64,000 bases of DNA from an uncultured Bacteroidota bacterium (GTDB lineage Bacteria; Bacteroidota; Ignavibacteria; UBA10030; UBA6906): NCBI GenBank assembly GCA_963700635.1, contig CAVOYH010000003.1:1056001-1120000 (forward strand), in the 5' to 3' direction. A program made the translations under genes and the position numbers. The notes beneath the pieces were generated by a model, which saw nothing but the letters and a program-made list of their open reading frames with translations, was not told the DNA's origin and did no database searches. This document shows positions 1 through 64,000 of the stretch, one piece after another (positions within the stretch are counted from its first letter, which is position 1; each line of letters starts with the position of its first letter).

Positions 1-351
1 GATGTAAAAGAGCGCGGAGCGACGCTGTCGGTCGGCCAGAAGCAGCTCATCTCGTTTGCCCGGGCGCTGGCGGTGCACCCCCGCATTCTCGTGCTGGATG
101 AAGCGACCTCCAGCGTTGACACCGAAACAGAACTTCTCGTGCAGAGTGCCATAAAAAAACTTCTCCACGGACGGACCTCCATTGTGATCGCCCATCGTCT
201 GTCCACTATTCAGTCGGCGAACAAGATCCTTGTGATGCATAAGAGCGAGCTCCGCGAGAGCGGTACACATCAGGAGCTTCTTGCCCTCGGGGGACTGTAT
301 TACCGGTTGTATCAATTGCAGTACAAGGATCAGGAACTTCCGGGGCGGTAG
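1..351 (+). CDS. ABC transporter ATP-binding/permease protein, C-terminal part (runs in from the window edge)
   Basis: Frame from base 1 reads [20 protein letters not shown]...[12 protein letters not shown]...IVIAHRLST: ABC signature, Walker B and H-loop of MsbA/MdlB-type exporters. Confidence 0.9.
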
Positions 352-450
352 TACCTGTACGGCTCCATCCGGCCCGGCTCGATGCGCCGGGTTGCATGTC
401 ACCCCATGGATCGGTAGATTCCCACCAGTGTTTACATTCGGAAGGCAACC

Positions 451-1477
451 ATGAACTCGCGAACTCCAATCCCCGTCAAGCTTATGACGCTCGAGCGTCA
501 TATCATCGAAGGCGAACGCAGTCATCCCGGGGCGACCGGTGAATTCTCCGGATTGCTGCACGGCATTTCCCTTGCTGCGAAGCTTGTGTGGCGGGAAGTG
601 ACAAAAGCCGGCCTCGTGAACATCCTGGGCAAGACCGACCGGATGAATATCAGCGGCGATGTGGTTAAAAAACTGGATGAATTTGCCGACCAGATTATCT
701 ACAAGGCGATGGATCATCTCGGCCATCTCTGCGTGATGGCGTCCGAAGAAAACGAGGACTTGCTGCACATTCCCGGACGACTATCCGAACGGAAAGTATG
801 CACTACTCTACGATCCCCTGGATGGATCGGGAAACATCGACGCGAACGTCACCATTGGAACCATCTTCTCGATCTATCGCCGTGTTTCACCGTCCGGTCC
901 GGGGACGATGGAAGATGTGCTTCAGCCCGGCCACAGGCAGGTTGCGGCGGGATATGTGTTGTTCGGCTCGAGCATGATGTTCGTCTACAGTACCGGTCAC
1001 GGTGTACACGGATTCACGTTGGATCCAAGCGTAGGGGAGTTCCTTCTCTCCCATGAAAACATACGCATACCGGAGAAGGGAACGATCTATAGCACCAATG
1101 AAGGAAATGTCGGCCGCTGGTCGCCTGAGATGCAGCGTTACATCCGCTATCTTAAAGAGGAGGACGAAAAGACCGGCCGTCCCTACTCTGCTCGATATAT
1201 CGGCTCACTTGTTGCGGACGTCCACCGTACGATGCTGTACGGAGGGATCTACTGTTACCCCGGCGATACAAAGAATCGCGACGGGAAACTCCGTCTGATG
1301 TACGAAAACAACCCGCTGGCTTTTATTGTGGAAGAGGCGGGCGGGGCCAGCACAAACGGGGTGATACGGACTCTGGATATTCAACCGACCAGTCTTCATG
1401 AACGATCCCCGCTGTTTATCGGCAGCCGGGAAGATGTGCGTGTTGTGCAGGAATTCTTGAAGGGTGGAAAAGCATAG
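451..1477 (+). CDS. fbp: Class I fructose-1,6-bisphosphatase, split by one +1 frameshift near 772-775
   Basis: N-half (451) has VKKLDEFA and MASEE. After CACATTCCCGGAC the other frame reads [32 protein letters not shown], then [13 protein letters not shown] and [11 protein letters not shown] to the stop at 1477. Confidence 0.9.
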
Positions 1478-1515
1478 GTCAGGGTCGGTGGGCTGTATCG
1501 AGGGGGTGTAAAACA

Positions 1516-1555
1516 GACACCCTGCTACAGGGGTCGAGTCCTGCAGCAGGGTGTC
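1516..1555 (-). terminator. Intrinsic terminator hairpin between convergent fbp and cpoB-like genes
   Basis: GACACCCTGCT...AGCAGGGTGTC inverted repeat, followed by TGTTTT on the minus strand. Confidence 0.7.
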
Positions 1556-1582
1556 GGTATGTTTGAAAAGAATGTCGGGTGC

Positions 1583-2272
1583 TTAGTTCAGCTTTGCCAG
1601 CTTTTCACGGGCTTTTTCCACAAGCGGACTGGCCGGAAAATCAGACACAACCTTCTGGAAGGCCTCTTTCGCCGCGCTATTGTTCCCCATCGCAAGATAA
1701 CAGTTTCCTGACATCAGCGTCGCATCGGCTTTTTTTCCAGAACGTTCAAGATTGTTGACACCCTGGAAGTTCTTCAGCGCTTCGCTATAGTTATGGAGCC
1801 CGTAATAGGACTCGCCGATCCAGTAGCGGCAATTATCGGCAAGACTTGCCTCAATGCCACTATCCAGCAACGCACGAAAATCGGCAATGGCTCCCTGATA
1901 GTCACGTGCCCGGAATTTTGCCAGCGCGCCATCATATCCTCCCGCAACGTCAACCGCTGTCTCGACAGGTGTCTCGACCTTCGGGGCGGCCATGGCCTCT
2001 ACCAGCTTTGTCTCCAATTCGGCATTCCGCGCCGTAAGGTTTCTGTTCTCGGCTGAGACGGCTTGCAGTTGATCCTGCATGCGCCTGTTCTCGTTCTGGA
2101 GACTGTCGATGCGGTATTCCATCATTGCCGTGGGAGAAACCTCAGGGGCGCTTTCCCACTCTTCCATCGATTCCTCCGATGAACCACAGCCGAACATGGT
2201 CAGAGATAAGACCAGAATGGCGGCCGGCAAGAGACCGATCAAACCGCTAAACCTTTGTACGTTGCTCCTCAT
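1583..2272 (-). CDS. CpoB/YbgF-like Tol-Pal-associated TPR lipoprotein
   Basis: Lipobox-like MFGC, coiled coil, then the TPR signature LADNCRYWIGESYY...AKEAFQKVVSDFPAS typical of YbgF. Confidence 0.75.
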   Translation of the reverse strand: MRSNVQRFSGLIGLLPAAILVLSLTMFGCGSSEESMEEWESAPEVSPTAMMEYRIDSLQNENRRMQDQLQAVSAENRNLTARNAELETKLVEAMAAPKVETPVETAVDVAGGYDGALAKFRARDYQGAIADFRALLDSGIEASLADNCRYWIGESYYGLHNYSEALKNFQGVNNLERSGKKADATLMSGNCYLAMGNNSAAKEAFQKVVSDFPASPLVEKAREKLAKLN

Positions 2273-2490
2273 GGGGCTTCCTCCTTAAAGGATTATATGT
2301 CCGGTGTGGCGTAAATGTATTAAACAAGGGAGGCAATGTCAAGCAAACCGTTCGAAGGGGAGGATACGCAAAAATGTGTCGTTCTCGTCTTGTCAGGGAG
2401 GGAACCCGTACTCCGGCAACTTGTTATTCAGAGAGGCAATGGGTATATTTTTTGCATTGAGTGATTCGATGGCTGAGGAGGTTCGTGGTT

Positions 2491-4215
2491 ATGAAGAATG
2501 CTTGTTTTGTATGGTTTTTGACGATTTTGCTTGTTCTGCCCGGCTGCTGGATGGGTTCACAGACAGATCCAGCGGAAACCCGCTCCAGATCGGCGGCCGC
2601 ACCCAGGGCCGGTTCTGAAGAAGGAGAGCGGCGGGCTCTGCAGCACTTTGTGGATGGCTCGACGTTTGAAATGAAAGGCGAGCATGCCAAGGCAATTCTG
2701 GAATACCAGGATGCGCTCCGGTACGACCAGGATCCCGCGATCTATTTTGCGATCTCCCGGTGTTACTCTCAGCTCAGCAAACATTCACTTGCCATCGAGG
2801 CCGGGCGCGAGGCCGTTCGCCTGAGTCCGGAGGAGCTGACATACCGCCGGAATCTTGCCGATGTGTCTGCCGCAGCCTTCGATTTTGATGCCGCGGCGGA
2901 ACAGTTTGAAGAGATTGTCAAGCGCGATTCTTCGCAGGTTGATGCCTGGTACAACTTGGCCCGCATCTACCAGATGCGTAAACCTCTCCGGGCGCTTGAG
3001 GTCTATGAGCGGATTGTGGTTCGGTTTGGACCCGAATGGGAAGTCTTGCTGCAGATCGCGGAAATCAACAACAAGATGGGAAAGATGGATCGCGCGGCCT
3101 GGGCGTTACGGCAGATGACCCAGCTCGATCCGAGCAACAAGGAACTCAAAAAGACACTGGCCCAGACGTATGTCCGTGCTTCTCAATTTGACTCCGCGCT
3201 TGCTGTGTATTCGGATTTGCGCGAGATTCATCCGGACGACCTTGCGATTCAGGCGGAGATTGCGGGCGTGTACCTCGCACGCGGCGATTACACCCGCGCG
3301 GCCCGGGAATTTGATACCGTGCTGGTGCGCGACTCTGTGGCTGTCGATGTGAAAGTCCATATCGGCGAGATGTATTTTGCGCAGATGAGCAGAGACTCCA
3401 CGCTGGCACCGGTCACCCGATCAATCTTCCAGCGTATCGCCAGCGCACATCCCGACGACTGGCGCTCATTCTGGTTTCTCGGCGCGATCGGGAGTATCAC
3501 GCGCGACGATTCGCTTACCGTGAACAGTTTTAAGCGCGTCACGGAGCTCGCGAGCTGGAACCCGGACGCCTGGGTGTACCTTTCTTCGGTTTTTCTCGGA
3601 AAGAACAATTTCACCGAAGTGGTTCGTATCCTGGAATCGGCAGTAAAAGTGCTCCCCGATGATTTCCGCGTAAATTTCTTCCTCGGCATCTCGTACAGCC
3701 GGCTCAATCGGAATACGGAAGCGGTCCGGGTTCTTGAACGAGCCCGGGAGCTGAATCCCAAGGACGTTGATGCGGTCGCGCAACTTGCCCTTGTGTATGA
3801 TACCATGAAGCGGTTTGATGACTCGGACGGACTGTACGAGGAAGCCCTCCGGCTGGATCCGGCGAATCATCTTGTGCTGAACAACTATGCCTACAGTCTG
3901 GCCGAACGCGGCTTCCGCCTGGAACGTGCTCTCGAAATGTCCCGGAAAGCGGTCGAGGCGGAGCCCGAGAATGCTTCATATCTTGATACGATAGGCTGGA
4001 TCTATTTCCGCCTCGGACGGTATCACGAGGCGGAATCGTACGTCAAACAGGCGATCAGCAAGGGTGAAGCGAATGCCGTGGTGTATGAACACCTTGGCGA
4101 CATCTACCTGAGTCTCGACCAGAAAGACCTTGCGATCGAACACTGGAACATGGCACTCAAGCTTGACGAGAACAATACCGCCCTGCGCGACAAGATCGCA
4201 CGCGGCACCCAATGA
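2491..4215 (+). CDS. Tetratricopeptide-repeat lipoprotein
   Basis: Lipobox LPGC, many TPR units, C-terminal LNNYAYSLAE...YLDTIGWIYF...EHLGDIY. Confidence 0.85.
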   Translation: MKNACFVWFLTILLVLPGCWMGSQTDPAETRSRSAAAPRAGSEEGERRALQHFVDGSTFEMKGEHAKAILEYQDALRYDQDPAIYFAISRCYSQLSKHSLAIEAGREAVRLSPEELTYRRNLADVSAAAFDFDAAAEQFEEIVKRDSSQVDAWYNLARIYQMRKPLRALEVYERIVVRFGPEWEVLLQIAEINNKMGKMDRAAWALRQMTQLDPSNKELKKTLAQTYVRASQFDSALAVYSDLREIHPDDLAIQAEIAGVYLARGDYTRAAREFDTVLVRDSVAVDVKVHIGEMYFAQMSRDSTLAPVTRSIFQRIASAHPDDWRSFWFLGAIGSITRDDSLTVNSFKRVTELASWNPDAWVYLSSVFLGKNNFTEVVRILESAVKVLPDDFRVNFFLGISYSRLNRNTEAVRVLERARELNPKDVDAVAQLALVYDTMKRFDDSDGLYEEALRLDPANHLVLNNYAYSLAERGFRLERALEMSRKAVEAEPENASYLDTIGWIYFRLGRYHEAESYVKQAISKGEANAVVYEHLGDIYLSLDQKDLAIEHWNMALKLDENNTALRDKIARGTQ

Positions 4216-4976
4216 GAGCCTTGCTCCGGACAGGCATTCTTATTGTCTCCGGTACCATCCTTGCCGGATGTGCGTCAACCAGGCCGGACCTGCCACTGGA
4301 TACGAACCTGGTGTCCGCACCGGAACTGATCCGCCGTGTATCAGAAAACACCGCGGGCATTGTAACGCTCACTGGCTCGGGAAGCGTAAGTTTCGAGAGT
4401 CCGGAACTTGCCGGATCAGTCTTTTTTACCGTGACGATGCGCAAACCGGATTCCATGCTGATCCGGTTCGAAGGACCGTTCGGATTGGATGCCGGTTTCC
4501 TCTTCCTCAGCCGGGCGCGATACGTGATGTATAATAGAATGGAAAACAGGGTGATCTCAGGAGTGCCCTCGGATGCGGGAATCCGGTGGGGAATTCCGCT
4601 GGATCTGACGGTGGATCAGATTCTTGACGCGTTCACCGGCACCTTCACGTTTCCCCATACCATGCCGCCCGCGCAGTACGTGATTGACGGCGACCACTTC
4701 CGGCTGACGTACAACCACTCCTCCGGCGCGGAGTCTTTCTGGGTTGATCCGGCCACATCACTGGTGACCCGGTACGAAAAGTCGGGAACACCGTTCGGAG
4801 TCGTGGCGGAAACGTCGCTCCCCGAAAAACAGGAAAACCACCGCATACCGCGTCAGATTACGCTGGTATTTCCCGAATCGGGCCGGCGGTTGTCCGTGTA
4901 TTATTCCTCCCTCACCGTGAATCCCGGGCATGTCTCGTTTGCCCATGGTATTCCCCGTTCCGCAACATCACCATAG
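4212..4976 (+). CDS. DUF4292-like (LolB-like fold) lipoprotein
   Basis: Lipobox LAGC; MRKPDSMLIRFEGPFG motif; position between a TPR protein and an EnvC-like gene, an arrangement known in Bacteroidota. Confidence 0.65.
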   Translation: MRALLRTGILIVSGTILAGCASTRPDLPLDTNLVSAPELIRRVSENTAGIVTLTGSGSVSFESPELAGSVFFTVTMRKPDSMLIRFEGPFGLDAGFLFLSRARYVMYNRMENRVISGVPSDAGIRWGIPLDLTVDQILDAFTGTFTFPHTMPPAQYVIDGDHFRLTYNHSSGAESFWVDPATSLVTRYEKSGTPFGVVAETSLPEKQENHRIPRQITLVFPESGRRLSVYYSSLTVNPGHVSFAHGIPRSATSP

Positions 4977-6191
4977 ATGCGGACACCGATGAAGGTACTG
5001 ACCCTTTTCTGGTTTCTGATTCTGGTTCTCCTTGTCGCGGCAGGCCAGCCGCTGTATGCCCAGGGGGAGCTCGAGAAGCATCAGGATGAGCTCGAGTCCC
5101 TCCGCACACGGATCCGCGAACTGGAGGCGCGCAGCAAGGAACAGCAGAAGAATGAAACGGAAACCCTTGAGCTGCTCGACACCTACGATCATAAAGCGAC
5201 GCTTCTGCGCAAGCTCATCAGCCGCCTTAAAGCAGATGAGCGCCGTTTGCAGTCCCGCATAGACACCACGCGCCGCAGCACACGATCGTTGGAAGCCCAG
5301 CTCACATTTCTGAAAGATCACTTTGCCAGGTATGTGAGATCTGTCTACAAAGCCGGCCGGAGCCATGACGCCGAACTGCTTTTTGCTTCTTCATCCCTCG
5401 AGCAGTTTGTTGCGCGGAACGAATACCTCAGGCGTTTTAGTGAACAGCGTGTAAAGGACGCGCAGCGAATCCGGGCGAAACAGAAGGAGTATGAAGAAGT
5501 GCAGGCCCGCGCGGAAAAGGAGCTGAGCGAAGAACGCCGACTCCTCGCTGAAAAAGGCGCCGAAGAGGACCGGCTGGTTTCTCTTACGGCCGACCGCCGC
5601 GAGACACTTCTGCGGATTCGCAAAGACCAGAACCTGATCGCCCGGCAGATCCAGCGCCAGATGAAAGCCGCCCGCGAGATGGAACAATTGATAGCACGGC
5701 TTGTAGAATCCGAACGTGTGCGCAAAGAGCACGCGGCGGTGGACCGAAAGCTGCCGCGGACTCCCGAAGTGCCGCGCACAACCGGCCCGTTCGAACTCAA
5801 AAGAGGAAAACTCCCCTGGCCTGTGACAGAAGGGAGTATCGTTGCCCGCTTCGGTCCTCAGCGCCATCCGACACTGCGCACGGTGACGCAAAACACGGGT
5901 GTTGATATCGCTGTCCGTTCGGGCTCTCCCGTCACCGCCGTCGCATCCGGCGAAGTGGCCACCATCTGGTGGCTTCCCTCGTACGGCAACCTGATTATCC
6001 TGAATCATCAGGACGGATACCGGACGGTCTATACGCACCTTGCCGAAATCAACGTCGCGGAAGGGCAGACCATTGCTGAAGGGGAGATGTTAGGAGCCAG
6101 TGGTGATGCGCTGGACGGGCCCCGCCTGCATTTTGAAGTCTGGAAAGACCGCGAAAAACAGAATCCGGAACAATGGCTCACGCGACAATAA
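4977..6191 (+). CDS. Murein hydrolase activator EnvC family (coiled coil + M23/LytM domain)
   Basis: Signal peptide, long coiled coil, then KGKLPWPV-like RGKLPWPV...NTGVDI...YGNLIILNH...LHFEVWK. Confidence 0.85.
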
Positions 6192-8821
6192 CACGACGCA
6201 CCATCCTGACTGTCGCCACCACAGCAGCTGTGGCTCTGCTCCTGGTGATCTTCCTCCGGACACCTATGGCGGTGCTGGAAGACGAGGTGACTACCCTCCG
6301 ATACCTGGTGCGCGGCGACCGCACTGCCGACACCAATATTGTGCTTGTGTACATTGATGAAGCCTCGGTGAAAGTGACGGGCTGGCCGGTACGGCGTAAC
6401 TTCCACGCCCTGATGCTGAAGGCCCTCACCGATCTGCGCGTCAGGGCCGTGGGCTGGGAACTCCTGCTCGAAGATCAACGCGTGGAATACCCGGAGTATG
6501 ACGATCTGCTTGCATCGGTACTGTCCACCTCATCACCCGTCGTGCTTACCTGCTATTTCGACTCGCTCGGGACTTCCCCGCCGCACCCGGATACAATCCT
6601 TGATTCCCTTCCCGTGCCATCGTATCCGGCAGTTGTGGCCCCTGTGATGCATGGGCACCGATTACATCTTCCCCTTGGCCAGTTTCGAGCGAATGCGGCA
6701 GGTATGGGACATGTGAACTTTACAGCAACGGGCCGGATTCCGGCGTTTGTGGGCTGGGAGGGCGCTGCAGTGCCGTCGTTCGGAACCGAGCTGGCGCGTG
6801 TCAGTGCGGATGTCGCGCGCGCTGGCGTACACTTCGACGGCAGGCGCGTAACTATGCGCCATGGTACGGCGTTCACAGCGTTTGAGACAAACGAAGAAGG
6901 CGAGGTGACGCTTTGTTATGCCGGACCCCTTTCCTCGTTCACGGCCATCTCTTTTCTTGAAGTTCTGCGCGCGTATGACATGGAGCGAACCGGCCTCCCC
7001 GCTCCACTTCCCGTATTGCGCCTGCGTGACAAGATTGTCCTGGTTGGGGTTGTGGCTGAAGGGCGCGGAGTCTTCTATGATACACCCGTGGATCCCCGTT
7101 TGCCCTCCCTCGGACTCCATGCAACATTCCTGGACAATGCACTGCACTCCGGATTCCTGAACCCGGTGAGCAACTGGATCGTTCTGTTGGCATCGGGTCT
7201 TCTTGCGTTTCTCTGCGCTGTGGCAGTGCTGCTCCTGCCTGCACCCCGTGACAAGGTGGTTCCTCTTCTTCTGATGGCTGGTGCTGTGGCACTGTCGTTC
7301 GCGCTCTTTGCCTGGTTCAGCATCATCCTCCCGGTGCTTCCGTTTCTTGTGGTGGGCGGTGCCGCATCGCTCTCGGGTCTGCTCGCCCGACATCGAATAG
7401 TCCGCGGTCAGGTGGATACCCTTGCTGCGGAAAAAGATGCCGTACTGGCCGATCTCCGTGACAGGGAAGCCAGACTCGACATGCTGGAACGTGAGCTTCT
7501 TGATTACCGGCAGGTACGGAGTGCCGACCGCACGCAGGAATTGCTTGAAGAGATCAGAAAACACAAAGCGGAAATCCGATCCCTTTCATCCCGGGCCGAC
7601 GACATGGTGGAATTTGCGCATCACCAGGCGGCTGACGAACGCGCGGAGTTTGAAGGAATGGTGTTTGCGAAGCACGGACCGATGAGTTCCGTTGTGGATT
7701 TTGTGGCGAAGGTGGCGTCGAGCAATGCGCCCGTGCTGATCCTCGGGGAAAGCGGAACAGGAAAAGAACTTGTTGCCCGTGCGATGCACCGCCGCAGCGC
7801 ACGATCGACCAAACCCTTTATTGCCGTAAACTGCGGCGCTCTGTCAGAGAGTCTTCTGGAGAGCGAGCTGTTCGGACACGAGAAGGGATCCTTCACGGGA
7901 GCTGTCAAAGACAAAATGGGGCGTTTTGAACTCGCCGACGGCGGGACAATCTTCCTGGACGAAATTGGAGAAGTATCCGACGGTTTTCAGGTGAAATTGC
8001 TGCGCGTGCTGCAGGAGGGGGAGGTGGAGCGTGTAGGCGGGACCCGCACACTCAGCCTCGATGTGCGTGTTGTAGCAGCGACGAACAAGAATCTGCGCGA
8101 ACTCGTAAAGGCGAAGAAATTCCGTGAAGACCTCTATTATCGCCTGAACGTCCTGACGGTATCTTTAACCCCTTTGAAAGAACGCCAGGATGACATTCCC
8201 CTCCTTCTTGCACACTTCCTTGCGCGCGAGGGAGAAGGCCTGCGCGTTTCGAAAAATGTGATGGAGGCCCTGCGGGAGCACCCCTGGCCGGGAAACGTCC
8301 GTGAGCTCGAGAGTGTCATCCGACGGGGGAGTGTGCTGGCGAAGGCGGAACGGCGGGATCTGATTCATCTCCAAGACCTGCCGCCAGAAGTTGCCGAGGC
8401 GGTAAAAGGAAAAGTTCCGGTGCAGGAACAGATTCTGGACACGATGAGGGAGTATGGCTTCTCACGCAGCGCAGTATCGGAAACCGCCGCCGGACTGGGT
8501 GGTCTCAACCGCGGGACGGTTGCAGAATATCTCCGGGGGGAGTTCCTGAAAGCGTTTGCCGAACATCAGTTTGACCTTGAAAAGGCGGTATTGCACATTT
8601 CACTCTCATCAGATCCTGCTGTGAACGAACGGGTCCGCAAACGATATGTTGATTACCTCCGGAACATAGCCGAGGGTATGGAAACGTCACGCCCCTGGGA
8701 GGATGTCCGGGGCAGCTTGAAACCCAAAACAAAAAATCTTCCTCAACGGTATCATCTCTTCCTGGAACAGGTTGCAGAGGCATTTTTCCGCAGGCTCTGG
8801 AGTCTACCCCCGACTGCCTGA
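6173..8821 (+). CDS. Membrane-bound sigma-54 enhancer-binding protein with N-terminal CHASE2 sensor domain
   Basis: N-terminal TM; CHASE2 motifs ([41 protein letters not shown]); three TM helices; coiled coil; AAA+ with [50 protein letters not shown]; atypical helical C-terminal extension. Confidence 0.85.
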
Positions 8822-8831
8822 ACCTGTCCAC

Positions 8832-8894
8832 TCCCGCACTTCTATCTGCGGTTCCCGCACTTCCCGCAATCTTAATTATTCCTGGCCTCCCGCA
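8832..8894 (+). promoter_or_regulatory. Candidate upstream activator sequence: four TCCCGCA repeats including a CCGCA-N8-TGCGG dyad
   Basis: TCCCGCA at 8832, 8853, 8862 and 8888; dyad CCGCA(8834-8838)...TGCGG(8847-8851); lies about 65-125 bp upstream of the -24 element. Confidence 0.55.
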
Positions 8895-8956
8895 CAAATC
8901 CCGTTAAGTGGTTGTTCTATAGGCGGTTAACCAGTCTTTCCTCTGACCCCCAAGAT

Positions 8957-8973
8957 CTGGCACAGCGATTGAA
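8957..8973 (+). promoter_or_regulatory. Sigma-54 (-24/-12)-like promoter
   Basis: CTGGCACAGCGATTGAA versus consensus YTGGCACNNNNNTTGCW: correct spacing, one mismatch at -12 (GA for GC); directly downstream of a bEBP gene. Confidence 0.6.
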
Positions 8974-9057
8974 TTACTTTTGGCAGAACAAACGAAGGAA
9001 ACGGAAATGTCCGACAATAGCGTAATCACAAACCACACAAACCGTAGGGAGGGTAGG

Positions 9058-10038
9058 ATGAAAGCATCATTTGTGAAACTGCTGTCAGTCTTCATGCTGA
9101 CCGGTCTGTTTATCGCAGGATGTAACAAAGACTCGGGGCCCGAAGAGGTTGCACCGATCGGCGTAACGAATGAAGAACAGGCGATGAAGTACTTTGCCCT
9201 GAACGACGAGTTTGTTGCGAATGATGAAGAGACCTTCACGGACAAGACCATTGAACCGTTTGACTACGGTACGTTCGGCAAGGTTGAGGCAGGTATAACA
9301 CCATTACGCTGGGGCCGGCTCGTGTCGAGTGTCACCCGCACGGCAACCACCACCATTCAACCCGGCGATACCATCGCCGTCACGCTTGTCGAGAAGAACA
9401 TCATGGGAACACTGAAAATCCGGGCAATCGCACAGAACGGTGATACGGTGACCATAGACAAGCCGTTTAACGACAAATCCACGCGTAATGTTATCTTCAA
9501 GCGTGTCAATCGTAACACCGACAGATACTGGCTGAATTGGGTTCCAGTGGCGACGTCACTTGTTGAGGGTGGAACAGTAGCTCCGAACAATCAGATTGAG
9601 ATTACCAAGGTCGTGTTCTACCTGGCGAACAATGATACGATCACAATTACGGACCCCAACGCATATTATCTGCGTTATCGCTGGCTCAAGCTGTTCAACG
9701 GCGGACGGAACGACGTTCCCGAGCTTGCCTCCGGACAGGCGTTAAAACTCGAGGTAACGCTGGTGTCAGCGTCGGCGGATACTGATTTTGTCGCGCTGCG
9801 CTACGGCATGGGCTCTTCACACCGGAAACGTGTCCGGCTGGCCATGACATCCGAGCTGAACAATGGAAACGGAACGTATACCAGGGTGTTCGAAATCGCG
9901 CGAACAGCCCCACAATATGTCCACTTCCATCGCGGCTTTTTCCATCTGGGCATCGATGCAATAACGCGTACAACGTTGCTTGATGATGTTGCACCGTACA
10001 GTGTGAGCTGGTGGGGGATCCCGTACCGGGTGTTTTAA
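9058..10038 (+). CDS. Uncharacterised beta-rich lipoprotein
   Basis: ATG after GGGAGG; lipobox FIAGC; no family recognised. Confidence 0.75.
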   Translation: MKASFVKLLSVFMLTGLFIAGCNKDSGPEEVAPIGVTNEEQAMKYFALNDEFVANDEETFTDKTIEPFDYGTFGKVEAGITPLRWGRLVSSVTRTATTTIQPGDTIAVTLVEKNIMGTLKIRAIAQNGDTVTIDKPFNDKSTRNVIFKRVNRNTDRYWLNWVPVATSLVEGGTVAPNNQIEITKVVFYLANNDTITITDPNAYYLRYRWLKLFNGGRNDVPELASGQALKLEVTLVSASADTDFVALRYGMGSSHRKRVRLAMTSELNNGNGTYTRVFEIARTAPQYVHFHRGFFHLGIDAITRTTLLDDVAPYSVSWWGIPYRVF

Positions 10039-10055
10039 GCAGTGTTCTGTGGGAG

Positions 10056-10097
10056 CGCCAGGCCCCTCATTCCAGATGTCGGAGTGGGGGGCTGGTG
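10056..10097 (+). other. Intergenic stem-loop (mRNA stabiliser or weak terminator)
   Basis: CGCCAGGCCCCTCATTCC / GGAGTGGGGGGCTGGTG imperfect inverted repeat just after the first lipoprotein gene; no strong U-tract. Confidence 0.45.
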
Positions 10098-10177
10098 TGT
10101 TCCAGAGCATGTGGCATTTCAAGGGAAGATTCTCCTATATTGTTCAGTACACGGGCTTGACAAGATTGAGGCAACGT

Positions 10178-11056
10178 ATGAAACAGACTTTCTTAATCCT
10201 CTTGTATGCGACTCTGCTGGTCGCCGGTTGTCGCCAGCCATCCGATATTGAGCTGGTGCCTGACGAGGACGCCTCGAATCTTGAAGTATTCCCTGTGGCG
10301 TTGCCCGATACGAACATCGTCACCAGCTCAATTGACTCGACCGGCGTTCTGCCGGAGGATCAGGTGCGGTATGCGGGGACGTTTGTCATCAACTCCGTGA
10401 CCTGGGATGCAGGCGGAGTGCCCAGAACCCTCGCGTATTCGAGAGTGTTCTTTGCGGATAGCGTGGTGCGCGTTCTCGGGCGCCATGTCGGATTTATGGG
10501 TCAGGATGTCGGGACGGTGACGCTCAACAATGCGATCATGTTTAAACTCCCCCACCGGATATCTGTGGGCAATATCATCGGGCGTGACACCTCGGTCGTT
10601 CGCGGCGTCGAGTACCTCGCCGATCTCACCAGCTCGTACCGGTCCGACTGGCAATACTCCTGGGTGGTGATTTCCCGTCTTGTGCCGGTGCTCACGGTGA
10701 CGGCGGAAACCCCTGAGAATCTGACCGTTGTGTTACCCCGTGGTGGAACCATCCATCCGAGGAAAGATGACCTTCCGGTGCGCTGGGTGGGTGGTAAAGG
10801 AAAGATGTCCATCATTGTAAGCGTGTATGATCCATTTCAGAAGAAGGCTAAACCGCTTCTCGAGCTCCGTGCGCGGGCGAACAACGGCAGAGGTGTGATT
10901 CCGGCTAAACTGCTGACACAACTGCCCACCGGCACCACCTTTGTCCTGACGTTCGTGCTGGCGAACAGGAAAGAGATCCAGATATCCGACCCTCTGTCGG
11001 GGAAGATTCTGACGCAGGCAGCGTCCGTGTACAGCAGCTTCATCGAGCTCCGATAG
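10178..11056 (+). CDS. Uncharacterised lipoprotein
   Basis: MKQTFLILLYATLLVAGC lipobox; beta-rich, Ig-like-looking C-terminus. Confidence 0.75.
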   Translation: MKQTFLILLYATLLVAGCRQPSDIELVPDEDASNLEVFPVALPDTNIVTSSIDSTGVLPEDQVRYAGTFVINSVTWDAGGVPRTLAYSRVFFADSVVRVLGRHVGFMGQDVGTVTLNNAIMFKLPHRISVGNIIGRDTSVVRGVEYLADLTSSYRSDWQYSWVVISRLVPVLTVTAETPENLTVVLPRGGTIHPRKDDLPVRWVGGKGKMSIIVSVYDPFQKKAKPLLELRARANNGRGVIPAKLLTQLPTGTTFVLTFVLANRKEIQISDPLSGKILTQAASVYSSFIELR

Positions 11057-11058
11057 AG

Positions 11059-13071
11059 ATGCCGGTGCGCAGGGTCGGAATATTTCTTATAGGTGTATGC
11101 ATGATGGGCTCACCGCTCAATGCACAATCATTTACCGATGCCCGGTCGCTCGCGCTCGGGGGGGCGATTGCTGCAATTCGCGACACGCGTGATTTTTCAT
11201 CAAATCCGGCAGGACTCGTGCAGATGCGTGATTGGGACCTGAGCCTGTCAACGTACACCGAACCTTCAAACAGCCGGAGCGGTTTTGTGTTTCAGGGGCT
11301 TGCGCTGGGAAAACGGTTTTTTGACCGCGAAGCTGCGGCGTTCAGGTATACGCCTGGCTCCAGCCTCACCTTCGTTATTCCATCGGTTCTTTCCTTCGGC
11401 GAGTCGAACCTCCCTGAGTCGGCTGACAGAGAGATCGAATATCGTGAACCGTATGCTCTTGGCCTCGCGCACAGATTCTCGGATCACTTTTCAGCGGGAG
11501 TGGGATTCCGGAATCGCCAGGAACGCGTTGTGGATACGCGGTATCAGATTATTATCCGCGACACCATTTCGTATCCGGCTGCGACCCAGGAAACCTTCAG
11601 CCGCTCCACATGGCTCGCCGATCTGGCCCTGCAGTGGAACCCTTCGGAACAGTGGGGACTGTCGGTGATCGGTCGGAATATGTTCCGTTTCTCTTCGGGA
11701 GACGCCGAGGAGGTGCTTGAAGAATATCGCCTCCCTGCGGCAGCGTATATCGAGGGAGGGATACGATATACGCCGGTACGCGCTGTTCACCTGTTGGCCT
11801 CAGCGAGCTCTGTCGGCATGGGCGCACTCGGTGCCGAGTGGTCGCCGGGTTCCGGTTTTTCGTTCCGTGGAAGCGTGCTGGCGAACAGGGCTGAGAGCCG
11901 GCTGATCAATGCCGCTGCCATTGGTGTCGGGTGGTCCTATGAGTTCTTTGCGGTGGATGCCGCCTATCTCCGTTTCCTGAGTGCGGAAAACCACGGTGGC
12001 AGCACCGCCGCTACGATGTTCTCCGCCGATGACATCGTCAATCTTACAGTGAATCCGTACAGCCGGTCCCGGATTGCGCTTTCGGCCAAGGCGATGTTCG
12101 GTCATGTACGCTCGAGCCTTGCGCGGATCGAAGGTGTCACGTTGTTCAGCGGTGTGTATCCAGCGTCCCATGAAATCTTTGCGTACAAACCGCTCGGGAT
12201 GGTCAAGGTGCGCAACATTTCTTCACAACCCATTCACGCCAGGGCGAGCTTTTTTGTCGAGCGTCTCATGGACGCGCCTACAGAATCAGAACCGGTGTAT
12301 CTTGTTCCGGGTGGCGAAGCGGAGATTCCACTGACGGCAATTTTTAACGAACAGATACAACGGATGGCCGGTCAGACCGTCAAAGAGGGAAACGTATTTG
12401 TTAATGCCACGCCGGCTGAACAGTATGATGACAAGGTCCAGACGCGGGTTCTTTTTCACGGAAAGAATGCATGGGATGGTGATGTGCATTCCCTGCGGTA
12501 TTTCGTGACGCCGGATGATCCGCTGGTGCTGAAATATTCCCGCGACGTGCTTCTGGAGCAGCGTGATAGTCTCGCGGGTGTGAATGGAATGCTGGAACAA
12601 TTCACAAAGGCCCGGCTGCTGATCGCCTCCTTTGCCGGCAAGCTCCAGTATGTCAATGATCCCCGCCTCACTGCTGATTTTGTTCAATACCCGGGCGAGA
12701 CGCTCACCCTTCGTGGCGGAGATTGTGATGATATGACTGTCTGCTTTTCGGCGCTGTTAAACAGTATTGGTATCGCGACGGCATTCGTGGATGTTATTCC
12801 TCCCGGCAGACCGGACCAGGCCCACATCTATCTGCTTTTTGATACCGGCGTGGAACCCCGTTTCGGCTCGGCGCTCGCAGGGAATCCCAAGCGTGTTGTA
12901 AGCCGGCGGAATCCGCGGGGAAAGGAAACACTCTGGATTCCTATTGAAACAACCATAATCGCTCAGGGGTTTGATCAGGCCTGGACCGGCGGGGCGCAGC
13001 GGTACTTTGACGATGTGGAGATCGGACTTGGACTCGCGCACGGCTGGGTGCGGGTCGTGGATGTGCATTGA
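11059..13071 (+). CDS. PorV/FadL-like outer-membrane barrel fused to a C-terminal transglutaminase-like (Cys-His-acid) domain
   Basis: Signal peptide; DARSLALGGA...SNPAGL N-terminal motif of PorV/FadL-type barrels; alternating beta strands; C-terminal QYPGETLTLRGGDCDD...ALLNSIGI...HIYLLF...WIPIETT. Confidence 0.65.
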   Translation: MPVRRVGIFLIGVCMMGSPLNAQSFTDARSLALGGAIAAIRDTRDFSSNPAGLVQMRDWDLSLSTYTEPSNSRSGFVFQGLALGKRFFDREAAAFRYTPGSSLTFVIPSVLSFGESNLPESADREIEYREPYALGLAHRFSDHFSAGVGFRNRQERVVDTRYQIIIRDTISYPAATQETFSRSTWLADLALQWNPSEQWGLSVIGRNMFRFSSGDAEEVLEEYRLPAAAYIEGGIRYTPVRAVHLLASASSVGMGALGAEWSPGSGFSFRGSVLANRAESRLINAAAIGVGWSYEFFAVDAAYLRFLSAENHGGSTAATMFSADDIVNLTVNPYSRSRIALSAKAMFGHVRSSLARIEGVTLFSGVYPASHEIFAYKPLGMVKVRNISSQPIHARASFFVERLMDAPTESEPVYLVPGGEAEIPLTAIFNEQIQRMAGQTVKEGNVFVNATPAEQYDDKVQTRVLFHGKNAWDGDVHSLRYFVTPDDPLVLKYSRDVLLEQRDSLAGVNGMLEQFTKARLLIASFAGKLQYVNDPRLTADFVQYPGETLTLRGGDCDDMTVCFSALLNSIGIATAFVDVIPPGRPDQAHIYLLFDTGVEPRFGSALAGNPKRVVSRRNPRGKETLWIPIETTIIAQGFDQAWTGGAQRYFDDVEIGLGLAHGWVRVVDVH

Positions 13072-13082
13072 AGGAGGTTACT

Positions 13083-13787
13083 ATGAGAATACTCTGGGGA
13101 TTAGTTCTGTGCTGCTGTGTTGCGACACTCGCCATGGCGGGCTCAATTGTCGTTCAGAAGGCAAGCGGTGAGGTCAGCGTCCGGCACGGTGTCACCGAAG
13201 GCTGGACGACCGTGGCCGTGGGTGATGTGTTACGCCCGAATGACACCATGCGGACGGGAAAAGACGGAAACACGGTGCTCGTGCTTCAGGGTGTAACGGG
13301 GAATCCGGTTAAACGCCTGACCCTTCCGCCCCTGGTCATTGTCGATATGTCGGATATCCGCGAGCTCACACAGGAAGAGCTGATGCTGAAACTGACCATG
13401 GAGAAAGTCCGTTCTTCACCCCAACCGACAACACAGGAGAAGCTTCACATCTCCAACGCGGCCGTGGTGCACGGAACCGATGCCGGAAGCAAAGGAACTT
13501 ATTCGGAGAACGACCCTCAGGTCGGACAGTTCCTGCTGAACGGAACAAAAGTGCTTTTTGCAAATGGGTTCTATGCAACGGGAGTCTTACGGGTGATGGA
13601 AGTGTTCCGGTTGTTTCCTTCGCTGGCAGGAGGATTTGACCATCGTTTGCTTCTGGCGGAAGCAATGGAAAAGGCCAATCTGAAGGGAGAGGCCATTGCG
13701 GAATACGGAGCGATGACACGGCTCGAGGGCCTCACGCCGGCGCAACAGGCATCACTGCAGAACCGCATCGCAGCCCTGAGGAAATAG
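13083..13787 (+). CDS. Secreted protein with FecR-like N-terminal domain and TPR-like C-terminus
   Basis: Strong RBS AAGGAGG; signal peptide; GEVSVRHG..WTTVAVGDVLRPNDTMRTGKDG resembles the start of the FecR domain; helical tail. Confidence 0.55.
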   Translation: MRILWGLVLCCCVATLAMAGSIVVQKASGEVSVRHGVTEGWTTVAVGDVLRPNDTMRTGKDGNTVLVLQGVTGNPVKRLTLPPLVIVDMSDIRELTQEELMLKLTMEKVRSSPQPTTQEKLHISNAAVVHGTDAGSKGTYSENDPQVGQFLLNGTKVLFANGFYATGVLRVMEVFRLFPSLAGGFDHRLLLAEAMEKANLKGEAIAEYGAMTRLEGLTPAQQASLQNRIAALRK

Positions 13788-13806
13788 GGCGCATGAGAGA
13801 CCGGGC

Positions 13807-14661
13807 ATGCTCCAGAGCCCCATGGTGTGTTCTGCACTGCTTGCGTGCCTGTTGACAGCTTCTCTGCCGACCGTATCGCAGATTCTTGCCATTTCACCGC
13901 GTCCCTCAGATGCCGCCGATGGTGATTCATTTGGCGCGCTGGTTGTATCCCTGCCTCGCGCGCAACGCGAGGAATCTGTTTTTCAGGAGGTGATGAAGGG
14001 GAACATCCCGCAGTTTCTCCGAAGGTTGGTTCCGATCACATCGCGGACGTCCATTGGCGGAACCGAACACACGCTGGTGTGGCATGTACTTCCTGACTAT
14101 CTCGCCATCGGGTCAGACGATAACTACATCCTGATGCCGATGACGCCGGTGCTCGCACAACGGCTGGCCGACACCCTCCGCTGTACTCTCCCGACGCGGA
14201 ACATGGTTGATACGATCTACAAGCACGCAAGGGTAAAACTCGCCCCTCAGCCGATCCCACCCGGTGAAGCGATGACAACGCTCCGCGTATTCACGCAACA
14301 CAACGATAGCATCCGTATCCGCCGTACGGCGTTGCTGAAACAGCATCCTCTTGGCGAGCTGGTGGGCGGCCACAAAAAGGACGTCATCATCTCCAACGCC
14401 ATCGTCTCAGGTGTACGGCCCGCTGCCCCGAAACCGGTCGTGATTTATGGGTGGCATCAGCTTGATGGTGTTCCCATTCAGCCGCTGTACAACGGTCACG
14501 GTGAAACGTACGCGGATTACAGCCACGGGATTCGACTCGTGCAGGACACCATGATGCTGGATGGAGTACCGGTGACGGCTGCGTCCATTCTCACCGATCA
14601 GACACTCTGGCCGTTGTTGAGTGACGAGGGGCAGATTCTGCTTCCCCGGTACGGACCCTGA
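13807..14661 (+). CDS. Secreted hypothetical protein, possible enzyme
   Basis: Signal peptide; enzyme-like motifs PDYLAIGSD, GHKKDV, IYGWH, YADYSHGIRLV; family not recognised. Confidence 0.7.
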   Translation: MLQSPMVCSALLACLLTASLPTVSQILAISPRPSDAADGDSFGALVVSLPRAQREESVFQEVMKGNIPQFLRRLVPITSRTSIGGTEHTLVWHVLPDYLAIGSDDNYILMPMTPVLAQRLADTLRCTLPTRNMVDTIYKHARVKLAPQPIPPGEAMTTLRVFTQHNDSIRIRRTALLKQHPLGELVGGHKKDVIISNAIVSGVRPAAPKPVVIYGWHQLDGVPIQPLYNGHGETYADYSHGIRLVQDTMMLDGVPVTAASILTDQTLWPLLSDEGQILLPRYGP

Positions 14662-14706
14662 GGCCGCGGGGATCTGTGGTTGAGCCGGTACGGACGGGGT
14701 CTGTCT

Positions 14707-16377
14707 CTATCGTATCAACCGCTTGTACTTGATCCGGTGGGGTCTGTCGGCCTCGATGCCCAGACGTTTCTTGCGGTCCGCTTCGTATTCCGTATAGTTC
14801 CCATCGTACCAGTTCACCTTGCTCTCTCCCTCAAAAGCAAGGATGTGCGTGGCAATCCGATCCAGGAACCAGCGGTCGTGGGATATCACCACCGCACAGC
14901 CGGCAAAATTCAGCAGTGCTTCTTCCAGCGCGCGCAGCGTGTGCACATCCAGATCATTGGTCGGCTCATCAAGGAGCAGTACGTTCGCCCCTTCTTTCAG
15001 CATCTTTGCCAGGTGCACCCGGTTTCGTTCGCCTCCGGAGAGCGCCACAGTTTTCTTCTGCTGATCCGTCCCGCTGAAATTAAAACGGGCAACATAGGCG
15101 CGCGAGTTCACCTCCCGGTTCCCGAACATAAACAGATCCTGGCCGCCTGAAATTTCCGCCCAGATCGTTTTCTCGGGATCCAGCGGGCGGTTCTGATCGA
15201 CATATCCGAGCTTTACCGTATCGCCGGTCTTGAAGGATCCCGCATCAGGGAGAATCTCGCCGGTTATCAATTTGAACAGAGTTGTTTTTCCGGCACCGTT
15301 CGGACCGATCACGCCGATGATCCCTCCGGGCGGGAGTTGAAAGGTCAGATCTTCGAACAGCACATTTTCGCCGTAGGCTTTTGACACTCCCTGTGCCTCG
15401 ATGACCACGGTGCCGAGACGCGGGCCAGGCGGGATGAAGATCTCCATCTCCTCATTACGTTTCTGGCTTTCTTCTCCCAGCATTTTCTCATACGCCGAAA
15501 TGCGCGCCTTACTCTTGGCATGCCGTCCGCGGGGATTCAGGCGAATCCATTCAAGTTCCTGTTCCAGAGTTTTTTGCCGTTTTGACTCATGTTTTTCCTC
15601 GACGGCCAGCCGGGCCCTTTTCTGTTCAAGCCAGGATGAGTAGTTCCCCTGGAAGGGAATACCCTCACCGCGGTCCAGTTCGAGTATCCATCCCGCCACA
15701 TTATCCAGGAAATATCGATCATGTGTGACCGCCAGAACGGTGCCCGGATATTGTGAAAGAAAGTGTTCAAGCCATGCGACGGATTCGGCATCCAGGTGGT
15801 TTGTCGGTTCGTCCAGGAGCAGCACATCCGGATTCTGAAGGAGGAGGCGGCAGAGTGCGACACGGCGGCGCTCACCGCCGGAGAGTACGTTCACCGGCGT
15901 ATCTCCCGGGGGACAGCGAAGGGCATCCATCGCCTGTTCCAGACGGCTTTCGAGGTCCCACGCATTGGCGTGGTCGATCTTCTCCTGCAACGCCGCCTGT
16001 TTCTCGAGCAGAACGTCAAAGTCAGCGTCAGGATCGGAAAGCTGATTGCTGACGTCTTCATACTGTCTGAGCATCTGTGCTGTTTCCGCCACTCCCTCTT
16101 CCACGATTTCTTTTACTGTCCTGGACTGGTCCAGTTCCGGTTCCTGTGAGAGATACCCGAAGGTGATACCCTTCTGTGAAGAGATCTCGCCGAGGTAGTC
16201 TGTATCGATCCCCGCGATGATGCGGAGCAGACTGCTCTTGCCTGCGCCGTTGAGGCCCAGGACGCCGATCTTGGCGCCATAGAAAAAAGAAAGATAGATG
16301 TCTTTGAGTACCTGGCGGTTGGGAGGATATACTTTGCCCACGCCCACCATGGAAAAAATGATCTTGTTATCGCTCAT
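14707..16377 (-). CDS. ettA: Energy-dependent translational throttle protein EttA (ABC-F, ChvD family)
   Basis: LKDIYLSFFYGAKIGVLGLNGAGKS; two ABC domains, LSGGERRRVALCRLLL and LSGGERNRVHLAK; C-terminal PHRIKYKRL. Confidence 0.95.
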   Translation of the reverse strand: MSDNKIIFSMVGVGKVYPPNRQVLKDIYLSFFYGAKIGVLGLNGAGKSSLLRIIAGIDTDYLGEISSQKGITFGYLSQEPELDQSRTVKEIVEEGVAETAQMLRQYEDVSNQLSDPDADFDVLLEKQAALQEKIDHANAWDLESRLEQAMDALRCPPGDTPVNVLSGGERRRVALCRLLLQNPDVLLLDEPTNHLDAESVAWLEHFLSQYPGTVLAVTHDRYFLDNVAGWILELDRGEGIPFQGNYSSWLEQKRARLAVEEKHESKRQKTLEQELEWIRLNPRGRHAKSKARISAYEKMLGEESQKRNEEMEIFIPPGPRLGTVVIEAQGVSKAYGENVLFEDLTFQLPPGGIIGVIGPNGAGKTTLFKLITGEILPDAGSFKTGDTVKLGYVDQNRPLDPEKTIWAEISGGQDLFMFGNREVNSRAYVARFNFSGTDQQKKTVALSGGERNRVHLAKMLKEGANVLLLDEPTNDLDVHTLRALEEALLNFAGCAVVISHDRWFLDRIATHILAFEGESKVNWYDGNYTEYEADRKKRLGIEADRPHRIKYKRLIR

Positions 16378-17155
16378 GCGTAATAGTCATCACTGGTTGG
16401 AGGTTTTTGAGAATTTGATCGCCGGGATAATACACCCGCTCAAGGAAGAGCCCGGAAGGGGGAGCCGTATGACGTGCGGGTTCGGAAGAGTGTTGCGTAA
16501 GCAAAGAGGCCACGGCTTCTTTTGTCATTGAACCCCTCCCCACTTCCGCTACAATGCCGACGACTCTCCGAACCATCTTCCAGACAAAATGGGAACCCCG
16601 CATGCGGACAAGGATAAGGTCTCCTGCATCGGCAATGTGGAGTTCTTCCACCTGGACCTTTGTGGACTTTTCGTCGGGGTCGTCTTCTGTGAACGAGCGG
16701 AAATCGTGCATGCCGGAAAAGAGCGCGGCAGTGTCCTGCATTCGTTTGAGGTTCAGCGGGTCTTTCACCCACCAGACATACCGTTTGCCCAGGGCGGTGC
16801 GTCTCCGGGAGATCTGATAGAGATAGCTGCGCGACACCGCATGGTGCCGGGCATGAAAACGGGGGTCGGCCTTGCGGATATCCAGGATGGTGATGTCTGC
16901 GGGGAGGGCATCATTCAATTTCATCCGCAGAATCTCCGGAGCCAGCATCGTAGAGATCTCAAGATGGGCTGTCTGGCCGAGTGCGTGAACACCTGCATCC
17001 GTGCGGCCGGAGCCCTGAAACTCGAACGTAGCTGTGCTGCAGACATCGTGGATCGCACGCTGAATTTCGCCGGCTACAGTCCGGGCATTCTTCTGGGGCT
17101 GCCACCCGCGGTAGCGGGTCCCCTCATATTCGATCAGGAATTTGAATCGGGCCAT
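16367..17155 (-). CDS. truA: tRNA pseudouridine(38-40) synthase
   Basis: IEYEGTRYRGWQ, GSGRTDAGVHA, FHARH, GMHDFRSF, MVRRVVG, TAPPSGLFL. Confidence 0.93.
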   Translation of the reverse strand: MARFKFLIEYEGTRYRGWQPQKNARTVAGEIQRAIHDVCSTATFEFQGSGRTDAGVHALGQTAHLEISTMLAPEILRMKLNDALPADITILDIRKADPRFHARHHAVSRSYLYQISRRRTALGKRYVWWVKDPLNLKRMQDTAALFSGMHDFRSFTEDDPDEKSTKVQVEELHIADAGDLILVRMRGSHFVWKMVRRVVGIVAEVGRGSMTKEAVASLLTQHSSEPARHTAPPSGLFLERVYYPGDQILKNLQPVMTITHER

Positions 17156-17165
17156 GGAAAACGAA

Positions 17166-17192
17166 AGGGGATCATGGCACGCATGATCCCCT
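17166..17192 (-). terminator. Intrinsic terminator after the lipoprotein gene
   Basis: AGGGGATCATG-GCACG-CATGATCCCCT perfect stem, followed by TTCGTTTT on the minus strand. Confidence 0.65.
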
Positions 17193-17215
17193 CAACACTA
17201 GTGGAGATACGGTGG

Positions 17216-17716
17216 TTAACGTTTTTTCTTTGACACTTTTGCCATCAGGTCGTCTGCGGCTGTTGTATGTCCGGCGAGCGCGTCCTTTGCCGCTGTCATG
17301 GCATCGGCGAACTGTGTCTGCATTGCGCCGAGGGCATCCTTGTTGACGGTGAGGCCTGCCACGACATCCTCATGCTTCCCCTCGGGGTCGTAGGGTTTAA
17401 ATCCGGCCATCCAGTTTTCCATCGCGGCTTTCGCCGCGGCGATCTTCGCCTGAGCGGCAACAAGGTCCGCACCCGTGTGCCCTGTGACCAGTTTGGGATA
17501 TTTGGCAACAAGTTCGTCATGTCTGGCGGTTGCGGCGGTGATCTGGGCCGTCAGTTCATCCAGACCGGACATGGATTTCATCAGCTCATCGTGTTTGGCC
17601 ATGACCTCTGCATTGATGGCGGTCTCAACCTTCTTCATTTCCTCTGATTTCCCGCATCCGGCGAGGAGGATGGCCACAACAATGACCAATGACAGTGCGA
17701 GCAGCACGTGTTTCAT
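17216..17716 (-). CDS. Alpha-helical lipoprotein of unknown function
   Basis: MKHVLLALSLVIVVAILLAGC lipobox; EVMAKHDELM and AMENWM motifs; Ala-rich helices. Confidence 0.75.
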   Translation of the reverse strand: MKHVLLALSLVIVVAILLAGCGKSEEMKKVETAINAEVMAKHDELMKSMSGLDELTAQITAATARHDELVAKYPKLVTGHTGADLVAAQAKIAAAKAAMENWMAGFKPYDPEGKHEDVVAGLTVNKDALGAMQTQFADAMTAAKDALAGHTTAADDLMAKVSKKKR

Positions 17717-17887
17717 AAGACCTCCGCTAAGTGAGAAAACCGTGATTGGTGTGTCGGGATGCAACATAATATAGGAGATTTTAAGGGTTTGTCAAGGCAT
17801 CTGGGGTTCTTGCATTTCGTGCGGAATATTCGCACTGTTTTCTGCACCTGTCACTTTCGTTCACAACTGTTCTTGACATACTTCGCC

Positions 17888-19603
17888 ATGAACCGACGCT
17901 CTGCGGTTGCCGGCATCCTTGATGCCACCCTCCCCGGTCCCGAAGATCCACCTCCGGATCCATCCACAAACTCTTTTGCGAACACCACACTTCCCGCTGT
18001 GCCCCATTCGGGCGCCGGTCTCGAACCGTACACGGGCTTCTGGGGTGCTGTGCAGGTGTCTCATCTGTTACGACGAACAACGTTCGGTCCGGCGCCGGGA
18101 GATGTGCTTGCGTTGCGGACAATGAGCATGCAGCAAGGAGTTGATCTCCTTCTCTCGGCGCAGCCCGAAGCGTCCATGCCGTTGACCACGGACACGCGTG
18201 ACCTCGTTCCTGTGGGGGAGACCTGGGCGTATGCACTCTACAAGGATCCTGCCTCCACATTCACTCCCACCAGTATTCGCACATCGTCCCTCAAGTCATG
18301 GTGGATGGGACTCCTGCTCACACAACCGGTATCCATCCGGGAAAAAATGGTCCTCTTCTGGCACAACCATTTTGTCACGGAACGGGATGTCGTGGGTGAT
18401 CCGCGGTTTACCTGGCGCTATCTGTCGTTGTTGCGGAGCAATGCCCTGGGCAATTGGAAGGACCTTACACGTCTGATGACGACGGACGGCGCGATGCTGC
18501 GGTATCTGAACGGCAACACCAGCACAAAAACCAGTCCGAACGAAAACTACAGCCGCGAACTCCAGGAGCTTTTTTCGATTGGCAAAGGGCCTGAAGCGGC
18601 TCCGGGTGATTATACGTTTTATACCGAAACGGACGTCAAGGCCGCTGCGCGTGTCCTTACGGGATGGCAGGACGATGCGACCGTGCTCACTACTCCGGGA
18701 TCGTCGCCCTGGAAATTCACATCAAGCCGGCACGACACAACGGACAAACAATTTTCGCACCGGTACGGGAACAGGGTGATACCGGGAGGAACCGACGGAC
18801 TGCGCGAGCTCAACGACCTCCTGGACATGATCTTTGCGCAGGAGGCGACGGCAAAACATCTTTGCCGAAAGCTGTACCGCTGGTTTGTGTACTATGTGAT
18901 TGATGAGTGGACAGAGGCCAATATCATTGTGCCGATGGCCAACATCTTTCGTTCGAACAACTATAATGTAATCCCTGTTCTCCAGGCGCTTTTTAAAAGC
19001 GCGCACTTTTATGATCCACTGAGCATGGGGTGTATGATCAAGAGTCCGCTCGATTTTACTGCGGGCATTGCCAGGCTATTCGGTCTCGGTTATCCTGCCG
19101 ACCTGGAGGTCAGATACCGGGTGTTCAATTACATGGCGACGCAGGCGGCGGCGATGCAGCAGGATCTGGCCGATCCACCCAATGTCGCCGGCTGGCCCGC
19201 CTATCACCAGACCCCGCAGTTCAACCAGATCTGGATCAACTCGGATACCCTGCCGCGGCGGACGAACTTCAGCAACACTCTGGTCAGGTCGGGATACAAG
19301 ACCGGCGGGTTTACATACATGATTGATCCTCTGGGATTCGTGCTCAATCTCTCGAACCCGCGTGATCCGAACGCTGTTGTGGAGGAGAGTGCGCGGATTC
19401 TCTTCGCCATACCCATTACGCCTGGCCAGAAGACGTTCCTCCTGCAGACATTGTTGCCCGGGCTGCCGGACTATGAGTGGACGGTGGAATGGGATGCCTA
19501 CACCGCCGATCCCGGCAACCCGCAGAAACTGGCACCGGTGAAATCAAAGCTCCAGACGTTCTATGCATTTATGCTTTCCATGCCCGAGTTCCAACTTCAA
19601 TGA
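17888..19603 (+). CDS. DUF1800 family protein
   Basis: HLLRRTTFGP, REKMVLFWHNHF, PNENYSRELQELFSIG, DVKAAARVLTGW, PPNVAGW, PEFQL. Confidence 0.9.
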   Translation: MNRRSAVAGILDATLPGPEDPPPDPSTNSFANTTLPAVPHSGAGLEPYTGFWGAVQVSHLLRRTTFGPAPGDVLALRTMSMQQGVDLLLSAQPEASMPLTTDTRDLVPVGETWAYALYKDPASTFTPTSIRTSSLKSWWMGLLLTQPVSIREKMVLFWHNHFVTERDVVGDPRFTWRYLSLLRSNALGNWKDLTRLMTTDGAMLRYLNGNTSTKTSPNENYSRELQELFSIGKGPEAAPGDYTFYTETDVKAAARVLTGWQDDATVLTTPGSSPWKFTSSRHDTTDKQFSHRYGNRVIPGGTDGLRELNDLLDMIFAQEATAKHLCRKLYRWFVYYVIDEWTEANIIVPMANIFRSNNYNVIPVLQALFKSAHFYDPLSMGCMIKSPLDFTAGIARLFGLGYPADLEVRYRVFNYMATQAAAMQQDLADPPNVAGWPAYHQTPQFNQIWINSDTLPRRTNFSNTLVRSGYKTGGFTYMIDPLGFVLNLSNPRDPNAVVEESARILFAIPITPGQKTFLLQTLLPGLPDYEWTVEWDAYTADPGNPQKLAPVKSKLQTFYAFMLSMPEFQLQ

Positions 19604-19614
19604 GCGAAATGTTC

Positions 19615-21219
19615 ATGAATCGCAGACTGTTTCTCAAACGCGCTGTGCCCGTCAGCACTGTACCGTTTCTGCTTGGCGGCTTTTCCCTTCATGCCTTCGG
19701 GCGTTCTCCTTTTCTGGATCAACTGACCGCTCTTGCCGCGGAGACAGACCGTGTGCTCGTGCTGATACAGTTAAACGGCGGTAATGACGGGTTGAATATG
19801 GTGATACCGCGTGACCAGTATCAGGCGCTCGCCGCGGCCCGGTCCAATATCTTGATACCGGAGGCAAAAGTCCTTCCGCTTACGAGCGTCACGGGGCTGC
19901 ATCCATCGATGACCGGACTGCATGCGTTGTATCAGGAGGGAAAGCTTACGGTGCTGCAGAGTGTCGGCTACCCTAATCCGAACTTTTCGCATTTTCGGGC
20001 GACCGACATCTGGCTCACCGGTTCCGATTCGAATCAGATCCTGACAACCGGCTGGCTCGGGCGGTATCTCAACGAAGAGTATCCCGGATTCCCGTCGGGA
20101 TATCCGACGACTGCCATGCCCGACCCGCTGGCGATTCAAATCGGGTCGGTCGTCTCGCCGACATTACACGGGCCAAGCACCTCGATGGGATTGGCGATCA
20201 CGAATCCGAATACATCATACATCCTTCCCGGCGGAGCTGACACACCGCCCCCCACGCCCGCAGGGCATGAACTTGCATTTGTCCGGGAAGTGGCACAGCA
20301 GACTTCCCAGTATGCGTCGGTGATAAAGACTGCGGCAGGCAAAGGGAAAAATCTGTCGGCATTGTATCCCGCGGCCGGGAGCAACTCCCTGGCCGATCAG
20401 ATGAAGATTGTGGCGCAGTTGATTTCCGGCGGACTCAAAACCCGTGTGTACGTGGTGAGTCTTGGCGGTTTTGACACCCACTCGGGCCAGGTGGTTGGCG
20501 GGGCAACCGATACGGGCACCCATGCGACATTGCTGGGGCGTGTGTCAACGGCTATCGCCGCATTTATGGATGATGTGAAGTTGCAGGGGTATGAACAGAA
20601 GGTGCTTGGCTTGACGTTTTCTGAATTCGGGAGGCGGATCAAGTCAAATGCGAGCACGGGCACCGACCATGGTGCTGCGGCGCCGCTGTTTGTCTTCGGT
20701 GCGGGTGTGCAGGGGGGTATCCTGGGGTCCAATCCGGTTCTTCCGGCGTCGGCAACCACCAGCGATAACATCCCCATGCAGTTCGATTATCGGCGGGTGT
20801 ATGCGGCCATCGTCCGGGACTGGTTTGGCGCTACGGCGACACAGCTCTCGACCATTTTGCCCGGGCATCAGCCGTTGCCGATCATCAGAGCCGACATCGC
20901 GCTGGGTGTACAGCAGGATGGTCTTCCTGAGCGGTATTCCCTCAGACAAAACTATCCGAACCCGTTTAACGGGGAGACAAGAATTGGTTTTGATCTGCCG
21001 GCGGGGGTGAATCGCGGTGATGCACAGGGTGGCGGGCGGGTGACGCTCAAGGTCTACGACGTTGCAGGCAGGGAAGTAGCGACTCTTGTGGACGGACCGC
21101 TGGTTCCCGGACAGCACGAAGTAGTCTTTAATGCGTCCCGTTTGTCAAGCGGCATGTACGTGTACCGGTTGAAAGCGGGAAGCCATGATGAAACGAAGCG
21201 CATGGTGCTGGTGCGGTAG
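19615..21219 (+). CDS. DUF1501 family protein with Tat motif and T9SS type-A C-terminal domain
   Basis: MNRRLFLK; LVLIQLNGGNDGLN; GYPNPNFSHFRA; GGFDTH; FSEFGRR; GTDHG; tail QNYPNPFN...LSSGMYVYRL. Confidence 0.88.
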   Translation: MNRRLFLKRAVPVSTVPFLLGGFSLHAFGRSPFLDQLTALAAETDRVLVLIQLNGGNDGLNMVIPRDQYQALAAARSNILIPEAKVLPLTSVTGLHPSMTGLHALYQEGKLTVLQSVGYPNPNFSHFRATDIWLTGSDSNQILTTGWLGRYLNEEYPGFPSGYPTTAMPDPLAIQIGSVVSPTLHGPSTSMGLAITNPNTSYILPGGADTPPPTPAGHELAFVREVAQQTSQYASVIKTAAGKGKNLSALYPAAGSNSLADQMKIVAQLISGGLKTRVYVVSLGGFDTHSGQVVGGATDTGTHATLLGRVSTAIAAFMDDVKLQGYEQKVLGLTFSEFGRRIKSNASTGTDHGAAAPLFVFGAGVQGGILGSNPVLPASATTSDNIPMQFDYRRVYAAIVRDWFGATATQLSTILPGHQPLPIIRADIALGVQQDGLPERYSLRQNYPNPFNGETRIGFDLPAGVNRGDAQGGGRVTLKVYDVAGREVATLVDGPLVPGQHEVVFNASRLSSGMYVYRLKAGSHDETKRMVLVR

Positions 21220-21228
21220 GTGGTGCGG

Positions 21229-21582
21229 CTAGGTTCCCCCGTTATTGTTCCCGCCGTTTCCGTTGTTCGGTCCGGCTCCGTTGTTCGGCTGAGCTCCGTT
21301 GTCCCGCCCGTTTCCGTTGCGCCGGGAGCGGAATAGTGCCCTCATCAGACGTTCTTCGGAACGAAACGTCCTTCGATCGCCGTCGATGAAGTAGAACTCT
21401 CTCTCTCTGGCGGCAAAGAGAATCGGATTACGCCTTGTCATGACCTGTTTCTGGACTCGCAGCACATTATCCCGGTAGATCACGCAGTGGTGCCGCGGGA
21501 GGTAGATACTGGAGGCGTACTTCCATAGAGGCGCAGCGGGTGGAACCGATGTCTCTACGGTGCTCAAGGTCAGTTTCATCAT
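21229..21582 (-). CDS. Small hypothetical protein with Asn/Gly low-complexity tail
   Basis: 117-aa ORF ending NGNGRDNGAQPNNGAGPNNGNGGNNNGG. Confidence 0.5.
   Translation of the reverse strand: MMKLTLSTVETSVPPAAPLWKYASSIYLPRHHCVIYRDNVLRVQKQVMTRRNPILFAAREREFYFIDGDRRTFRSEERLMRALFRSRRNGNGRDNGAQPNNGAGPNNGNGGNNNGGT
21260..21320. repeat. Degenerate 18-bp tandem repeat (coding)
   Basis: CCGTTG recurs at 21260, 21278, 21296 and 21314; encodes the Asn/Gly hexapeptides. Confidence 0.7.
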
Positions 21583-21665
21583 GCGTGCAGGTCGGATGTG
21601 GGTTGAGTGGAGGTAAGATAAGGCTGGAGCACCTGCTTAACCGTGACCGCGGGCACACGGTGGAG

Positions 21666-21694
21666 TTGAAACGGGGGGGAAAGTTGTGTATATT
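21666..21694 (+). promoter_or_regulatory. Sigma-70-type promoter of tRNA-Pro
   Basis: TTGAAA-N17-TATATT. Confidence 0.6.
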
Positions 21695-21732
21695 TAGAGC
21701 GTTCTTCAGTCGGAACTGAGACTGATGAGAAT

Positions 21733-21806
21733 CGGGGCGTAGCTCAGCCCGGCAGAGCGCTTGCTTTGGGAGCAAGAAGTCGCAGGTTCAAATCCTGTCG
21801 CCCCGA
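21733..21806 (+). tRNA. tRNA-Pro(TGG)
   Basis: CGGGGCG acceptor stem; anticodon arm CTTGC-TTTGGGA-GCAAG; GTTCAAATC T-loop; CCA not encoded. Confidence 0.95.
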
Positions 21807-21963
21807 CGAATTACTTCAAGTTGATCCCACAGAACCTCCTACACACTCCCGCTCACTTCTCCAGCTCCACCGGACGAACAATTGACTTTCCGTGTTGGGC
21901 TGGGTACCTTCCTTTGCACAGACTGTGCGTCATCCAACAGCGAGAGACAGATCCCCCTGCGCG

Positions 21964-22449
21964 ATGGAACACGCTGAACACCCGCCGCGGTCATTGGTGC
22001 TACGCAGGTTCGAGCACGAGGTTGTCGAGCTCCTACCTGCAAATATTTCTACGGAAGGATCGCCCAATCCGGCTGCAGCCTGCCGGATAACAACTCACAC
22101 AGACGGAGACACCCGGGTCTACACAGTGCTCCTTCCCGAAAGTCTCATCGTCCATCCCGTAGACTGGAGACGATTCTCATACGATCACGCAAAGGTGTGC
22201 GAGCTCCTGTCGTTATGTGTTCGGGATAATCTTATGTCAGCACGGTTGAGCCCTGGTCAGATGAGCTCAGAGAAAGAGGTAGAAGCTACGTTGATGGTGG
22301 CCCTGGGCGATTTGAGTTCTCTCTTCGATCTGGAGTCCTTGCGTGCCGAATTGAAGGAGGGTAGCACGATGCAGATCACACTAAGGGGAGAACACAAGAA
22401 TGGCGAACGCAAAACCTATTGTGTTGTCGTCGAACGTGATTCGGTCTAA
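21964..22449 (+). CDS. Hypothetical protein
   Basis: Open frame between tRNA-Pro and the methyltransferase; start uncertain. Confidence 0.5.
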   Translation: MEHAEHPPRSLVLRRFEHEVVELLPANISTEGSPNPAAACRITTHTDGDTRVYTVLLPESLIVHPVDWRRFSYDHAKVCELLSLCVRDNLMSARLSPGQMSSEKEVEATLMVALGDLSSLFDLESLRAELKEGSTMQITLRGEHKNGERKTYCVVVERDSV

Positions 22450-22472
22450 CGGGATAAGAGGAATCGGGAATC

Positions 22473-23198
22473 ATGGACCAGATCGTGGAACGCGGAAAAC
22501 CTGCCGAGTACGGGCAGGAACTCGTCAAACGGCGGGCGCGGATCACGGCCGCGTTAGTTTCGTTACGCAACAGATTGGTCCTTGATTTTGGATGTGGCAA
22601 TGGTGCACAAACAATCGAATTGGCGAAACATGGATGCCAGATCGTGGCCTGTGACATCGATCCCGCTGACCTGGAGGTTCTTGCCGGGTATGCCGCAGTG
22701 AACAAGGTTGCCTCGGTTAAGACCGTGTTGTACGACGGAACACGTTTGCCTGCTCCGGATGCACATTTTGATGCGCTTGTCAGCTATGCAGTGCTGGAGC
22801 ATGTCGAGGACGAAAACAATGCGCTTGATGAGATGTTTCGTGTTCTGAAGAGTTCGGGACACCTGGTCATGTCCGTCCCCAACAAATGGTGGATATTTGA
22901 AACTCACGGGGCCCGGTTACCTCTTCTGCCATGGAATCGGGTACCATTCTTTTCATGGCTCCCGAAAAACATACACGCCAGATTCGCAAAAGCGAGAATT
23001 TATACAAGGCATGAGATCACAACCCGATTAAGCGAGCACGGGTTTGAGATCGTTGATACGTACTACATGACGGCTCCGATGGATGTTGTCAGATCGCCAA
23101 TGGTGAAGGAATTGCTGCGCAAGACGGTTTTCAGGAATGATGTGACCCGTATCCCAATGCTCTCGACAGAAATCTTTGTTCACTGCAGGAAAAAGTAG
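22473..23198 (+). CDS. Class I SAM-dependent methyltransferase
   Basis: VLDFGCGNG, FDALVSYAVLEHV, EMFRVLKSSG, SVPNKWW. Confidence 0.88.
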   Translation: MDQIVERGKPAEYGQELVKRRARITAALVSLRNRLVLDFGCGNGAQTIELAKHGCQIVACDIDPADLEVLAGYAAVNKVASVKTVLYDGTRLPAPDAHFDALVSYAVLEHVEDENNALDEMFRVLKSSGHLVMSVPNKWWIFETHGARLPLLPWNRVPFFSWLPKNIHARFAKARIYTRHEITTRLSEHGFEIVDTYYMTAPMDVVRSPMVKELLRKTVFRNDVTRIPMLSTEIFVHCRKK

Positions 23199-23234
23199 GG
23201 TTACCCGGGGATGCCGGAATGCGACCCGCTTCTT

Positions 23235-23263
23235 TTGCAAATTTCTCGGGAATTTCTTATACT
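23235..23263 (+). promoter_or_regulatory. Sigma-70-type promoter of tRNA-Arg/tRNA-Glu
   Basis: TTGCAA-N17-TATACT. Confidence 0.65.
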
Positions 23264-23317
23264 TAATACTCTTGTGCGGTCGGTCAAGGCCGGCCCCCGT
23301 TGTGCGCCTGGAATCAC

Positions 23318-23390
23318 GGCCCCGTAGCTCAACGGATAGAGCAACAGCCTTCTAAGCTGTAGGTTCCGCGTTCGAGTCGCGGCGGGGTCA
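23318..23390 (+). tRNA. tRNA-Arg(TCT)
   Basis: GGCCCCG/CGGGGTC acceptor; ACAGC-CTTCTAA-GCTGT anticodon arm; GTTCGAG T-loop. Confidence 0.95.
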
Positions 23391-23428
23391 CACGCTTTCG
23401 GCATGGCGCCGCAGGTAATACAAGCACC

Positions 23429-23501
23429 GCCCCCATCGTCTAGAGGCCTAGGACACGGGCTTTTCAAGCCTGTAACACGAGTTCGAATCTCGTTGGGGGC
23501 A
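23429..23501 (+). tRNA. tRNA-Glu(TTC)
   Basis: GCCCCCA/TGGGGGC acceptor; CGGGC-TTTTCAA-GCCTG anticodon arm; GTTCGAATC T-loop. Confidence 0.95.
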
Positions 23502-23603
23502 CACGACTTACAACTGCTCCAGTTCACCTGTTAACAAATCTGCTAACACTTTTTTAGTAGAGAGGCAGGCATGCCTCGCCGAGCACGCCGTGGGGGGCGC
23601 ATC

Positions 23604-24068
23604 ATGAGTCAGGCAACGAACGCTTCAGAGACAAGCAAGAGCGAGGCTGCGCCGGCATATCACGGAAGTTGTTTTGCGTGCGGAGCGGACAACGCCGATG
23701 GGCTGCACCTGCAGTTCACGACCACAGGGAAAAGGAACACAGGCACCCTTGTCATCGACGCGCGTTTTCAGGGATATGACAACATCGCTCAAGGAGGCAT
23801 CGTCGCCACGATCTTGGATTCCGCCATGGTGCGATTGCTGCGTGCACTCCACGGAGGCAATCCCATGACCGGCCGCCTGGATATTCGATTTCTTACACCG
23901 ACACCCCTGCACAGACCGCTCACCGTCAATGCGTCGATCTTGAACCAACGCGGAGACACGTTCTGGGCAGAGGCGAAGATACTCGAAGGAACAACCTGTT
24001 GTGCAATAGCAAAAGGTGTATTCAGAATTCAGTGCCACCACTCACCCGGTCCTCTCAACCCTCCCTAA
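23604..24068 (+). CDS. PaaI family (hotdog-fold) thioesterase
   Basis: CFACGADNADGL, FQGYDNIAQGGIVATILDSAM, LDIRFLTPTP. Confidence 0.8.
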   Translation: MSQATNASETSKSEAAPAYHGSCFACGADNADGLHLQFTTTGKRNTGTLVIDARFQGYDNIAQGGIVATILDSAMVRLLRALHGGNPMTGRLDIRFLTPTPLHRPLTVNASILNQRGDTFWAEAKILEGTTCCAIAKGVFRIQCHHSPGPLNPP

Positions 24069-24069
24069 G

Positions 24070-24180
24070 AACCACCTGCTCGTCACCTATTGCGACGGCG
24101 AAGGCTGCAATTCAAGCGTGGAGCCTCCCAAACGGCTCTACGAGTCAGGATTCACTAACGTGAAGGTCTTCTTCTCGGAT
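24070..24180 (+). pseudogene. Rhodanese-domain fragment
   Basis: LLVTYCDGEGCNSSVE...LYESGFTNVKVFF; N-terminus missing. Confidence 0.65.
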
Positions 24181-24305
24181 TGCTCGTACGCGGAAGTTCC
24201 CTTCTGGTCCTGATCATGCTCAATGTGTTCACCATCGTGGTGTTCTCCGCCCTCTGGCAAGGATTGGACATCTCATGCGGATACTACACGCAGGATCCGG
24301 CGGCA
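24180..24305 (+). pseudogene. MauE/DoxX membrane protein C-terminal fragment
   Basis: VFTIVVFSALWQGLDISCGYYTQDP resembles the MauE GLDIxCGCF motif. Confidence 0.55.
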
Positions 24306-24335
24306 GAATTGAGGTGTTGCGCATTCTCTCTGACT

Positions 24336-25177
24336 CTAGTACCCCACTGCAAAGAGCGCCAGTCCGATGATCAGCCCGAACGTCAGATTAAAAAGCTTGA
24401 TTCTCACGGAATCTTTCAGTGAAAACGAAAGCATGGGGAGCATGCCGTGGCCATCCTGGACAATGGAACTGGTGAGGAGGACCGAAAACGGTATGAGCCC
24501 CTGGGCGAACAACGTCACAATGATCAGATGCGGCCCGGACTCGGGAATCAGCCCAACCAGAGCGCCGAGGAAGAGAAACGCTATCCGGTATTCGGATGTG
24601 AACGCTTCCATGTGCAGGTACTGAAGGCCGAACTCAACAATCGTCAGCGCACCAAACGTCCAGAGCGCAGTCTTCCAGAGATGTTTCTTGACAATGTGCT
24701 CGATGACGTGCACCTTCACATAGTGCGAGAAACTCCGCTCTGTGGAATGCGTCACCATTTCATTGCAATTCTCACACGTCTTGATATGCAGTCTCTTCAC
24801 CACGATATCAATTACCCACCCTCCAAACACACCGATCACAAAGAGAACCCCGAAGAGAAGCAGAGCCTCTCGCGGGAACATCGCCAGCATCACAAAAGCT
24901 TCATCACCCGACACGGCGATCATTGAACCTGCCAATGCCCCGAAGCTGATCAGCCCATGCATATAGAGGGACACATTCGTGAATCCTCCGATACATCCCG
25001 GGACGGTGCCGATCAGTGAGGAGAAACGTACTGGCGGAGTGTGGTCTTCTCCTGAAAGAACGATGCAACCCGTCTCTTCGTCCAGACATTCAGGAGATCC
25101 ACCAGAATCATCATCACTGCAACGAGTATGGTGATCTGAAGCGTTTCCAGCACCAGTTCTTGCACGACCGTCAGCAT
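24336..25177 (-). pseudogene. Putative manganese/metal permease (DUF2899/ArsP_2-like), frameshifted near 25000
   Basis: N-part LETLQITILVAVMMILVDLLN; C-part LYMHGLISFGAL..GDEAFVM, GLIPESGPHL, SSIVQDGHGMLP. Confidence 0.7.
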
Positions 25178-25373
25178 GTCATCTTTTTGGATTTGTTCAT
25201 GGCACCACAGCGCACACGGATGCGCTAGTCTTCGGTTTCGATCCACATCGACAGACCGTGCTCGGAAACAAGCCCTTCACCGGCCTGGTTGTCGACCAGA
25301 ATCGTTACCTGCACATGAGCAGTCGTCATGGAAGCTTCCATACCTACCCGCGTTCCGGCATCAACGGGGGAGG

Positions 25374-25712
25374 TCAGTGGTCACAGGCGTTGGACCCCAC
25401 CTGCAGCGTCTTTGCCAGATAGGCTGCCACCAGTGCGTCCGGTGTCTCGGCTGGAGCGCCCACCACAACTTCGATCCCCTGTTGGGTGAAAAGGCTCTGT
25501 GCTCGTTGCCCCATGCCTCCGGCGATAATCAGATTCGCACCCCGTTCTGCAAGCCACCCCGGCAAGAGTCCCGGCTCGTGCGGAGGGGCGTCGATGTTCT
25601 CACGTTTGAGTATCTTCTTTGTCGCGGGGTCCACATCGACGAGGGCAAAACACTCACAGTGCCCGAAATGCATCGACAATTTCCCGTCCGCTAGTGGAAT
25701 GGCAATTTTCAT
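25374..25712 (-). CDS. NifB/NifX family (FeMo-cofactor-binding-like) protein
   Basis: MKIAIPLADGKLSMHFGHCECF...PPHEPGLLP...IIAGGMGQRA...GSNACDH. Confidence 0.85.
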   Translation of the reverse strand: MKIAIPLADGKLSMHFGHCECFALVDVDPATKKILKRENIDAPPHEPGLLPGWLAERGANLIIAGGMGQRAQSLFTQQGIEVVVGAPAETPDALVAAYLAKTLQVGSNACDH

Positions 25713-25731
25713 CTGTTTCTTTCCTTACGTA

Positions 25732-26145
25732 TTATGGTTTTCGCACTTCTTTCGATGACGATGATTTTGTTTTCAAATATTCCTCGCACACCGCCTTGAG
25801 AGTAATCGCAGCCAGGAGGGCACAGTGCTCGGACTCTGGTGGAAACCCACCCAGAGCATCCAAGATATCTCGTTGCCGCATGACTGCCGCATCTTCCACG
25901 CGCTTACCCTCAGCCAGGACCGTTGCCATACTTCCGCATGCCAGGGAAGAGCCGCATCCATCTGTAATGAATGATGTCTTTTCCACATTGCCGTTTCGAA
26001 CAGACAACCAGAACTGCATGGTGTCTCCACAGGGTCCGGTAACTCTCGCGACGGCGTCGAAATCCTTCAACGGCCCATGATTTCGTGGGTTCGTCGCGTG
26101 ATCCATGGGCACTGCGGAAAAACCATTAAGATGACCGCATCCCAT
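25732..26145 (-). CDS. NifU/IscU-like Fe-S scaffold domain protein (start uncertain)
   Basis: NPRNHG, TGPCGDTM, DGCGSSLACGS, EHCALLA. Confidence 0.8.
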   Translation of the reverse strand: MGCGHLNGFSAVPMDHATNPRNHGPLKDFDAVARVTGPCGDTMQFWLSVRNGNVEKTSFITDGCGSSLACGSMATVLAEGKRVEDAAVMRQRDILDALGGFPPESEHCALLAAITLKAVCEEYLKTKSSSSKEVRKP

Positions 26146-26160
26146 ATTTCTTGTTCCCTC

Positions 26161-27043
26161 CTACAAAGAAAGTTGTCGCCATATATGATGAATGTCCTCT
26201 GCACACGCGGCCCCGGTCTCCACAACAGCCCGCTCCTGCATCTGGGCCAGGGTTACAGAGCGGTCGTATCGAATGCGGCCCGCAATCCGTGCGCCGTTTC
26301 GCTGCGCCTTGTCCTCGATTCGCTCCGTCATTTCCGGATTAAGGTCCCACTTGTTTACACAGACCGCCGCCGGCACGTTGAAGTGACGCGTCAGGGAGAG
26401 AACCCGTTCCATGTCATGCTCGCCGGAGACCGTTGGTTCCGTGACCACCAACACGAGCGATGCACCGGTCACCGAAGCGATCACCGGACAGCCGATACCC
26501 GGGGGACCGTCCACGATGATGAGGGAATGATGCCCTTCCTCCGCAATCCGTCGGGCCTCCTGGCGGACCGTGGAAACCAGCTTGCCCGAGTTTTCGGCCG
26601 CAACGCCCAGTCTGGCATGAACCATGGGGCCGCAGCGGGTTTCCGATATCATCCATTCGCCGCTCACCACTGTCTTGAATTCGATGGCATTTTCTGCACA
26701 GAACCGTACGCAGACGCCACAGCCCTCGCAGGCAATCGGGTCAATGCGATAGGTCCTGCTCACTCGGCCATTACCGTTCCCGTCGAAATATATCGCGCCG
26801 AAATTGCATAGCTCCTCACACTTACCGCAGGCGATACAGTGGCCGGCCATGATCCTGGCCTTTTCCCCTCCAAAGAACTTATTCCGCCGGGTGTTCTTCG
26901 GCCTCAGAACCAGATGCAGATCTGATGCGTCCACATCGCAGTCGGCGATGACCGGCCGGTTCGCCAGAACGGCGAACGAGGCGGTCGAGATGCTGGTCTT
27001 ACCCGTTCCACCCTTCCCGCTGACAACAACCGAATTCTTTCAT
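26161..27043 (-). pseudogene. MinD-family ATPase with inserted 4Fe-4S ferredoxin domain (copy 2), frameshifted at the 5' end
   Basis: VSGKGGTGKTS, ADCDVDASDLHL, CIACGKCEELC, CEGCGVCVRFC, ENSGKLV, DGPPGIGCPVIAS, VTEPTVSG. Confidence 0.8.
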
Positions 27044-27099
27044 CGCGATACCCCCCCGGAGTATCCTCCAGACCAGCTGCAGCGTAGAAGGTCTGTCGG

Positions 27100-27970
27100 T
27101 CGGGAGAAACCGAGTTTGCCTTTCCGGCAGCGATCAACACTTCGAGGCGTTTGAACTTCTCGATCAGACCCTCGAAGAGTCTCCGGTATTCCGGCAACGC
27201 CTCTACGATCAGCTCTCCTCTGGAGTAGGCTTCTGCAATCCGTCGGTCTTCGGGGATTTCCAGAAGGATGGTAATCCTTTCTTGCCTGCAGAACAGATGC
27301 ACCCGGTCGTCCCCGATTCCTACCCGGTTGACGACAACCCCAAAGGGTAATCCGAACTCCCGCACCGTGTCGACGGCGAGCCTGAGATCGTGTAGCCCGA
27401 AGGGGGTCGGCTCCGTGACGAGGAGAACGAAATCCGCGTCTCTGAGGGTAGTGATGACCGGGCACGAGGTTCCGGGAGGAGCATCCAGAATGGCGGGCAG
27501 GCCGCTTTGAACCGAGCCTTGACGTCGCGAATAAGGGGTGGAGCCATGACTCCCCGACGTCCATGCAGCCCTGGATCAGGGTGATATTCTCCGCCTGCAG
27601 CGTTTCCACCACACCGATGCGCTTTTCCACATCGTGAATTGCATACCCTCGGACAAACCAACGCACATCCCCCACAACCGTGGCACATTTCGGGAAAGAC
27701 AATCGCTTTGCTTCCGAACGAGACGATGGCGTGGTACGCGCACAAACGTCCGCACTCGCCGCAACCATCGCAAAGGGATTCGTCCACCTCCGGAATCGGA
27801 ATGGTGACGATTTCCTTCTTGATCGAGTCACCGTTCAGGAACAGGTGCGCATTTGGCTCTTCCACATCGCAGTCGAGTAGCTGAACATCGGATCCCCACA
27901 TCCGGGCCATGTTCACTGACACGGTCGTCTTGCCAGTGCCGCCTTTGCCTGAAGCGACGGCGAAAATCAT
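27100..27970 (-). pseudogene. MinD-family ATPase with inserted ferredoxin domain (copy 1), several frameshifts
   Basis: MIFAVASGKGGTGKTT, LDCDVEEPN, CDGCGECGRLC, CHGCGGCALVC; C-terminal GVVVNRVGIGD..IAEAYSRG in another frame; 3' end approximate. Confidence 0.8.
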
Positions 27971-28470
27971 GAGATACCTCCGCCGCTGTAACCCCGCCGG
28001 CCCAGTCGTTGAGCCGTTTCCTCGTCGACACCATCCTGCCACCCGTTGCGGGAGGTCCTGACGTAGTCGAACTTGGAGGTATAGGGCTTGATGTCGAGAA
28101 GCGGTGTTCCGTCCAGAATGTCCACGCCGTACGGGATCCAGAACATTGTTGTCGCGACGCACCAGTTCAACCACGCTTAAGCCGAAGGCGTTCGGGCGGC
28201 ACGGTGCTCGTGTAACGAATACGCCGCGCTTGATGTCCTGGAGAAACGGCTTGACCATCAGCTTGGTGGTGCAGGGCCTGGTGGAAGTGGTAGATGAGGT
28301 AGACATGCGAGAACCCTCCGAGATCGCGGAGTCCTTCTGCGAATTCCGTGAAGATCTTGGCTCCACCAGGCAGTCGGACGCATACACCGGCTGGATGGGT
28401 GTTTTCTCGGCGATACGTGTTCGCTCCGGATACACCGATGGGCTTGTAGAGGATTGACAGGTTCGTTCAT
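27967..28470 (-). pseudogene. tsaA: TsaA/TrmO-like tRNA m6t6A methyltransferase, frameshifted
   Basis: Fragments YKPIG, TPIQP, VKPFL..RGVFVTRAPCRPNAFGLSVV, GVDILDGTPLLDIKPY in different frames. Confidence 0.75.
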
Positions 28471-28835
28471 ATCCAGTGGCCTTCAACGTCGGCGTGCCGG
28501 CCTGCTATGAATTTTCCGTGCCTTAAGTAGTTCGAGAGCTTCCTCCACTCGTCGCGGGGCATCGTGTATGGAAAATCGTGATTCCGGCAGCCGGAGCACG
28601 GAAGGCCTTGGGCCGCAGTGGCCGGTAACGAGGCATTCCCGCCCGCCCTGGCGACGGTCTCTGCGCAGACTGGATGCCCGCTCCCTGGGCAGCATTGAGA
28701 TTCTGCTGGTTGTCGACCACCTCGAATGTTTCGCGATCCAGATCGTAGACGAGAAACTTCGGGGCACGCCCGAACCGAGGGTCTAATGGGGCGTGGAGGG
28801 CGGGTTGTACCTGAGGTTGTGAAGACGACTTTCAT
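28467..28835 (-). pseudogene. Second NifB/NifX family protein, frameshifted
   Basis: MKVVFTTSG...VDNQQNLNAAQGAGIQSA...LVTGHCGP...ADVEGHWI spread over frames. Confidence 0.7.
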
Positions 28836-28978
28836 GATCCTTCATTTTTGAACAGTCTGGTCACGCAGGCTCGATGTTCTCCTCGAGAAACGGTCGGTTG
28901 CAGTCCTCCGCCGCCCACGCAGCAGCCACGACGATCAAGGGGCCGACACGGCAAGTTAATGGTTTGCGCTTGATCTGG

Positions 28979-29158
28979 CTAACGGCGGGCGGGCCACGTG
29001 TATTCCGCAGCGTTCTTCGGTTCTATCTCACCAAGCCGCTTTTTTATAGAGTCCAACTCCGATTGCAAGGCCTCGGCCTCGACGACGTGAATCTGGTGCG
29101 CGGTGGCAAAGACCGGCGCCATCCGATTCTTACGGTATGCCAATGCCGTTTTCATCAT
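28979..29158 (-). pseudogene. Chimeric relic: NifX-like N-terminus joined to DUF5320-like C-terminus
   Basis: MKTALAYRKNRMAPVFATAHQIHVVE (NifX-like RIAPVFD motif) continues into AEALQSELDSIKKRLGEIE; GAGGCCGAGGCC repeat at the join. Confidence 0.5.
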
Positions 29159-29192
29159 TCGAGTCCTGACCATCGTTTACACCTGTGCATTC

Positions 29193-29209
29193 TGCAAGAG
29201 GAGTGCCAA
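29193..29209 (-). promoter_or_regulatory. Sigma-54 promoter of the NifX/MinD/NifU cluster
   Basis: Minus strand reads TTGGCACTCCTCTTGCA, a consensus -24/-12 element. Confidence 0.85.
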
Positions 29210-29296
29210 ACGCCAGAAGCCGGTCAGAATGCACTCGCAACGTATTGTAAACACAGGAGATATGGCGATGTGGAAAGATCGGGTGGGAGGGCGAGT

Positions 29297-29346
29297 GTAG
29301 CGATATTGCTACTGAAGCCTATGTACAATGGGTGCAGTAATGCTAC
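29297..29346. promoter_or_regulatory. Candidate bEBP enhancer sites
   Basis: Dyad GTAGC-GATATT-GCTAC (29297-29312) and related GTGCAGTAATGCTAC (29332-29346), about 90-135 bp upstream of the -24 element. Confidence 0.6.
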
Positions 29347-30325
29347 TGGTTCCGGCGGGTGCGGTCGTCCTGTTCGGGAAGGGAAATATTCAGCTTTTTC
29401 ATCCTGCGGAAAAGCGTGGTTTTGTGGATGCCAAGCTCCCGAGCTGCCGCCAGCCGGTTGAAGGCGTTTCGTTCGAGTGCGGCGTGGATGGCTTGAGCAT
29501 CGAGAACATTGTGGGCGGACCGCATATCGGCATCCGCGCCCGCCATTACGCCGCGAGCTGTCAATTCTCCGGGGTGAGTGCACGAATTACTGTCCCGTCG
29601 CCACAGAAAGTGACGAACGCACGCTCGATGACGTTTTCCAGCTCGCGGGATCTTTACCCGGCCAATCGTGAGCCATGAGGGAGGGGGCGGCCTCCCGCGG
29701 TTGTCTAGGCACGGGGACTTCTGCTGCAGCCAGTTAAACCGGACGACGATCTGGTACACGAGGAGGGGAATGTCTTGTTTTTTTCGTCGGCGCAGCGGGG
29801 GCAATTCGACGCGCACCACGTTCACGCGGTAGTAGAGGTCATCCCGAAAATGTCCCTGGCGCATTTGGTCAGCCCGGTCTTTGTTTGTTGCCACGATAAC
29901 CGTGCTGGGGCTGGCGGCGATGGCAGGCAGAACCTCGAACACTCGCTGCATCAAGGGGCTTCTGCTGGTCAGGTCGCCGACCCGGAATCTTCCCCTCCAG
30001 TTCCTGTCGCAACGCCTCGACTTCGGAAAGATCAGGATTGTCTCTGCACCGACGATTACCACGCCCATCGCCGTCCCGCAGCATTGCCGTAGAAATGCTG
30101 ATGGGGATCGATTCCGTCAATCAACGATGTACCCGGATTTACCGATAATGGGTTTGCGTGTCTTCAGGGTTTCCTGTAGCGCGCATGCCACCTCGCACGT
30201 GCTCGAACGAAACACATCCGAGCAGCGTCGGCCGATCGCCTCATTACGAGACACACCCGTGATCTCTTCGGCGGCCCGGTTGAACGACGTGACGCGCCAT
30301 TCCATATCCACCGTGAACACTTTCC
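29343..30325 (-). pseudogene. PAS-domain sigma-54 activator with internal AAA+ deletion and frameshifts
   Basis: PAS VFTVDMEWRVTSFNRAAEEITG; IAASPSTV joined directly to IVATNKD..FRDDLYYRVNV (Walker A, GAFTGA and Walker B missing); HTH AARELGIHKTTLFRRMK. Confidence 0.8.
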
Positions 30326-30677
30326 GAGCTGCTCTCGAGGATAGCTTCGGTAGGCGTAGTGACCTGCGGCGTCTTGCTTTGTGTACCCCTCATGGTAACG
30401 CGCTCCTGGAGATAGTTCCTCTGGCAGACCGGCTCAAGGAGCAGGCAGACCGCAACATCGGATCAGCCCGGCATAGACAAACCACCAGATCTTGAACAAC
30501 GAATCAACTGACGAAGGGGACTCCGCCATCGAGAACCTCTCCCGAGAATTGGAAGACACATTCGCAAATGCAGGAAGACTGCACCAGCGCGCCCTTTGGG
30601 CACATGAACGCCGGTGAAGAACGGCCTGATTTCCCGAGTGCCGCGCCGCAGCATTCATGGCACGGCGTTTGTATATT

Positions 30678-30696
30678 GTAAATGGTATTCATTGTC
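30678..30696 (+). promoter_or_regulatory. Fur-box-like operator
   Basis: GTAAATGGTATTCATTGTC matches GATAATGATAATCATTATC at 14/19 by hand, sits within an ATTG...CAAT dyad, immediately upstream of a fur-family gene. Confidence 0.65.
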
Positions 30697-30708
30697 AATA
30701 AGGCTCCC

Positions 30709-31190
30709 GTGAACCACTCCACCACCCCCGCACTGCACGCGACTCTCCGGAAGAAGGCCAACTGCGCCTCGCCGCACCCCGGAGAATAATCATCGATGTT
30801 CTGGTCCGTACGAAGGAACACGTCTCGGCCGAGGAAGTCTACATGGAGGTGTACAAGGCCTACCCGAATGTCGGACTGACAACGGTCTACCGTACCTCGG
30901 TGTACTGGAACACATGGGGATTGTTGCGAAACTGCATTTTGGGGACGGGCGCCGCCGCTACGAACTTGTTGAGGGCCACACGAAATCGACCCCATCACCA
31001 TCACCTCGTTTGCTCGAACTGCAAACGCGTCATCGACTATGACGATTTCGTCGACGAAGAACTTGAGCTCCTGAAGAGAGTGGAGAGGGTGCTTTCCAAG
31101 AAACATGGGTTTCACATTGTGGGGCATGAGATCCAATTCTACGGGAACTGCTTGCGCTGCAAAAAAAGAACTAAGTGTTCTGCTCACTTG
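30709..31190 (+). pseudogene. Fur family transcriptional regulator, frameshifted
   Basis: EHVSAEEVY...PNVGLTTVYRT...HHHHLVCSNCKRVID...HEIQFYGNCLRC; several indels; end approximate. Confidence 0.8.
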
Positions 31191-31229
31191 CAGAGAACGG
31201 CCTTCGAAGAACACACATGGAGAACACCG

Positions 31230-31690
31230 ATGGAAGATCCCGTGAAGATCGGCATTATCACCATCTGTCACCGCTATCATACCTGTGCCGGTGGAAGATG
31301 GTTGAGAGCGTTCCACAACCATGAAGGGGCATTCCGAGCCTACAAGGACAAGAACGTTGAACTTGTCGGGTACACCACCTGCGCAGGATGCCCGGGAGGC
31401 AATGTTAAGTATGCGCCGGCCGAAATGCAGAAGAACGGCGCCCAGGTCATTCACTTCGCCACAGGTCTCGTTGTCGGATATCCCCCCTGCCCGTATCTCT
31501 TCCATTTCCGGGAGTTCCATCAAGGCCAAGTACGGAATCGACATTGTCATGGGAACGCATCCGATCCCTCAAAGCTATTTCGAGACCCACATGAAGCTGG
31601 GCACATGGGACTCCCCGGAGTGGAAGACGGTCATAGCACCGACACTAACAGATGAGAACACGCGCAGGGAGCCGGTATACCTAACCAAAA
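31230..31690 (+). pseudogene. CGGC-domain protein, frameshifted near 31515
   Basis: KIGIITICHRYHTCAGG..GYTTCAGCPGG..IHFATGLVVGYPPCP, then IKAKYGIDIVMGTHPIP in the next frame. Confidence 0.75.
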
Positions 31691-31734
31691 TACAGCAGCA
31701 TCCTTGGCATACACTGTCAACTCAAGGAACACTT

Positions 31735-31940
31735 ATGAAACAGGCGCAACAGGGGAAGAGTAGGAGCTGGCGGACCATACCTATGCCGAAATGTGGACAG
31801 AAACTTCCGCATCGACGTGGAGTTCCCTGTCAGGGGAAGAGAAATGCCCCGTGTGTGGCGCAAAGATGCTCCGCGAGGGCTCACACCATGACCAGCTCCT
31901 GAAGGAAAAACAAGAAAAGAAATCCTCCGGAGATGTCTGA
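31735..31940 (+). pseudogene. Small Cys-rich (CxxC) protein, frameshifted
   Basis: PKCGQKLPHRRGVPC...KCPVCGAKMLREGSHHDQLL across frames. Confidence 0.5.
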
Positions 31941-31996
31941 GGCGGCGCATCCTCGCATCGCAGCAGCACTCTGAAGTGACAAAAGAAGGACGTACC

Positions 31997-33273
31997 ATGC
32001 AACGCGTGATTTTGCTGTGGTCTCTCATCGTGTCATCCCCGCCCGGTCACAGGACACGGGCACACCTGCACAGGGCTCCCCCTTCAGCCAGGCGAAGTTG
32101 ACCTCCAGGGATCTCCCTCATTCTTGATTGCTCCTATCTTCACCGGAATATCTCGGACGAGCAGACTTCCGGATTGTTCCTGCCGGGATTTGTCGAGTCG
32201 GGCGAGCACTCTCTCCCTCGCGAGGGCGTGAACCTCAACTATGCCGAAATCACCTTCTACTCCGTCATAGATCCATACTTTGAACTCTTTGCAGTCTGTC
32301 ACCTTTCAGAGGAGCACTTCCATCTTGAGGAGGCTTACTGGCTGACCAAGAAACTCGCCGCGGGATTCCAACTCAAAGCCGGAAAGTTCCTATCAAGCTT
32401 TGGAAGAATCAACGAACTCCACACCCACTACTGGGATTTTGCCGATCGTCCGTTGGTACATCAAGCGATGTTCGGAGACGAGGGCTTGAACGAAATTGGT
32501 GCGCGCATAACGTGGTCACACGACGGAGGTGTATCTCGTTCTCGGCACGGAAGTATTCTGATGGGAGAGAATGAGGCAAGTTTTGGCAGGACGGGATTTC
32601 TACTACCCCAGGAGAACATTCATGTCAGCAGCGTAAGGGGTCCTGGTCTCTTCGTAGGGTATCTTGAAACATCCGTAGACATCGGTGATGCATCGGTTCT
32701 AATGCGTCTCTCGGGGGCACAAGGCACAACCCGCAGCGATGAGGGTGGCTCATCCGGTGCACCGAACAGTCGTGCCCTCTCCGGAAGCACTACGGTCTTG
32801 GGCGGTGCCCTCACGGTGAAACATACGTTCGATGCCATTCGCTACATTTTCTTCCAGTCCGAGTATTTGGAGGCACAGCGATGGGACATTTTACGCCCTC
32901 GACCTGGCACAGCAAGTGCACCAGTCGGCACTGGAGAAGCGTCAGTCAGGATTTTACGCACAGGCCGTGGTGAAATTTGGCCTTCGAGATGCGCGGTGGG
33001 CTCCGATTCGACATGCTTCAGGGCAACCAGGTTACGAAAACGGGCTGCGAAGCGATCTCCCCGCAAGTCTTCCACGCTATAGTGCCATGCTCGAGTTCAA
33101 TCCCACTAGTCTCTCGCATCCGGCTCCAGTACAACTATGACCGTTCGCACTACACGAAAACGAATGAACAACTGAACAGAATGGCAGTCCACGAACTGAG
33201 CCTCCAGATCAATCTCGCGATCGGCGCTCACGGCGCACACGCATTGTCAACAGAAAAGGGATCACGACTATGA
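31997..33273 (+). pseudogene. Outer-membrane barrel of the type found with Zn/Mn ABC systems, frameshifted
   Basis: GVNLNYAEITFYSVIDPYF, LEEAY, KAGKFLSSFGRINELHTHYWDFADRP, RIRLQYNYD, LQINLAIGAHGAHA. Confidence 0.7.
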
Positions 33274-34166
33274 AGAAGTGGTTTTCCGCTCTCCTACTTC
33301 CCGCTGCATTTCTCTCCTCCTGGACATCTGCCAAACCTCTGCACGTTGTTGCGGCCTATCCGTATATCGGCGATCTTGTTGAAAGGATTGGAGGAAGTAA
33401 CGTGAGGGTCTTCTCTCTCGCCCGCGGCGACTACAATCCGCATGTGATCATCCCGCGGCCGTCATTCATCGCACACGTACGAGGAGCAGACCTTCTTATC
33501 ATCAACGGGGCCCAGCTCGAGATCGGATGGATGCCCCCGCTGCTGCGGCAGGCAAACAACCCTGCAGTACAAACCAGTGAACCGGGGTTCCTGGATCTCT
33601 CGCAATACGTCACGCTGATTGATGTCCCGACCTCGGTCTCCCGCGAGCATGGTGATGTGCATCCTGAAGGAAACCCACACTTCTATCTCGATCCGGAGAA
33701 TATCCCGCCTATTGCCCGGGCAATCAAAGACAAGCTTGTGCAACTCGATTCGCGAAATGCCTCGTACTATGAGCACAGGTACCGTGATTTCTCTGAATTG
33801 TGGGAGAAGAAACTCGTTGAATGGACCCAGAAAATGGCCCATCTCAAAAACGTAAGGGTTGTAGAGTACCACAAGAACTACGACTATTTTCTCCGCCGCT
33901 ACAAGTTGCAGATTGCCGGGACGGTGGAACCGTTGCCCGGGATTCCTCCAACATCCAAGCACATGGAACATCTCGAAGTTCTCCTGAACGCCGCACCCTC
34001 ACGGTTTGTCCTTCAGGATGTCTACAATCCCGACGACGCATCCCGCCACCTGGCCGAAAAGCTAAACATGAAACTCGTCGTCTTGCCGCATGACGTGGGT
34101 GCTGTCAAAGAAACCACCAGTATCGTCTCCCTCTTTGACGAGCTTGTTAGGAGGATCACCGAATGA
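33270..34166 (+). CDS. Metal ABC transporter substrate-binding protein (ZnuA/TroA family)
   Basis: YNPHVIIPRPS, ADLLIINGAQLEIGW, GDVHPEGNPHFYLDP, VEYHKNYDYF, EPLPGIPPTSKH. Confidence 0.88.
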   Translation: MKKWFSALLLPAAFLSSWTSAKPLHVVAAYPYIGDLVERIGGSNVRVFSLARGDYNPHVIIPRPSFIAHVRGADLLIINGAQLEIGWMPPLLRQANNPAVQTSEPGFLDLSQYVTLIDVPTSVSREHGDVHPEGNPHFYLDPENIPPIARAIKDKLVQLDSRNASYYEHRYRDFSELWEKKLVEWTQKMAHLKNVRVVEYHKNYDYFLRRYKLQIAGTVEPLPGIPPTSKHMEHLEVLLNAAPSRFVLQDVYNPDDASRHLAEKLNMKLVVLPHDVGAVKETTSIVSLFDELVRRITE

Positions 34167-34918
34167 TGACGGATATTCTGTTCTCCGCTTTTCTGCTCTC
34201 GGTTGTGCTCCTCGGCATTCATTCCTTTTTCGGCCTCGAGATCATCAAGAGGGGCATCATCTTCACCGATCTTGCAATTGGACAGATGGCTGCCGTAGGA
34301 GGCGCCGTTTCGATCCTCTTTCTCGACGGTGACTATCTCGATCCGATTTCCCTGGGATTCGCGCTCGTTGCTGGCGCCATCATTGCCTTTACTACCCCAC
34401 GCGCATACACGCACGAAGCATTTATTGGACTTCTCTATGCGTTTGGACTTTCAGCTGTCTTCATCCTTCTTTCGAAGTCCCCCCATGGGATGGAGACATT
34501 CCAGAAGCTGATGGCATCAGACATCCTGTTCACACCGCTATCGGAAGTCCTTAGAACCGCCGGGATCTATGCTGTCCTCGGCACAATCCTCCTTCTTTTC
34601 TACAACAGATCGAGTGGACTCGTCAAAGAAGGTCTTTTCTTTATCACGTTTGCGATTACGGTGACCGTTGCGGTACGACTGGCAGGAGTACTCGTTGTAT
34701 TCGCCCTGCTGGTAGCCCCCGCACTCATTGCGCTCAAGATCAGGAGGGGGATTCCCATCATCAACGCATGGATCATCGGCACGGTCGTCAACGTTGCCGC
34801 AATTTTCGTTTCGTACAATTTCGATTTCCCCACCGGTTACACGCTGGTTTGTCTTCATGCGTTGCTCGCGTTGATTGTCTCTATCGTGCCGGTCCGAACG
34901 CTGAGAACACATACATAG
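34163..34918 (+). CDS. Metal ABC transporter permease (ZnuB/ABC-3 family)
   Basis: LGIHSFFGLEIIKRGIIFTDLAIGQMAAVG, HEAFIGLLYA, AGVLVVFALLVAPA. Confidence 0.85.
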   Translation: MMTDILFSAFLLSVVLLGIHSFFGLEIIKRGIIFTDLAIGQMAAVGGAVSILFLDGDYLDPISLGFALVAGAIIAFTTPRAYTHEAFIGLLYAFGLSAVFILLSKSPHGMETFQKLMASDILFTPLSEVLRTAGIYAVLGTILLLFYNRSSGLVKEGLFFITFAITVTVAVRLAGVLVVFALLVAPALIALKIRRGIPIINAWIIGTVVNVAAIFVSYNFDFPTGYTLVCLHALLALIVSIVPVRTLRTHT

Positions 34919-34954
34919 ACCAATGTCACAACCAGCTACCGTGAGAGAACGATA

Positions 34955-35821
34955 GTGTTCGACCCGCGATGTATTCCATGCATAGTGAACCAGGCCACCC
35001 GTGCCTCCGCCCTTTTCGCAGAGGGAAACAAGGAACGCCAACTGGCGATCATCAAAGAGGTCTGCAGGGAAATAGAGGAGATTGACAGCGCGTACACTGC
35101 ACCGCTTTTTTCTGCGAGGATACAGTCCATCGTGGAACGGCATACGGGGATGGTGAATCCATACGGCGCGATCAAAGAACAGAACAGGAGAAGGGTCGAG
35201 GCATACCTACCGTACATCAAAGGATTGATGGATCGGGCGGAGGACCGGCTTGAGGTTGCCGTTCGAGCCGCGATTGTCGGCAACATCATCGACCTGGGCG
35301 CGAGTCCGACGTTCGACATCGAGAGTGAGGTCAATCGCCTGGAGTCAGACTTCATCGACCTGTCGATGCTTCCACGGTTCAAACAGGAGCTGGCAGAGGC
35401 CAGAGTGGTCCTGTACATCGGCGACAACTATGAAGAGGCGTTGTTCGACAAATTCCTCCTGTCCGAGTTGTTGCCGCGAAAGGTGGTCTTCGCCGTCCGC
35501 TCACGGCCAATCCTGAACGATATTACCCTTGACGATGCGCGGAGGATCGGGATCGATGTCATCTGTCGTGTCATCGAGAGCGGCAGCACTATCGCCGGGA
35601 CAGACATGAAAACGTGCTCGCCCGAATTCCTGAAGCTCTACCATGAGGCCGACATTGTGATCGCCAAAGGGCAGGGGAACTATGAAACATTAATCGATGA
35701 GACGCGCGCCATAACCTTCATCTTCAGGATCAAATGCGAGGTCATTGCAGAACGCTCCGGTATCCCCGTAGGCAGCGGTGTTCTCCTTGTCAATCCTCCC
35801 TCGGCTGCTGCCCGTCCTTAA
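34955..35821 (+). CDS. DUF89/ARMT1-like damage-control phosphatase
   Basis: CIPC, NPYGAIK, AIVGNIIDLG, YIGDNYEEALFD, PILNDIT, IAKGQGNYETL, KC. Confidence 0.85.
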   Translation: MFDPRCIPCIVNQATRASALFAEGNKERQLAIIKEVCREIEEIDSAYTAPLFSARIQSIVERHTGMVNPYGAIKEQNRRRVEAYLPYIKGLMDRAEDRLEVAVRAAIVGNIIDLGASPTFDIESEVNRLESDFIDLSMLPRFKQELAEARVVLYIGDNYEEALFDKFLLSELLPRKVVFAVRSRPILNDITLDDARRIGIDVICRVIESGSTIAGTDMKTCSPEFLKLYHEADIVIAKGQGNYETLIDETRAITFIFRIKCEVIAERSGIPVGSGVLLVNPPSAAARP

Positions 35822-35897
35822 AGTATGGAGCAGACGATGGTCCGGAGCTGGGTATGAGGTTCTCTCGCATTGTTACATGCAGTTCAAAGAAATATTG

Positions 35898-38190
35898 ATG
35901 ACCAAACGAGCAACGCTGATCCCGGTCACTGAGCCGGCAAAAGCCCCGCCGCGGGGAGGAACCTCTCGTTGCCGGCGTTGAGTGATCTTCCCACGGGGAC
36001 ACGGGGATCGTGAAACATCTGGGGGGCGGACAGCGATTCATCAGCCGGATATCTGCGCTCGGTTTTGTGGCAGACGCCGAAGTGGAGATCGTCCGGAGCC
36101 TCAGCCAGAGATCGATCATCGTCGCAGTCCGCGGGACACAGATCGCGCTCGGGTACGGCGAGGCCGCCAAGGTGCATGTACAGGTAACGACCGCCGAGGG
36201 GAAACCCGCGGCCCCTCACGGGACGCTGAGGGTCGCGCTCGCAGGACAGCCGAACGCGGGAAAGACCACGGTGTTCAATTCGCTGACAGGCCTCGCGCAG
36301 CATGTCGGCAACTGGCCAGGGAAAACCGTCGAGCAGATGTGCGGACTGCATCAATCCGGGAACACCACATTCCAGATCGTGGATCTGCCGGGGACATACA
36401 GTCTGACGTCGAATTCGCCCGAGGAGCGCATTGCGCGTGACTTCATTGTCCTGACGAGCCCGGACGTCGTCGTGATGATCGCGGATGCGTCGGCCCTGGA
36501 ACGGAATCTCTACCTGCTGGCGGAATTGTTGGTATTGCCGGCACCGGTCGTGCTGGGGTTGAACATGATGGATGTGGCCGAGGGGCAGGGCATCAGGTCG
36601 AAGCCCACGTCTTGGAGGCTGCCCTCGGATTGCCCGTCGTACCGATGGTTGCGACCAGGAATGAGGGGGTGCGAGAACTTGTTCGGACGGTCGAGCACCG
36701 TCGCGAGAGCCGGGGAGCTTTACGCCCGGTACGGCCGGAGATCGCGAGCCGTCACCGATAGCGGTGCTGGCGCAAGTCCGTGAGACCCTTCTGATCGAGC
36801 ATGTTCCCGCCCCGTATCGGGCGGAATGGATCGCGCTCAAGTTGCTTGAGGGCGACGAGGAAGTCACCGACAAGGCACGATCCTGGCACCTGAAATCAGA
36901 CTGGTGCAGTCGATTGAGGTCCTGCTCAAGGCACATGAGGACGCTGTGATTGCCATCGCCGGGGGCCGCTATGACTGGATCGGGCGGATGGTGCGCGCGG
37001 CAGTGATGCGGCCTCATGCCGGACAGATCACGGTAACGGAGCACATCGACCGAATCGCCACACACCCCGTCTGGGGATTCATGATGCTCCTCGGAGTGCT
37101 GGCTGTTGTCTTCGGGATTACATACGGCGTGGGTGCGCCCTTGCAGCGTTGGATGAACCAGGACCTGGTCCAGGCCGGGGCTGACGCTCTGCGCGTAGCC
37201 CTTTCCGGTGCGCCCTGGTGGTTCGTGGGCCTGCTCACCGACGGCGTTGTTGCAGGGGCAGGGATGGTGCTCACCTTTCTGCCGATCCTGGTCGTGTTCT
37301 TCTTCCTGCTAGGACTTTTTGAAGAAGTGGGCTACATGGCACGCGCGGCGTATCTCATGGACCGCTTCATGCACTGGATGGGGTTACACGGCAAGTCATT
37401 TCTGCCGCTCTGCCTAAGCTGCGGCTGCAACGTGCCGGGCGTGCTGTGCGCCCGCATCATTGAGTCACCCCGCGCCCGCATCCTGACGATCCTGCTTACT
37501 CCTCTGGTGCCGTGCACCGCCCGCCTCACGGCGTTGGCGGTGCTCACGCCGCACTTTTTCGGCTCCGCAGCTGTGTGGGTGGCCACCGGTGTGGTCGGCT
37601 TGAATCTGCTCCTGCTCATGGGGACCGGATTCGCTCTCCACGAACTGGTGCTGGGGGGAGAGCATGTCGCCTTCATCATGGAAATGCCTCTCTATCACAT
37701 GCCGAGCGTACGCACGATCGGTTTGTCCGTCTGGCGCCGCTCCCTCGAGTTCCTGAAAAAGGCCGGAGGCATCATCGTTGTCGTCTCGATAGTGGTCTGG
37801 CTCCTTTCGGCTCTTCCCGGAGGCGATTTGGAGACAAGCTATTTAGCGGATATCGGACGGTTCTTCTCCCCTATCGGAGCCTGGATGGGCCTGGATTGGC
37901 GTATTATTGTGGCGCTGTTGACCAGCGTCCTCGCCAAGGAGAATACCATTGCCACCTTGGCGGTGCTGTATCACGGAAGCAGTCTTCACGCTCTTGTCGC
38001 CTCAGTCACACCGGCAGCAGCGCTTGCGTTCCTTGTGATGCAGGTGACGTTTGTTCCGTGCGTGGCTACCATGGCGGCGATCCGTCAGGAAACGAAATCG
38101 TGGGGGTGGACAGCGTCCAGCGTGGCACTGATGCTGGTCATTTCATTGGTGGCGGGTGTGGCAGTGTACCAGGTCGTCCGCCTGCTGTAG
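35898..38190 (+). pseudogene. feoB: FeoA-FeoB fusion ferrous iron transporter, several frameshifts
   Basis: FeoA part (RISALGF..VAVRGTQIALG) in frame with GQPNAGKTTVFN, VGNWPGKTVE, DLPGTYSL, LNMMD; membrane part GYMARAAYLMD, GCNVPG, PLVPCTARL, FIMEMPLY, LAKE, FVPCVAT. Confidence 0.85.
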
Positions 38191-38289
38191 GTGTGCCCCG
38201 TCTCAATTCCAACCGCGCGCAAGACGTCTGACCGCACATGTGATGCGCGCATCAGCGGGAGCAAGACTCTCATCGTCGCGCCGCCTTCA

Positions 38290-40141
38290 CTACCCCTGAC
38301 GGCGATGATACAACCGATGCACTTCCAGTTGATGCTTCAGTGTGATCGCCACCTTCTTCTTTAATTGATCAATGAGATCCGGGCCCAGGATGAAGATGTC
38401 CTCTTCCGCTTTGGTCGGTGCCGTGAGCACGAGCGGCACACGGCTGGCCTCCAGCAACCGGATCAGATCATTCGTATTGTCGATGTCACGCCGGGAAACG
38501 ATCTGAATCTCCCGCAGGAGCTGATCACCATCCATGGGATAGATGTTCTGCTCGACAGGTGGCTTTGAATAATCCGACCGGTCCAGGATGTCCTGGTACT
38601 GGCTGGTGTAATGCGCGTTGCGATAGAAGCAGACCAACGTCCGCACTCTGTTCTGCAACACTGCCCATTGATCGTCCGGTGCCTTTGTTACCTTGCCGAG
38701 ATCGTCAATGGCCGACTGCAGCAGTCCGATCGCCAGAGTGAACTGGGTGCCGGTGATCATCGTACCGGAGAAGCCGTTGATCACTTCGAACCCCTGCAGA
38801 TTCATCAGGTCCGCTGCTTCTTCCTCGGAGTTGGACTGGAACTGGTACTTGCGGTAATAGTCCTTTTCTTCCGGCGTCAGCTCCATGGGGAACGGTACCA
38901 GTGGACGGGTGATCCAGCGCTGGTTGACTGTGCCGACGAGCATGAGCGGATCGCCGGATAGATTGTGCACGATCAACGCTGCCCGGCCAATCTTGTCCCA
39001 TGCCTGCATCAGGTGATGTGCACCTTCGGGACCGGCGAAATGTTCCGCAGTGCGCAGAATGTTCTGCATACGACCGATCATGGTTGTGGCCGGGTTGTTG
39101 CGGAATTGATGCACCAGTTCGAAGTACTCCGGCGCGTTGGCCTCATCCATCATGAACGTCCGGTTTGTCGTCTGATCGCTCGAGGCGTCCTGCAACTGCT
39201 CCGCGACCCGGAAGACTTGAGGGATCCCCAGGACGGGACCGACACCGCTGATGTAAAAATTGTAGCCGATGGTACGTGTTGGCACGGATTCGTCCCGGGT
39301 CTTAAAATTGAGTGCCTGCCCGGATTTGAGCAGCGGGATCACCGATGCCACTTCGGCCTGCGAGATATAGCCGGAGCCATAGTGCATGGAGACCTCGGCC
39401 TGCAGGCCGGCATCCCTGGCGCCGTCCTGTATGGTCGACATGAATCCGACGACACGGTCGGCATACGACCGTTTTTCGCACCATGACGGACCGTTTTGGC
39501 CGGGATAGAGGCTGACGCTCCAGCAGATACCGCCACCGGAATCGTTGGTCAGAAGGGAAAAGACCTCAATGGGTGCCTGGCGGCACAACTCCGCCACCGC
39601 CTTGCGATACATGGCCAGCACTTCCGGCTGGTCGATACAGGGTGCGTAGTAGGTATGGCGTGCGCGTCGCGGATGTTCACAGCGTGGACCTCGCCATTCC
39701 GGATGAGCCTGATACACCGCTTCCGGCAGCCACGCTGGCTCTTTGCCAAAGAACGCCGCTTTTAATCCCAACTTTTTCAGTATGACGCATCGTTCCTTCA
39801 CGATCTGCAGATTCTTCTTCGCATAATTGGCAGGCAGGAATGGCTTCAATTCCTCCGGCACCCCCACTTTAAACAGAGATGTGACGAGCATACCCCAATT
39901 GGGATACGGATCGTTCATATCCAGCTCCCACTGCCACCGGCTTTTCGGCAGGTCGCTGATCGACACGTGGGTGGCGCCCAGTTCGGCCGCCTGCCTGGCC
40001 AATTGACGGAACTCTTCCATACTGTTGGTGGGACAGGTAAAGATCACCTTCTTGCTTCGAATCCATTCTCAAAACTCCTTGATTATTGTCTTCTGCAGCA
40101 ACGGAAAGCGGGAACAACAGACATAGAACATACAGTAACAT
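38290..40141 (-). CDS. Secreted hypothetical protein of about 615 aa; signal peptide joined by one frameshift near 40055
   Basis: 585-aa intact ORF (38290-40047) preceded by MLLYVLCLLFPLSVAAE in a neighbouring frame; alpha/beta N-half suggests a TIM-barrel hydrolase (inference). Confidence 0.65.
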
Positions 40142-40544
40142 CGTGATCCTCGAGACTCTTCCTGGCGCCTGACCTTGTCCTTCTGTGAGAGGATCAGTCG
40201 TCCGATCACAGGAGTCCCTCGTTGTTCAGGAAGAGGTTCCTGCCGATCATGTCAGTGCGCGCGGGGATGCCCCGGGCGAGCTCTCGTAGGATGCTAACGT
40301 GATGACATGGGTGAGACCGGGTTCACTCTGCAGTTCGGCGATGGCTTTGCCGGGCTCGAGGGACTTGATGCCATGGAAGAACCGGGGACTCGTTGCGACC
40401 TCGATCATTACCCAACAAGATACTCGGAACGGGGGAGAAACGCAAAGGCAAATTGCAGCAGCAAGCTCAGGTCGGAGCTGTCAGCAGAATCTTGACAGTC
40501 TCAACGTGAACTCCATGCAGCGATGCCTCGAAGCCGCTCGTATC

Positions 40545-40753
40545 CCACTTGTAGTACGTCGCCTCGCTGATCCCGATCTGCCGCAGAACCTCCTCAAGAG
40601 ACATCCCCTTGCCCTGGAGGACCTCCGCCTCCCGCAACTTTGCAATGATTTGTTCCGCCGTGTGCCGCTGCTTGCCCATATCTCCCTCTTTCTGGCCCAC
40701 GATAACACTATTTTCGTCTACAAAACCTTGGGCCGACTTTCAGGGGGCACGTC
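40545..40753 (-). mobile_element. IS3-family relic: left end plus truncated OrfA
   Basis: MGKQRHTAEQIIAKLREAEVL...VLRQIGISEATYYKW HTH, then abrupt loss of similarity; minus-strand GACGTGCCCCCTGAAAGT resembles IS3-family termini. Confidence 0.75.
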
Positions 40754-40771
40754 CGGAGGCCGCACCTGTCA

Positions 40772-41993
40772 TTATTCATGCCGGAGCGCTTCGATAGGAT
40801 CCAATGCGGATGCTTTCCGAGCCGGATACCAGCCGAAAAACACTCCGATAAACGTGCAGAACAGGAAAGAAAGAAGTATGGATTTCGTGGTAATTAGCAC
40901 AGGCCAGGACATCATACTTTCAACCATGTTTGAGGCAAATACGCCCACTGCGACGCCAATAATTCCTCCCAGTACACTGAGTAAAACAGCTTCGAGAAGA
41001 AACTGTATTAGAATATCCTTGTCTTGACCGCCGATTGCTAATCGTAGACCTATCTCTCGGGTTCGTTCTGTAACGGAAACATAACATGATGTTCATGATG
41101 CCAATGCCGCCAACGATCAAAGATATTGCTGCAATGGAACCAAGCAGCACAAGCATCATTTCCGAGATTGATCCGAAGGTACTTATTAACTCTTGCTGTG
41201 TTCTGATTTCAAAATCATTTTCATCGGCATCTTTCAACTTGTGTGAAATTCTCATTGCTTTTTCTATTTGAGCACTCGCATCGTCAATTTCGTCTTCCGA
41301 TATAGCGGACATAACAATCGCGCGTAGATGCGTGTGGCGCGTTATTCGTTTCATAACTGTTGTGTATGGTGCGAGTATTAAATCATCTTGATCTTGACCA
41401 AAAGTATTATCACCCTTTTCTTCGAGTACGCCAATTACTTTAAATGGTATTTTGTTGAATCGTACAGTCTGCCCAATCGGATCAACATCATCTTCAAACA
41501 GATTATCAACTACAGTTTGTCCGAGTAAACATACTTTTGCAGCACTTTTTATCTCCTCTGAGCTATAGATTTTGCCGCGTGACACTGGATACTTTTTTAT
41601 ATAAGTATATTCTTCATTACCACTTTTAATTTGTGTCGGCCAGTTATTCGAGCCAAAAATTACTTGACCAGAACCATCAACTTCAGGGGATACAGCCCCA
41701 ATCAAATCACAGTTTTCTCTTATATAATCGGCATCAGCCACTTCGAGAGTTTGAGACATTTCTCTGCCTTGCTGAACACTGCCGCTATTTCTGCTGGCGG
41801 GCTGGACGTGAATAAGGTTTGTGCCCATTGTAGCAGTTTTCTTTTTGATGCTGGCATTTGAACCTTCTCCAATTGCAAGCATTGCAATGACAGATGCAAC
41901 TCCGATTATTATCCCCAACATTGTCAGGAACGAACGGGTTGTATTTCTCTTAATTGCTGAGAGAGCGACTTTAATTAAATTTGGCCAGTTCAT
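40772..41993 (-). pseudogene. MacB-family ABC permease, frameshifted near 41080
   Basis: RSFLTMLGIIIGVASVIAM, IAAISLIVGGIGIMNIM; C-terminal FFGWYPARKASALDPIEALRHE in another frame; AT-rich. Confidence 0.85.
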
Positions 41994-42030
41994 TTTCTAT
42001 ACATGATGTGTTCATAATGCAGATATTGTG

Positions 42031-43320
42031 CTATGTGCATCTTAATCCGGCGTAAGTGAATCCTAATCTCTCCAGTGAAGTTTCCTTTTCTTCTAATCGT
42101 TCAGTAGCTTGTTGGGCACTAGACAGGTTCCTAACTACATCATCTTTAAGCAACCTTCCATCACGGAAGACAATATGTCTCTTTGTAAACCCGGCTATGT
42201 CCGGTTCATGAGTTACAAATCCGATCGTTATTCCATTTTCATTCAATGCCTGGAATAAGCTCATAATCTCATAAGATGTTTTGGTTCCACATTGCCGGTT
42301 GCTTCATCGGCTAAAATTATCACAGGGTCATTTACTAATGAACGGGCTATCGCGACACGCTGTTGCTGTCCACCAGACATCTGATTGGAAAGATGTTTCA
42401 TTCTGTCCGCTAACCCGACAGCTTCAAGTGCATGTTCTGCTTTTTCTCTACGAAGTGTATTGCTTACGCTCGAGTTATAAAGTAATGGTAGTTCTACATT
42501 TGCCAGTGCCGTTGTTTTGGGCAAAAGATTGTACGACTGGAAAACGAACCCAATTTGTGTGTTTCGGATATTCGCAAGTTGACTTCGTGTCATTGAATTA
42601 ACATTCTTCCCATCAAGCCAATAATCACCGCTGGTTGGTTTCTCCAGACAGCCCAAAATATTAAGCACCTGAGTGATTCTACCGGAAAAGTTCTCATCCG
42701 GAAATGCATCAACCGTAAATTCAACACGTTGACCTTCTTTCACCACACCAATATCCGCTTCATCAACATTAGCTTCGACCTGCATTTCAGTAAGATCATT
42801 TGTAATAGTGAAGAGTTCGGGAGTGCTCACACTTGCAGCAACAGTTTGGCCTTCTTCAACGGCTCTATTCGTAACAATACCATCAATAGGGGCATAAATC
42901 TTTGCATAACTCAAATTTTGTTTTGCTTTATTGAGATTTGCTTTAGCCGATTTAAGAGATGCTTCACTTTTTTTGTAATTATACTTGCTCAAATCGTAAT
43001 CATTTGCGGAGATCATTTGTTTTTCAAGGAGTTGCTTGTTCCTTTCAAAGATCGATATCTGATATTCAAGCTCTGCTTCGGCATGCGAAAGATCAGCTTC
43101 GGCATTTTCTAAGTTTGATTGCAAAGTAGACTTATCAAGCTCGGCTATCATTTGCCCTTTTTTAACCCTTGAGTTAAAATCAACATAGAGCTTTTGTATC
43201 ACCCCTGATACTTGTGTTCCGACTATCACAGTGTTTGTTGCTTCTAATGTTCCTGTTGCAGTAACGGTATTACTTATCGAACCTTTCTAACTGTAACCGT
43301 CTCAAACACATAATCAATTT
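42031..43320 (-). pseudogene. MacA-like periplasmic adaptor fused by deletion to a MacB-type ABC ATPase
   Basis: VGTQVSGVI..VKKGQ..IYAPIDG..NVDEADIG..FTVDAFP..GRITQV joins [37 protein letters not shown]; Walker A and MacA N-terminus missing. Confidence 0.8.
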
Positions 43321-43339
43321 GTCCGGTTACCTTAAGCTG

Positions 43340-43840
43340 TCATTCTCCATCGGTCGTTCATGGAGCCTACCTGAGGTGGTTGAAAACCCAGGGCAAAACA
43401 AATACGTCAGAGAAATACAGGCTGGCCGTCCAAAAGGAAGAGAATGGATGGCTTGGGAACGTGAAGGAGTTGTATGATGAGAGAGCACCGGGGTTAACGT
43501 GCCTGGCCGCCCTCCAGGACAGCCGTATGGGGTCCATGGAGAAACCACTGAATGACAGCAAGGGTTGCGGTGGCGTCATGCGGATGGCCCCGGTCGGCCT
43601 CGTTGTCGAGTCCCCACCAATGGCTTTCAAGATGGGGTGTGAATTCGCGGCCCTGACACACGGTCATCCGACCGGCTATCTCGCTGCCGGATGTTTCGCT
43701 GCACTCATCTGCAGTCTGCGGGAGAGGAGGACTTTGAAAGTCGCCCTCGATAACTCCATCTCATTGTTGATGAAGATGAACAACAGCCGGGAGTGTGTAA
43801 GATTACTGACATTGGCGCAGGATCTCTCCAGGAAGGCCGC
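43340..43840 (+). pseudogene. ADP-ribosylglycohydrolase internal fragment
   Basis: VVHGAYLRWLKTQG, RAPGLTCLAAL, NDSKGCGGVMRMAPVGL, AALTHGHPTGYLAAG; both termini missing. Confidence 0.75.
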
Positions 43841-44500
43841 CCGCAGGATGGAATGGCTGCCATGACAGCTGACGCACTGGGCGGCCTTCGAATCTCCTTT
43901 CGCGTTGCGTGCACCATGAACGCTCGTGCGGTATTTGTCGAGCTGGTCTACCGCAAGCGACGGGTTAAAGGTGCGCATGAATGACGCACTCGCGTGGCAG
44001 TTGCTGCATGTCCTCACAACGTTCAGAGAAGAAACGGGGGACAACGGGCTCTTCGCACGGACAATGCCGTGGGCGTTGTGGCAGGTCACACACTGCACAG
44101 CGTGCTCCGCGCCGGCTCCCGATAACTTTCCGTGGACGCTGACCTGCAGCGCTTCCCATTGCTCAAGGGGGAGGGAGGAACCGAAACTCTTCATGCGGCC
44201 GGCATCTGAATGGCAGCGGGCGCACATCTTCGAAATCTCATCCCCCTTTGGAACGCCCACGTATCCTGCCGACTTGTCCATGGCTTCTTCCATGTCATAG
44301 TTCGTGGGATCTCCTCCATGGCATCCCGAGCAGGCAATGTTTTTTGCGAAGTGCACATCCTGCCTGAAGAGAGACGGAATTGTTCCTCCGAGCGCTTGGT
44401 GGCATGCCAGACATTTGTCGTCGGCCGTGGCGGCGCTCGAGGTGCACCATGAGAGAATCAGTACAATGAGTATAGGGCGGATCAGCCGGTCTGCGTTCAT
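43835..44500 (-). pseudogene. Multiheme cytochrome c, 3'-truncated
   Basis: Signal peptide; six CxxCH motifs (CLACH, CSGCH, CARCH, CVTCH, CSNCH, CVSCH), then runs into the antisense of the ADP-ribosylglycohydrolase fragment. Confidence 0.8.
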
Positions 44501-45565
44501 AATACCCATCCAAGGATCGTGAACACGAGTATGTAGATCACCACGCCGAGACCAATATAGTTGATCGACCTACGTGGTTCACCCACAAGTGTGTCTGCCG
44601 GGACACGGCACAAACGTCCAGAGAATTCCGGCGATACCAAACAACAACACGCCGAGTATCTCACCTTCCAGAAACAGGACGTGTGCGGGAAAGTACTTCA
44701 GGGTCTGGAACATGAAGAGGAAGTACCATTCCGGACGGATCCCGGCGGGTGCCGGCGCGAATGCATCCGCCTTTGTTCCCAGCTCCGAAGGGAAGAAGAC
44801 TGCAAGGATGGCGAGGACATTCAGCACGATGAGCCAGAGCAGAAGATCACGCAGGAGGAAATTCGGGAAGAAGGGCATGACCTTCTTGTCGGTCGATGAT
44901 GCGTGACTAGCATGGCTGGTTTTTACCCTGTCCCTGCACCAGGATCAGGTGGATAGCCAGGAAGAGGGTAAATAACCCCGGGAAGACCGCGACATGGAAT
45001 CCGAAGAAACGGGAAAGCGTGGCGCCCGTGACATCCTCTCCGCCACGGAGAAAGATCATAAGCGGTTTTCCGATCACGGGAAGAACTCCGGCAATATCTG
45101 TCCCTACCTTTGTTGCAAAAAAGGCGAGTTCATTCCAGGGGAGGAGATATCCGCTGAAGCCGAGTCCCATTCCGAGAAAGAGCAAGATCATGCCCGTCAG
45201 CCATGTGAGTTCGCGCGGCTTGCGGTATGCCTTTTCGAAGAAAACGCTGAACATATGAATAAAGGCTGCCAGAATAAAAGATTCGCCTCCAAGTGTGGAT
45301 CGAGCGGATCAGCCAACCGAATTGGACCTTCGACATGATGAATTGAATACTTTCCCAGGCCAATTGCTCGCTCCCCTTATAGTACAGGAGCAGAAGAATC
45401 CCGGTGATAACCTGGACAATAAAAAGGAAGAGACACCCCGCCAAAGTAGTACCACACGGATCCGCGGTGGACGGGAACGTATTTCTTCCCCATAAACTCG
45501 ATGATCTCCGCCAGAGGGACTCTCTCGGCGAACCCTGCATACAGCCGTTTCATCATGTTCTTCAT
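44497..45565 (-). pseudogene. Cytochrome b of a Rieske/cyt b complex, frameshifted
   Basis: [76 protein letters not shown]. Confidence 0.85.
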
Positions 45566-46023
45566 GTAGTTTTCGTTATGTGGATCTCATCACCCTGTAG
45601 GACTACACGGTACTCTTCCAGAGGTCGGGGTGGAGGGCCCGCGACGTTTCGGCCGCTGAGGTCATATTTGCCGTTATGGCATGCGCACCAGATCATCCCG
45701 ATGTCACTCTTATATTGAACCGTACAATCAAGATGTGTGCAGATCGCAGAGAAAGCCCGAAACTGGTCGGTTGGGCTCCGCACAAGGAGAACGGGTTTGT
45801 TTCCGAAACGCACGATCATGCCGCTATCTCTGGGAATGTCTGCCAGCGTGTGCCGGCCTTTACACTTGTGACCACCGCTTCGGGTTGCCGCGGCGGATTG
45901 AGGAAGGAAAAGATCGGATAGAGCAATGCGCCTGCCCAGGCGACAAGTCCGCCTCCCAGTACATACTTCAAAAAATCCCTGCTTGGTGCTCACCGTTGTG
46001 GTCGATTCGCCTCCTGCATTCAA
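45562..46023 (-). pseudogene. Rieske 2Fe-2S protein; Tat/TM anchor in another frame
   Basis: CTHLDC and [17 protein letters not shown]; alternative frame gives [30 protein letters not shown]. Confidence 0.85.
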
Positions 46024-46045
46024 GAGCGTACCCTTCCGTAATAGA

Positions 46046-47704
46046 TCAACTGTGCGGTTCTTGGCGCCCTTCCGGGGGTGTGCCCCGGGCCTTTTTCTTT
46101 GCGTACCGTAACGAGATCAGGAATAACACAGTGCCGAGGACAAGGAACGACAGGATGCGGTATGTCGGTTCAAGACTCACACTGTCCACGAACAACACAT
46201 TCCCGATGGTCAGCAGCAACGTGAGGAATGCCATCCAGCGGTATTTTCGGCTTTTCACCAGAATGCTCATGGCATAGTAGAACAGCGCCACGACGACCCA
46301 GGATATGCTCAGGTATCCCGCGGGCATTGCGTGGTAAAGCGCAAAGGGAAAGATGAAGAATGCGCAGGCAAGGTATGCATTCCGCATCATCTCGGTCTTC
46401 AACGCCAGGCGCTTTTTCTGCCAGTTGAGAATCCGGGCGCTTGAGAGTGCGACGATACCAAAACTCAGACTTACAAAATGTACGGTGTCGACGAGGATGG
46501 CGTACGAAGCGAAGAGAATCAGATAGATGATGAAATTGGCAATTACGATAAACTGCGACCGGAACCAGACTGCCGTGGAAACCACAAGCAGACTCTGCCA
46601 GGCAAGCCAGACGAAGTAGTCGGGTCGATCGAACCGGGCGATCATCGCAACGCTCATTGACATGTATCCCAGCATTGCGTAAAAGAATGTTGAATACATG
46701 CTCTCTTCTTTTTTCCAGAAGGCAATGGCAAGAGACAGGAAGAGGACTGAAGCAATGGCCTGATACAATGCAAGTGCGTCGCCACTGCGTACGGCTGTAT
46801 GCAGGAGGAACAGCCCGCCAGCGCCAAGGGTATTCACAAAACTGTTGGCGATGACCATTCCGTCTTCCTCTGCAGGGTGCTTGCGCAGGAAAATGGCGGC
46901 CGCATAGATCACGGCGTACAGCAGAAGAGGGAGCGTGTTCCACGGTAAGAAGGGGACAAGCGTGACGACGTTCCCAAGGACAGGGTCATTCAGCACCCAG
47001 AGCAGATGGGCCAGGTAGGTGAGTGCGGTGCCGAAGAAAAGCAGCGTTGGCCACTCTCGCCAGCGCGCGATGCCAACTGTCACAAGCGCCAGCATGATGG
47101 TTGCCGGAACCACAAACCAGAAATCTCCGCTGATCAACACCGTGATATAGCCGGTCAACAAACCGATCCCGACCAGAAATTGTGATCGCCTGCGAAGGGC
47201 CGTGACCATGGTGAACACGACAACAAGCGACAACACGACGAGCTCAACGGTCTTGTCGGTAATCGGAGGGTCAGGGCTGAAAAAATAGAGGCGTAATGTC
47301 GTAAAGTACAACAACACCAGGGCTCCTCCCAGCACATACCTTGATATGTCGGGTAAGGCGTTGCGCCACCGACTGGAAAGTGCCAGAGCGCCCCCCACGA
47401 GCAGGTATCCGAACAAAGCCGGCAATACGGGTGGGAGGCCGCGGTACGGAAATGTCAGAAGAAAGGCGACACCGATTGAGAGGACCATGATACCCACCCT
47501 GGGGAACCATGTCTCACCAATCCGGTTTTCCAGATCCTCCTGTCGGTGTTCCGCGTCCTGAGTGGCAGGTGCGGGCGGGGATGGTTCAGGCTGGTTCTCC
47601 ACACCGATCTTTAGCCGGGCCTCGATACCGGAGATGCGGCGTTCAAGATGGGCCAGACGTTCAACGATTTCAGTAACTGCTGTTCCTTCTGAGGTCGCGG
47701 GCAT
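46046..47704 (-). CDS. DUF2339-like polytopic membrane protein
   Basis: [14 protein letters not shown] motif; many TM helices; C-terminal [20 protein letters not shown]. Confidence 0.7.
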
Positions 47705-47822
47705 CGGTTACCTCTGAAAGCATGGGGGGGAAGGGGAAATCTTGTGCAAGCAGACCGATTGAATAAATCTAATGAGGATAGCGGCCAAACGCAACTGTTG
47801 AAATGCTCTACACGTAACTACC

Positions 47823-48197
47823 CTAGTTGTCCTTCGCCCCCTGGTTGATCCACTCTGCAATCAACGCGAGCTCGGTCTTCGGGAGCAAGGTCAGATCGGC
47901 CGAGTCCGGAGGCATGCGGTAGTGTTCCTGATCCGTGGCGCAGAGAATATAGAGCCAGCTCTTTACATAGTCTCCCGGTATCACCAGAGGTTTCTTCCCG
48001 GGGAGGATGCGTGAACCCATCAGGGTTTCGTATGAAGTGAGCATGATTGTGCCTTCGGCCTTCTCGGTTCCGTGGCAGGAGAGACACCGTGCGTTCAGAA
48101 TCGGTTGAATCTGATCACGATAGCTGACGGGATCCGGCTCTTTCGTGCCGCAGCCGGTGAGAAGGGAGGCGAGGAACATCATCAGAAAAAGTCGCAT
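47823..48197 (-). CDS. Monoheme c-type cytochrome lipoprotein (Planctomycete cytochrome C-like)
   Basis: Lipobox LTGC; VSYRDQIQPILNARCLSCHG, RMPP, LIAEWINQGAKDN. Confidence 0.8.
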   Translation of the reverse strand: MRLFLMMFLASLLTGCGTKEPDPVSYRDQIQPILNARCLSCHGTEKAEGTIMLTSYETLMGSRILPGKKPLVIPGDYVKSWLYILCATDQEHYRMPPDSADLTLLPKTELALIAEWINQGAKDN

Positions 48198-48476
48198 GGT
48201 CAACCTCCATGGTTGAAGGGACAACAGACGACCGCAATGGGGAGATGATACTATGATGAAGATACTCCCGCGTCCATCAAATGTCAACTGCCTGCCATCA
48301 CAGAGCCCTGCCCACACGACGCGGTCGCATATGCCGTCTCGGTGCCTGAAATTTTGTCCGTGGACGTCATGGCCGTATCTTCACAGTCCACCGGGGGCCT
48401 ACCTCCTGCGGAACCTTTTGACGGTATTTGGGTTTTTAGTATACTATCTACCATCACATCTCAGAAGGAGAGCATA

Positions 48477-49373
48477 ATGAAAGCAGCGGTCTGCGTTCTG
48501 TGTCTGATGATAATCTCGGGGTTTGTGACGGCCGAGCTGTCGGCACAGGGTTCATCTGTGAAGGATTCTACCGGATTGCCGGGGGACAATTTCAGCCTGC
48601 AGGGGGCCCTGGAGATGTTCAAGAAATCCGGATCCCCGGAGGAGTTCGAAAAACTCCTCAACACCCGGGATAATCATGTGAACAACCTGGATCTGAACGG
48701 CGACGGGGATGTGGATTATGTTCGGGTGGTTGGAAAAATGGACAACGATGTGCATGTTTTTGTCCTTCAGGTGCCGGTTTCCGGGGATGAATCACAGGAC
48801 ATTGCCGCCATCGAGCTTGAGAAGGGTGGCGAGGCGCACGCAGTTCTGCAGATTGTTGGCGACGAGGACATCTATGGCGAACAGACCATCGTCGAACCGG
48901 ACGGTGGAGAGGATGAGGAAGAGGACACCGTTTCTCCCATGGAGGGAAAGGGACCGTATGCCCCGGCACCGGGTTTCGAACGAATGTCTGCGGCCAGAAT
49001 TGTGGTGAATGTGTGGCCCTGGCCTATCGTCCGGTTTGTGTACGCACCCGGTTACACGGCGTGGGTCTCCCCGTGGCGGTGGCGCGTGTATCCGACCTGG
49101 TGGCGCCCCTGGCGTCCGCTGGCCTGGCGTGTCTTCCATCCCTTCAGGGTTCGCCACCATGCAGGTTTTGCGGTCGTCCATACCCACCGGGTAGCCCGCG
49201 CACACCGGGTGTACGCACCGGCACGCGTCACATCAGTAACCGTACGCACCCGGCATCAGAATTCGGTGAATCGATACCGGGTGACAAGGACCACGACCGT
49301 AAAAACGAAAACAGGGGCGACCAAGGTGAAGACCACGCGCACGCGTACGAATGTTGGGAAAAAAAGGCGGTAG
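48477..49373 (+). CDS. Secreted hypothetical protein with EF-hand-like loop, Trp/Pro-rich region and basic tail
   Basis: Signal peptide; NNLDLNGDGDVDYVRV; LQIVGDEDIYG; VNVWPWP..YPTWWRPWRP. Confidence 0.75.
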   Translation: MKAAVCVLCLMIISGFVTAELSAQGSSVKDSTGLPGDNFSLQGALEMFKKSGSPEEFEKLLNTRDNHVNNLDLNGDGDVDYVRVVGKMDNDVHVFVLQVPVSGDESQDIAAIELEKGGEAHAVLQIVGDEDIYGEQTIVEPDGGEDEEEDTVSPMEGKGPYAPAPGFERMSAARIVVNVWPWPIVRFVYAPGYTAWVSPWRWRVYPTWWRPWRPLAWRVFHPFRVRHHAGFAVVHTHRVARAHRVYAPARVTSVTVRTRHQNSVNRYRVTRTTTVKTKTGATKVKTTRTRTNVGKKRR

Positions 49374-49511
49374 CCTCTGCAACGTTTCCGGTTCTACCGG
49401 TTCAGGGCCTGCGTATCACAGATTGCGCAGGCCCTTTCGCGTTTTCTACGCGTATTCCCTTAGGTGCAGGTCCCCCGATTCCCGCCCGCAAAAGCCTATG
49501 CTCGATTTGTC

Positions 49512-49546
49512 TTGACAATTTCATATAGGTATATATATTGATATAT
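49512..49546 (+). promoter_or_regulatory. Promoter with AT-rich dyad operator ahead of the arsR relic
   Basis: TTGACA (49512) then TATATT (49534), overlapped by an ATATA...ATATAT imperfect dyad. Confidence 0.55.
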
Positions 49547-49550
49547 AAAT

Positions 49551-49754
49551 AGGAACAAGATCTTTAAAGCTCTGGGCGATCCAACCCGCCTCGAAATCGT
49601 AAGGTTGCTGCGTAACAGGAGCCGGACTCCCTCCGAGCTCCTTGAACACTTGCACATCGCGCAACCGAACCTGTCGCACCATCTGGATATTCTGAAACGG
49701 GCGGACGATGCTGGAGCGAGAAGTCAGAGAGGCCGTCATCCAGGGGTAGTATGA
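49551..49754 (+). pseudogene. ArsR/SdpR-family repressor relic (not in the ORF track)
   Basis: (AGG)NKIFKALGDPTRLEIVRLL...IAQPNLSHHLDILKRAD; AGG where ATG is expected; C-terminus degenerate. Confidence 0.75.
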
Positions 49755-49870
49755 AGGGCCGAACAGAAAGAAGAGCAAAGGAAACCATCGACTAAATGCA
49801 CATGTCAATGTCCAGTCCTGGACATGGCGCTGGAGTACTTGGTGAAGATCAAAGAAAAGGAGTTGAGACA

Positions 49871-50871
49871 ATGACCTGGAATTTCAGGCGTGAGATCGTC
49901 CCGATGGAATGGTGCTCGTCAGGCCATCCTGGCATTTGGTATTCGGCCCGGGGTTGCCGGATGCGTGTGCCTTCGCTTTTGATCTGGACGGGAGACCTGA
50001 CGATACCATGTCGCGCACGGCCTTTCGGATCGTGATCCCAGGCGTCGTCAGTGTTTCCGAATAGCGGGGGCGGGGTGCGCTACCTTTCATCCGACCGTTC
50101 TGGAAGAAGATCCAACACGCGATCACATCCTTTTGCTCCTGCGGATTTTGTTGTGGGCTTTCTTGTCATGCTGTTTGCAACCAGCATCATCGCTGCAAAA
50201 GAAGGCAAGCGTCTCTCTCGTGGCGATGGGAGTCGGATTGGGCATTCTTCGATCGGGTCAACACTATCTGCCGAAAACTCCGCGCATGGGACCGCGTGTG
50301 CTTTCGCATCCGTCGCTACCTGGAGGCGGGTACTTCCAAGGGGGGTGGTGATCGAACGCTACGACGGAACGCTGCAGGGCGGCCTTCTGTCGGCGTTGTT
50401 TGCCAACGTGCTGCTCGATGAAGTAGATAGGGAGTTGGAGAAGCGCGGACACCGCTTCGTCCGGTATGCGGATGATTGCAACGTATACATGCAATCGCGC
50501 CGTGCGGGCGAGCGGGTCATGCGTCTGCTCCGAAAGCTCTATACGCAGGGCTAAAACTCCGCGTCAACGAGTCGAAAAGCGCGATCGATCTGGCGCGACG
50601 CCGCAAGCTCCTGGGGTACTCGTTCTGGGTGACCTCTGGACAAGTGGTAAAGCGCCGGGTGAGCAAAAAGGCAGTACAGGCGATGCAAGACCGGGTACGG
50701 GAGATCCCAGCGCAACCGGGGCCGGAGGGTGGTCCGCTCCACATCGTGGTTGCCCTCACCCTGGGGCCAACGGTGATCATAACGGGGTTCCTGTATCCTT
50801 TCCTTCTTTATCGGAAAATACAGGCCCGGGAACAGGAAAACGGCGTTGTACCATCTGAGAATAACTCGTAA
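49871..50871 (+). pseudogene. SdpI-like membrane protein relic interrupted by a reverse transcriptase fragment
   Basis: Hydrophobic fragments, HYLPKTPR (compare SdpI NYLPK) and C-terminal IITGFLYPFLLYRK; lies between arsR and a hydrolase. Confidence 0.45.
50308..50706 (+). mobile_element. Group II intron reverse transcriptase internal fragment
   Basis: IRRYLEAG, GTLQGGLLSALFANVLLDEVDRELEKRGHRFVRYADDCNVY, LKLRVNESKS, KLLGYSF; frameshifted; no intron RNA ends seen. Confidence 0.85.
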
Positions 50872-50884
50872 GAGGAGACCGACC

Positions 50885-52300
50885 ATGAATCGGATTGTAA
50901 AACTTTCCGCGTGCATGCCCCTGCTGGCACTGGTTCTCGTGTGCACGGTGCAGGGGTATGCCCAACCGCCTGTTGCCGGGCGATGGGAGGGAGCGATTAA
51001 TCTGCCCGGGATGGACCTTGGTATCAACGTGAACTTTATGCCGGCAGGAGATTCACTCCGGGGTACAATTGACATTCCAATGCAGATGGCAAAAGGGCTG
51101 ACGCTTCATGATATCAAAACCGGCGGCGATACGGTCCGGTTTTCACTGCAGGCGGGTCCGGGGATTGCCCGCTTTGAGGGTGTCCACACAGGTGATTCCA
51201 TCTCAGGAACCTTCGCTCAGGCAACCGTGCGTTGTCCGTTTATGCTCCGGCGCGCAAAAGTTTTGCCTCAGCCTGTACCCCCACCATACAGACAGGAGGA
51301 GGTGCGTGTCACTGCGGACAGCGTGGTGCTCGAGGGAACGCTGACCATCCCGCCGTCACCCGGTCCGCATCCGGCCGCGATTCTGCTCACGGGCAGTGGT
51401 CCACAGAACCGTGACGAAGAAATCTTTGGGTTCCCCATCTTTGCCCAGCTTGCCGATCACCTTACCCGAAACGGATTTGCCGTGCTCCGGTGTGATGACC
51501 GGGGAGTCGGAGGGTCCACCGGCAGCTATGCCGCTGCCACGACGCAGGATTTTGCGGCGGACGCACTTGCCCAGTGGAGTTTTTTGCGCGAACGCAGGGA
51601 CATCCAGATATCGCAGGTCGGGTTCATTGGGCACAGTGAAGGCGCGCTCGCAGCCGCGATTGCCTGCCGCCTGCAGCCGGCCGTTGCATTCGCGGTGTTG
51701 CTTGCAGGGCCATCCGTGCGGGGTGACAGCCTTATCCTCGGCCAGGTCGAGCGTCTGGTGCGCTCTTCCGGTGCAACCGAAGCAGAAGTGCAGCGGGCGC
51801 TCCATTCGCAGGAACGGGTCTTTGAGACCGTCCGGGCTGACACCGGCTGGTCATCTCTTCGTGTAATGCTTATCGCGGAACTACAACGGGGCGTTGAGCG
51901 CGCTACACCCGAACAACGCAAAGCGTTCGGCAATATCGATTCAATGGCATCGGCACGTGTGGATATACAGATGTCCGCGCTCAGGCTGCCCTGGTTCCGG
52001 CGGTTTATCCTCTACGACCCGGCAGAAGACCTGAAGAGCATCACCTGTCCCGTTCTTGCGCTGTATGGTTCCCTGGACATGCAGGTTCCACCTGCGCAGA
52101 ATTACGCGGTCATGGAAACCATCTTCAGAGAATCGGGGAACAGGGAGGCGATCTGCAAAGTTATACCCGGCGCCAACCATCTCTTTCAGGCCGCGAAAAC
52201 GGGAAGCCCGATGGAGTACGGGCAGTTGGAGAAGGAATTTGCGCCCGGGGTCCTGGAGACTCTCTCCGGCTGGATGGCCGGTGTACGAGGGCGGCGTTAG
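50885..52300 (+). CDS. Secreted alpha/beta hydrolase
   Basis: Signal peptide; LEGTLTIP, TGSGPQNRDE, DDRGVGGS, GHSEG nucleophile, DMQV, GANHLFQ. Confidence 0.88.
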   Translation: MNRIVKLSACMPLLALVLVCTVQGYAQPPVAGRWEGAINLPGMDLGINVNFMPAGDSLRGTIDIPMQMAKGLTLHDIKTGGDTVRFSLQAGPGIARFEGVHTGDSISGTFAQATVRCPFMLRRAKVLPQPVPPPYRQEEVRVTADSVVLEGTLTIPPSPGPHPAAILLTGSGPQNRDEEIFGFPIFAQLADHLTRNGFAVLRCDDRGVGGSTGSYAAATTQDFAADALAQWSFLRERRDIQISQVGFIGHSEGALAAAIACRLQPAVAFAVLLAGPSVRGDSLILGQVERLVRSSGATEAEVQRALHSQERVFETVRADTGWSSLRVMLIAELQRGVERATPEQRKAFGNIDSMASARVDIQMSALRLPWFRRFILYDPAEDLKSITCPVLALYGSLDMQVPPAQNYAVMETIFRESGNREAICKVIPGANHLFQAAKTGSPMEYGQLEKEFAPGVLETLSGWMAGVRGRR

Positions 52301-53895
52301 AACGATTTCTTGTCGGACGAGTGTGTTTTAACGGATTCACGCTGAACCGGCTTTTCTGCTTCGGTCTTAAGACGGACCTCGTAGAGGTCTGTCCGGCGGT
52401 TCCGCCAGTTGAGCACCGTGCCACTCTGCCGGTGAGGTTTTAACAGTTCCAGTTCGATATCGTCCACAATCACCGTTTCGATGTTTGGCGTCGTCTCCGC
52501 AACAACCGAATCCCGCGAGAACGGTAAGTCGGCTGGCGAGAAGATCCCCGACTGGGCGTACTGCACATCCATGTTGTCCACAAATGGCAGGTTGCCAACC
52601 GTCCCTGCAATGACCGTGTACACGTGATTCTCCACGCATCGTGCCTGAGCACAATACCGTACGCGAAGGTAGCCGTACCGTTCATCCGTATTAAACGGGA
52701 CGAAGATGATCTGTGCTCCTTTTTCCACGGCAATCCGGCTGACTTCCGGGAATGTAATATCGTGGCCGATCTGCAGGGATATCTTGCACATATCGGTATC
52801 AAAGACTTCGATCGTATTGCCGGCTTCCACCCCCCACCATTTACGTTCGTCGGGAGTGATATGCAGTTTGTACTGCTTGTTGATGCCGCCGTTGCGGTGG
52901 AACAGATAGGCGGCGTTGTAGAGATGATCCCCCTCCACGCTGAAAAGAGAACCACCGATGATGTTGATGTCAAATTTGACCGCAAGTTTGCCGAACAGTT
53001 CAAGGTATTGAGGTGTGTATTCCGCCAGACGGCGGATGGCAAGTCCGGGCCGCTCCTTCTGCGCAAACGAAAGAAGCTGCATGGTGAACAACTCTGGAAA
53101 GAGAATAAAGTCGCTCTTGTAGTCAGCGGCGACATCAACAAAATATTCCACCTGTCTTGCAAACGCTTCGAAACTCTCGATCACTCTCATCTGGTACTGC
53201 ACGGCGCAGATACGCACCGCTTTTGAAGGAACATAGGCGCGGGTAAAATCGGGTTTATAATCCAGATTTGTCCACTCGAGCAGGGTCGCATACCCCTCCG
53301 ATTCCTTGTCCGAATCCATGTAGGACTTCAGCAATCGAACCAGCACAAAGCCATTGGAGAGTTGAGAGGTGAGGACAGGGTCGATGAGCGATTTGTTGAT
53401 GACCCTTTCCACGTATTCGCGTGAACTCATCGTATCCTTGTGCTGGTGATAGCCGGGGATTCTCCCGCCCAGCACAATGCGCATCAGGTTCTTCTCACGT
53501 GCAAGTTTCTTGCGCGCATCGTAGAGACGCCGGGCCAGCCGCATACCCCGGTAATCGGGATCCACCATAATCTCGATTCCGTACAGCGTATTCCCCTCAG
53601 GGTTATGATTGCGGATGAAACCGGCGTCAGCGATTTCCCGCCAGTCGTGCCATTCAGCGTACATTGCGAAATCGAGAATAAGGCTGCTGGATGATGCAAC
53701 AATACGCCCGGCGTACTCTATGCAGATCTGGCCTTGCGGAAAAATCTTGAGCTGGCTTTCAATCTGCGCGCGCTTCCACGGTTTCATCCCGGGAAAACAC
53801 CGGTGCTGCAGATCGACGAGCCGATCAAAGTCGGCTATCGTAATAGGGCGGACGACAAGACTGTTTTCGAAGGAACTCAAGTCGGTCTTCGTCAT
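52297..53895 (-). CDS. GNAT acetyltransferase / carbon-nitrogen hydrolase fusion with the catalytic Cys replaced
   Basis: GNAT LYGIEIMVDPDYRGMRLARRLY..GGRIPGY; nitrilase FPELF and QYKLHITP; IGHDITFPE where ICYDIEFPE is expected. Confidence 0.88.
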   Translation of the reverse strand: MTKTDLSSFENSLVVRPITIADFDRLVDLQHRCFPGMKPWKRAQIESQLKIFPQGQICIEYAGRIVASSSSLILDFAMYAEWHDWREIADAGFIRNHNPEGNTLYGIEIMVDPDYRGMRLARRLYDARKKLAREKNLMRIVLGGRIPGYHQHKDTMSSREYVERVINKSLIDPVLTSQLSNGFVLVRLLKSYMDSDKESEGYATLLEWTNLDYKPDFTRAYVPSKAVRICAVQYQMRVIESFEAFARQVEYFVDVAADYKSDFILFPELFTMQLLSFAQKERPGLAIRRLAEYTPQYLELFGKLAVKFDINIIGGSLFSVEGDHLYNAAYLFHRNGGINKQYKLHITPDERKWWGVEAGNTIEVFDTDMCKISLQIGHDITFPEVSRIAVEKGAQIIFVPFNTDERYGYLRVRYCAQARCVENHVYTVIAGTVGNLPFVDNMDVQYAQSGIFSPADLPFSRDSVVAETTPNIETVIVDDIELELLKPHRQSGTVLNWRNRRTDLYEVRLKTEAEKPVQRESVKTHSSDKKSF

Positions 53896-53977
53896 AGGCA
53901 AACCTCGTGTTCCTGAGGGTTAGGAAAACTGAACCCCGGACCGGGAATCCGGGGTGACACGATTGGGACGGAGTAGA

Positions 53978-54823
53978 TTACCGCAGCTTCTGCAGCAGGG
54001 CTCCGATGCTTCCAGGATCGTCGTTGGCCGGAAAATGAAAGAGCCGTGCAGAATTCTGGTACAGCAGTTTCTTTCGGTCCTTTTCCGGAATGCTGAGTTC
54101 CTCGATGAACTCGATGTACGATTCCATGGAGGAAATGGGCCAGTCAGTCCCGAACAACACTTTGTCCGGCTCCACGCCGTAGACCAGCATTTCCTGGAGT
54201 TGTTTCCGCATATAACTTTCGAACCGGTCTGAAAAATCGCCCAGCACAAGACCGGAAAGGTCGGTGTACACGTTCTTGTTCTTGTACACCACTTCCATAC
54301 AGTCTCTGAACCAGGGACTTCCAAGATGACAGATGACAAAGTTCACGTCGGGATAATCAACGGCAGCGTCGTCGACATGGAGGGGGTGGGAGTACTTTAT
54401 TTTCCCCTTTGGCGTAAATGTATCGCCGGAGTGAAGCATCACGGGTACGTTCATTTCGGCTGCAAGCCGGTAGATTGGCTCACATTTTGGGTCATTGGGG
54501 TAGAACGGCTCATACCCCGGGTAGAGTTTCAGCCCCCGGACGAGACCATCCTGGATAAACTCGCGTAGTTCGGTCAACTGATCGGGTACAAACGCGTTGT
54601 AGCTGATACCTGCCACAACAAACACATTGGTCATGCCGGAAGTGATCTTTACGACTTCGCGTGTCGAGGGCCGGCCGGCGGTGATCTTGTACGATGTCAA
54701 CACGAGCGCGATATCCACCCGGTTCCGTTTCATGGCGAGCTGGAGGTCATCCATACACTGCTGGAGAGACTCAACATCTTCGTTGTGATAATTATTGACG
54801 TGTGTATGGCAATCGATGATCAT
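53978..54823 (-). CDS. Amidohydrolase_2 family metallo-hydrolase
   Basis: IIDCHTH, GLKLYPGY, PVMLHSG, ICHLG, VYTDLSG, LFGTDWP. Confidence 0.88.
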   Translation of the reverse strand: MIIDCHTHVNNYHNEDVESLQQCMDDLQLAMKRNRVDIALVLTSYKITAGRPSTREVVKITSGMTNVFVVAGISYNAFVPDQLTELREFIQDGLVRGLKLYPGYEPFYPNDPKCEPIYRLAAEMNVPVMLHSGDTFTPKGKIKYSHPLHVDDAAVDYPDVNFVICHLGSPWFRDCMEVVYKNKNVYTDLSGLVLGDFSDRFESYMRKQLQEMLVYGVEPDKVLFGTDWPISSMESYIEFIEELSIPEKDRKKLLYQNSARLFHFPANDDPGSIGALLQKLR

Positions 54824-54831
54824 AATGGGGT

Positions 54832-55497
54832 CTATGGCTTCCAGATTTTTTCAATAATACGTTCGGCCCATGCGCGTCCGCCGAGGCCGAATGCTATCGC
54901 CAGTGCCAGACAGAAGGCACCGAAGGCGATTTCAAATGCCGAAACCAGCACCTGACCACCGAGGGAGAGCTGCTCCAGCGCAAGAGAAATCACAAAGAGC
55001 AGAAGGGTCCACTGGGCTATGTGGCTGACAATGTCAGCCCCGCTGATGCCGATGTTGTTCAGGTAGGTGTACGTGAATCCGCGGAAGAGTTTCGCAAGAA
55101 GAGTTCCGAAGATGAGCACCAGCAAGGCCACGATGATACTCGGAATGTAGAGAACGACCTTGGCGAGGAGGTTGTCGGCGGATTTTAATCCGAGTCCGTT
55201 CAGCACCGCGAGCATGACCGCAAATATGATAACCCAGTAAATGCCATTCGCGATGATGGTGACGGTCGTGTACTTTACATCACCCTGCAGCAGGAAATCT
55301 TCGATGCCCATCTTCTCCGCAAGAACGTCAATCCGGGCGAATTTAAGGACCCTGATGATTACCTTGCGGATGAGTTTTGCCGCAAGCCACCCCGCGACAA
55401 GGAGGAGCAGTGCAGCGGACAGTTGAGGCAGGACGACAATCAGGTAATTCCACGCAGTCTGGAAGAACGTAACCGCGGAGGTAAACTGCTCAAACAT
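54832..55497 (-). CDS. Membrane protein with MscS-type conserved TM-helix repeats
   Basis: LPQLSAALLLLVAGWL, YIPSIIVALLVL, LALEQL, ALAIAFGLGGR; no cytoplasmic MscS beta domain. Confidence 0.7.
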   Translation of the reverse strand: MFEQFTSAVTFFQTAWNYLIVVLPQLSAALLLLVAGWLAAKLIRKVIIRVLKFARIDVLAEKMGIEDFLLQGDVKYTTVTIIANGIYWVIIFAVMLAVLNGLGLKSADNLLAKVVLYIPSIIVALLVLIFGTLLAKLFRGFTYTYLNNIGISGADIVSHIAQWTLLLFVISLALEQLSLGGQVLVSAFEIAFGAFCLALAIAFGLGGRAWAERIIEKIWKP

Positions 55498-55614
55498 GGA
55501 GCCTCCTGAAGAGAATGCGACATCTGCGGACACGGTTCATCTCTATAACATCGTGCATTTTCGACACAAGTTCAACCTTTCCCGGTAATGCCGCCTCTTT
55601 CATCTGCGCCCCCC

Positions 55615-56796
55615 TCACCGGTCCGGAATACCGGGTGAAGGCTTTTCTCCTTTTGAATAGACGATTTTTCCCTGAACAATTGTGCAATACACCGAATAGT
55701 CGGAATCCAGAACCACAATGTCAGCATCCTTGCCGGCGTCCAGGGATCCTTTCGTGGCTTCCAAACCCAGGACTTTCGCCGGCACTACGGTGACGGTGTC
55801 GATGGCCTGCCTGAAGGAACAGCCGGTGTATTCCCTGAACCGTAAGGCAATGGTGCCCAGACTCATGGTGGTTCCAATCAACGTGCCATCAGGGTACAGC
55901 GCGGTGCCTTCCGTGGAAACATACTCCTTCCCGTTGTAGATGTACCGTCCGTCCGGAAGTCCCATTCCCTGAACGCCGTCGGTAATGCAGACGCATCGAT
56001 CCGGTCCGAGATTACGCCAGAGAAGTCTGACAATTGCCGGATGGAGATGTTTGCCGTCGCTGATGATCTGTGCGCTGACCGAAGGATGTTCGAAGATGGC
56101 CGTGACCGGACCGGGGGCACGATGGTGGACTGAAGGCATCGCGTTAAACAGATGCGTGACATGGGAAACTCCCGCATCAAATCCCCGTTGTGTTTCTTCG
56201 TATGTTGCCTCCGAATGGGCAAATGCGGCAACAGTGCCGCGGGCCACAAGGGTCCGGATACGATCGAGATTGCCGGGCATCTCCGGCGCGATGGTCATCA
56301 TCTTCAAGACACTCCCGGCGTCGGCGTAGAGTTGATCAAGAGCGTTGGACGAAGAAGGGTAGATGGATTCCGGGGCCAGCCCTCCTTTCCTCGCGGGGTT
56401 GAGGAAAGGCCCTTCAAGGTGAATACCAAGGAGCGTCGCCCCGCCGAGATTCTGAGCGGTCCAGTCGCGCATCAGCTGCAAATGAGTATTTCCTTCGTCC
56501 GGCCTTGACACCGTGGTTCCCAGAAACCCTGTGGTGCCAAGACGGGCGAGTGTCCGGGAGATGGTACGCAGGGCATCCGCCGAAGAATCAAGCACGTCGG
56601 CTCCGCCGGCTCCCTGAATGTGCAGGTCGATAAAACCGGGCACGGCAATACGTCCGCCGGCATCAAGAAACGCCGCACCATTCCCCGGCTCGCTGCCCGG
56701 TGAGACGATGCGGGATCCTTCAATCAGGAGACTGGTGGGCGGGCTGTCCGGGGATGTGTAGAGCCGGCAATTGCGGATGAGAAGTCGTGATGGCAT
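55615..56796 (-). CDS. nagA: N-acetylglucosamine-6-phosphate deacetylase
   Basis: PGFIDLHIQG, GIHLEGPFL, MTIAPE, HSEATYEE, THLFNAM, ISDGKH, ITDG. Confidence 0.9.
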   Translation of the reverse strand: MPSRLLIRNCRLYTSPDSPPTSLLIEGSRIVSPGSEPGNGAAFLDAGGRIAVPGFIDLHIQGAGGADVLDSSADALRTISRTLARLGTTGFLGTTVSRPDEGNTHLQLMRDWTAQNLGGATLLGIHLEGPFLNPARKGGLAPESIYPSSSNALDQLYADAGSVLKMMTIAPEMPGNLDRIRTLVARGTVAAFAHSEATYEETQRGFDAGVSHVTHLFNAMPSVHHRAPGPVTAIFEHPSVSAQIISDGKHLHPAIVRLLWRNLGPDRCVCITDGVQGMGLPDGRYIYNGKEYVSTEGTALYPDGTLIGTTMSLGTIALRFREYTGCSFRQAIDTVTVVPAKVLGLEATKGSLDAGKDADIVVLDSDYSVYCTIVQGKIVYSKGEKPSPGIPDR

Positions 56797-56991
56797 TGGC
56801 CTACATTGCGTGGGAGAATACCTATTGCCATATCAGATAACGATTTTACAGGAATGAGTCAACAGCCGGTTTGTCCAACGGGTGCGCCGCCCCTTTCTCA
56901 TTTGAGCGGTTCATTGCCTTTGTCAGAATCCTCTCTTACCTTACCCGGGCATTCCCAACCCGATCTTTGTCCCATGCTGGAAGAAACCCCG

Positions 56992-57831
56992 ATGAACGGA
57001 ATACCGGTTCTGCACGCCGAAGGAGACTGTGTTTCCCGTGCGTGGGAAAACGCCCTGATTGAACTCCACGCGCATGGATGCCGGATCAAGACCGAGTACG
57101 ACAAACCGGAAGATCCGCCGAGCATCGATGCTTCGATGCTTATCACGATCCATGATCCGATGAAAGAACCGATGATTCACAAAGATTTCCCGGGTGGCCC
57201 GGAGGATCTGCAGGAATATACGATGGAAGTATGCGAGGGGATCAAGGACCATCTTGTCCGCAGGGCCGATGATCCTGAGGATACACGGTGGGAATATACA
57301 TACCACCAGCGTCTGTTCAAGTACGATGGGCCGTCAGGCGGCGTGTTCGACCAGATTGACACCATTGCCCGGAAGCTCTCTGCCACGCCGTATTCCAGGC
57401 GTGCGCAGGCGATCACGTGGAAGGTCTGGGAAGACAACGACTGCTACGATCCCCCATGTCTGCAGAGTATCTGGTGCAGAATTACGGAGGAGGAAGGTCT
57501 TCGTGTCCTAAGCATGAATGTGCGCTTCCGTTCGAACGACGCATACAAAGCGGCTTTTATGAACATCTTTGCTCTGGTCCACCTGCAGAAGCAGCTTGCG
57601 GAAAACATCTCGGCAGCAACAGGAAAACAGGTCCGTATGGGAAGATACTGTCATTTTGCAGACAGTTATCATATCTACGGCTCATATTTCCGCGAATTTG
57701 AAGGACGATTCCTCGGAGCGCTCAGCAAACGCACCTTTGAACAGCGCACGATGCGGCTCGAGGATTTCCGTGAAATCATGGAGGCGGCACGACCAGGAAT
57801 CCTGGAAAAGGCCCGGGCCATGACGCGATAG
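56992..57831 (+). CDS. thyA: Thymidylate synthase, archaeal-type ThyA
   Basis: YTYHQRL, DQI, SRRAQAITW, DPPCLQ (catalytic Cys), FRSNDAYKAAFMN, DSYHIY. Confidence 0.75.
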   Translation: MNGIPVLHAEGDCVSRAWENALIELHAHGCRIKTEYDKPEDPPSIDASMLITIHDPMKEPMIHKDFPGGPEDLQEYTMEVCEGIKDHLVRRADDPEDTRWEYTYHQRLFKYDGPSGGVFDQIDTIARKLSATPYSRRAQAITWKVWEDNDCYDPPCLQSIWCRITEEEGLRVLSMNVRFRSNDAYKAAFMNIFALVHLQKQLAENISAATGKQVRMGRYCHFADSYHIYGSYFREFEGRFLGALSKRTFEQRTMRLEDFREIMEAARPGILEKARAMTR

Positions 57832-57902
57832 CGGTAGCGTTGTATTCTCCGTTCATTGTAGCAAACCTCAACTCTCCTCAATCATCTTAGACGCTGAAGG
57901 GT

Positions 57903-58406
57903 ATGACTATGTCTTCCACTCTCGACAATCTTAAAGAGGCATTTGCGGGCGAAAGCCAGGCATTCCAGAAGTATTCCGCTTTTGCGAAGAAGGCCGATCA
58001 GGATGGCCTTCCAAATATTGCCAAGTTGTTCCGTTTAACTGCTCAGGCGGAGATGATCCACGCAGACGGACACTTCAAAAGTATGGAGGGTGTCAGTTCG
58101 ACCGCGGACAATCTTAAGGCGGCAATAGAAGGTGAAACCTACGAGTTTACGCACATGTATCCGCCGATGGTGCAACAGGCCGAAAAGGATGCGCACAAGG
58201 CAAAGCGGATGTTCACGTATGCGGTGGAGGCTGAAGCCGTTCACGCCCGTCTGTACACGCTGGCCCTGGATGCGGCCAAGGGGGGAAAAGATCTCGGTGA
58301 AACGGATTTTTTCCTTTGTCCGGTCTGCGGATACATTGAATTCGGCCAGGCTCCCGACAAATGCCCGATCTGCGGAGTCCTGGGAAGCAAGTTTATCAAA
58401 GGATAA
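57903..58406 (+). CDS. rbr: Rubrerythrin
   Basis: NLKEAFAGESQA, AEMIHA, EGETYE..MYP, EAVH; C-terminal CPVCG...CPICG. Confidence 0.92.
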   Translation: MTMSSTLDNLKEAFAGESQAFQKYSAFAKKADQDGLPNIAKLFRLTAQAEMIHADGHFKSMEGVSSTADNLKAAIEGETYEFTHMYPPMVQQAEKDAHKAKRMFTYAVEAEAVHARLYTLALDAAKGGKDLGETDFFLCPVCGYIEFGQAPDKCPICGVLGSKFIKG

Positions 58407-58476
58407 CGTCCGTCCGGGACTGCCTTACACACTGTAGGCAGTCCGCGCTCTCCTCACCCATACACTGGATTCAGCC

Positions 58477-59961
58477 ATGCTTTCTGTTGGCTATGACATC
58501 GGCAGTTCTTCCGTAAAAGCCGCGGTGATCGACATTGAGTCGGGGGCGACACTTGCTTCTGATTTTTTCCCGCGCGAGGAAATGACCATCAGCTCCCCTC
58601 ACCCCGGCTGGGCCGAACAGGATCCACAGTACTGGTGGGAGTGTGTGCAGAAGGTTACGAGAGCGCTGCTCTCGACGGGACGTGTGGATCCAAGCCGGGT
58701 TGTGTCGATCGGTATCTCGTACCAGATGCACGGGTTGGTTATCGTGGATACAGACGGCAACCCCCTCAGGCCATCTATCATCTGGTGCGACAGTCGGGCG
58801 GTGGAGATTGGCGAGCGGGCATTTCGTTCGCTTGGTGAAGAATACTGTCTTTCGAACATGCTCAACTCACCCGGCAATTTTACGGCATCGAAACTTCGCT
58901 GGGTGAAGGAAAACGAACCGGAACGGTACAGCCGGATTGCGCATATCCTTCTTCCGGGAGACTTTATCGCGCTCCGGATGACCGGCGAAGCGACTACAAC
59001 GATGACCGGACTTTCAGAAGGGATCTTCTGGAATTTCCGCGACCAGACCGTAGATCCGCGCCTGCTGAAGGAGTTTGAGATCGATGCAGGGTTGTTCCCC
59101 CGGATTGTTCCCGCACTGGGTATTCAGGGGCATCTCACGCGGGCGTCGGCCCGCGCACTGGGGCTGCCGGAAGGGATCCCGGTCGCCTACCGGGCCGGAG
59201 ACCAGCCCAACAACGCCTTCTCCCTTCATGTGCTTCATCCGGGAGAGGTGGCCGCTACAGCGGGAACATCGGGTGTCGTCTACGGCGTGTCCGAGCGTAC
59301 CACCTTCGATGCGCGTTCCCGCGTGAATCTTTTTGCGCACGTGAACCACACTGCAGCCCGGCCGCGATTAGGGATCCTGCTTTGTATCAACGGAACAGGG
59401 ATACTCTTTTCGTGGTTACGCCGGACACTCGGTACGGCGTTAACATACCATGAACTCAACGATCGGGCTGCGCAGATCGCTGTGGGATCGGATGGCGTCA
59501 CGGTTCTCCCCTTTGGCAACGGGTCGGAGCGGATGCTGGAAAACCGCACCGTCGGTGCGAGTATCAAGGGGCTGGATCTTGTTCGCCACTCCGGCAGTCA
59601 CATCGTGCGGGCGGCGCAGGAAGGAATTGCGTTTGCGTTTGAGTGGGGGATGGGGATCATGCGTTCGATGGGCATGCCCGCCGAGGTCATCCGGGCCGGT
59701 CATGCCAATTTGTTTTTGAGTCCAGTGTTCCGCCAGACACTTGCCACAATCTCCGGTGCTCACATTGAACTTTTTGACACCGATGGTGCAGCAGGGGCAG
59801 CCCGCGGAGCTGCCGTGGGTGCCGGCAAGTACACATCGGTACAGGATGCGTTTGGTTCCTTGCGGAAGATCACCACGGTAGAGCCGCTTGCCCGGGAGAA
59901 AGAGCAGACTGAAGAAGGGTACCGGCGGTGGGTGAGAGCACTCGAGAGCGAAATGATCTAA
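58477..59961 (+). CDS. xylB: Xylulokinase (FGGY carbohydrate kinase)
   Basis: GYDIGSSSVKA, GWAEQDP, ISYQMHG, IWCDSRA, GNFTASKL, RAGDQPNNA, AGTSGV, PFGNGSER. Confidence 0.85.
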   Translation: MLSVGYDIGSSSVKAAVIDIESGATLASDFFPREEMTISSPHPGWAEQDPQYWWECVQKVTRALLSTGRVDPSRVVSIGISYQMHGLVIVDTDGNPLRPSIIWCDSRAVEIGERAFRSLGEEYCLSNMLNSPGNFTASKLRWVKENEPERYSRIAHILLPGDFIALRMTGEATTTMTGLSEGIFWNFRDQTVDPRLLKEFEIDAGLFPRIVPALGIQGHLTRASARALGLPEGIPVAYRAGDQPNNAFSLHVLHPGEVAATAGTSGVVYGVSERTTFDARSRVNLFAHVNHTAARPRLGILLCINGTGILFSWLRRTLGTALTYHELNDRAAQIAVGSDGVTVLPFGNGSERMLENRTVGASIKGLDLVRHSGSHIVRAAQEGIAFAFEWGMGIMRSMGMPAEVIRAGHANLFLSPVFRQTLATISGAHIELFDTDGAAGAARGAAVGAGKYTSVQDAFGSLRKITTVEPLAREKEQTEEGYRRWVRALESEMI

Positions 59962-60054
59962 ACCCGGAAAACCCTTCATGTGGAGGGACCTCCCAGGATC
60001 CCCTGCGACGCCGGGAGGATTGCTTTCGTGCCTGCACGACCGTATATTTCCGCT

Positions 60055-60495
60055 ATGAAGACGTTGGTCCTGTTTTTGAGTGTGCTCCTCTGTTCCGTGC
60101 GGGCAGTTCCCCAGAGCACCGTTGCCGGAGGGGACCGGGACAGTACGCACGGGGAACGTATCGTGCTCGTGGAACCCGGGATGGCTCCGGGGAATTTGAT
60201 ATTTCTTATTCCCCCGCATCTTGAACGGCAACTGCTTTTCGAATCTCCGACCTTCTTTTTTGCAGGAATCCCCTCCTTATCATCCGCGCCCGTCTACGAA
60301 CGCCCCTTTGAGGTTCACCCGGACTTGCTTGCACCGCTTCGCCTTCAATGGGAACGCGAAGCGCAGCTCGGGACATTCCGCAAGATACTCGGCTCGATCC
60401 AGCTCGGAGGAGTGGCTTATCTTGCCTATCGACATTTTTCAAAATCCGGCACCATGACCATACGTCCCCGCGCACCAAAGAGTAACAAGAAATGA
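60055..60495 (+). CDS. Hypothetical exported/membrane protein
   Basis: Signal peptide MKTLVLFLSVLL; C-terminal ILGSIQLGGVAYLAYRH. Confidence 0.6.
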   Translation: MKTLVLFLSVLLCSVRAVPQSTVAGGDRDSTHGERIVLVEPGMAPGNLIFLIPPHLERQLLFESPTFFFAGIPSLSSAPVYERPFEVHPDLLAPLRLQWEREAQLGTFRKILGSIQLGGVAYLAYRHFSKSGTMTIRPRAPKSNKK

Positions 60496-60502
60496 GGGTA
60501 TC

Positions 60503-62749
60503 ATGAAGTTCCCCCGCATAGCGGCTCTCAACGTGATGAGTCGGCTCGGTGCATGCTGCGTGACATTTCTGCTTGCGGCCTCTTGTGCAGTAGTCCACGC
60601 CCAGATTCCGCAACCGCTGACGGTGGAGTGGATACAGTCGCCTGCGGCGGCGGCACTCCAGGGGACACCTATGTTTGCGTGGCTGGATGATACCCGTCTG
60701 GTCCTCCTGGAGAGGGGAGATACCAGCGAGGTACGAACGCTGCAGCTCCTTGATGTGGTAACCGGTGCGCGCTCTCCACTCGTTGATCCGCTGAAGGCGA
60801 TGGCAACACTCCGTTCCTTCCTGGGTGAAAAGACACCCGGGTCGCTGGCATTCCCTGTCGTAATCGACAACACCGGCCGTCGCGGCGTGTACCTTTTTGC
60901 GGATGACATCTTTCTTCTCCATTTTGACACATCAGAATTTATCCGGGTTTGCGAGAGCGTTGCCAAAGAGAAGTGCTTGACCTTTTCGCCGGACGGCGAG
61001 AACATCGGGTTTGTCAGGGATAACAACCTGTATGTGTACAACATCCGGCAACGCAGGGAATCAGCGCTCACAACCGACGGGTCGGCTACAACATTAAACG
61101 GGACACTCTCATGGGTGTACTGGGAAGAGATATTCGGACGCCATGACACAGGGTACTGGTGGTCACCGGATTCCCGTTCGATCGTGTACTTCCAGAGCGA
61201 TGAAAGTGCTGTCAGCCTCCAGCACTACGTGGACTTCAAGCCCTGGACGCCGCGCTTGATCACACAACGGTATCCGAAAATTGGTCAAACAAATCCATCA
61301 GTGCGGGTCGGCGTCGTCCGGCTCGGTGATACAACAACCACATGGCTTCAGCTCCCTGAACAATCCTATGAGTATGTGGTACGGACGGAGTGGTTGCCGG
61401 ACAGCAAACGATTGGCCGTTCAGACGCTCAACCGTCTCCAGACACGGCTTGATCTTCTCCTTGCGGATGCCGTCACCGGCAACGTGACGCCGTTGTTGAG
61501 CGAAACCGATTCGGCCTGGGTGAATGTTCTTGATGGTCTGACATTCCTGCAGGACGGCAGCGGCTTCCTCTGGCCGTCGGAGCGGGATGGGTATCAGCAT
61601 CTTTACCTGTACACGATGAGCGGTGTTTTGCGGCATCAGGTAACGAAAGGACCATGGACAATCCGGGAGGCGGGTGGAGGGGTGGCCTGGTTGAAGGGTG
61701 GAATTGTCGGTGTAGATGAGAAACGTGCCTGCATATATTTTACCGCACTGGAACACTCGCCAATCCAGCGGCACCTGTACCGGATCCGTTTTGACGGAAC
61801 GGGCTTTGAGCGGTTATCCGTGGAACCAGGATCGCATAGTATCACCTTCAGTCCGGGGGCCAGTTATTATGTTGATCGATATTCCAGCACGAGACACGTC
61901 CCATCACTCACCGTGTATGATCACAACGGAATGCCCGTGCGGGTTGTTTCTGCCGGCGAAAGAGGGCAGAAGGCGGTGTCTGTTCTCCGGACGCCCGAGT
62001 TGTTCACGATTCCCGCGCGGGACGGATTCCCGCTGCCCGCGCAGATCCTGAAACCCGAATCCCCCGAACCCGGGAAACGGTATCCGGTGATCGTTTACGT
62101 GTATGGAGGTCCCTCTGCGCCCACCGTTGTGGATTCGTGGCAGAGAGAATCATTGTGGGAAAATCTGCTCCTTCAAAACGGATATCTGGTGGTACGGTGT
62201 GACAACCGGAGCGCTACAGGTATCAGCAAGAATCTCGAATCCATGCTGCTTCACCGATTCCTGGGGGAGGTTGAACTGCATGATCTGGTGGACGTGGTGC
62301 GTTGGATAAAACATCAGCCATACGTCGATTCCGCACGAATCGGGATTTGGGGATGGAGCGGGGGAGGGTCCAACACCCTTCTCGGGATGACACGTTCCAA
62401 GGAGTTCAAGGCAGGTATTGCGGTAGCCGGCGTGACGGATTTCCGCTTCTATGATACAAAATTTGCCGAGCAGTATATGAAAACGGAGACGGAAAATGCC
62501 CGTGGTTTTGAAGAGCATTCTCTTCTCCGCTATGCCCGGGATCTTCACGGAAGACTCCTCCTTGTGCACGGCACATATGATGACAATGTGCACATTGGCA
62601 ATACGTATGCCTTTGTGGATGAACTTATCAAGGCGAACAAGCAATTTGAAATGATGCTCTACCCGATGCGCATGCATGGGATTGGAGACCGTCCGGCGCG
62701 GATTCACTTGTATAACACCATGCTGGAGTTCTGGAAGCGTAATCTGTAA
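60503..62749 (+). CDS. S9B dipeptidyl-peptidase IV family peptidase
   Basis: WVYWEE, YWWSPDS, YPKIG, VYGGP, GIWGWSGGG, HGTYDDNVH, HGI. Confidence 0.92.
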   Translation: MKFPRIAALNVMSRLGACCVTFLLAASCAVVHAQIPQPLTVEWIQSPAAAALQGTPMFAWLDDTRLVLLERGDTSEVRTLQLLDVVTGARSPLVDPLKAMATLRSFLGEKTPGSLAFPVVIDNTGRRGVYLFADDIFLLHFDTSEFIRVCESVAKEKCLTFSPDGENIGFVRDNNLYVYNIRQRRESALTTDGSATTLNGTLSWVYWEEIFGRHDTGYWWSPDSRSIVYFQSDESAVSLQHYVDFKPWTPRLITQRYPKIGQTNPSVRVGVVRLGDTTTTWLQLPEQSYEYVVRTEWLPDSKRLAVQTLNRLQTRLDLLLADAVTGNVTPLLSETDSAWVNVLDGLTFLQDGSGFLWPSERDGYQHLYLYTMSGVLRHQVTKGPWTIREAGGGVAWLKGGIVGVDEKRACIYFTALEHSPIQRHLYRIRFDGTGFERLSVEPGSHSITFSPGASYYVDRYSSTRHVPSLTVYDHNGMPVRVVSAGERGQKAVSVLRTPELFTIPARDGFPLPAQILKPESPEPGKRYPVIVYVYGGPSAPTVVDSWQRESLWENLLLQNGYLVVRCDNRSATGISKNLESMLLHRFLGEVELHDLVDVVRWIKHQPYVDSARIGIWGWSGGGSNTLLGMTRSKEFKAGIAVAGVTDFRFYDTKFAEQYMKTETENARGFEEHSLLRYARDLHGRLLLVHGTYDDNVHIGNTYAFVDELIKANKQFEMMLYPMRMHGIGDRPARIHLYNTMLEFWKRNL

Positions 62750-62813
62750 CCGATATACGTCGTATCCGTATACTTCAGATGTACGATGTCCTACATCTCA
62801 CCACGGAGGATCC

Positions 62814-63452
62814 ATGAACCATCTTCGTGTTCTGTCGCGGATGTTGTGTCTTGGGTTCTTCTTTCTTCCGTTGCTACTGCCTGCACAGGATCTGAACACC
62901 AAGGGCAGGTCTTCCCTGGCATTGGAGTTCGGATTGTGGGGAGGGATTGGTGCCTCACACAGCATCGGTACTTCGGGGATCATCTCCGAGGTGAACGGAA
63001 GCGGATTGCTGGGGGGGCTGACATATGCATACGGTCTGGAAGAGAACCTCGCGGTAACTGTTAGTGCCGGGGCCCTCGCCGTCAGGGCCACCTCTGCTGT
63101 CAGCATGTTTTCCGTATCGCAGCATGTAAGTTCGGTCGTTCCGGTTCTTCTCGGAGTCAGGTACTATGTGCCGGCTCCGGCGCCTGACGTGCGCGTGCGG
63201 CCATTCCTTTCTGCTGCTGTGGGGACGTACACCGGTTCGGAGGTGAAGAACGCCGTGCTGGTACAGGAAGCCCGGACCGAGACTGTTTTTGGAGGCCGGG
63301 TGGGAGCAGGGATAGATTTCCACCTGGGTTCACATTTTACGCTTGCGGCGCTTCTCGGGCATCACATGATGGCAGATTTTGCCGCGCCGATCGGAGGGCG
63401 AAGGAACTACAACGGCACCGTGTTCACCATGGGAGTGGGCTATATGTTCTGA
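62814..63452 (+). CDS. Small outer-membrane beta-barrel protein
   Basis: GGAGG RBS, signal peptide, amphipathic strands, C-terminal GVGYMF. Confidence 0.75.
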   Translation: MNHLRVLSRMLCLGFFFLPLLLPAQDLNTKGRSSLALEFGLWGGIGASHSIGTSGIISEVNGSGLLGGLTYAYGLEENLAVTVSAGALAVRATSAVSMFSVSQHVSSVVPVLLGVRYYVPAPAPDVRVRPFLSAAVGTYTGSEVKNAVLVQEARTETVFGGRVGAGIDFHLGSHFTLAALLGHHMMADFAAPIGGRRNYNGTVFTMGVGYMF

Positions 63453-63466
63453 GGCTGGGTGCGCGC

Positions 63467-64000
63467 TCAGGCCCGGTTGGCACTTCCCAGGACGTTGATG
63501 ATTTTGTGTTTGTAGAGCGCCTTGAGCTGTTCCCGGGCGGGGCCCAGATACTTTCGCGGATCAAATTCGGCCGGACTGTCCACAAAGACCTTCCGGATTG
63601 CCGCGGTCATGGCGAGCCGGCCGTCCGAATCGATATTCACTTTGCACACCGATGATGCCGCCGCACGCCGGAGCTGATCTTCCGGAATCCCCACAGCGTC
63701 TTTCAGCTTGCCGCCATGGCTGTTAATGATCTTGACGAGGTCGGGCGCAACCGATGATGCTCCGTGCAGCACAATCGGAAATCCGGGAATCCGGCGTTCC
63801 ACCTCTTCCAGAATATCAAACCGCAGAGGGGGAGGAACAAGGACGCCGTCTGCATTACGGGTGCATTGCTCCGGCTTAAATTTGTTGGCGCCATGCGACG
63901 TGCCGATGGAGATGGCAAGAGAGTCCACGCCGGTCTTCTTGACAAAATCTTCCACCTCTTCCGGTCGCGTGTAATGCGTCACCTCGCTGGAAACGTCGTC
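63467..64000 (-). CDS. fba: Class II fructose-1,6-bisphosphate aldolase, C-terminal part
   Basis: TGVDSLAISIGTSHGA, PIVLHGASSV, KVNIDSDGRLA, FDPRKYLGP. Confidence 0.93.
   Translation of the reverse strand, partial: DDVSSEVTHYTRPEEVEDFVKKTGVDSLAISIGTSHGANKFKPEQCTRNADGVLVPPPLRFDILEEVERRIPGFPIVLHGASSVAPDLVKIINSHGGKLKDAVGIPEDQLRRAAASSVCKVNIDSDGRLAMTAAIRKVFVDSPAEFDPRKYLGPAREQLKALYKHKIINVLGSANRA

Follow-up and report, generated by a model that had tools for sequence, protein, structure and literature searches.

Gene content and organization of the locus

The window analysed here computationally, a 64,000-nt stretch of DNA from an uncultured Bacteroidota bacterium of the class Ignavibacteria, carries a locus that encodes a membrane-integral sigma-54 activator, two lipoproteins (Lipo1 and Lipo2), an outer-membrane barrel fused to Ig-like and transglutaminase-like domains, a small periplasmic protein and a secreted protein, together with a sigma-54-type promoter and direct repeats (Table 1). 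Its seven elements are all present and intact, lie in one orientation and contain no internal stops. From Lipo2 onward, the genes are separated by gaps of about 3-20 nt (3, 11 and 19 nt). An envelope cluster that starts with a TPR-repeat gene lies upstream of the activator, and the M23 peptidase gene at its end overlaps the activator gene by 19 nt. The preceding LolB-like product also matches the NCBIfam model LolB1_Flavo (E 2.9e-6), at 27 bits and thus below the cut-off of 50.

Table 1. Features of the locus and of the adjoining upstream genes (window coordinates)
Feature	Coordinates	Strand	Basis
TPR-repeat protein, 584 aa	2461-4215	+	numerous Pfam TPR families, among them TPR_2 (E 2.4e-39)
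DUF4292/LolB-like protein, 254 aa	4212-4976	+	Pfam DUF4292 E 1e-7
Coiled coil + M23 peptidase (EnvC/NlpD-like), 404 aa	4977-6191	+	Peptidase_M23 E 3.6e-27
Membrane-integral sigma-54 activator, 882 aa	6173-8821	+	Pfam profiles, sequence reading
Enhancer-like direct repeats, TCCCGCA x4	8832-8895	+	starts 8832, 8853, 8862, 8888
Sigma-54-type promoter TGGCACagcgaTTGAA, TGGCAC-N5-TTGA	8958-8973	+	motif; about 85 nt before lipoprotein ATG
Lipo1, 326 aa	9058-10038	+	LFIAGC lipobox then N-K-D; sequence, orthologue alignment
Lipo2, 292 aa	10178-11056	+	LLVAGC lipobox; sequence, orthologue alignment
FadL/PorV-fold outer-membrane barrel + Ig-like + transglutaminase-like Cys-His-Glu domain	11059-13071	+	structure model, profiles
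Small periplasmic protein, 234 aa	13083-13787	+	fold comparison, alignments
Accessory secreted protein, 284 aa	13807-14661	+	signal-peptide-like N-terminus

A CHASE2 sensor fused to a sigma-54 activator

The activator joins a CHASE2 domain (Pfam, E 3.6e-32; 112 bits against a cut-off of 26.3) to a sigma-54 AAA+ module (Sigma54_activat, E 9.4e-71; AAA_lid_14, E 1.1e-18). In its N-terminal half, a TM segment precedes the periplasmic CHASE2 domain (approximately residues 32-336), which is followed by three TM segments and a coiled coil; hydrophobic stretches flank the CHASE2 part on both sides. The C-terminal half comprises the AAA+ domain (approximately 500-747), with a GESGTGKE Walker A motif and a GSFTGA loop, a conserved helix-turn-helix-like stretch (approximately 760-790) and a conserved extension bearing an invariant K-x-K-N-L-P..Y-H motif. 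None of the Pfam helix-turn-helix models gave a match to this C-terminus, even at E <= 10. A search for relatives returned 159 proteins at E <= 0.001, and nearly all of the 120 matches listed combine CHASE2 with Sigma54_activat. Both Pfam domains score above their cut-offs, and the CHASE2-sigma-54 fusion noted in an earlier, sequence-only reading of this DNA is genuine. The same genome also carries rpoN.

The promoter and its upstream repeats recur among relatives

At its -12 element the promoter has TTGA where TTGC is canonical, in many relatives as well as here. The pattern TGGCA[CT]N5TTGN occurs on the coding strand of 60 of 63 related loci, mostly 70-100 nt upstream of the Lipo1 start, and on the opposite strand of none (0/63), compared with 0.6 expected from shuffles.

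The TCCCGCA repeats lie just 3' of the activator stop codon and 5' of the promoter. Those at 8832 and 8853 belong to exact 11-mers (TCCCGCACTTC) with a 21-nt period, and the copies at 8862 and 8888 are shorter. At 33 of 60 loci, exact direct repeats of at least 9 nt with a spacing of 18-24 nt lie within 320 nt upstream of the promoter, versus 8 of 547 control windows. The repeated word varies by lineage (TCCGGCAGT in L107 and L108, CCATGCA in L143) while the 21-nt spacing remains constant. In its own genome, the arrangement TCCCGCA-N10-18-TCCCGCA is found at this locus and one further place only. Enhancer-binding proteins mostly bind inverted repeats, and direct repeats are unusual. Judged from sequence comparison, the recurrence of promoter and repeats is far above chance, and the -24/-12 promoter with enhancer-like repeats that had been read before the lipoprotein gene in this single genome is conserved class-wide.

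Gene order is retained across the class Ignavibacteria

Examination of gene neighbourhoods, proposed as a check on the locus, revealed that homologues are syntenic across the class. Of 80 loci, 79 could be assessed, and in each of these the small-protein gene lies immediately 3' of the barrel gene. The activator is upstream in 50 of the 53 loci whose flank reaches 7 kb or more, and Lipo1 is upstream in 60 of 63. The full order activator-Lipo1-Lipo2-barrel-small protein is also present in two of five loci from other orders (L142 and L144; 26-35% identity). This arrangement persists to about 27% identity and is restricted to Ignavibacteria. Three of the 53 loci (L043, L054, L056) have no activator within 8 kb, and the distant loci L141 and L143 have none within the stretch fetched; the promoter-like site is still present in all five. 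The locus occurs as a single copy per genome, in a housekeeping envelope neighbourhood, and is retained class-wide. The TPR, LolB-like and M23 genes are likewise retained upstream in relatives; because these genes are equally syntenic, part of the kept order may reflect plain collinearity.

Lipoproteins and the barrel-transglutaminase fusion

Lipo1 and Lipo2 begin at the start codons of Table 1, the longest-ORF starts being wrong, and all 15 orthologues compared for either protein keep the lipobox cysteine. Neither Pfam nor NCBIfam offers a family match for Lipo1, which in the Atlas matches hypothetical-protein clusters only; Lipo2 has no family match, and a PDB sequence search with it gave no significant result. 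Profile searches also found no family for the product of the last gene, which is present in 2 of the 18 loci that have a full-length barrel gene (among 20 loci fetched) and is accessory to the locus. Longer orthologues of this protein carry a C-terminal T9SS sorting domain that the window's copy lacks. The lipoboxes and the signal-peptide-like N-terminus bear out the two lipoproteins and the secreted protein originally proposed.

The fusion protein consists of a 14-strand barrel (approximately residues 20-350), an Ig-like domain (353-467) and a transglutaminase-like domain (473-668). The barrel resembles the FadL-type subunit of the Bacteroidota BAM complex (Z 25.3), PorV (Z 25.2) and FadL (Z 24.8); by score it is not a member of the PorV family (35.7 bits against a cut-off of 90), of which the genome encodes 18 true members elsewhere. 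The Cys domain aligns with 3kd4_B (Z 11.3). All 18 orthologues match Transglut_core, with a best E of 3.1e-5, although the copy in the window reaches 18.7 bits and so stays below the cut-off of 23. C556, H589 and E630 are invariant in these 18 and in 5 of 5 distant orthologues. Thus, a PorV/FadL-like barrel fused to a Cys domain, as first described, is supported by both fold and profiles. The 11 Pfam families that match the Cys domain include no LapG-type family. Proteins of 824-834 aa in two genomes of the order (L033 and L034) carry the Ig and Cys module without a barrel and with other ends. We know of no other FadL-fold barrel with a C-terminal Ig and Cys module.

The barrel model has turns of 2-5 residues on one side and long loops on the other. 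By the usual barrel rule, the C-terminus exits on the side of the short turns, which is periplasmic, and the Cys module is predicted to hang in the periplasm. This topology speaks against the suggestion that the domain acts on a surface substrate.

Foldseek places the barrel closest to FadL, TodX and TbuX (E down to 2.6e-10), as might be expected if barrel and surface lipoproteins imported a hydrophobic or peptide nutrient, with CHASE2 sensing the substrate in the periplasm and inducing the transporter, and with helper roles in assembly or processing for the Cys domain and the small TPR protein. Lipo1 starts with C-x-K-D, which we take to resemble the Bacteroidota surface-export signal, and sigma-54 activators often govern uptake and catabolic operons. 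However, Pfam and NCBIfam searches revealed no catabolic or inner-membrane transport gene in or adjoining the operon, and nutrient loci are usually patchy, unlike this single-copy, class-wide locus in its housekeeping setting. Import would also give no role to the invariant Cys-His-Glu triad or to the contact with the sensor that is predicted below, and we consider it improbable.

The small periplasmic protein and its predicted contact with CHASE2

The small protein has a signal peptide, a FecR/retention-module-type beta domain (residues 22-88), a conserved helix (97-111), a disordered linker (113-139) that contains A126-A127 and an invariant H130-G131, and a TPR-like domain (145-233). No membrane anchor was found. 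Its description as a 'FecR-like/TPR' protein stands in part: the TPR-like fold is clear (Z 10-12), but likeness to FecR is distant, with Pfam FecR matched in none of 18 orthologues and a profile comparison that aligns it with true FecR proteins over a local stretch of 35 columns (probability 87.6%). The N-terminal domain superimposes on 5ix9 with Z 11.2 and an rmsd of 2.3 A over 72 of 76 residues, and is nearer to the LapA retention module than to FecR. NCBIfam retention_LapA is matched by 16 of 18 orthologues (best E 4.5e-5), all far below the 50-bit cut-off; since 8 of 10 true FecR proteins also match this model, such a hit points to a common type of fold and does not identify a Lap system. 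In the linker, the motif [AT][AT]V.[HY]G is found in all four distant orthologues whose sequence was followed through it, and the di-alanine in only 7 of 18 orthologues.

Complex predictions for CHASE2 (residues 32-336) and the small protein (22-234), a check suggested earlier, scored 0.84, 0.83 and 0.84, whereas the best of three controls scored 0.00. Among solved complexes, 116 of 157 attain the mark used to read these scores, as do 2 of 215 mismatched pairs; these counts apply only roughly here, since we supplied our own alignments. The runs share at least 69% of contacts, with a partner pLDDT of at least 78. By our count, the sensor contributes the invariant residues N76, L80, E108 and L265 to the predicted interface and the partner contributes L102, L104, L200 and E203, and conservation there is enriched only about two-fold (5/19 versus 39/305 residues and 5/19 versus 31/213 residues, respectively). 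These models suggest that the small protein probably binds back to the CHASE2 sensor.

The predicted contact would also suit a one-way relay, in which an outside signal passes from the barrel through the FecR-like protein to CHASE2 and sigma-54 transcription, an analogue of FecA-FecR-FecI in which an enhancer-binding protein replaces the sigma/anti-sigma pair. The local profile alignment with true FecR proteins is in keeping with this route, as is a cyclase locus in the same genome that also pairs FecR-domain and CHASE2 genes. In published accounts, an outer-membrane barrel feeds CHASE2 cyclases (NsrA; PMC13001267), and FecR-domain genes adjoin those of CHASE2 sensors (PMC5192318, PMC5498481), the latter as the sequence-only reading had stated. 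However, the barrel has the 14-strand FadL fold and is no TonB-dependent transducer bearing a signalling domain, Pfam and NCBIfam searches found no ECF sigma factor in the locus, and the small protein lacks both an anchor and a Pfam FecR match. Furthermore, because the barrel and 'FecR-like' genes share one sigma-54 promoter across short gaps, the activator would control them besides possibly receiving signals from them, and the circuit becomes a loop. A one-way relay, as originally proposed, is therefore unlikely.

The same contact bears on whether the periplasmic transglutaminase-like domain instead acts as a cross-linking or trimming enzyme on partners in the cell wall or among the lipoproteins, perhaps tying the outer membrane to peptidoglycan, with the activator merely tuning the level and the small protein giving no feedback. 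A transglutaminase-like fold and the triad are present, M23 peptidase and LolB-like genes are neighbours, and the Ig and Cys module also exists free of a barrel. This reading is at odds with the passing complex prediction and with the invariable position of the small-protein gene after the barrel gene, and Pfam searches identified no cell-wall-binding domain in any operon product; we regard it as very improbable.

A proposed envelope circuit with periplasmic feedback

We favour, with slightly better than even confidence, a self-contained sigma-54-dependent envelope circuit of Ignavibacteria with periplasmic feedback. The activator would bind the tandem repeats and drive the operon. The barrel would hold the Cys module in the periplasm and may anchor the lipoproteins, as other FadL-fold barrels of the superphylum do. 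The small protein would dock on CHASE2 via its conserved helix and TPR face and report to the sensor, either as a feedback inhibitor or as a co-sensor, in the manner of CpxP and CpxA. In the most speculative step, the barrel-tethered Cys domain would cut the small protein in its conserved linker, as LapG does LapA, and the state of the outer membrane would then set the amount of small protein on the sensor. Argued by analogy with Lap, this cleavage is conceivable, and we doubt it more than we believe it. If the circuit is correct, it would represent an undescribed mode of envelope monitoring by a cell, wherein a membrane sensor that activates transcription directly is coupled to an outer-membrane-protein operon in a cluster found throughout Ignavibacteria.

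Comparison with known systems

FecA-FecR-FecI runs from a protein of the outer membrane through a FecR-type domain in the periplasm and a step at the cytoplasmic membrane to an adjacent dedicated promoter, and the same series of compartments and neighbouring promoter is seen here. In contrast, the present locus has no TonB-dependent transducer, membrane-anchored anti-sigma factor or ECF sigma factor, and Pfam FecR is unmatched. CpxP-CpxA and PspA-PspF each include an operon product that attaches to the sensor or activator governing that operon and sets how active it is, as predicted here; PspF, moreover, is a sigma-54 activator. These systems show no sequence relation to ours, in which the activator spans the membrane and the binder is periplasmic.

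The closest folds to the barrel (Z 25.3, 25.2, 25.1) are those of BamG, which holds the surface lipoprotein BamH in Bacteroidota (PMC12611786), and of PorV with T9SS cargo (6h3i, 8gl6). Likewise, the barrel gene is co-encoded with lipoproteins, and orthologues of the accessory last gene's product carry a T9SS sorting domain, although the barrel falls outside the PorV family by score.

The CHASE2 cyclases CyaD1, CyaD2 and CyaK of Sinorhizobium meliloti depend on the outer-membrane barrel NsrA (PMC13001267). This NsrA-Clr pathway resembles ours in joining CHASE2 sensors to a beta-barrel and in having nearby a FecR-domain periplasmic protein, smc02177, which is a target of the pathway's regulator (PMC13001267, PMC5498481) and is not required for signal perception (PMC5498481). 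It differs in that its output is cAMP and a CRP-type regulator rather than a fused sigma-54 AAA+ module, and in that NsrA, as described there, carries no enzyme domain (PMC13001267, PMC5498481). The earlier statement that no characterised system has this architecture holds in that our literature searches found no paper describing it, but the barrel-to-CHASE2 connection has a precedent in NsrA.

The BiofilmReg operon of Burkholderia encodes a response regulator, a LysM-FecR protein, a CHASE2 histidine kinase and a DUF4136 protein (PMC5192318). It, too, is a conserved operon that encodes a periplasmic FecR-type protein together with a CHASE2 sensor, and a small envelope protein alongside. However, it forms a two-component system whose regulator is a separate protein, Pfam confirms its FecR domain, which is joined to LysM, and, as described there, it has no barrel, Cys domain or sigma-54 component (PMC5192318).

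Finally, in the Pseudomonas fluorescens Lap system (adhesin LapA, protease LapG, receptor LapD), compared together with its Desulfovibrio Dvh variant, the transglutaminase-like protease LapG cuts LapA at 108AA109 behind the retention module (PMC10990149). Both systems have a periplasmic Cys domain of the transglutaminase superfamily, in ours a candidate protease, a target or candidate target with a retention-module-type beta domain, a helix and a short small-residue site roughly 105 residues from the start of the mature chain, and an inner-membrane receptor whose periplasmic domain binds a soluble periplasmic partner, here by prediction. In contrast to Lap, our locus joins the Cys domain to an outer-membrane barrel, no LapG-type family is matched by this domain, and neither T1SS genes nor a c-di-GMP domain are present. 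The candidate target is a Sec-exported TPR protein of 234 aa, whereas LapA is a giant type 1-secreted adhesin, and the receptor, here a sigma-54 activator, is predicted to contact the target-like protein instead of the protease.

Gene order and conservation of the locus

The activator stands within a co-oriented run of nine genes, whose coordinates are collected in the table together with those of related features elsewhere. The locus of the earlier, sequence-only reading is confirmed. Its parts, their order, their conservation across genomes and the promoter and repeat footprint were all observed.

Coordinates of the locus and of related features. Positions are those of the window unless a contig of the same genome (G000; contigs C3, C4) or another genomic stretch from this or a related genome (L numbers) is named
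Feature	Position	Strand	Remark
Nine consecutive genes	2461-14661	+	first four named through Pfam/NCBIfam, in order: TPR protein; DUF4292/LolB-like protein; coiled-coil M23 peptidase; activator (882 aa)
Activator	6173-8821	+	CHASE2/transmembrane/sigma-54 AAA+ protein
C-terminal extension of activator	~8560-8818	+	aa ~795-882
Candidate promoter TGGCAC-N5-TTGA	8958-8973		~85 nt ahead of the Lipo1 ATG (9058)
Lipo1	9058-10038	+	lipoprotein
Lipo2	10178-11056	+	lipoprotein
Barrel fusion	11059-13071	+	670 aa
Small periplasmic protein	13083-13787	+	234 aa
Last gene	13807-14661	+	accessory secreted protein, 284 aa
Orthologues of last gene	L016:5960-7126; L023:6100-7275		~390 aa
Ig-Cys proteins lacking the barrel	L033:2122-4593; L034:7245-9746		824-834 aa
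Activator remnant	L027/L085 (same contig), ~1500-1720		64-aa ORF
Second CHASE2 locus (L137)	G000:C3:813000-825000		~240 kb upstream of the window, same contig
PorV-family barrel in L137	C3:814458-815366		convergent
Third CHASE2 locus (L138)	G000:C4:744000-757000		cyclase with C-terminal TPR
Second TCCCGCA pair	G000:C3:1908515-1908543		outside the operon

Within the order, 32 of the 41 genomes searched, that of the window included, encode the barrel fusion. Twenty loci were fetched, 18 of them with a full-length barrel gene, and in each of these 18 the gene for the small periplasmic protein follows. The activator lies upstream in 16; the exceptions are L026, whose contig ends too early, and L027, where only the last 67 residues of the activator are present upstream. 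This remnant has 1.5 kb of contig further up, and a promoter-like site lies 338 nt ahead of Lipo1 in the same stretch.

A scan of one genome per species yielded 326 stretches encoding relatives. The best 80 of these all come from MAGs named Ignavibacteria, Ignavibacteriota, Bacteroidota or Chlorobi, one of which carries the name Ignavibacterium album (L088). Homologues of the locus are syntenic in this set of the best 80: the small protein's gene stands behind the barrel gene in all 79 assessable cases, the activator is found upstream at 50 of 53 loci, and Lipo1 at 60 of 63. Other orders of the class retain the five-gene order at 26-35% identity (L142, L144), and in two further loci from other orders the activator is absent from the stretch fetched. 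Across the phylum, 301 evenly sampled genomes were compared, that of the window among them; 26, every one from this class, encode a full-length relative of the small protein (E < 1e-30), and matches beyond the class are confined to its beta domain, in proteins of ~600 aa. The locus is of interest as a class-wide Ignavibacteria envelope module, standing beside lipoprotein-sorting and cell-wall genes. Since the TPR, LolB-like and M23 genes are conserved upstream too, part of the conserved order may simply reflect a housekeeping envelope region that has stayed collinear.

Both lipoproteins carry a lipobox with an invariant Cys, and neither has a significant match in Pfam, NCBIfam or PDB. The best PDB match of Lipo1, BamM (E 0.059), covers only the signal peptide and first residues and was given no weight. 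For Lipo1 and the last gene, the Atlas returned clusters of hypothetical proteins only. The accessory last gene begins 19 nt past the small protein's gene. Its orthologues in L016 and L023 bear a C-terminal T9SS type A sorting domain (25.6 bits in the L023 copy; cut-off 23); the shorter window copy is without this domain and ends only 45 nt before the stop codon of the convergent ettA gene.

A CHASE2 sensor joined to a sigma-54 activator

The coding region of the activator starts 19 nt inside the 3' end of the M23 gene. Its product matches Sigma54_activat (PF00158) at E 9.4e-71, with the AAA lid also matched, and CHASE2 (PF05226) at E 3.6e-32 over aa 21-344, where the score of 112.4 bits far exceeds the cut-off of 26.3. 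The same genome encodes sigma-54 (rpoN DNA-binding domain, E 3.7e-56), and the proposal of a CHASE2-sigma-54 activator is upheld by these searches. Hydrophobic segments flank CHASE2, one before it (~10-30) and about three after it (336-415), so the sensor is expected to lie in the periplasm, with the AAA+ part on the cytoplasmic side.

In an alignment of 13 orthologues, the Walker A motif (GESGTGKE) is intact, and the loop that reads GSFTGA in the window is GAFTGA in most orthologues. Against aa 743-882 no helix-turn-helix model of Pfam gives a hit, not even at E <= 10; the alignment reveals a conserved helix-turn-helix-like stretch at the expected position, outside those models. Some 90 conserved residues past it form a C-terminal extension with an invariant K-x-K-N-L-P..Y-H motif, which matches no Pfam family at E <= 10. 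The family has many members, with 159 relatives at E <= 0.001 out of 7999 candidates scored, and its database entries are automatically annotated and carry no functional name.

Two further CHASE2 proteins, both cyclases, are encoded by this genome. The L137 locus carries on one strand genes for a 353-aa secreted protein, a 233-aa protein with a true FecR domain (Pfam E 1.3e-9), a second secreted protein of 804 aa and a CHASE2 adenylate/guanylate cyclase, with a true PorV-family barrel gene convergent and rseP and dxr upstream. A CHASE2 sensor again lies beside a FecR-type protein and a PorV-type barrel. As a paralogous system this locus was rejected: Lipo1, Lipo2 and the barrel match its 353-aa and 804-aa proteins at <1% probability (hhalign). 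The neighbours of the third CHASE2 gene, in L138, are an SH3 and M48 peptidase gene, an ABC-2 transporter and a divergent gene for a small outer-membrane barrel.

Promoter and enhancer repeats downstream of the activator gene

The gap 3' of the activator gene spans 236 nt and contains four copies of TCCCGCA, two of which are exact 11-mers 21 nt apart, followed on the 3' side by the candidate promoter. By eye, the same layout recurs in the intergenic regions of the first 16 relatives. We then counted both elements in public genomes with enough sequence upstream (63 loci), and these counts are not independent because the loci are interrelated and partly overlap the genomes of the 20-locus set: TGGCA[CT]N5TTGN is present on the coding strand at 60 of 63 loci and on the opposite strand at 0 of 63 (0.6 expected from shuffles), and an exact direct repeat of at least 9 nt with 18-24 nt spacing lies no more than 320 nt upstream at 33 of 60 loci, against 8 of 547 random windows taken from the same loci as controls. 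A CCGCA or CGGCA core is found in 31 of the 33 repeat-bearing loci. The -24/-12-like promoter with enhancer-like repeats, first noticed in a single sequence, is borne out by this comparison.

The repeat word varies in far relatives and the 21-nt spacing stays, with TCCGGCAGT in L107 and L108 and CCATGCA in L143; their promoters retain CTGGCA, with a weaker -12 part. Between lineages (upstream regions of L107, L108, L088, L143 and L102) the enhancer word changes, with TCCCGCA, TCCGGCA, CCATGCA and TTCCAGCA all seen, and the spacing stays constant at 21-22 nt. The variation could be compared with changes in the DNA-binding end of the activator. A scan of the intergenic gaps found no terminators or sigma-70 promoters. 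Pairs of TCCCGCA with 10-18 nt between them occur in this genome at the operon and at one other site, whose spacer is unlike that of the operon. Extra genes amounting to ~1-4 kb lie between promoter and Lipo1 in L029 and L031, and between activator and promoter in L019 and L023; in these loci the promoter still precedes whichever gene is first.

The region is, on comparative grounds, the phylogenetic footprint of a putative sigma-54 promoter with its enhancer. We infer with fair confidence that the activator, co-produced with the envelope genes, would bind the repeats beside its own gene, activate this promoter and drive the operon through sigma-54. Co-translational membrane insertion would hold the enhancer DNA at the membrane, and an activator site a few dozen bases past its own stop codon would make sense because such insertion would keep that DNA membrane-near. 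Membrane-spanning sigma-54 activators are, to our knowledge, little studied. Given the large family and an enhancer and promoter that can be read by comparison, this locus is a clean case in which to study how an AAA+ activator anchored in the membrane gets to its DNA.

The small periplasmic protein and its predicted docking on CHASE2

The gene for the small protein begins 11 nt past the barrel gene, and its product has a signal-peptide-like start. The structure model (pLDDT 78) begins with a beta domain at residues 22-88, continues through a conserved helix at 97-111 and a disordered linker at 113-139, and has a TPR-like domain at 145-233, the last with Z 10-12 to many TPR proteins. This protein had been called FecR-like, a label that holds as a distant likeness and fails as family membership. 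Pfam FecR (PF04773) matches 0 of 18 orthologues even at E <= 10, in a search that recovered true FecR proteins, at other loci, in 11 of 13 related genomes. A sequence-profile search of PDB gave no match at E <= 10, and BLASTP against the true FecR protein of the same genome aligned only a 26-residue stretch (E 0.023). On the other side, hhalign of the 18 orthologues against 10 true short FecR proteins gave a probability of 87.6% and E 3.5e-6, over only 35 columns.

The beta domain has one clear structural match, 5ix9, the retention domain through which an RTX adhesin is anchored at the cell surface (Z 11.2, rmsd 2.3 Å, 72 of 76 residues, 21% identity, model residues 19-96; Foldseek E 1.2e-3, TM 0.76 on the target). 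The family model retention_LapA (NF033682) is matched by 16 of the 18 orthologues, with a best E of 4.5e-5 and all scores far under the 50-bit cut-off (window copy, 13.9 bits), and also by 8 of 10 genuine short FecR proteins of related genomes. The FecR domain and the LapA retention module seem to share one type of fold, and the beta domain is nearer to the LapA module than to FecR. With 234 aa and its signal-peptide-like start, the small protein is not the N-terminus of a giant type 1-secreted adhesin. Its linker contains A126-A127 and the invariant pair H130-G131, and 4 of 4 distant orthologues read through this part retain the motif [AT][AT]V.[HY]G; the di-alanine itself is present in 7 of 18 orthologues, the rest having AG, TT, AT, AK or SA.

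A complex was predicted between the mature small protein (aa 22-234, alignment of 18 rows) and the CHASE2 domain (aa 32-336, alignment of 13 rows). The pair scored 0.84, 0.83 and 0.84, compared with 0.00 for the best of three controls, and passed a mark that 116 of 157 solved complexes attain, as do 2 of 215 mismatched pairs, counts that are rough here since custom alignments were used. The runs share at least 69% of contacts, with a partner pLDDT of at least 78. The predicted interface joins the conserved helix and one TPR face of the small protein (97-115 and 199-205) to sensor segments 64-83, 105-116 and 262-269; invariant residues lie on both sides, and by our own count conserved positions are only about two-fold enriched. 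We know of no solved CHASE2 complex, and the score therefore seems unlikely to reflect a memorised structure. The prediction, of high confidence, supports binding of the small protein to the CHASE2 domain. It provides a concrete, testable candidate partner for a widespread sensor domain whose signals are stated as not known in one earlier study (PMC5192318).

An outer-membrane barrel fused to a cysteine domain

The barrel fusion was modelled in three parts (mean pLDDT 80.9). Its barrel resembles 9n2d_B, the FadL-type subunit of a Flavobacterium BAM complex (Z 25.3), 6h3i_F (PorV; Z 25.2) and 1t16_A (FadL; Z 24.8), with 274-303 residues aligned over this set, and Foldseek matches it to FadL at E 2.6e-10. 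The fold and the 14 strands of the model place the protein in the FadL/PorV structural class of 14-strand barrels. By score, membership in the PorV/PorQ family (NF033709) is rejected: the match, 35.7 bits for a cut-off of 90 and confined to aa 26-197, ranks 24th of 27 in this genome. The earlier description as PorV/FadL-like holds for the fold. Eighteen other barrels exceed the NCBIfam cut-off of this family, a large expansion for a 4.2-Mb genome. TonB_dep_Rec is matched by 1 of 18 barrel orthologues, at E 0.17 only, and sigma-70-family and anti-sigma families are absent from the 13 window proteins scanned with Pfam and NCBIfam.

An Ig-like sandwich (353-467, Z about 11) leads to a transglutaminase-like domain (473-668) that aligns over 139 residues with the putative protease 3kd4_B (Z 11.3, rmsd 3.2 Å). 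All 18 orthologues match Transglut_core (PF01841) at E <= 1, the best at 3.1e-5, and nine of them also match DUF553; at this threshold the orthologues match 11 families of Pfam, and no LapG-type cysteine proteinase family is one of them. Residues C556, H589 and E630 do not vary among the 18 orthologues, and 5 of 5 distant orthologues have them too. These residues and the modelled fold place the domain in the transglutaminase-like/papain-like Cys superfamily, with catalysis only predicted. The window copy itself scores 18.7 bits with Transglut_core, under the cut-off of 23.

One side of the modelled barrel has turns of 2-5 residues and the other has long loops, features which, with 14 strands, imply that the chain exits the barrel periplasmically. 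The model and the general rule for such barrels suggest that the Ig-Cys module hangs in the periplasm, which argues against the action on a surface substrate that had been proposed for the Cys domain. In two genomes of the order, the Ig-Cys module also occurs in proteins lacking the barrel, at 27% identity and with GDCDD, His and Glu kept; these have another N-terminal part and weak C-terminal TPR matches. A fusion of the Rosetta-stone kind, in which the 824-aa protein of L033 would end in the small protein, was ruled out (probability 0.8%).

A possible feedback loop across the envelope

The sequence-only reading, which is partly supported, arranged these parts as a one-way relay from barrel through FecR-like protein and CHASE2 to sigma-54. 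The small protein is an operon product and is predicted on CHASE2, and we recast the relay as a loop: by docking on the sensor, the small protein would close a feedback or co-sensing circuit. CpxP-CpxA is a precedent for this kind of feedback.

More speculatively, the barrel-tethered Cys domain would cleave the small protein in its conserved linker, by analogy with LapG. That transglutaminase-like protease is reported to cut LapA at 108AA109, immediately past the retention module and a helix (PMC10990149). Both sides of the linker contribute residues to the interface of the predicted complex, and cleavage between them would loosen the small protein from the sensor. The barrel may also anchor the lipoproteins, as BamG is described as anchoring BamH (PMC12611786).

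In its full form, this would be a proteolytic trans-envelope switch, with a Cys protease on an outer-membrane barrel, a retention-module/TPR protein whose linker it cuts, and an enhancer just past the activator's gene; CHASE2 occupancy would set the oligomeric state of the activator and hence sigma-54 transcription. We regard this complete scheme as doubtful. If true, it would connect the outer membrane to RNA polymerase without a sigma/anti-sigma pair, phosphorelay or second messenger, give CHASE2 domains, in the small protein, a first proposed protein ligand, and constitute, from Lap-like parts, a third kind of cell-surface signalling. The proteolysis step, if true, would mean that the Lap-type pairing of protease and retention module has been reused for gene control and not for adhesin release.

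Comparison with known systems

Searches of the full-text literature, outside which most subscription journals lie, returned nothing linking CHASE2 with sigma-54 or an enhancer-binding protein, nothing linking Ignavibacterium with sigma-54, and no characterised system of this architecture, in agreement with the earlier claim. Each domain taken singly is of a known kind; what appears to be undescribed, on wholly computational evidence, is their combination, together with a direct route from membrane to sigma-54 in which CHASE2 has a protein partner.

FecA/FecR/FecI signalling employs a TonB-dependent transducer, a membrane anti-sigma factor and an ECF sigma factor, whereas the locus here has a FadL-fold barrel and, among the 13 window proteins scanned, none of these. 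Other described systems are closer in single respects. NsrA is a barrel that feeds CHASE2 cyclases (PMC13001267), S. meliloti cyaD1 with smc02177 pairs a CHASE2 sensor with a FecR-domain neighbour (PMC5498481), and the Burkholderia BiofilmReg operon likewise sets a CHASE2 sensor beside a FecR-domain neighbour (PMC5192318).
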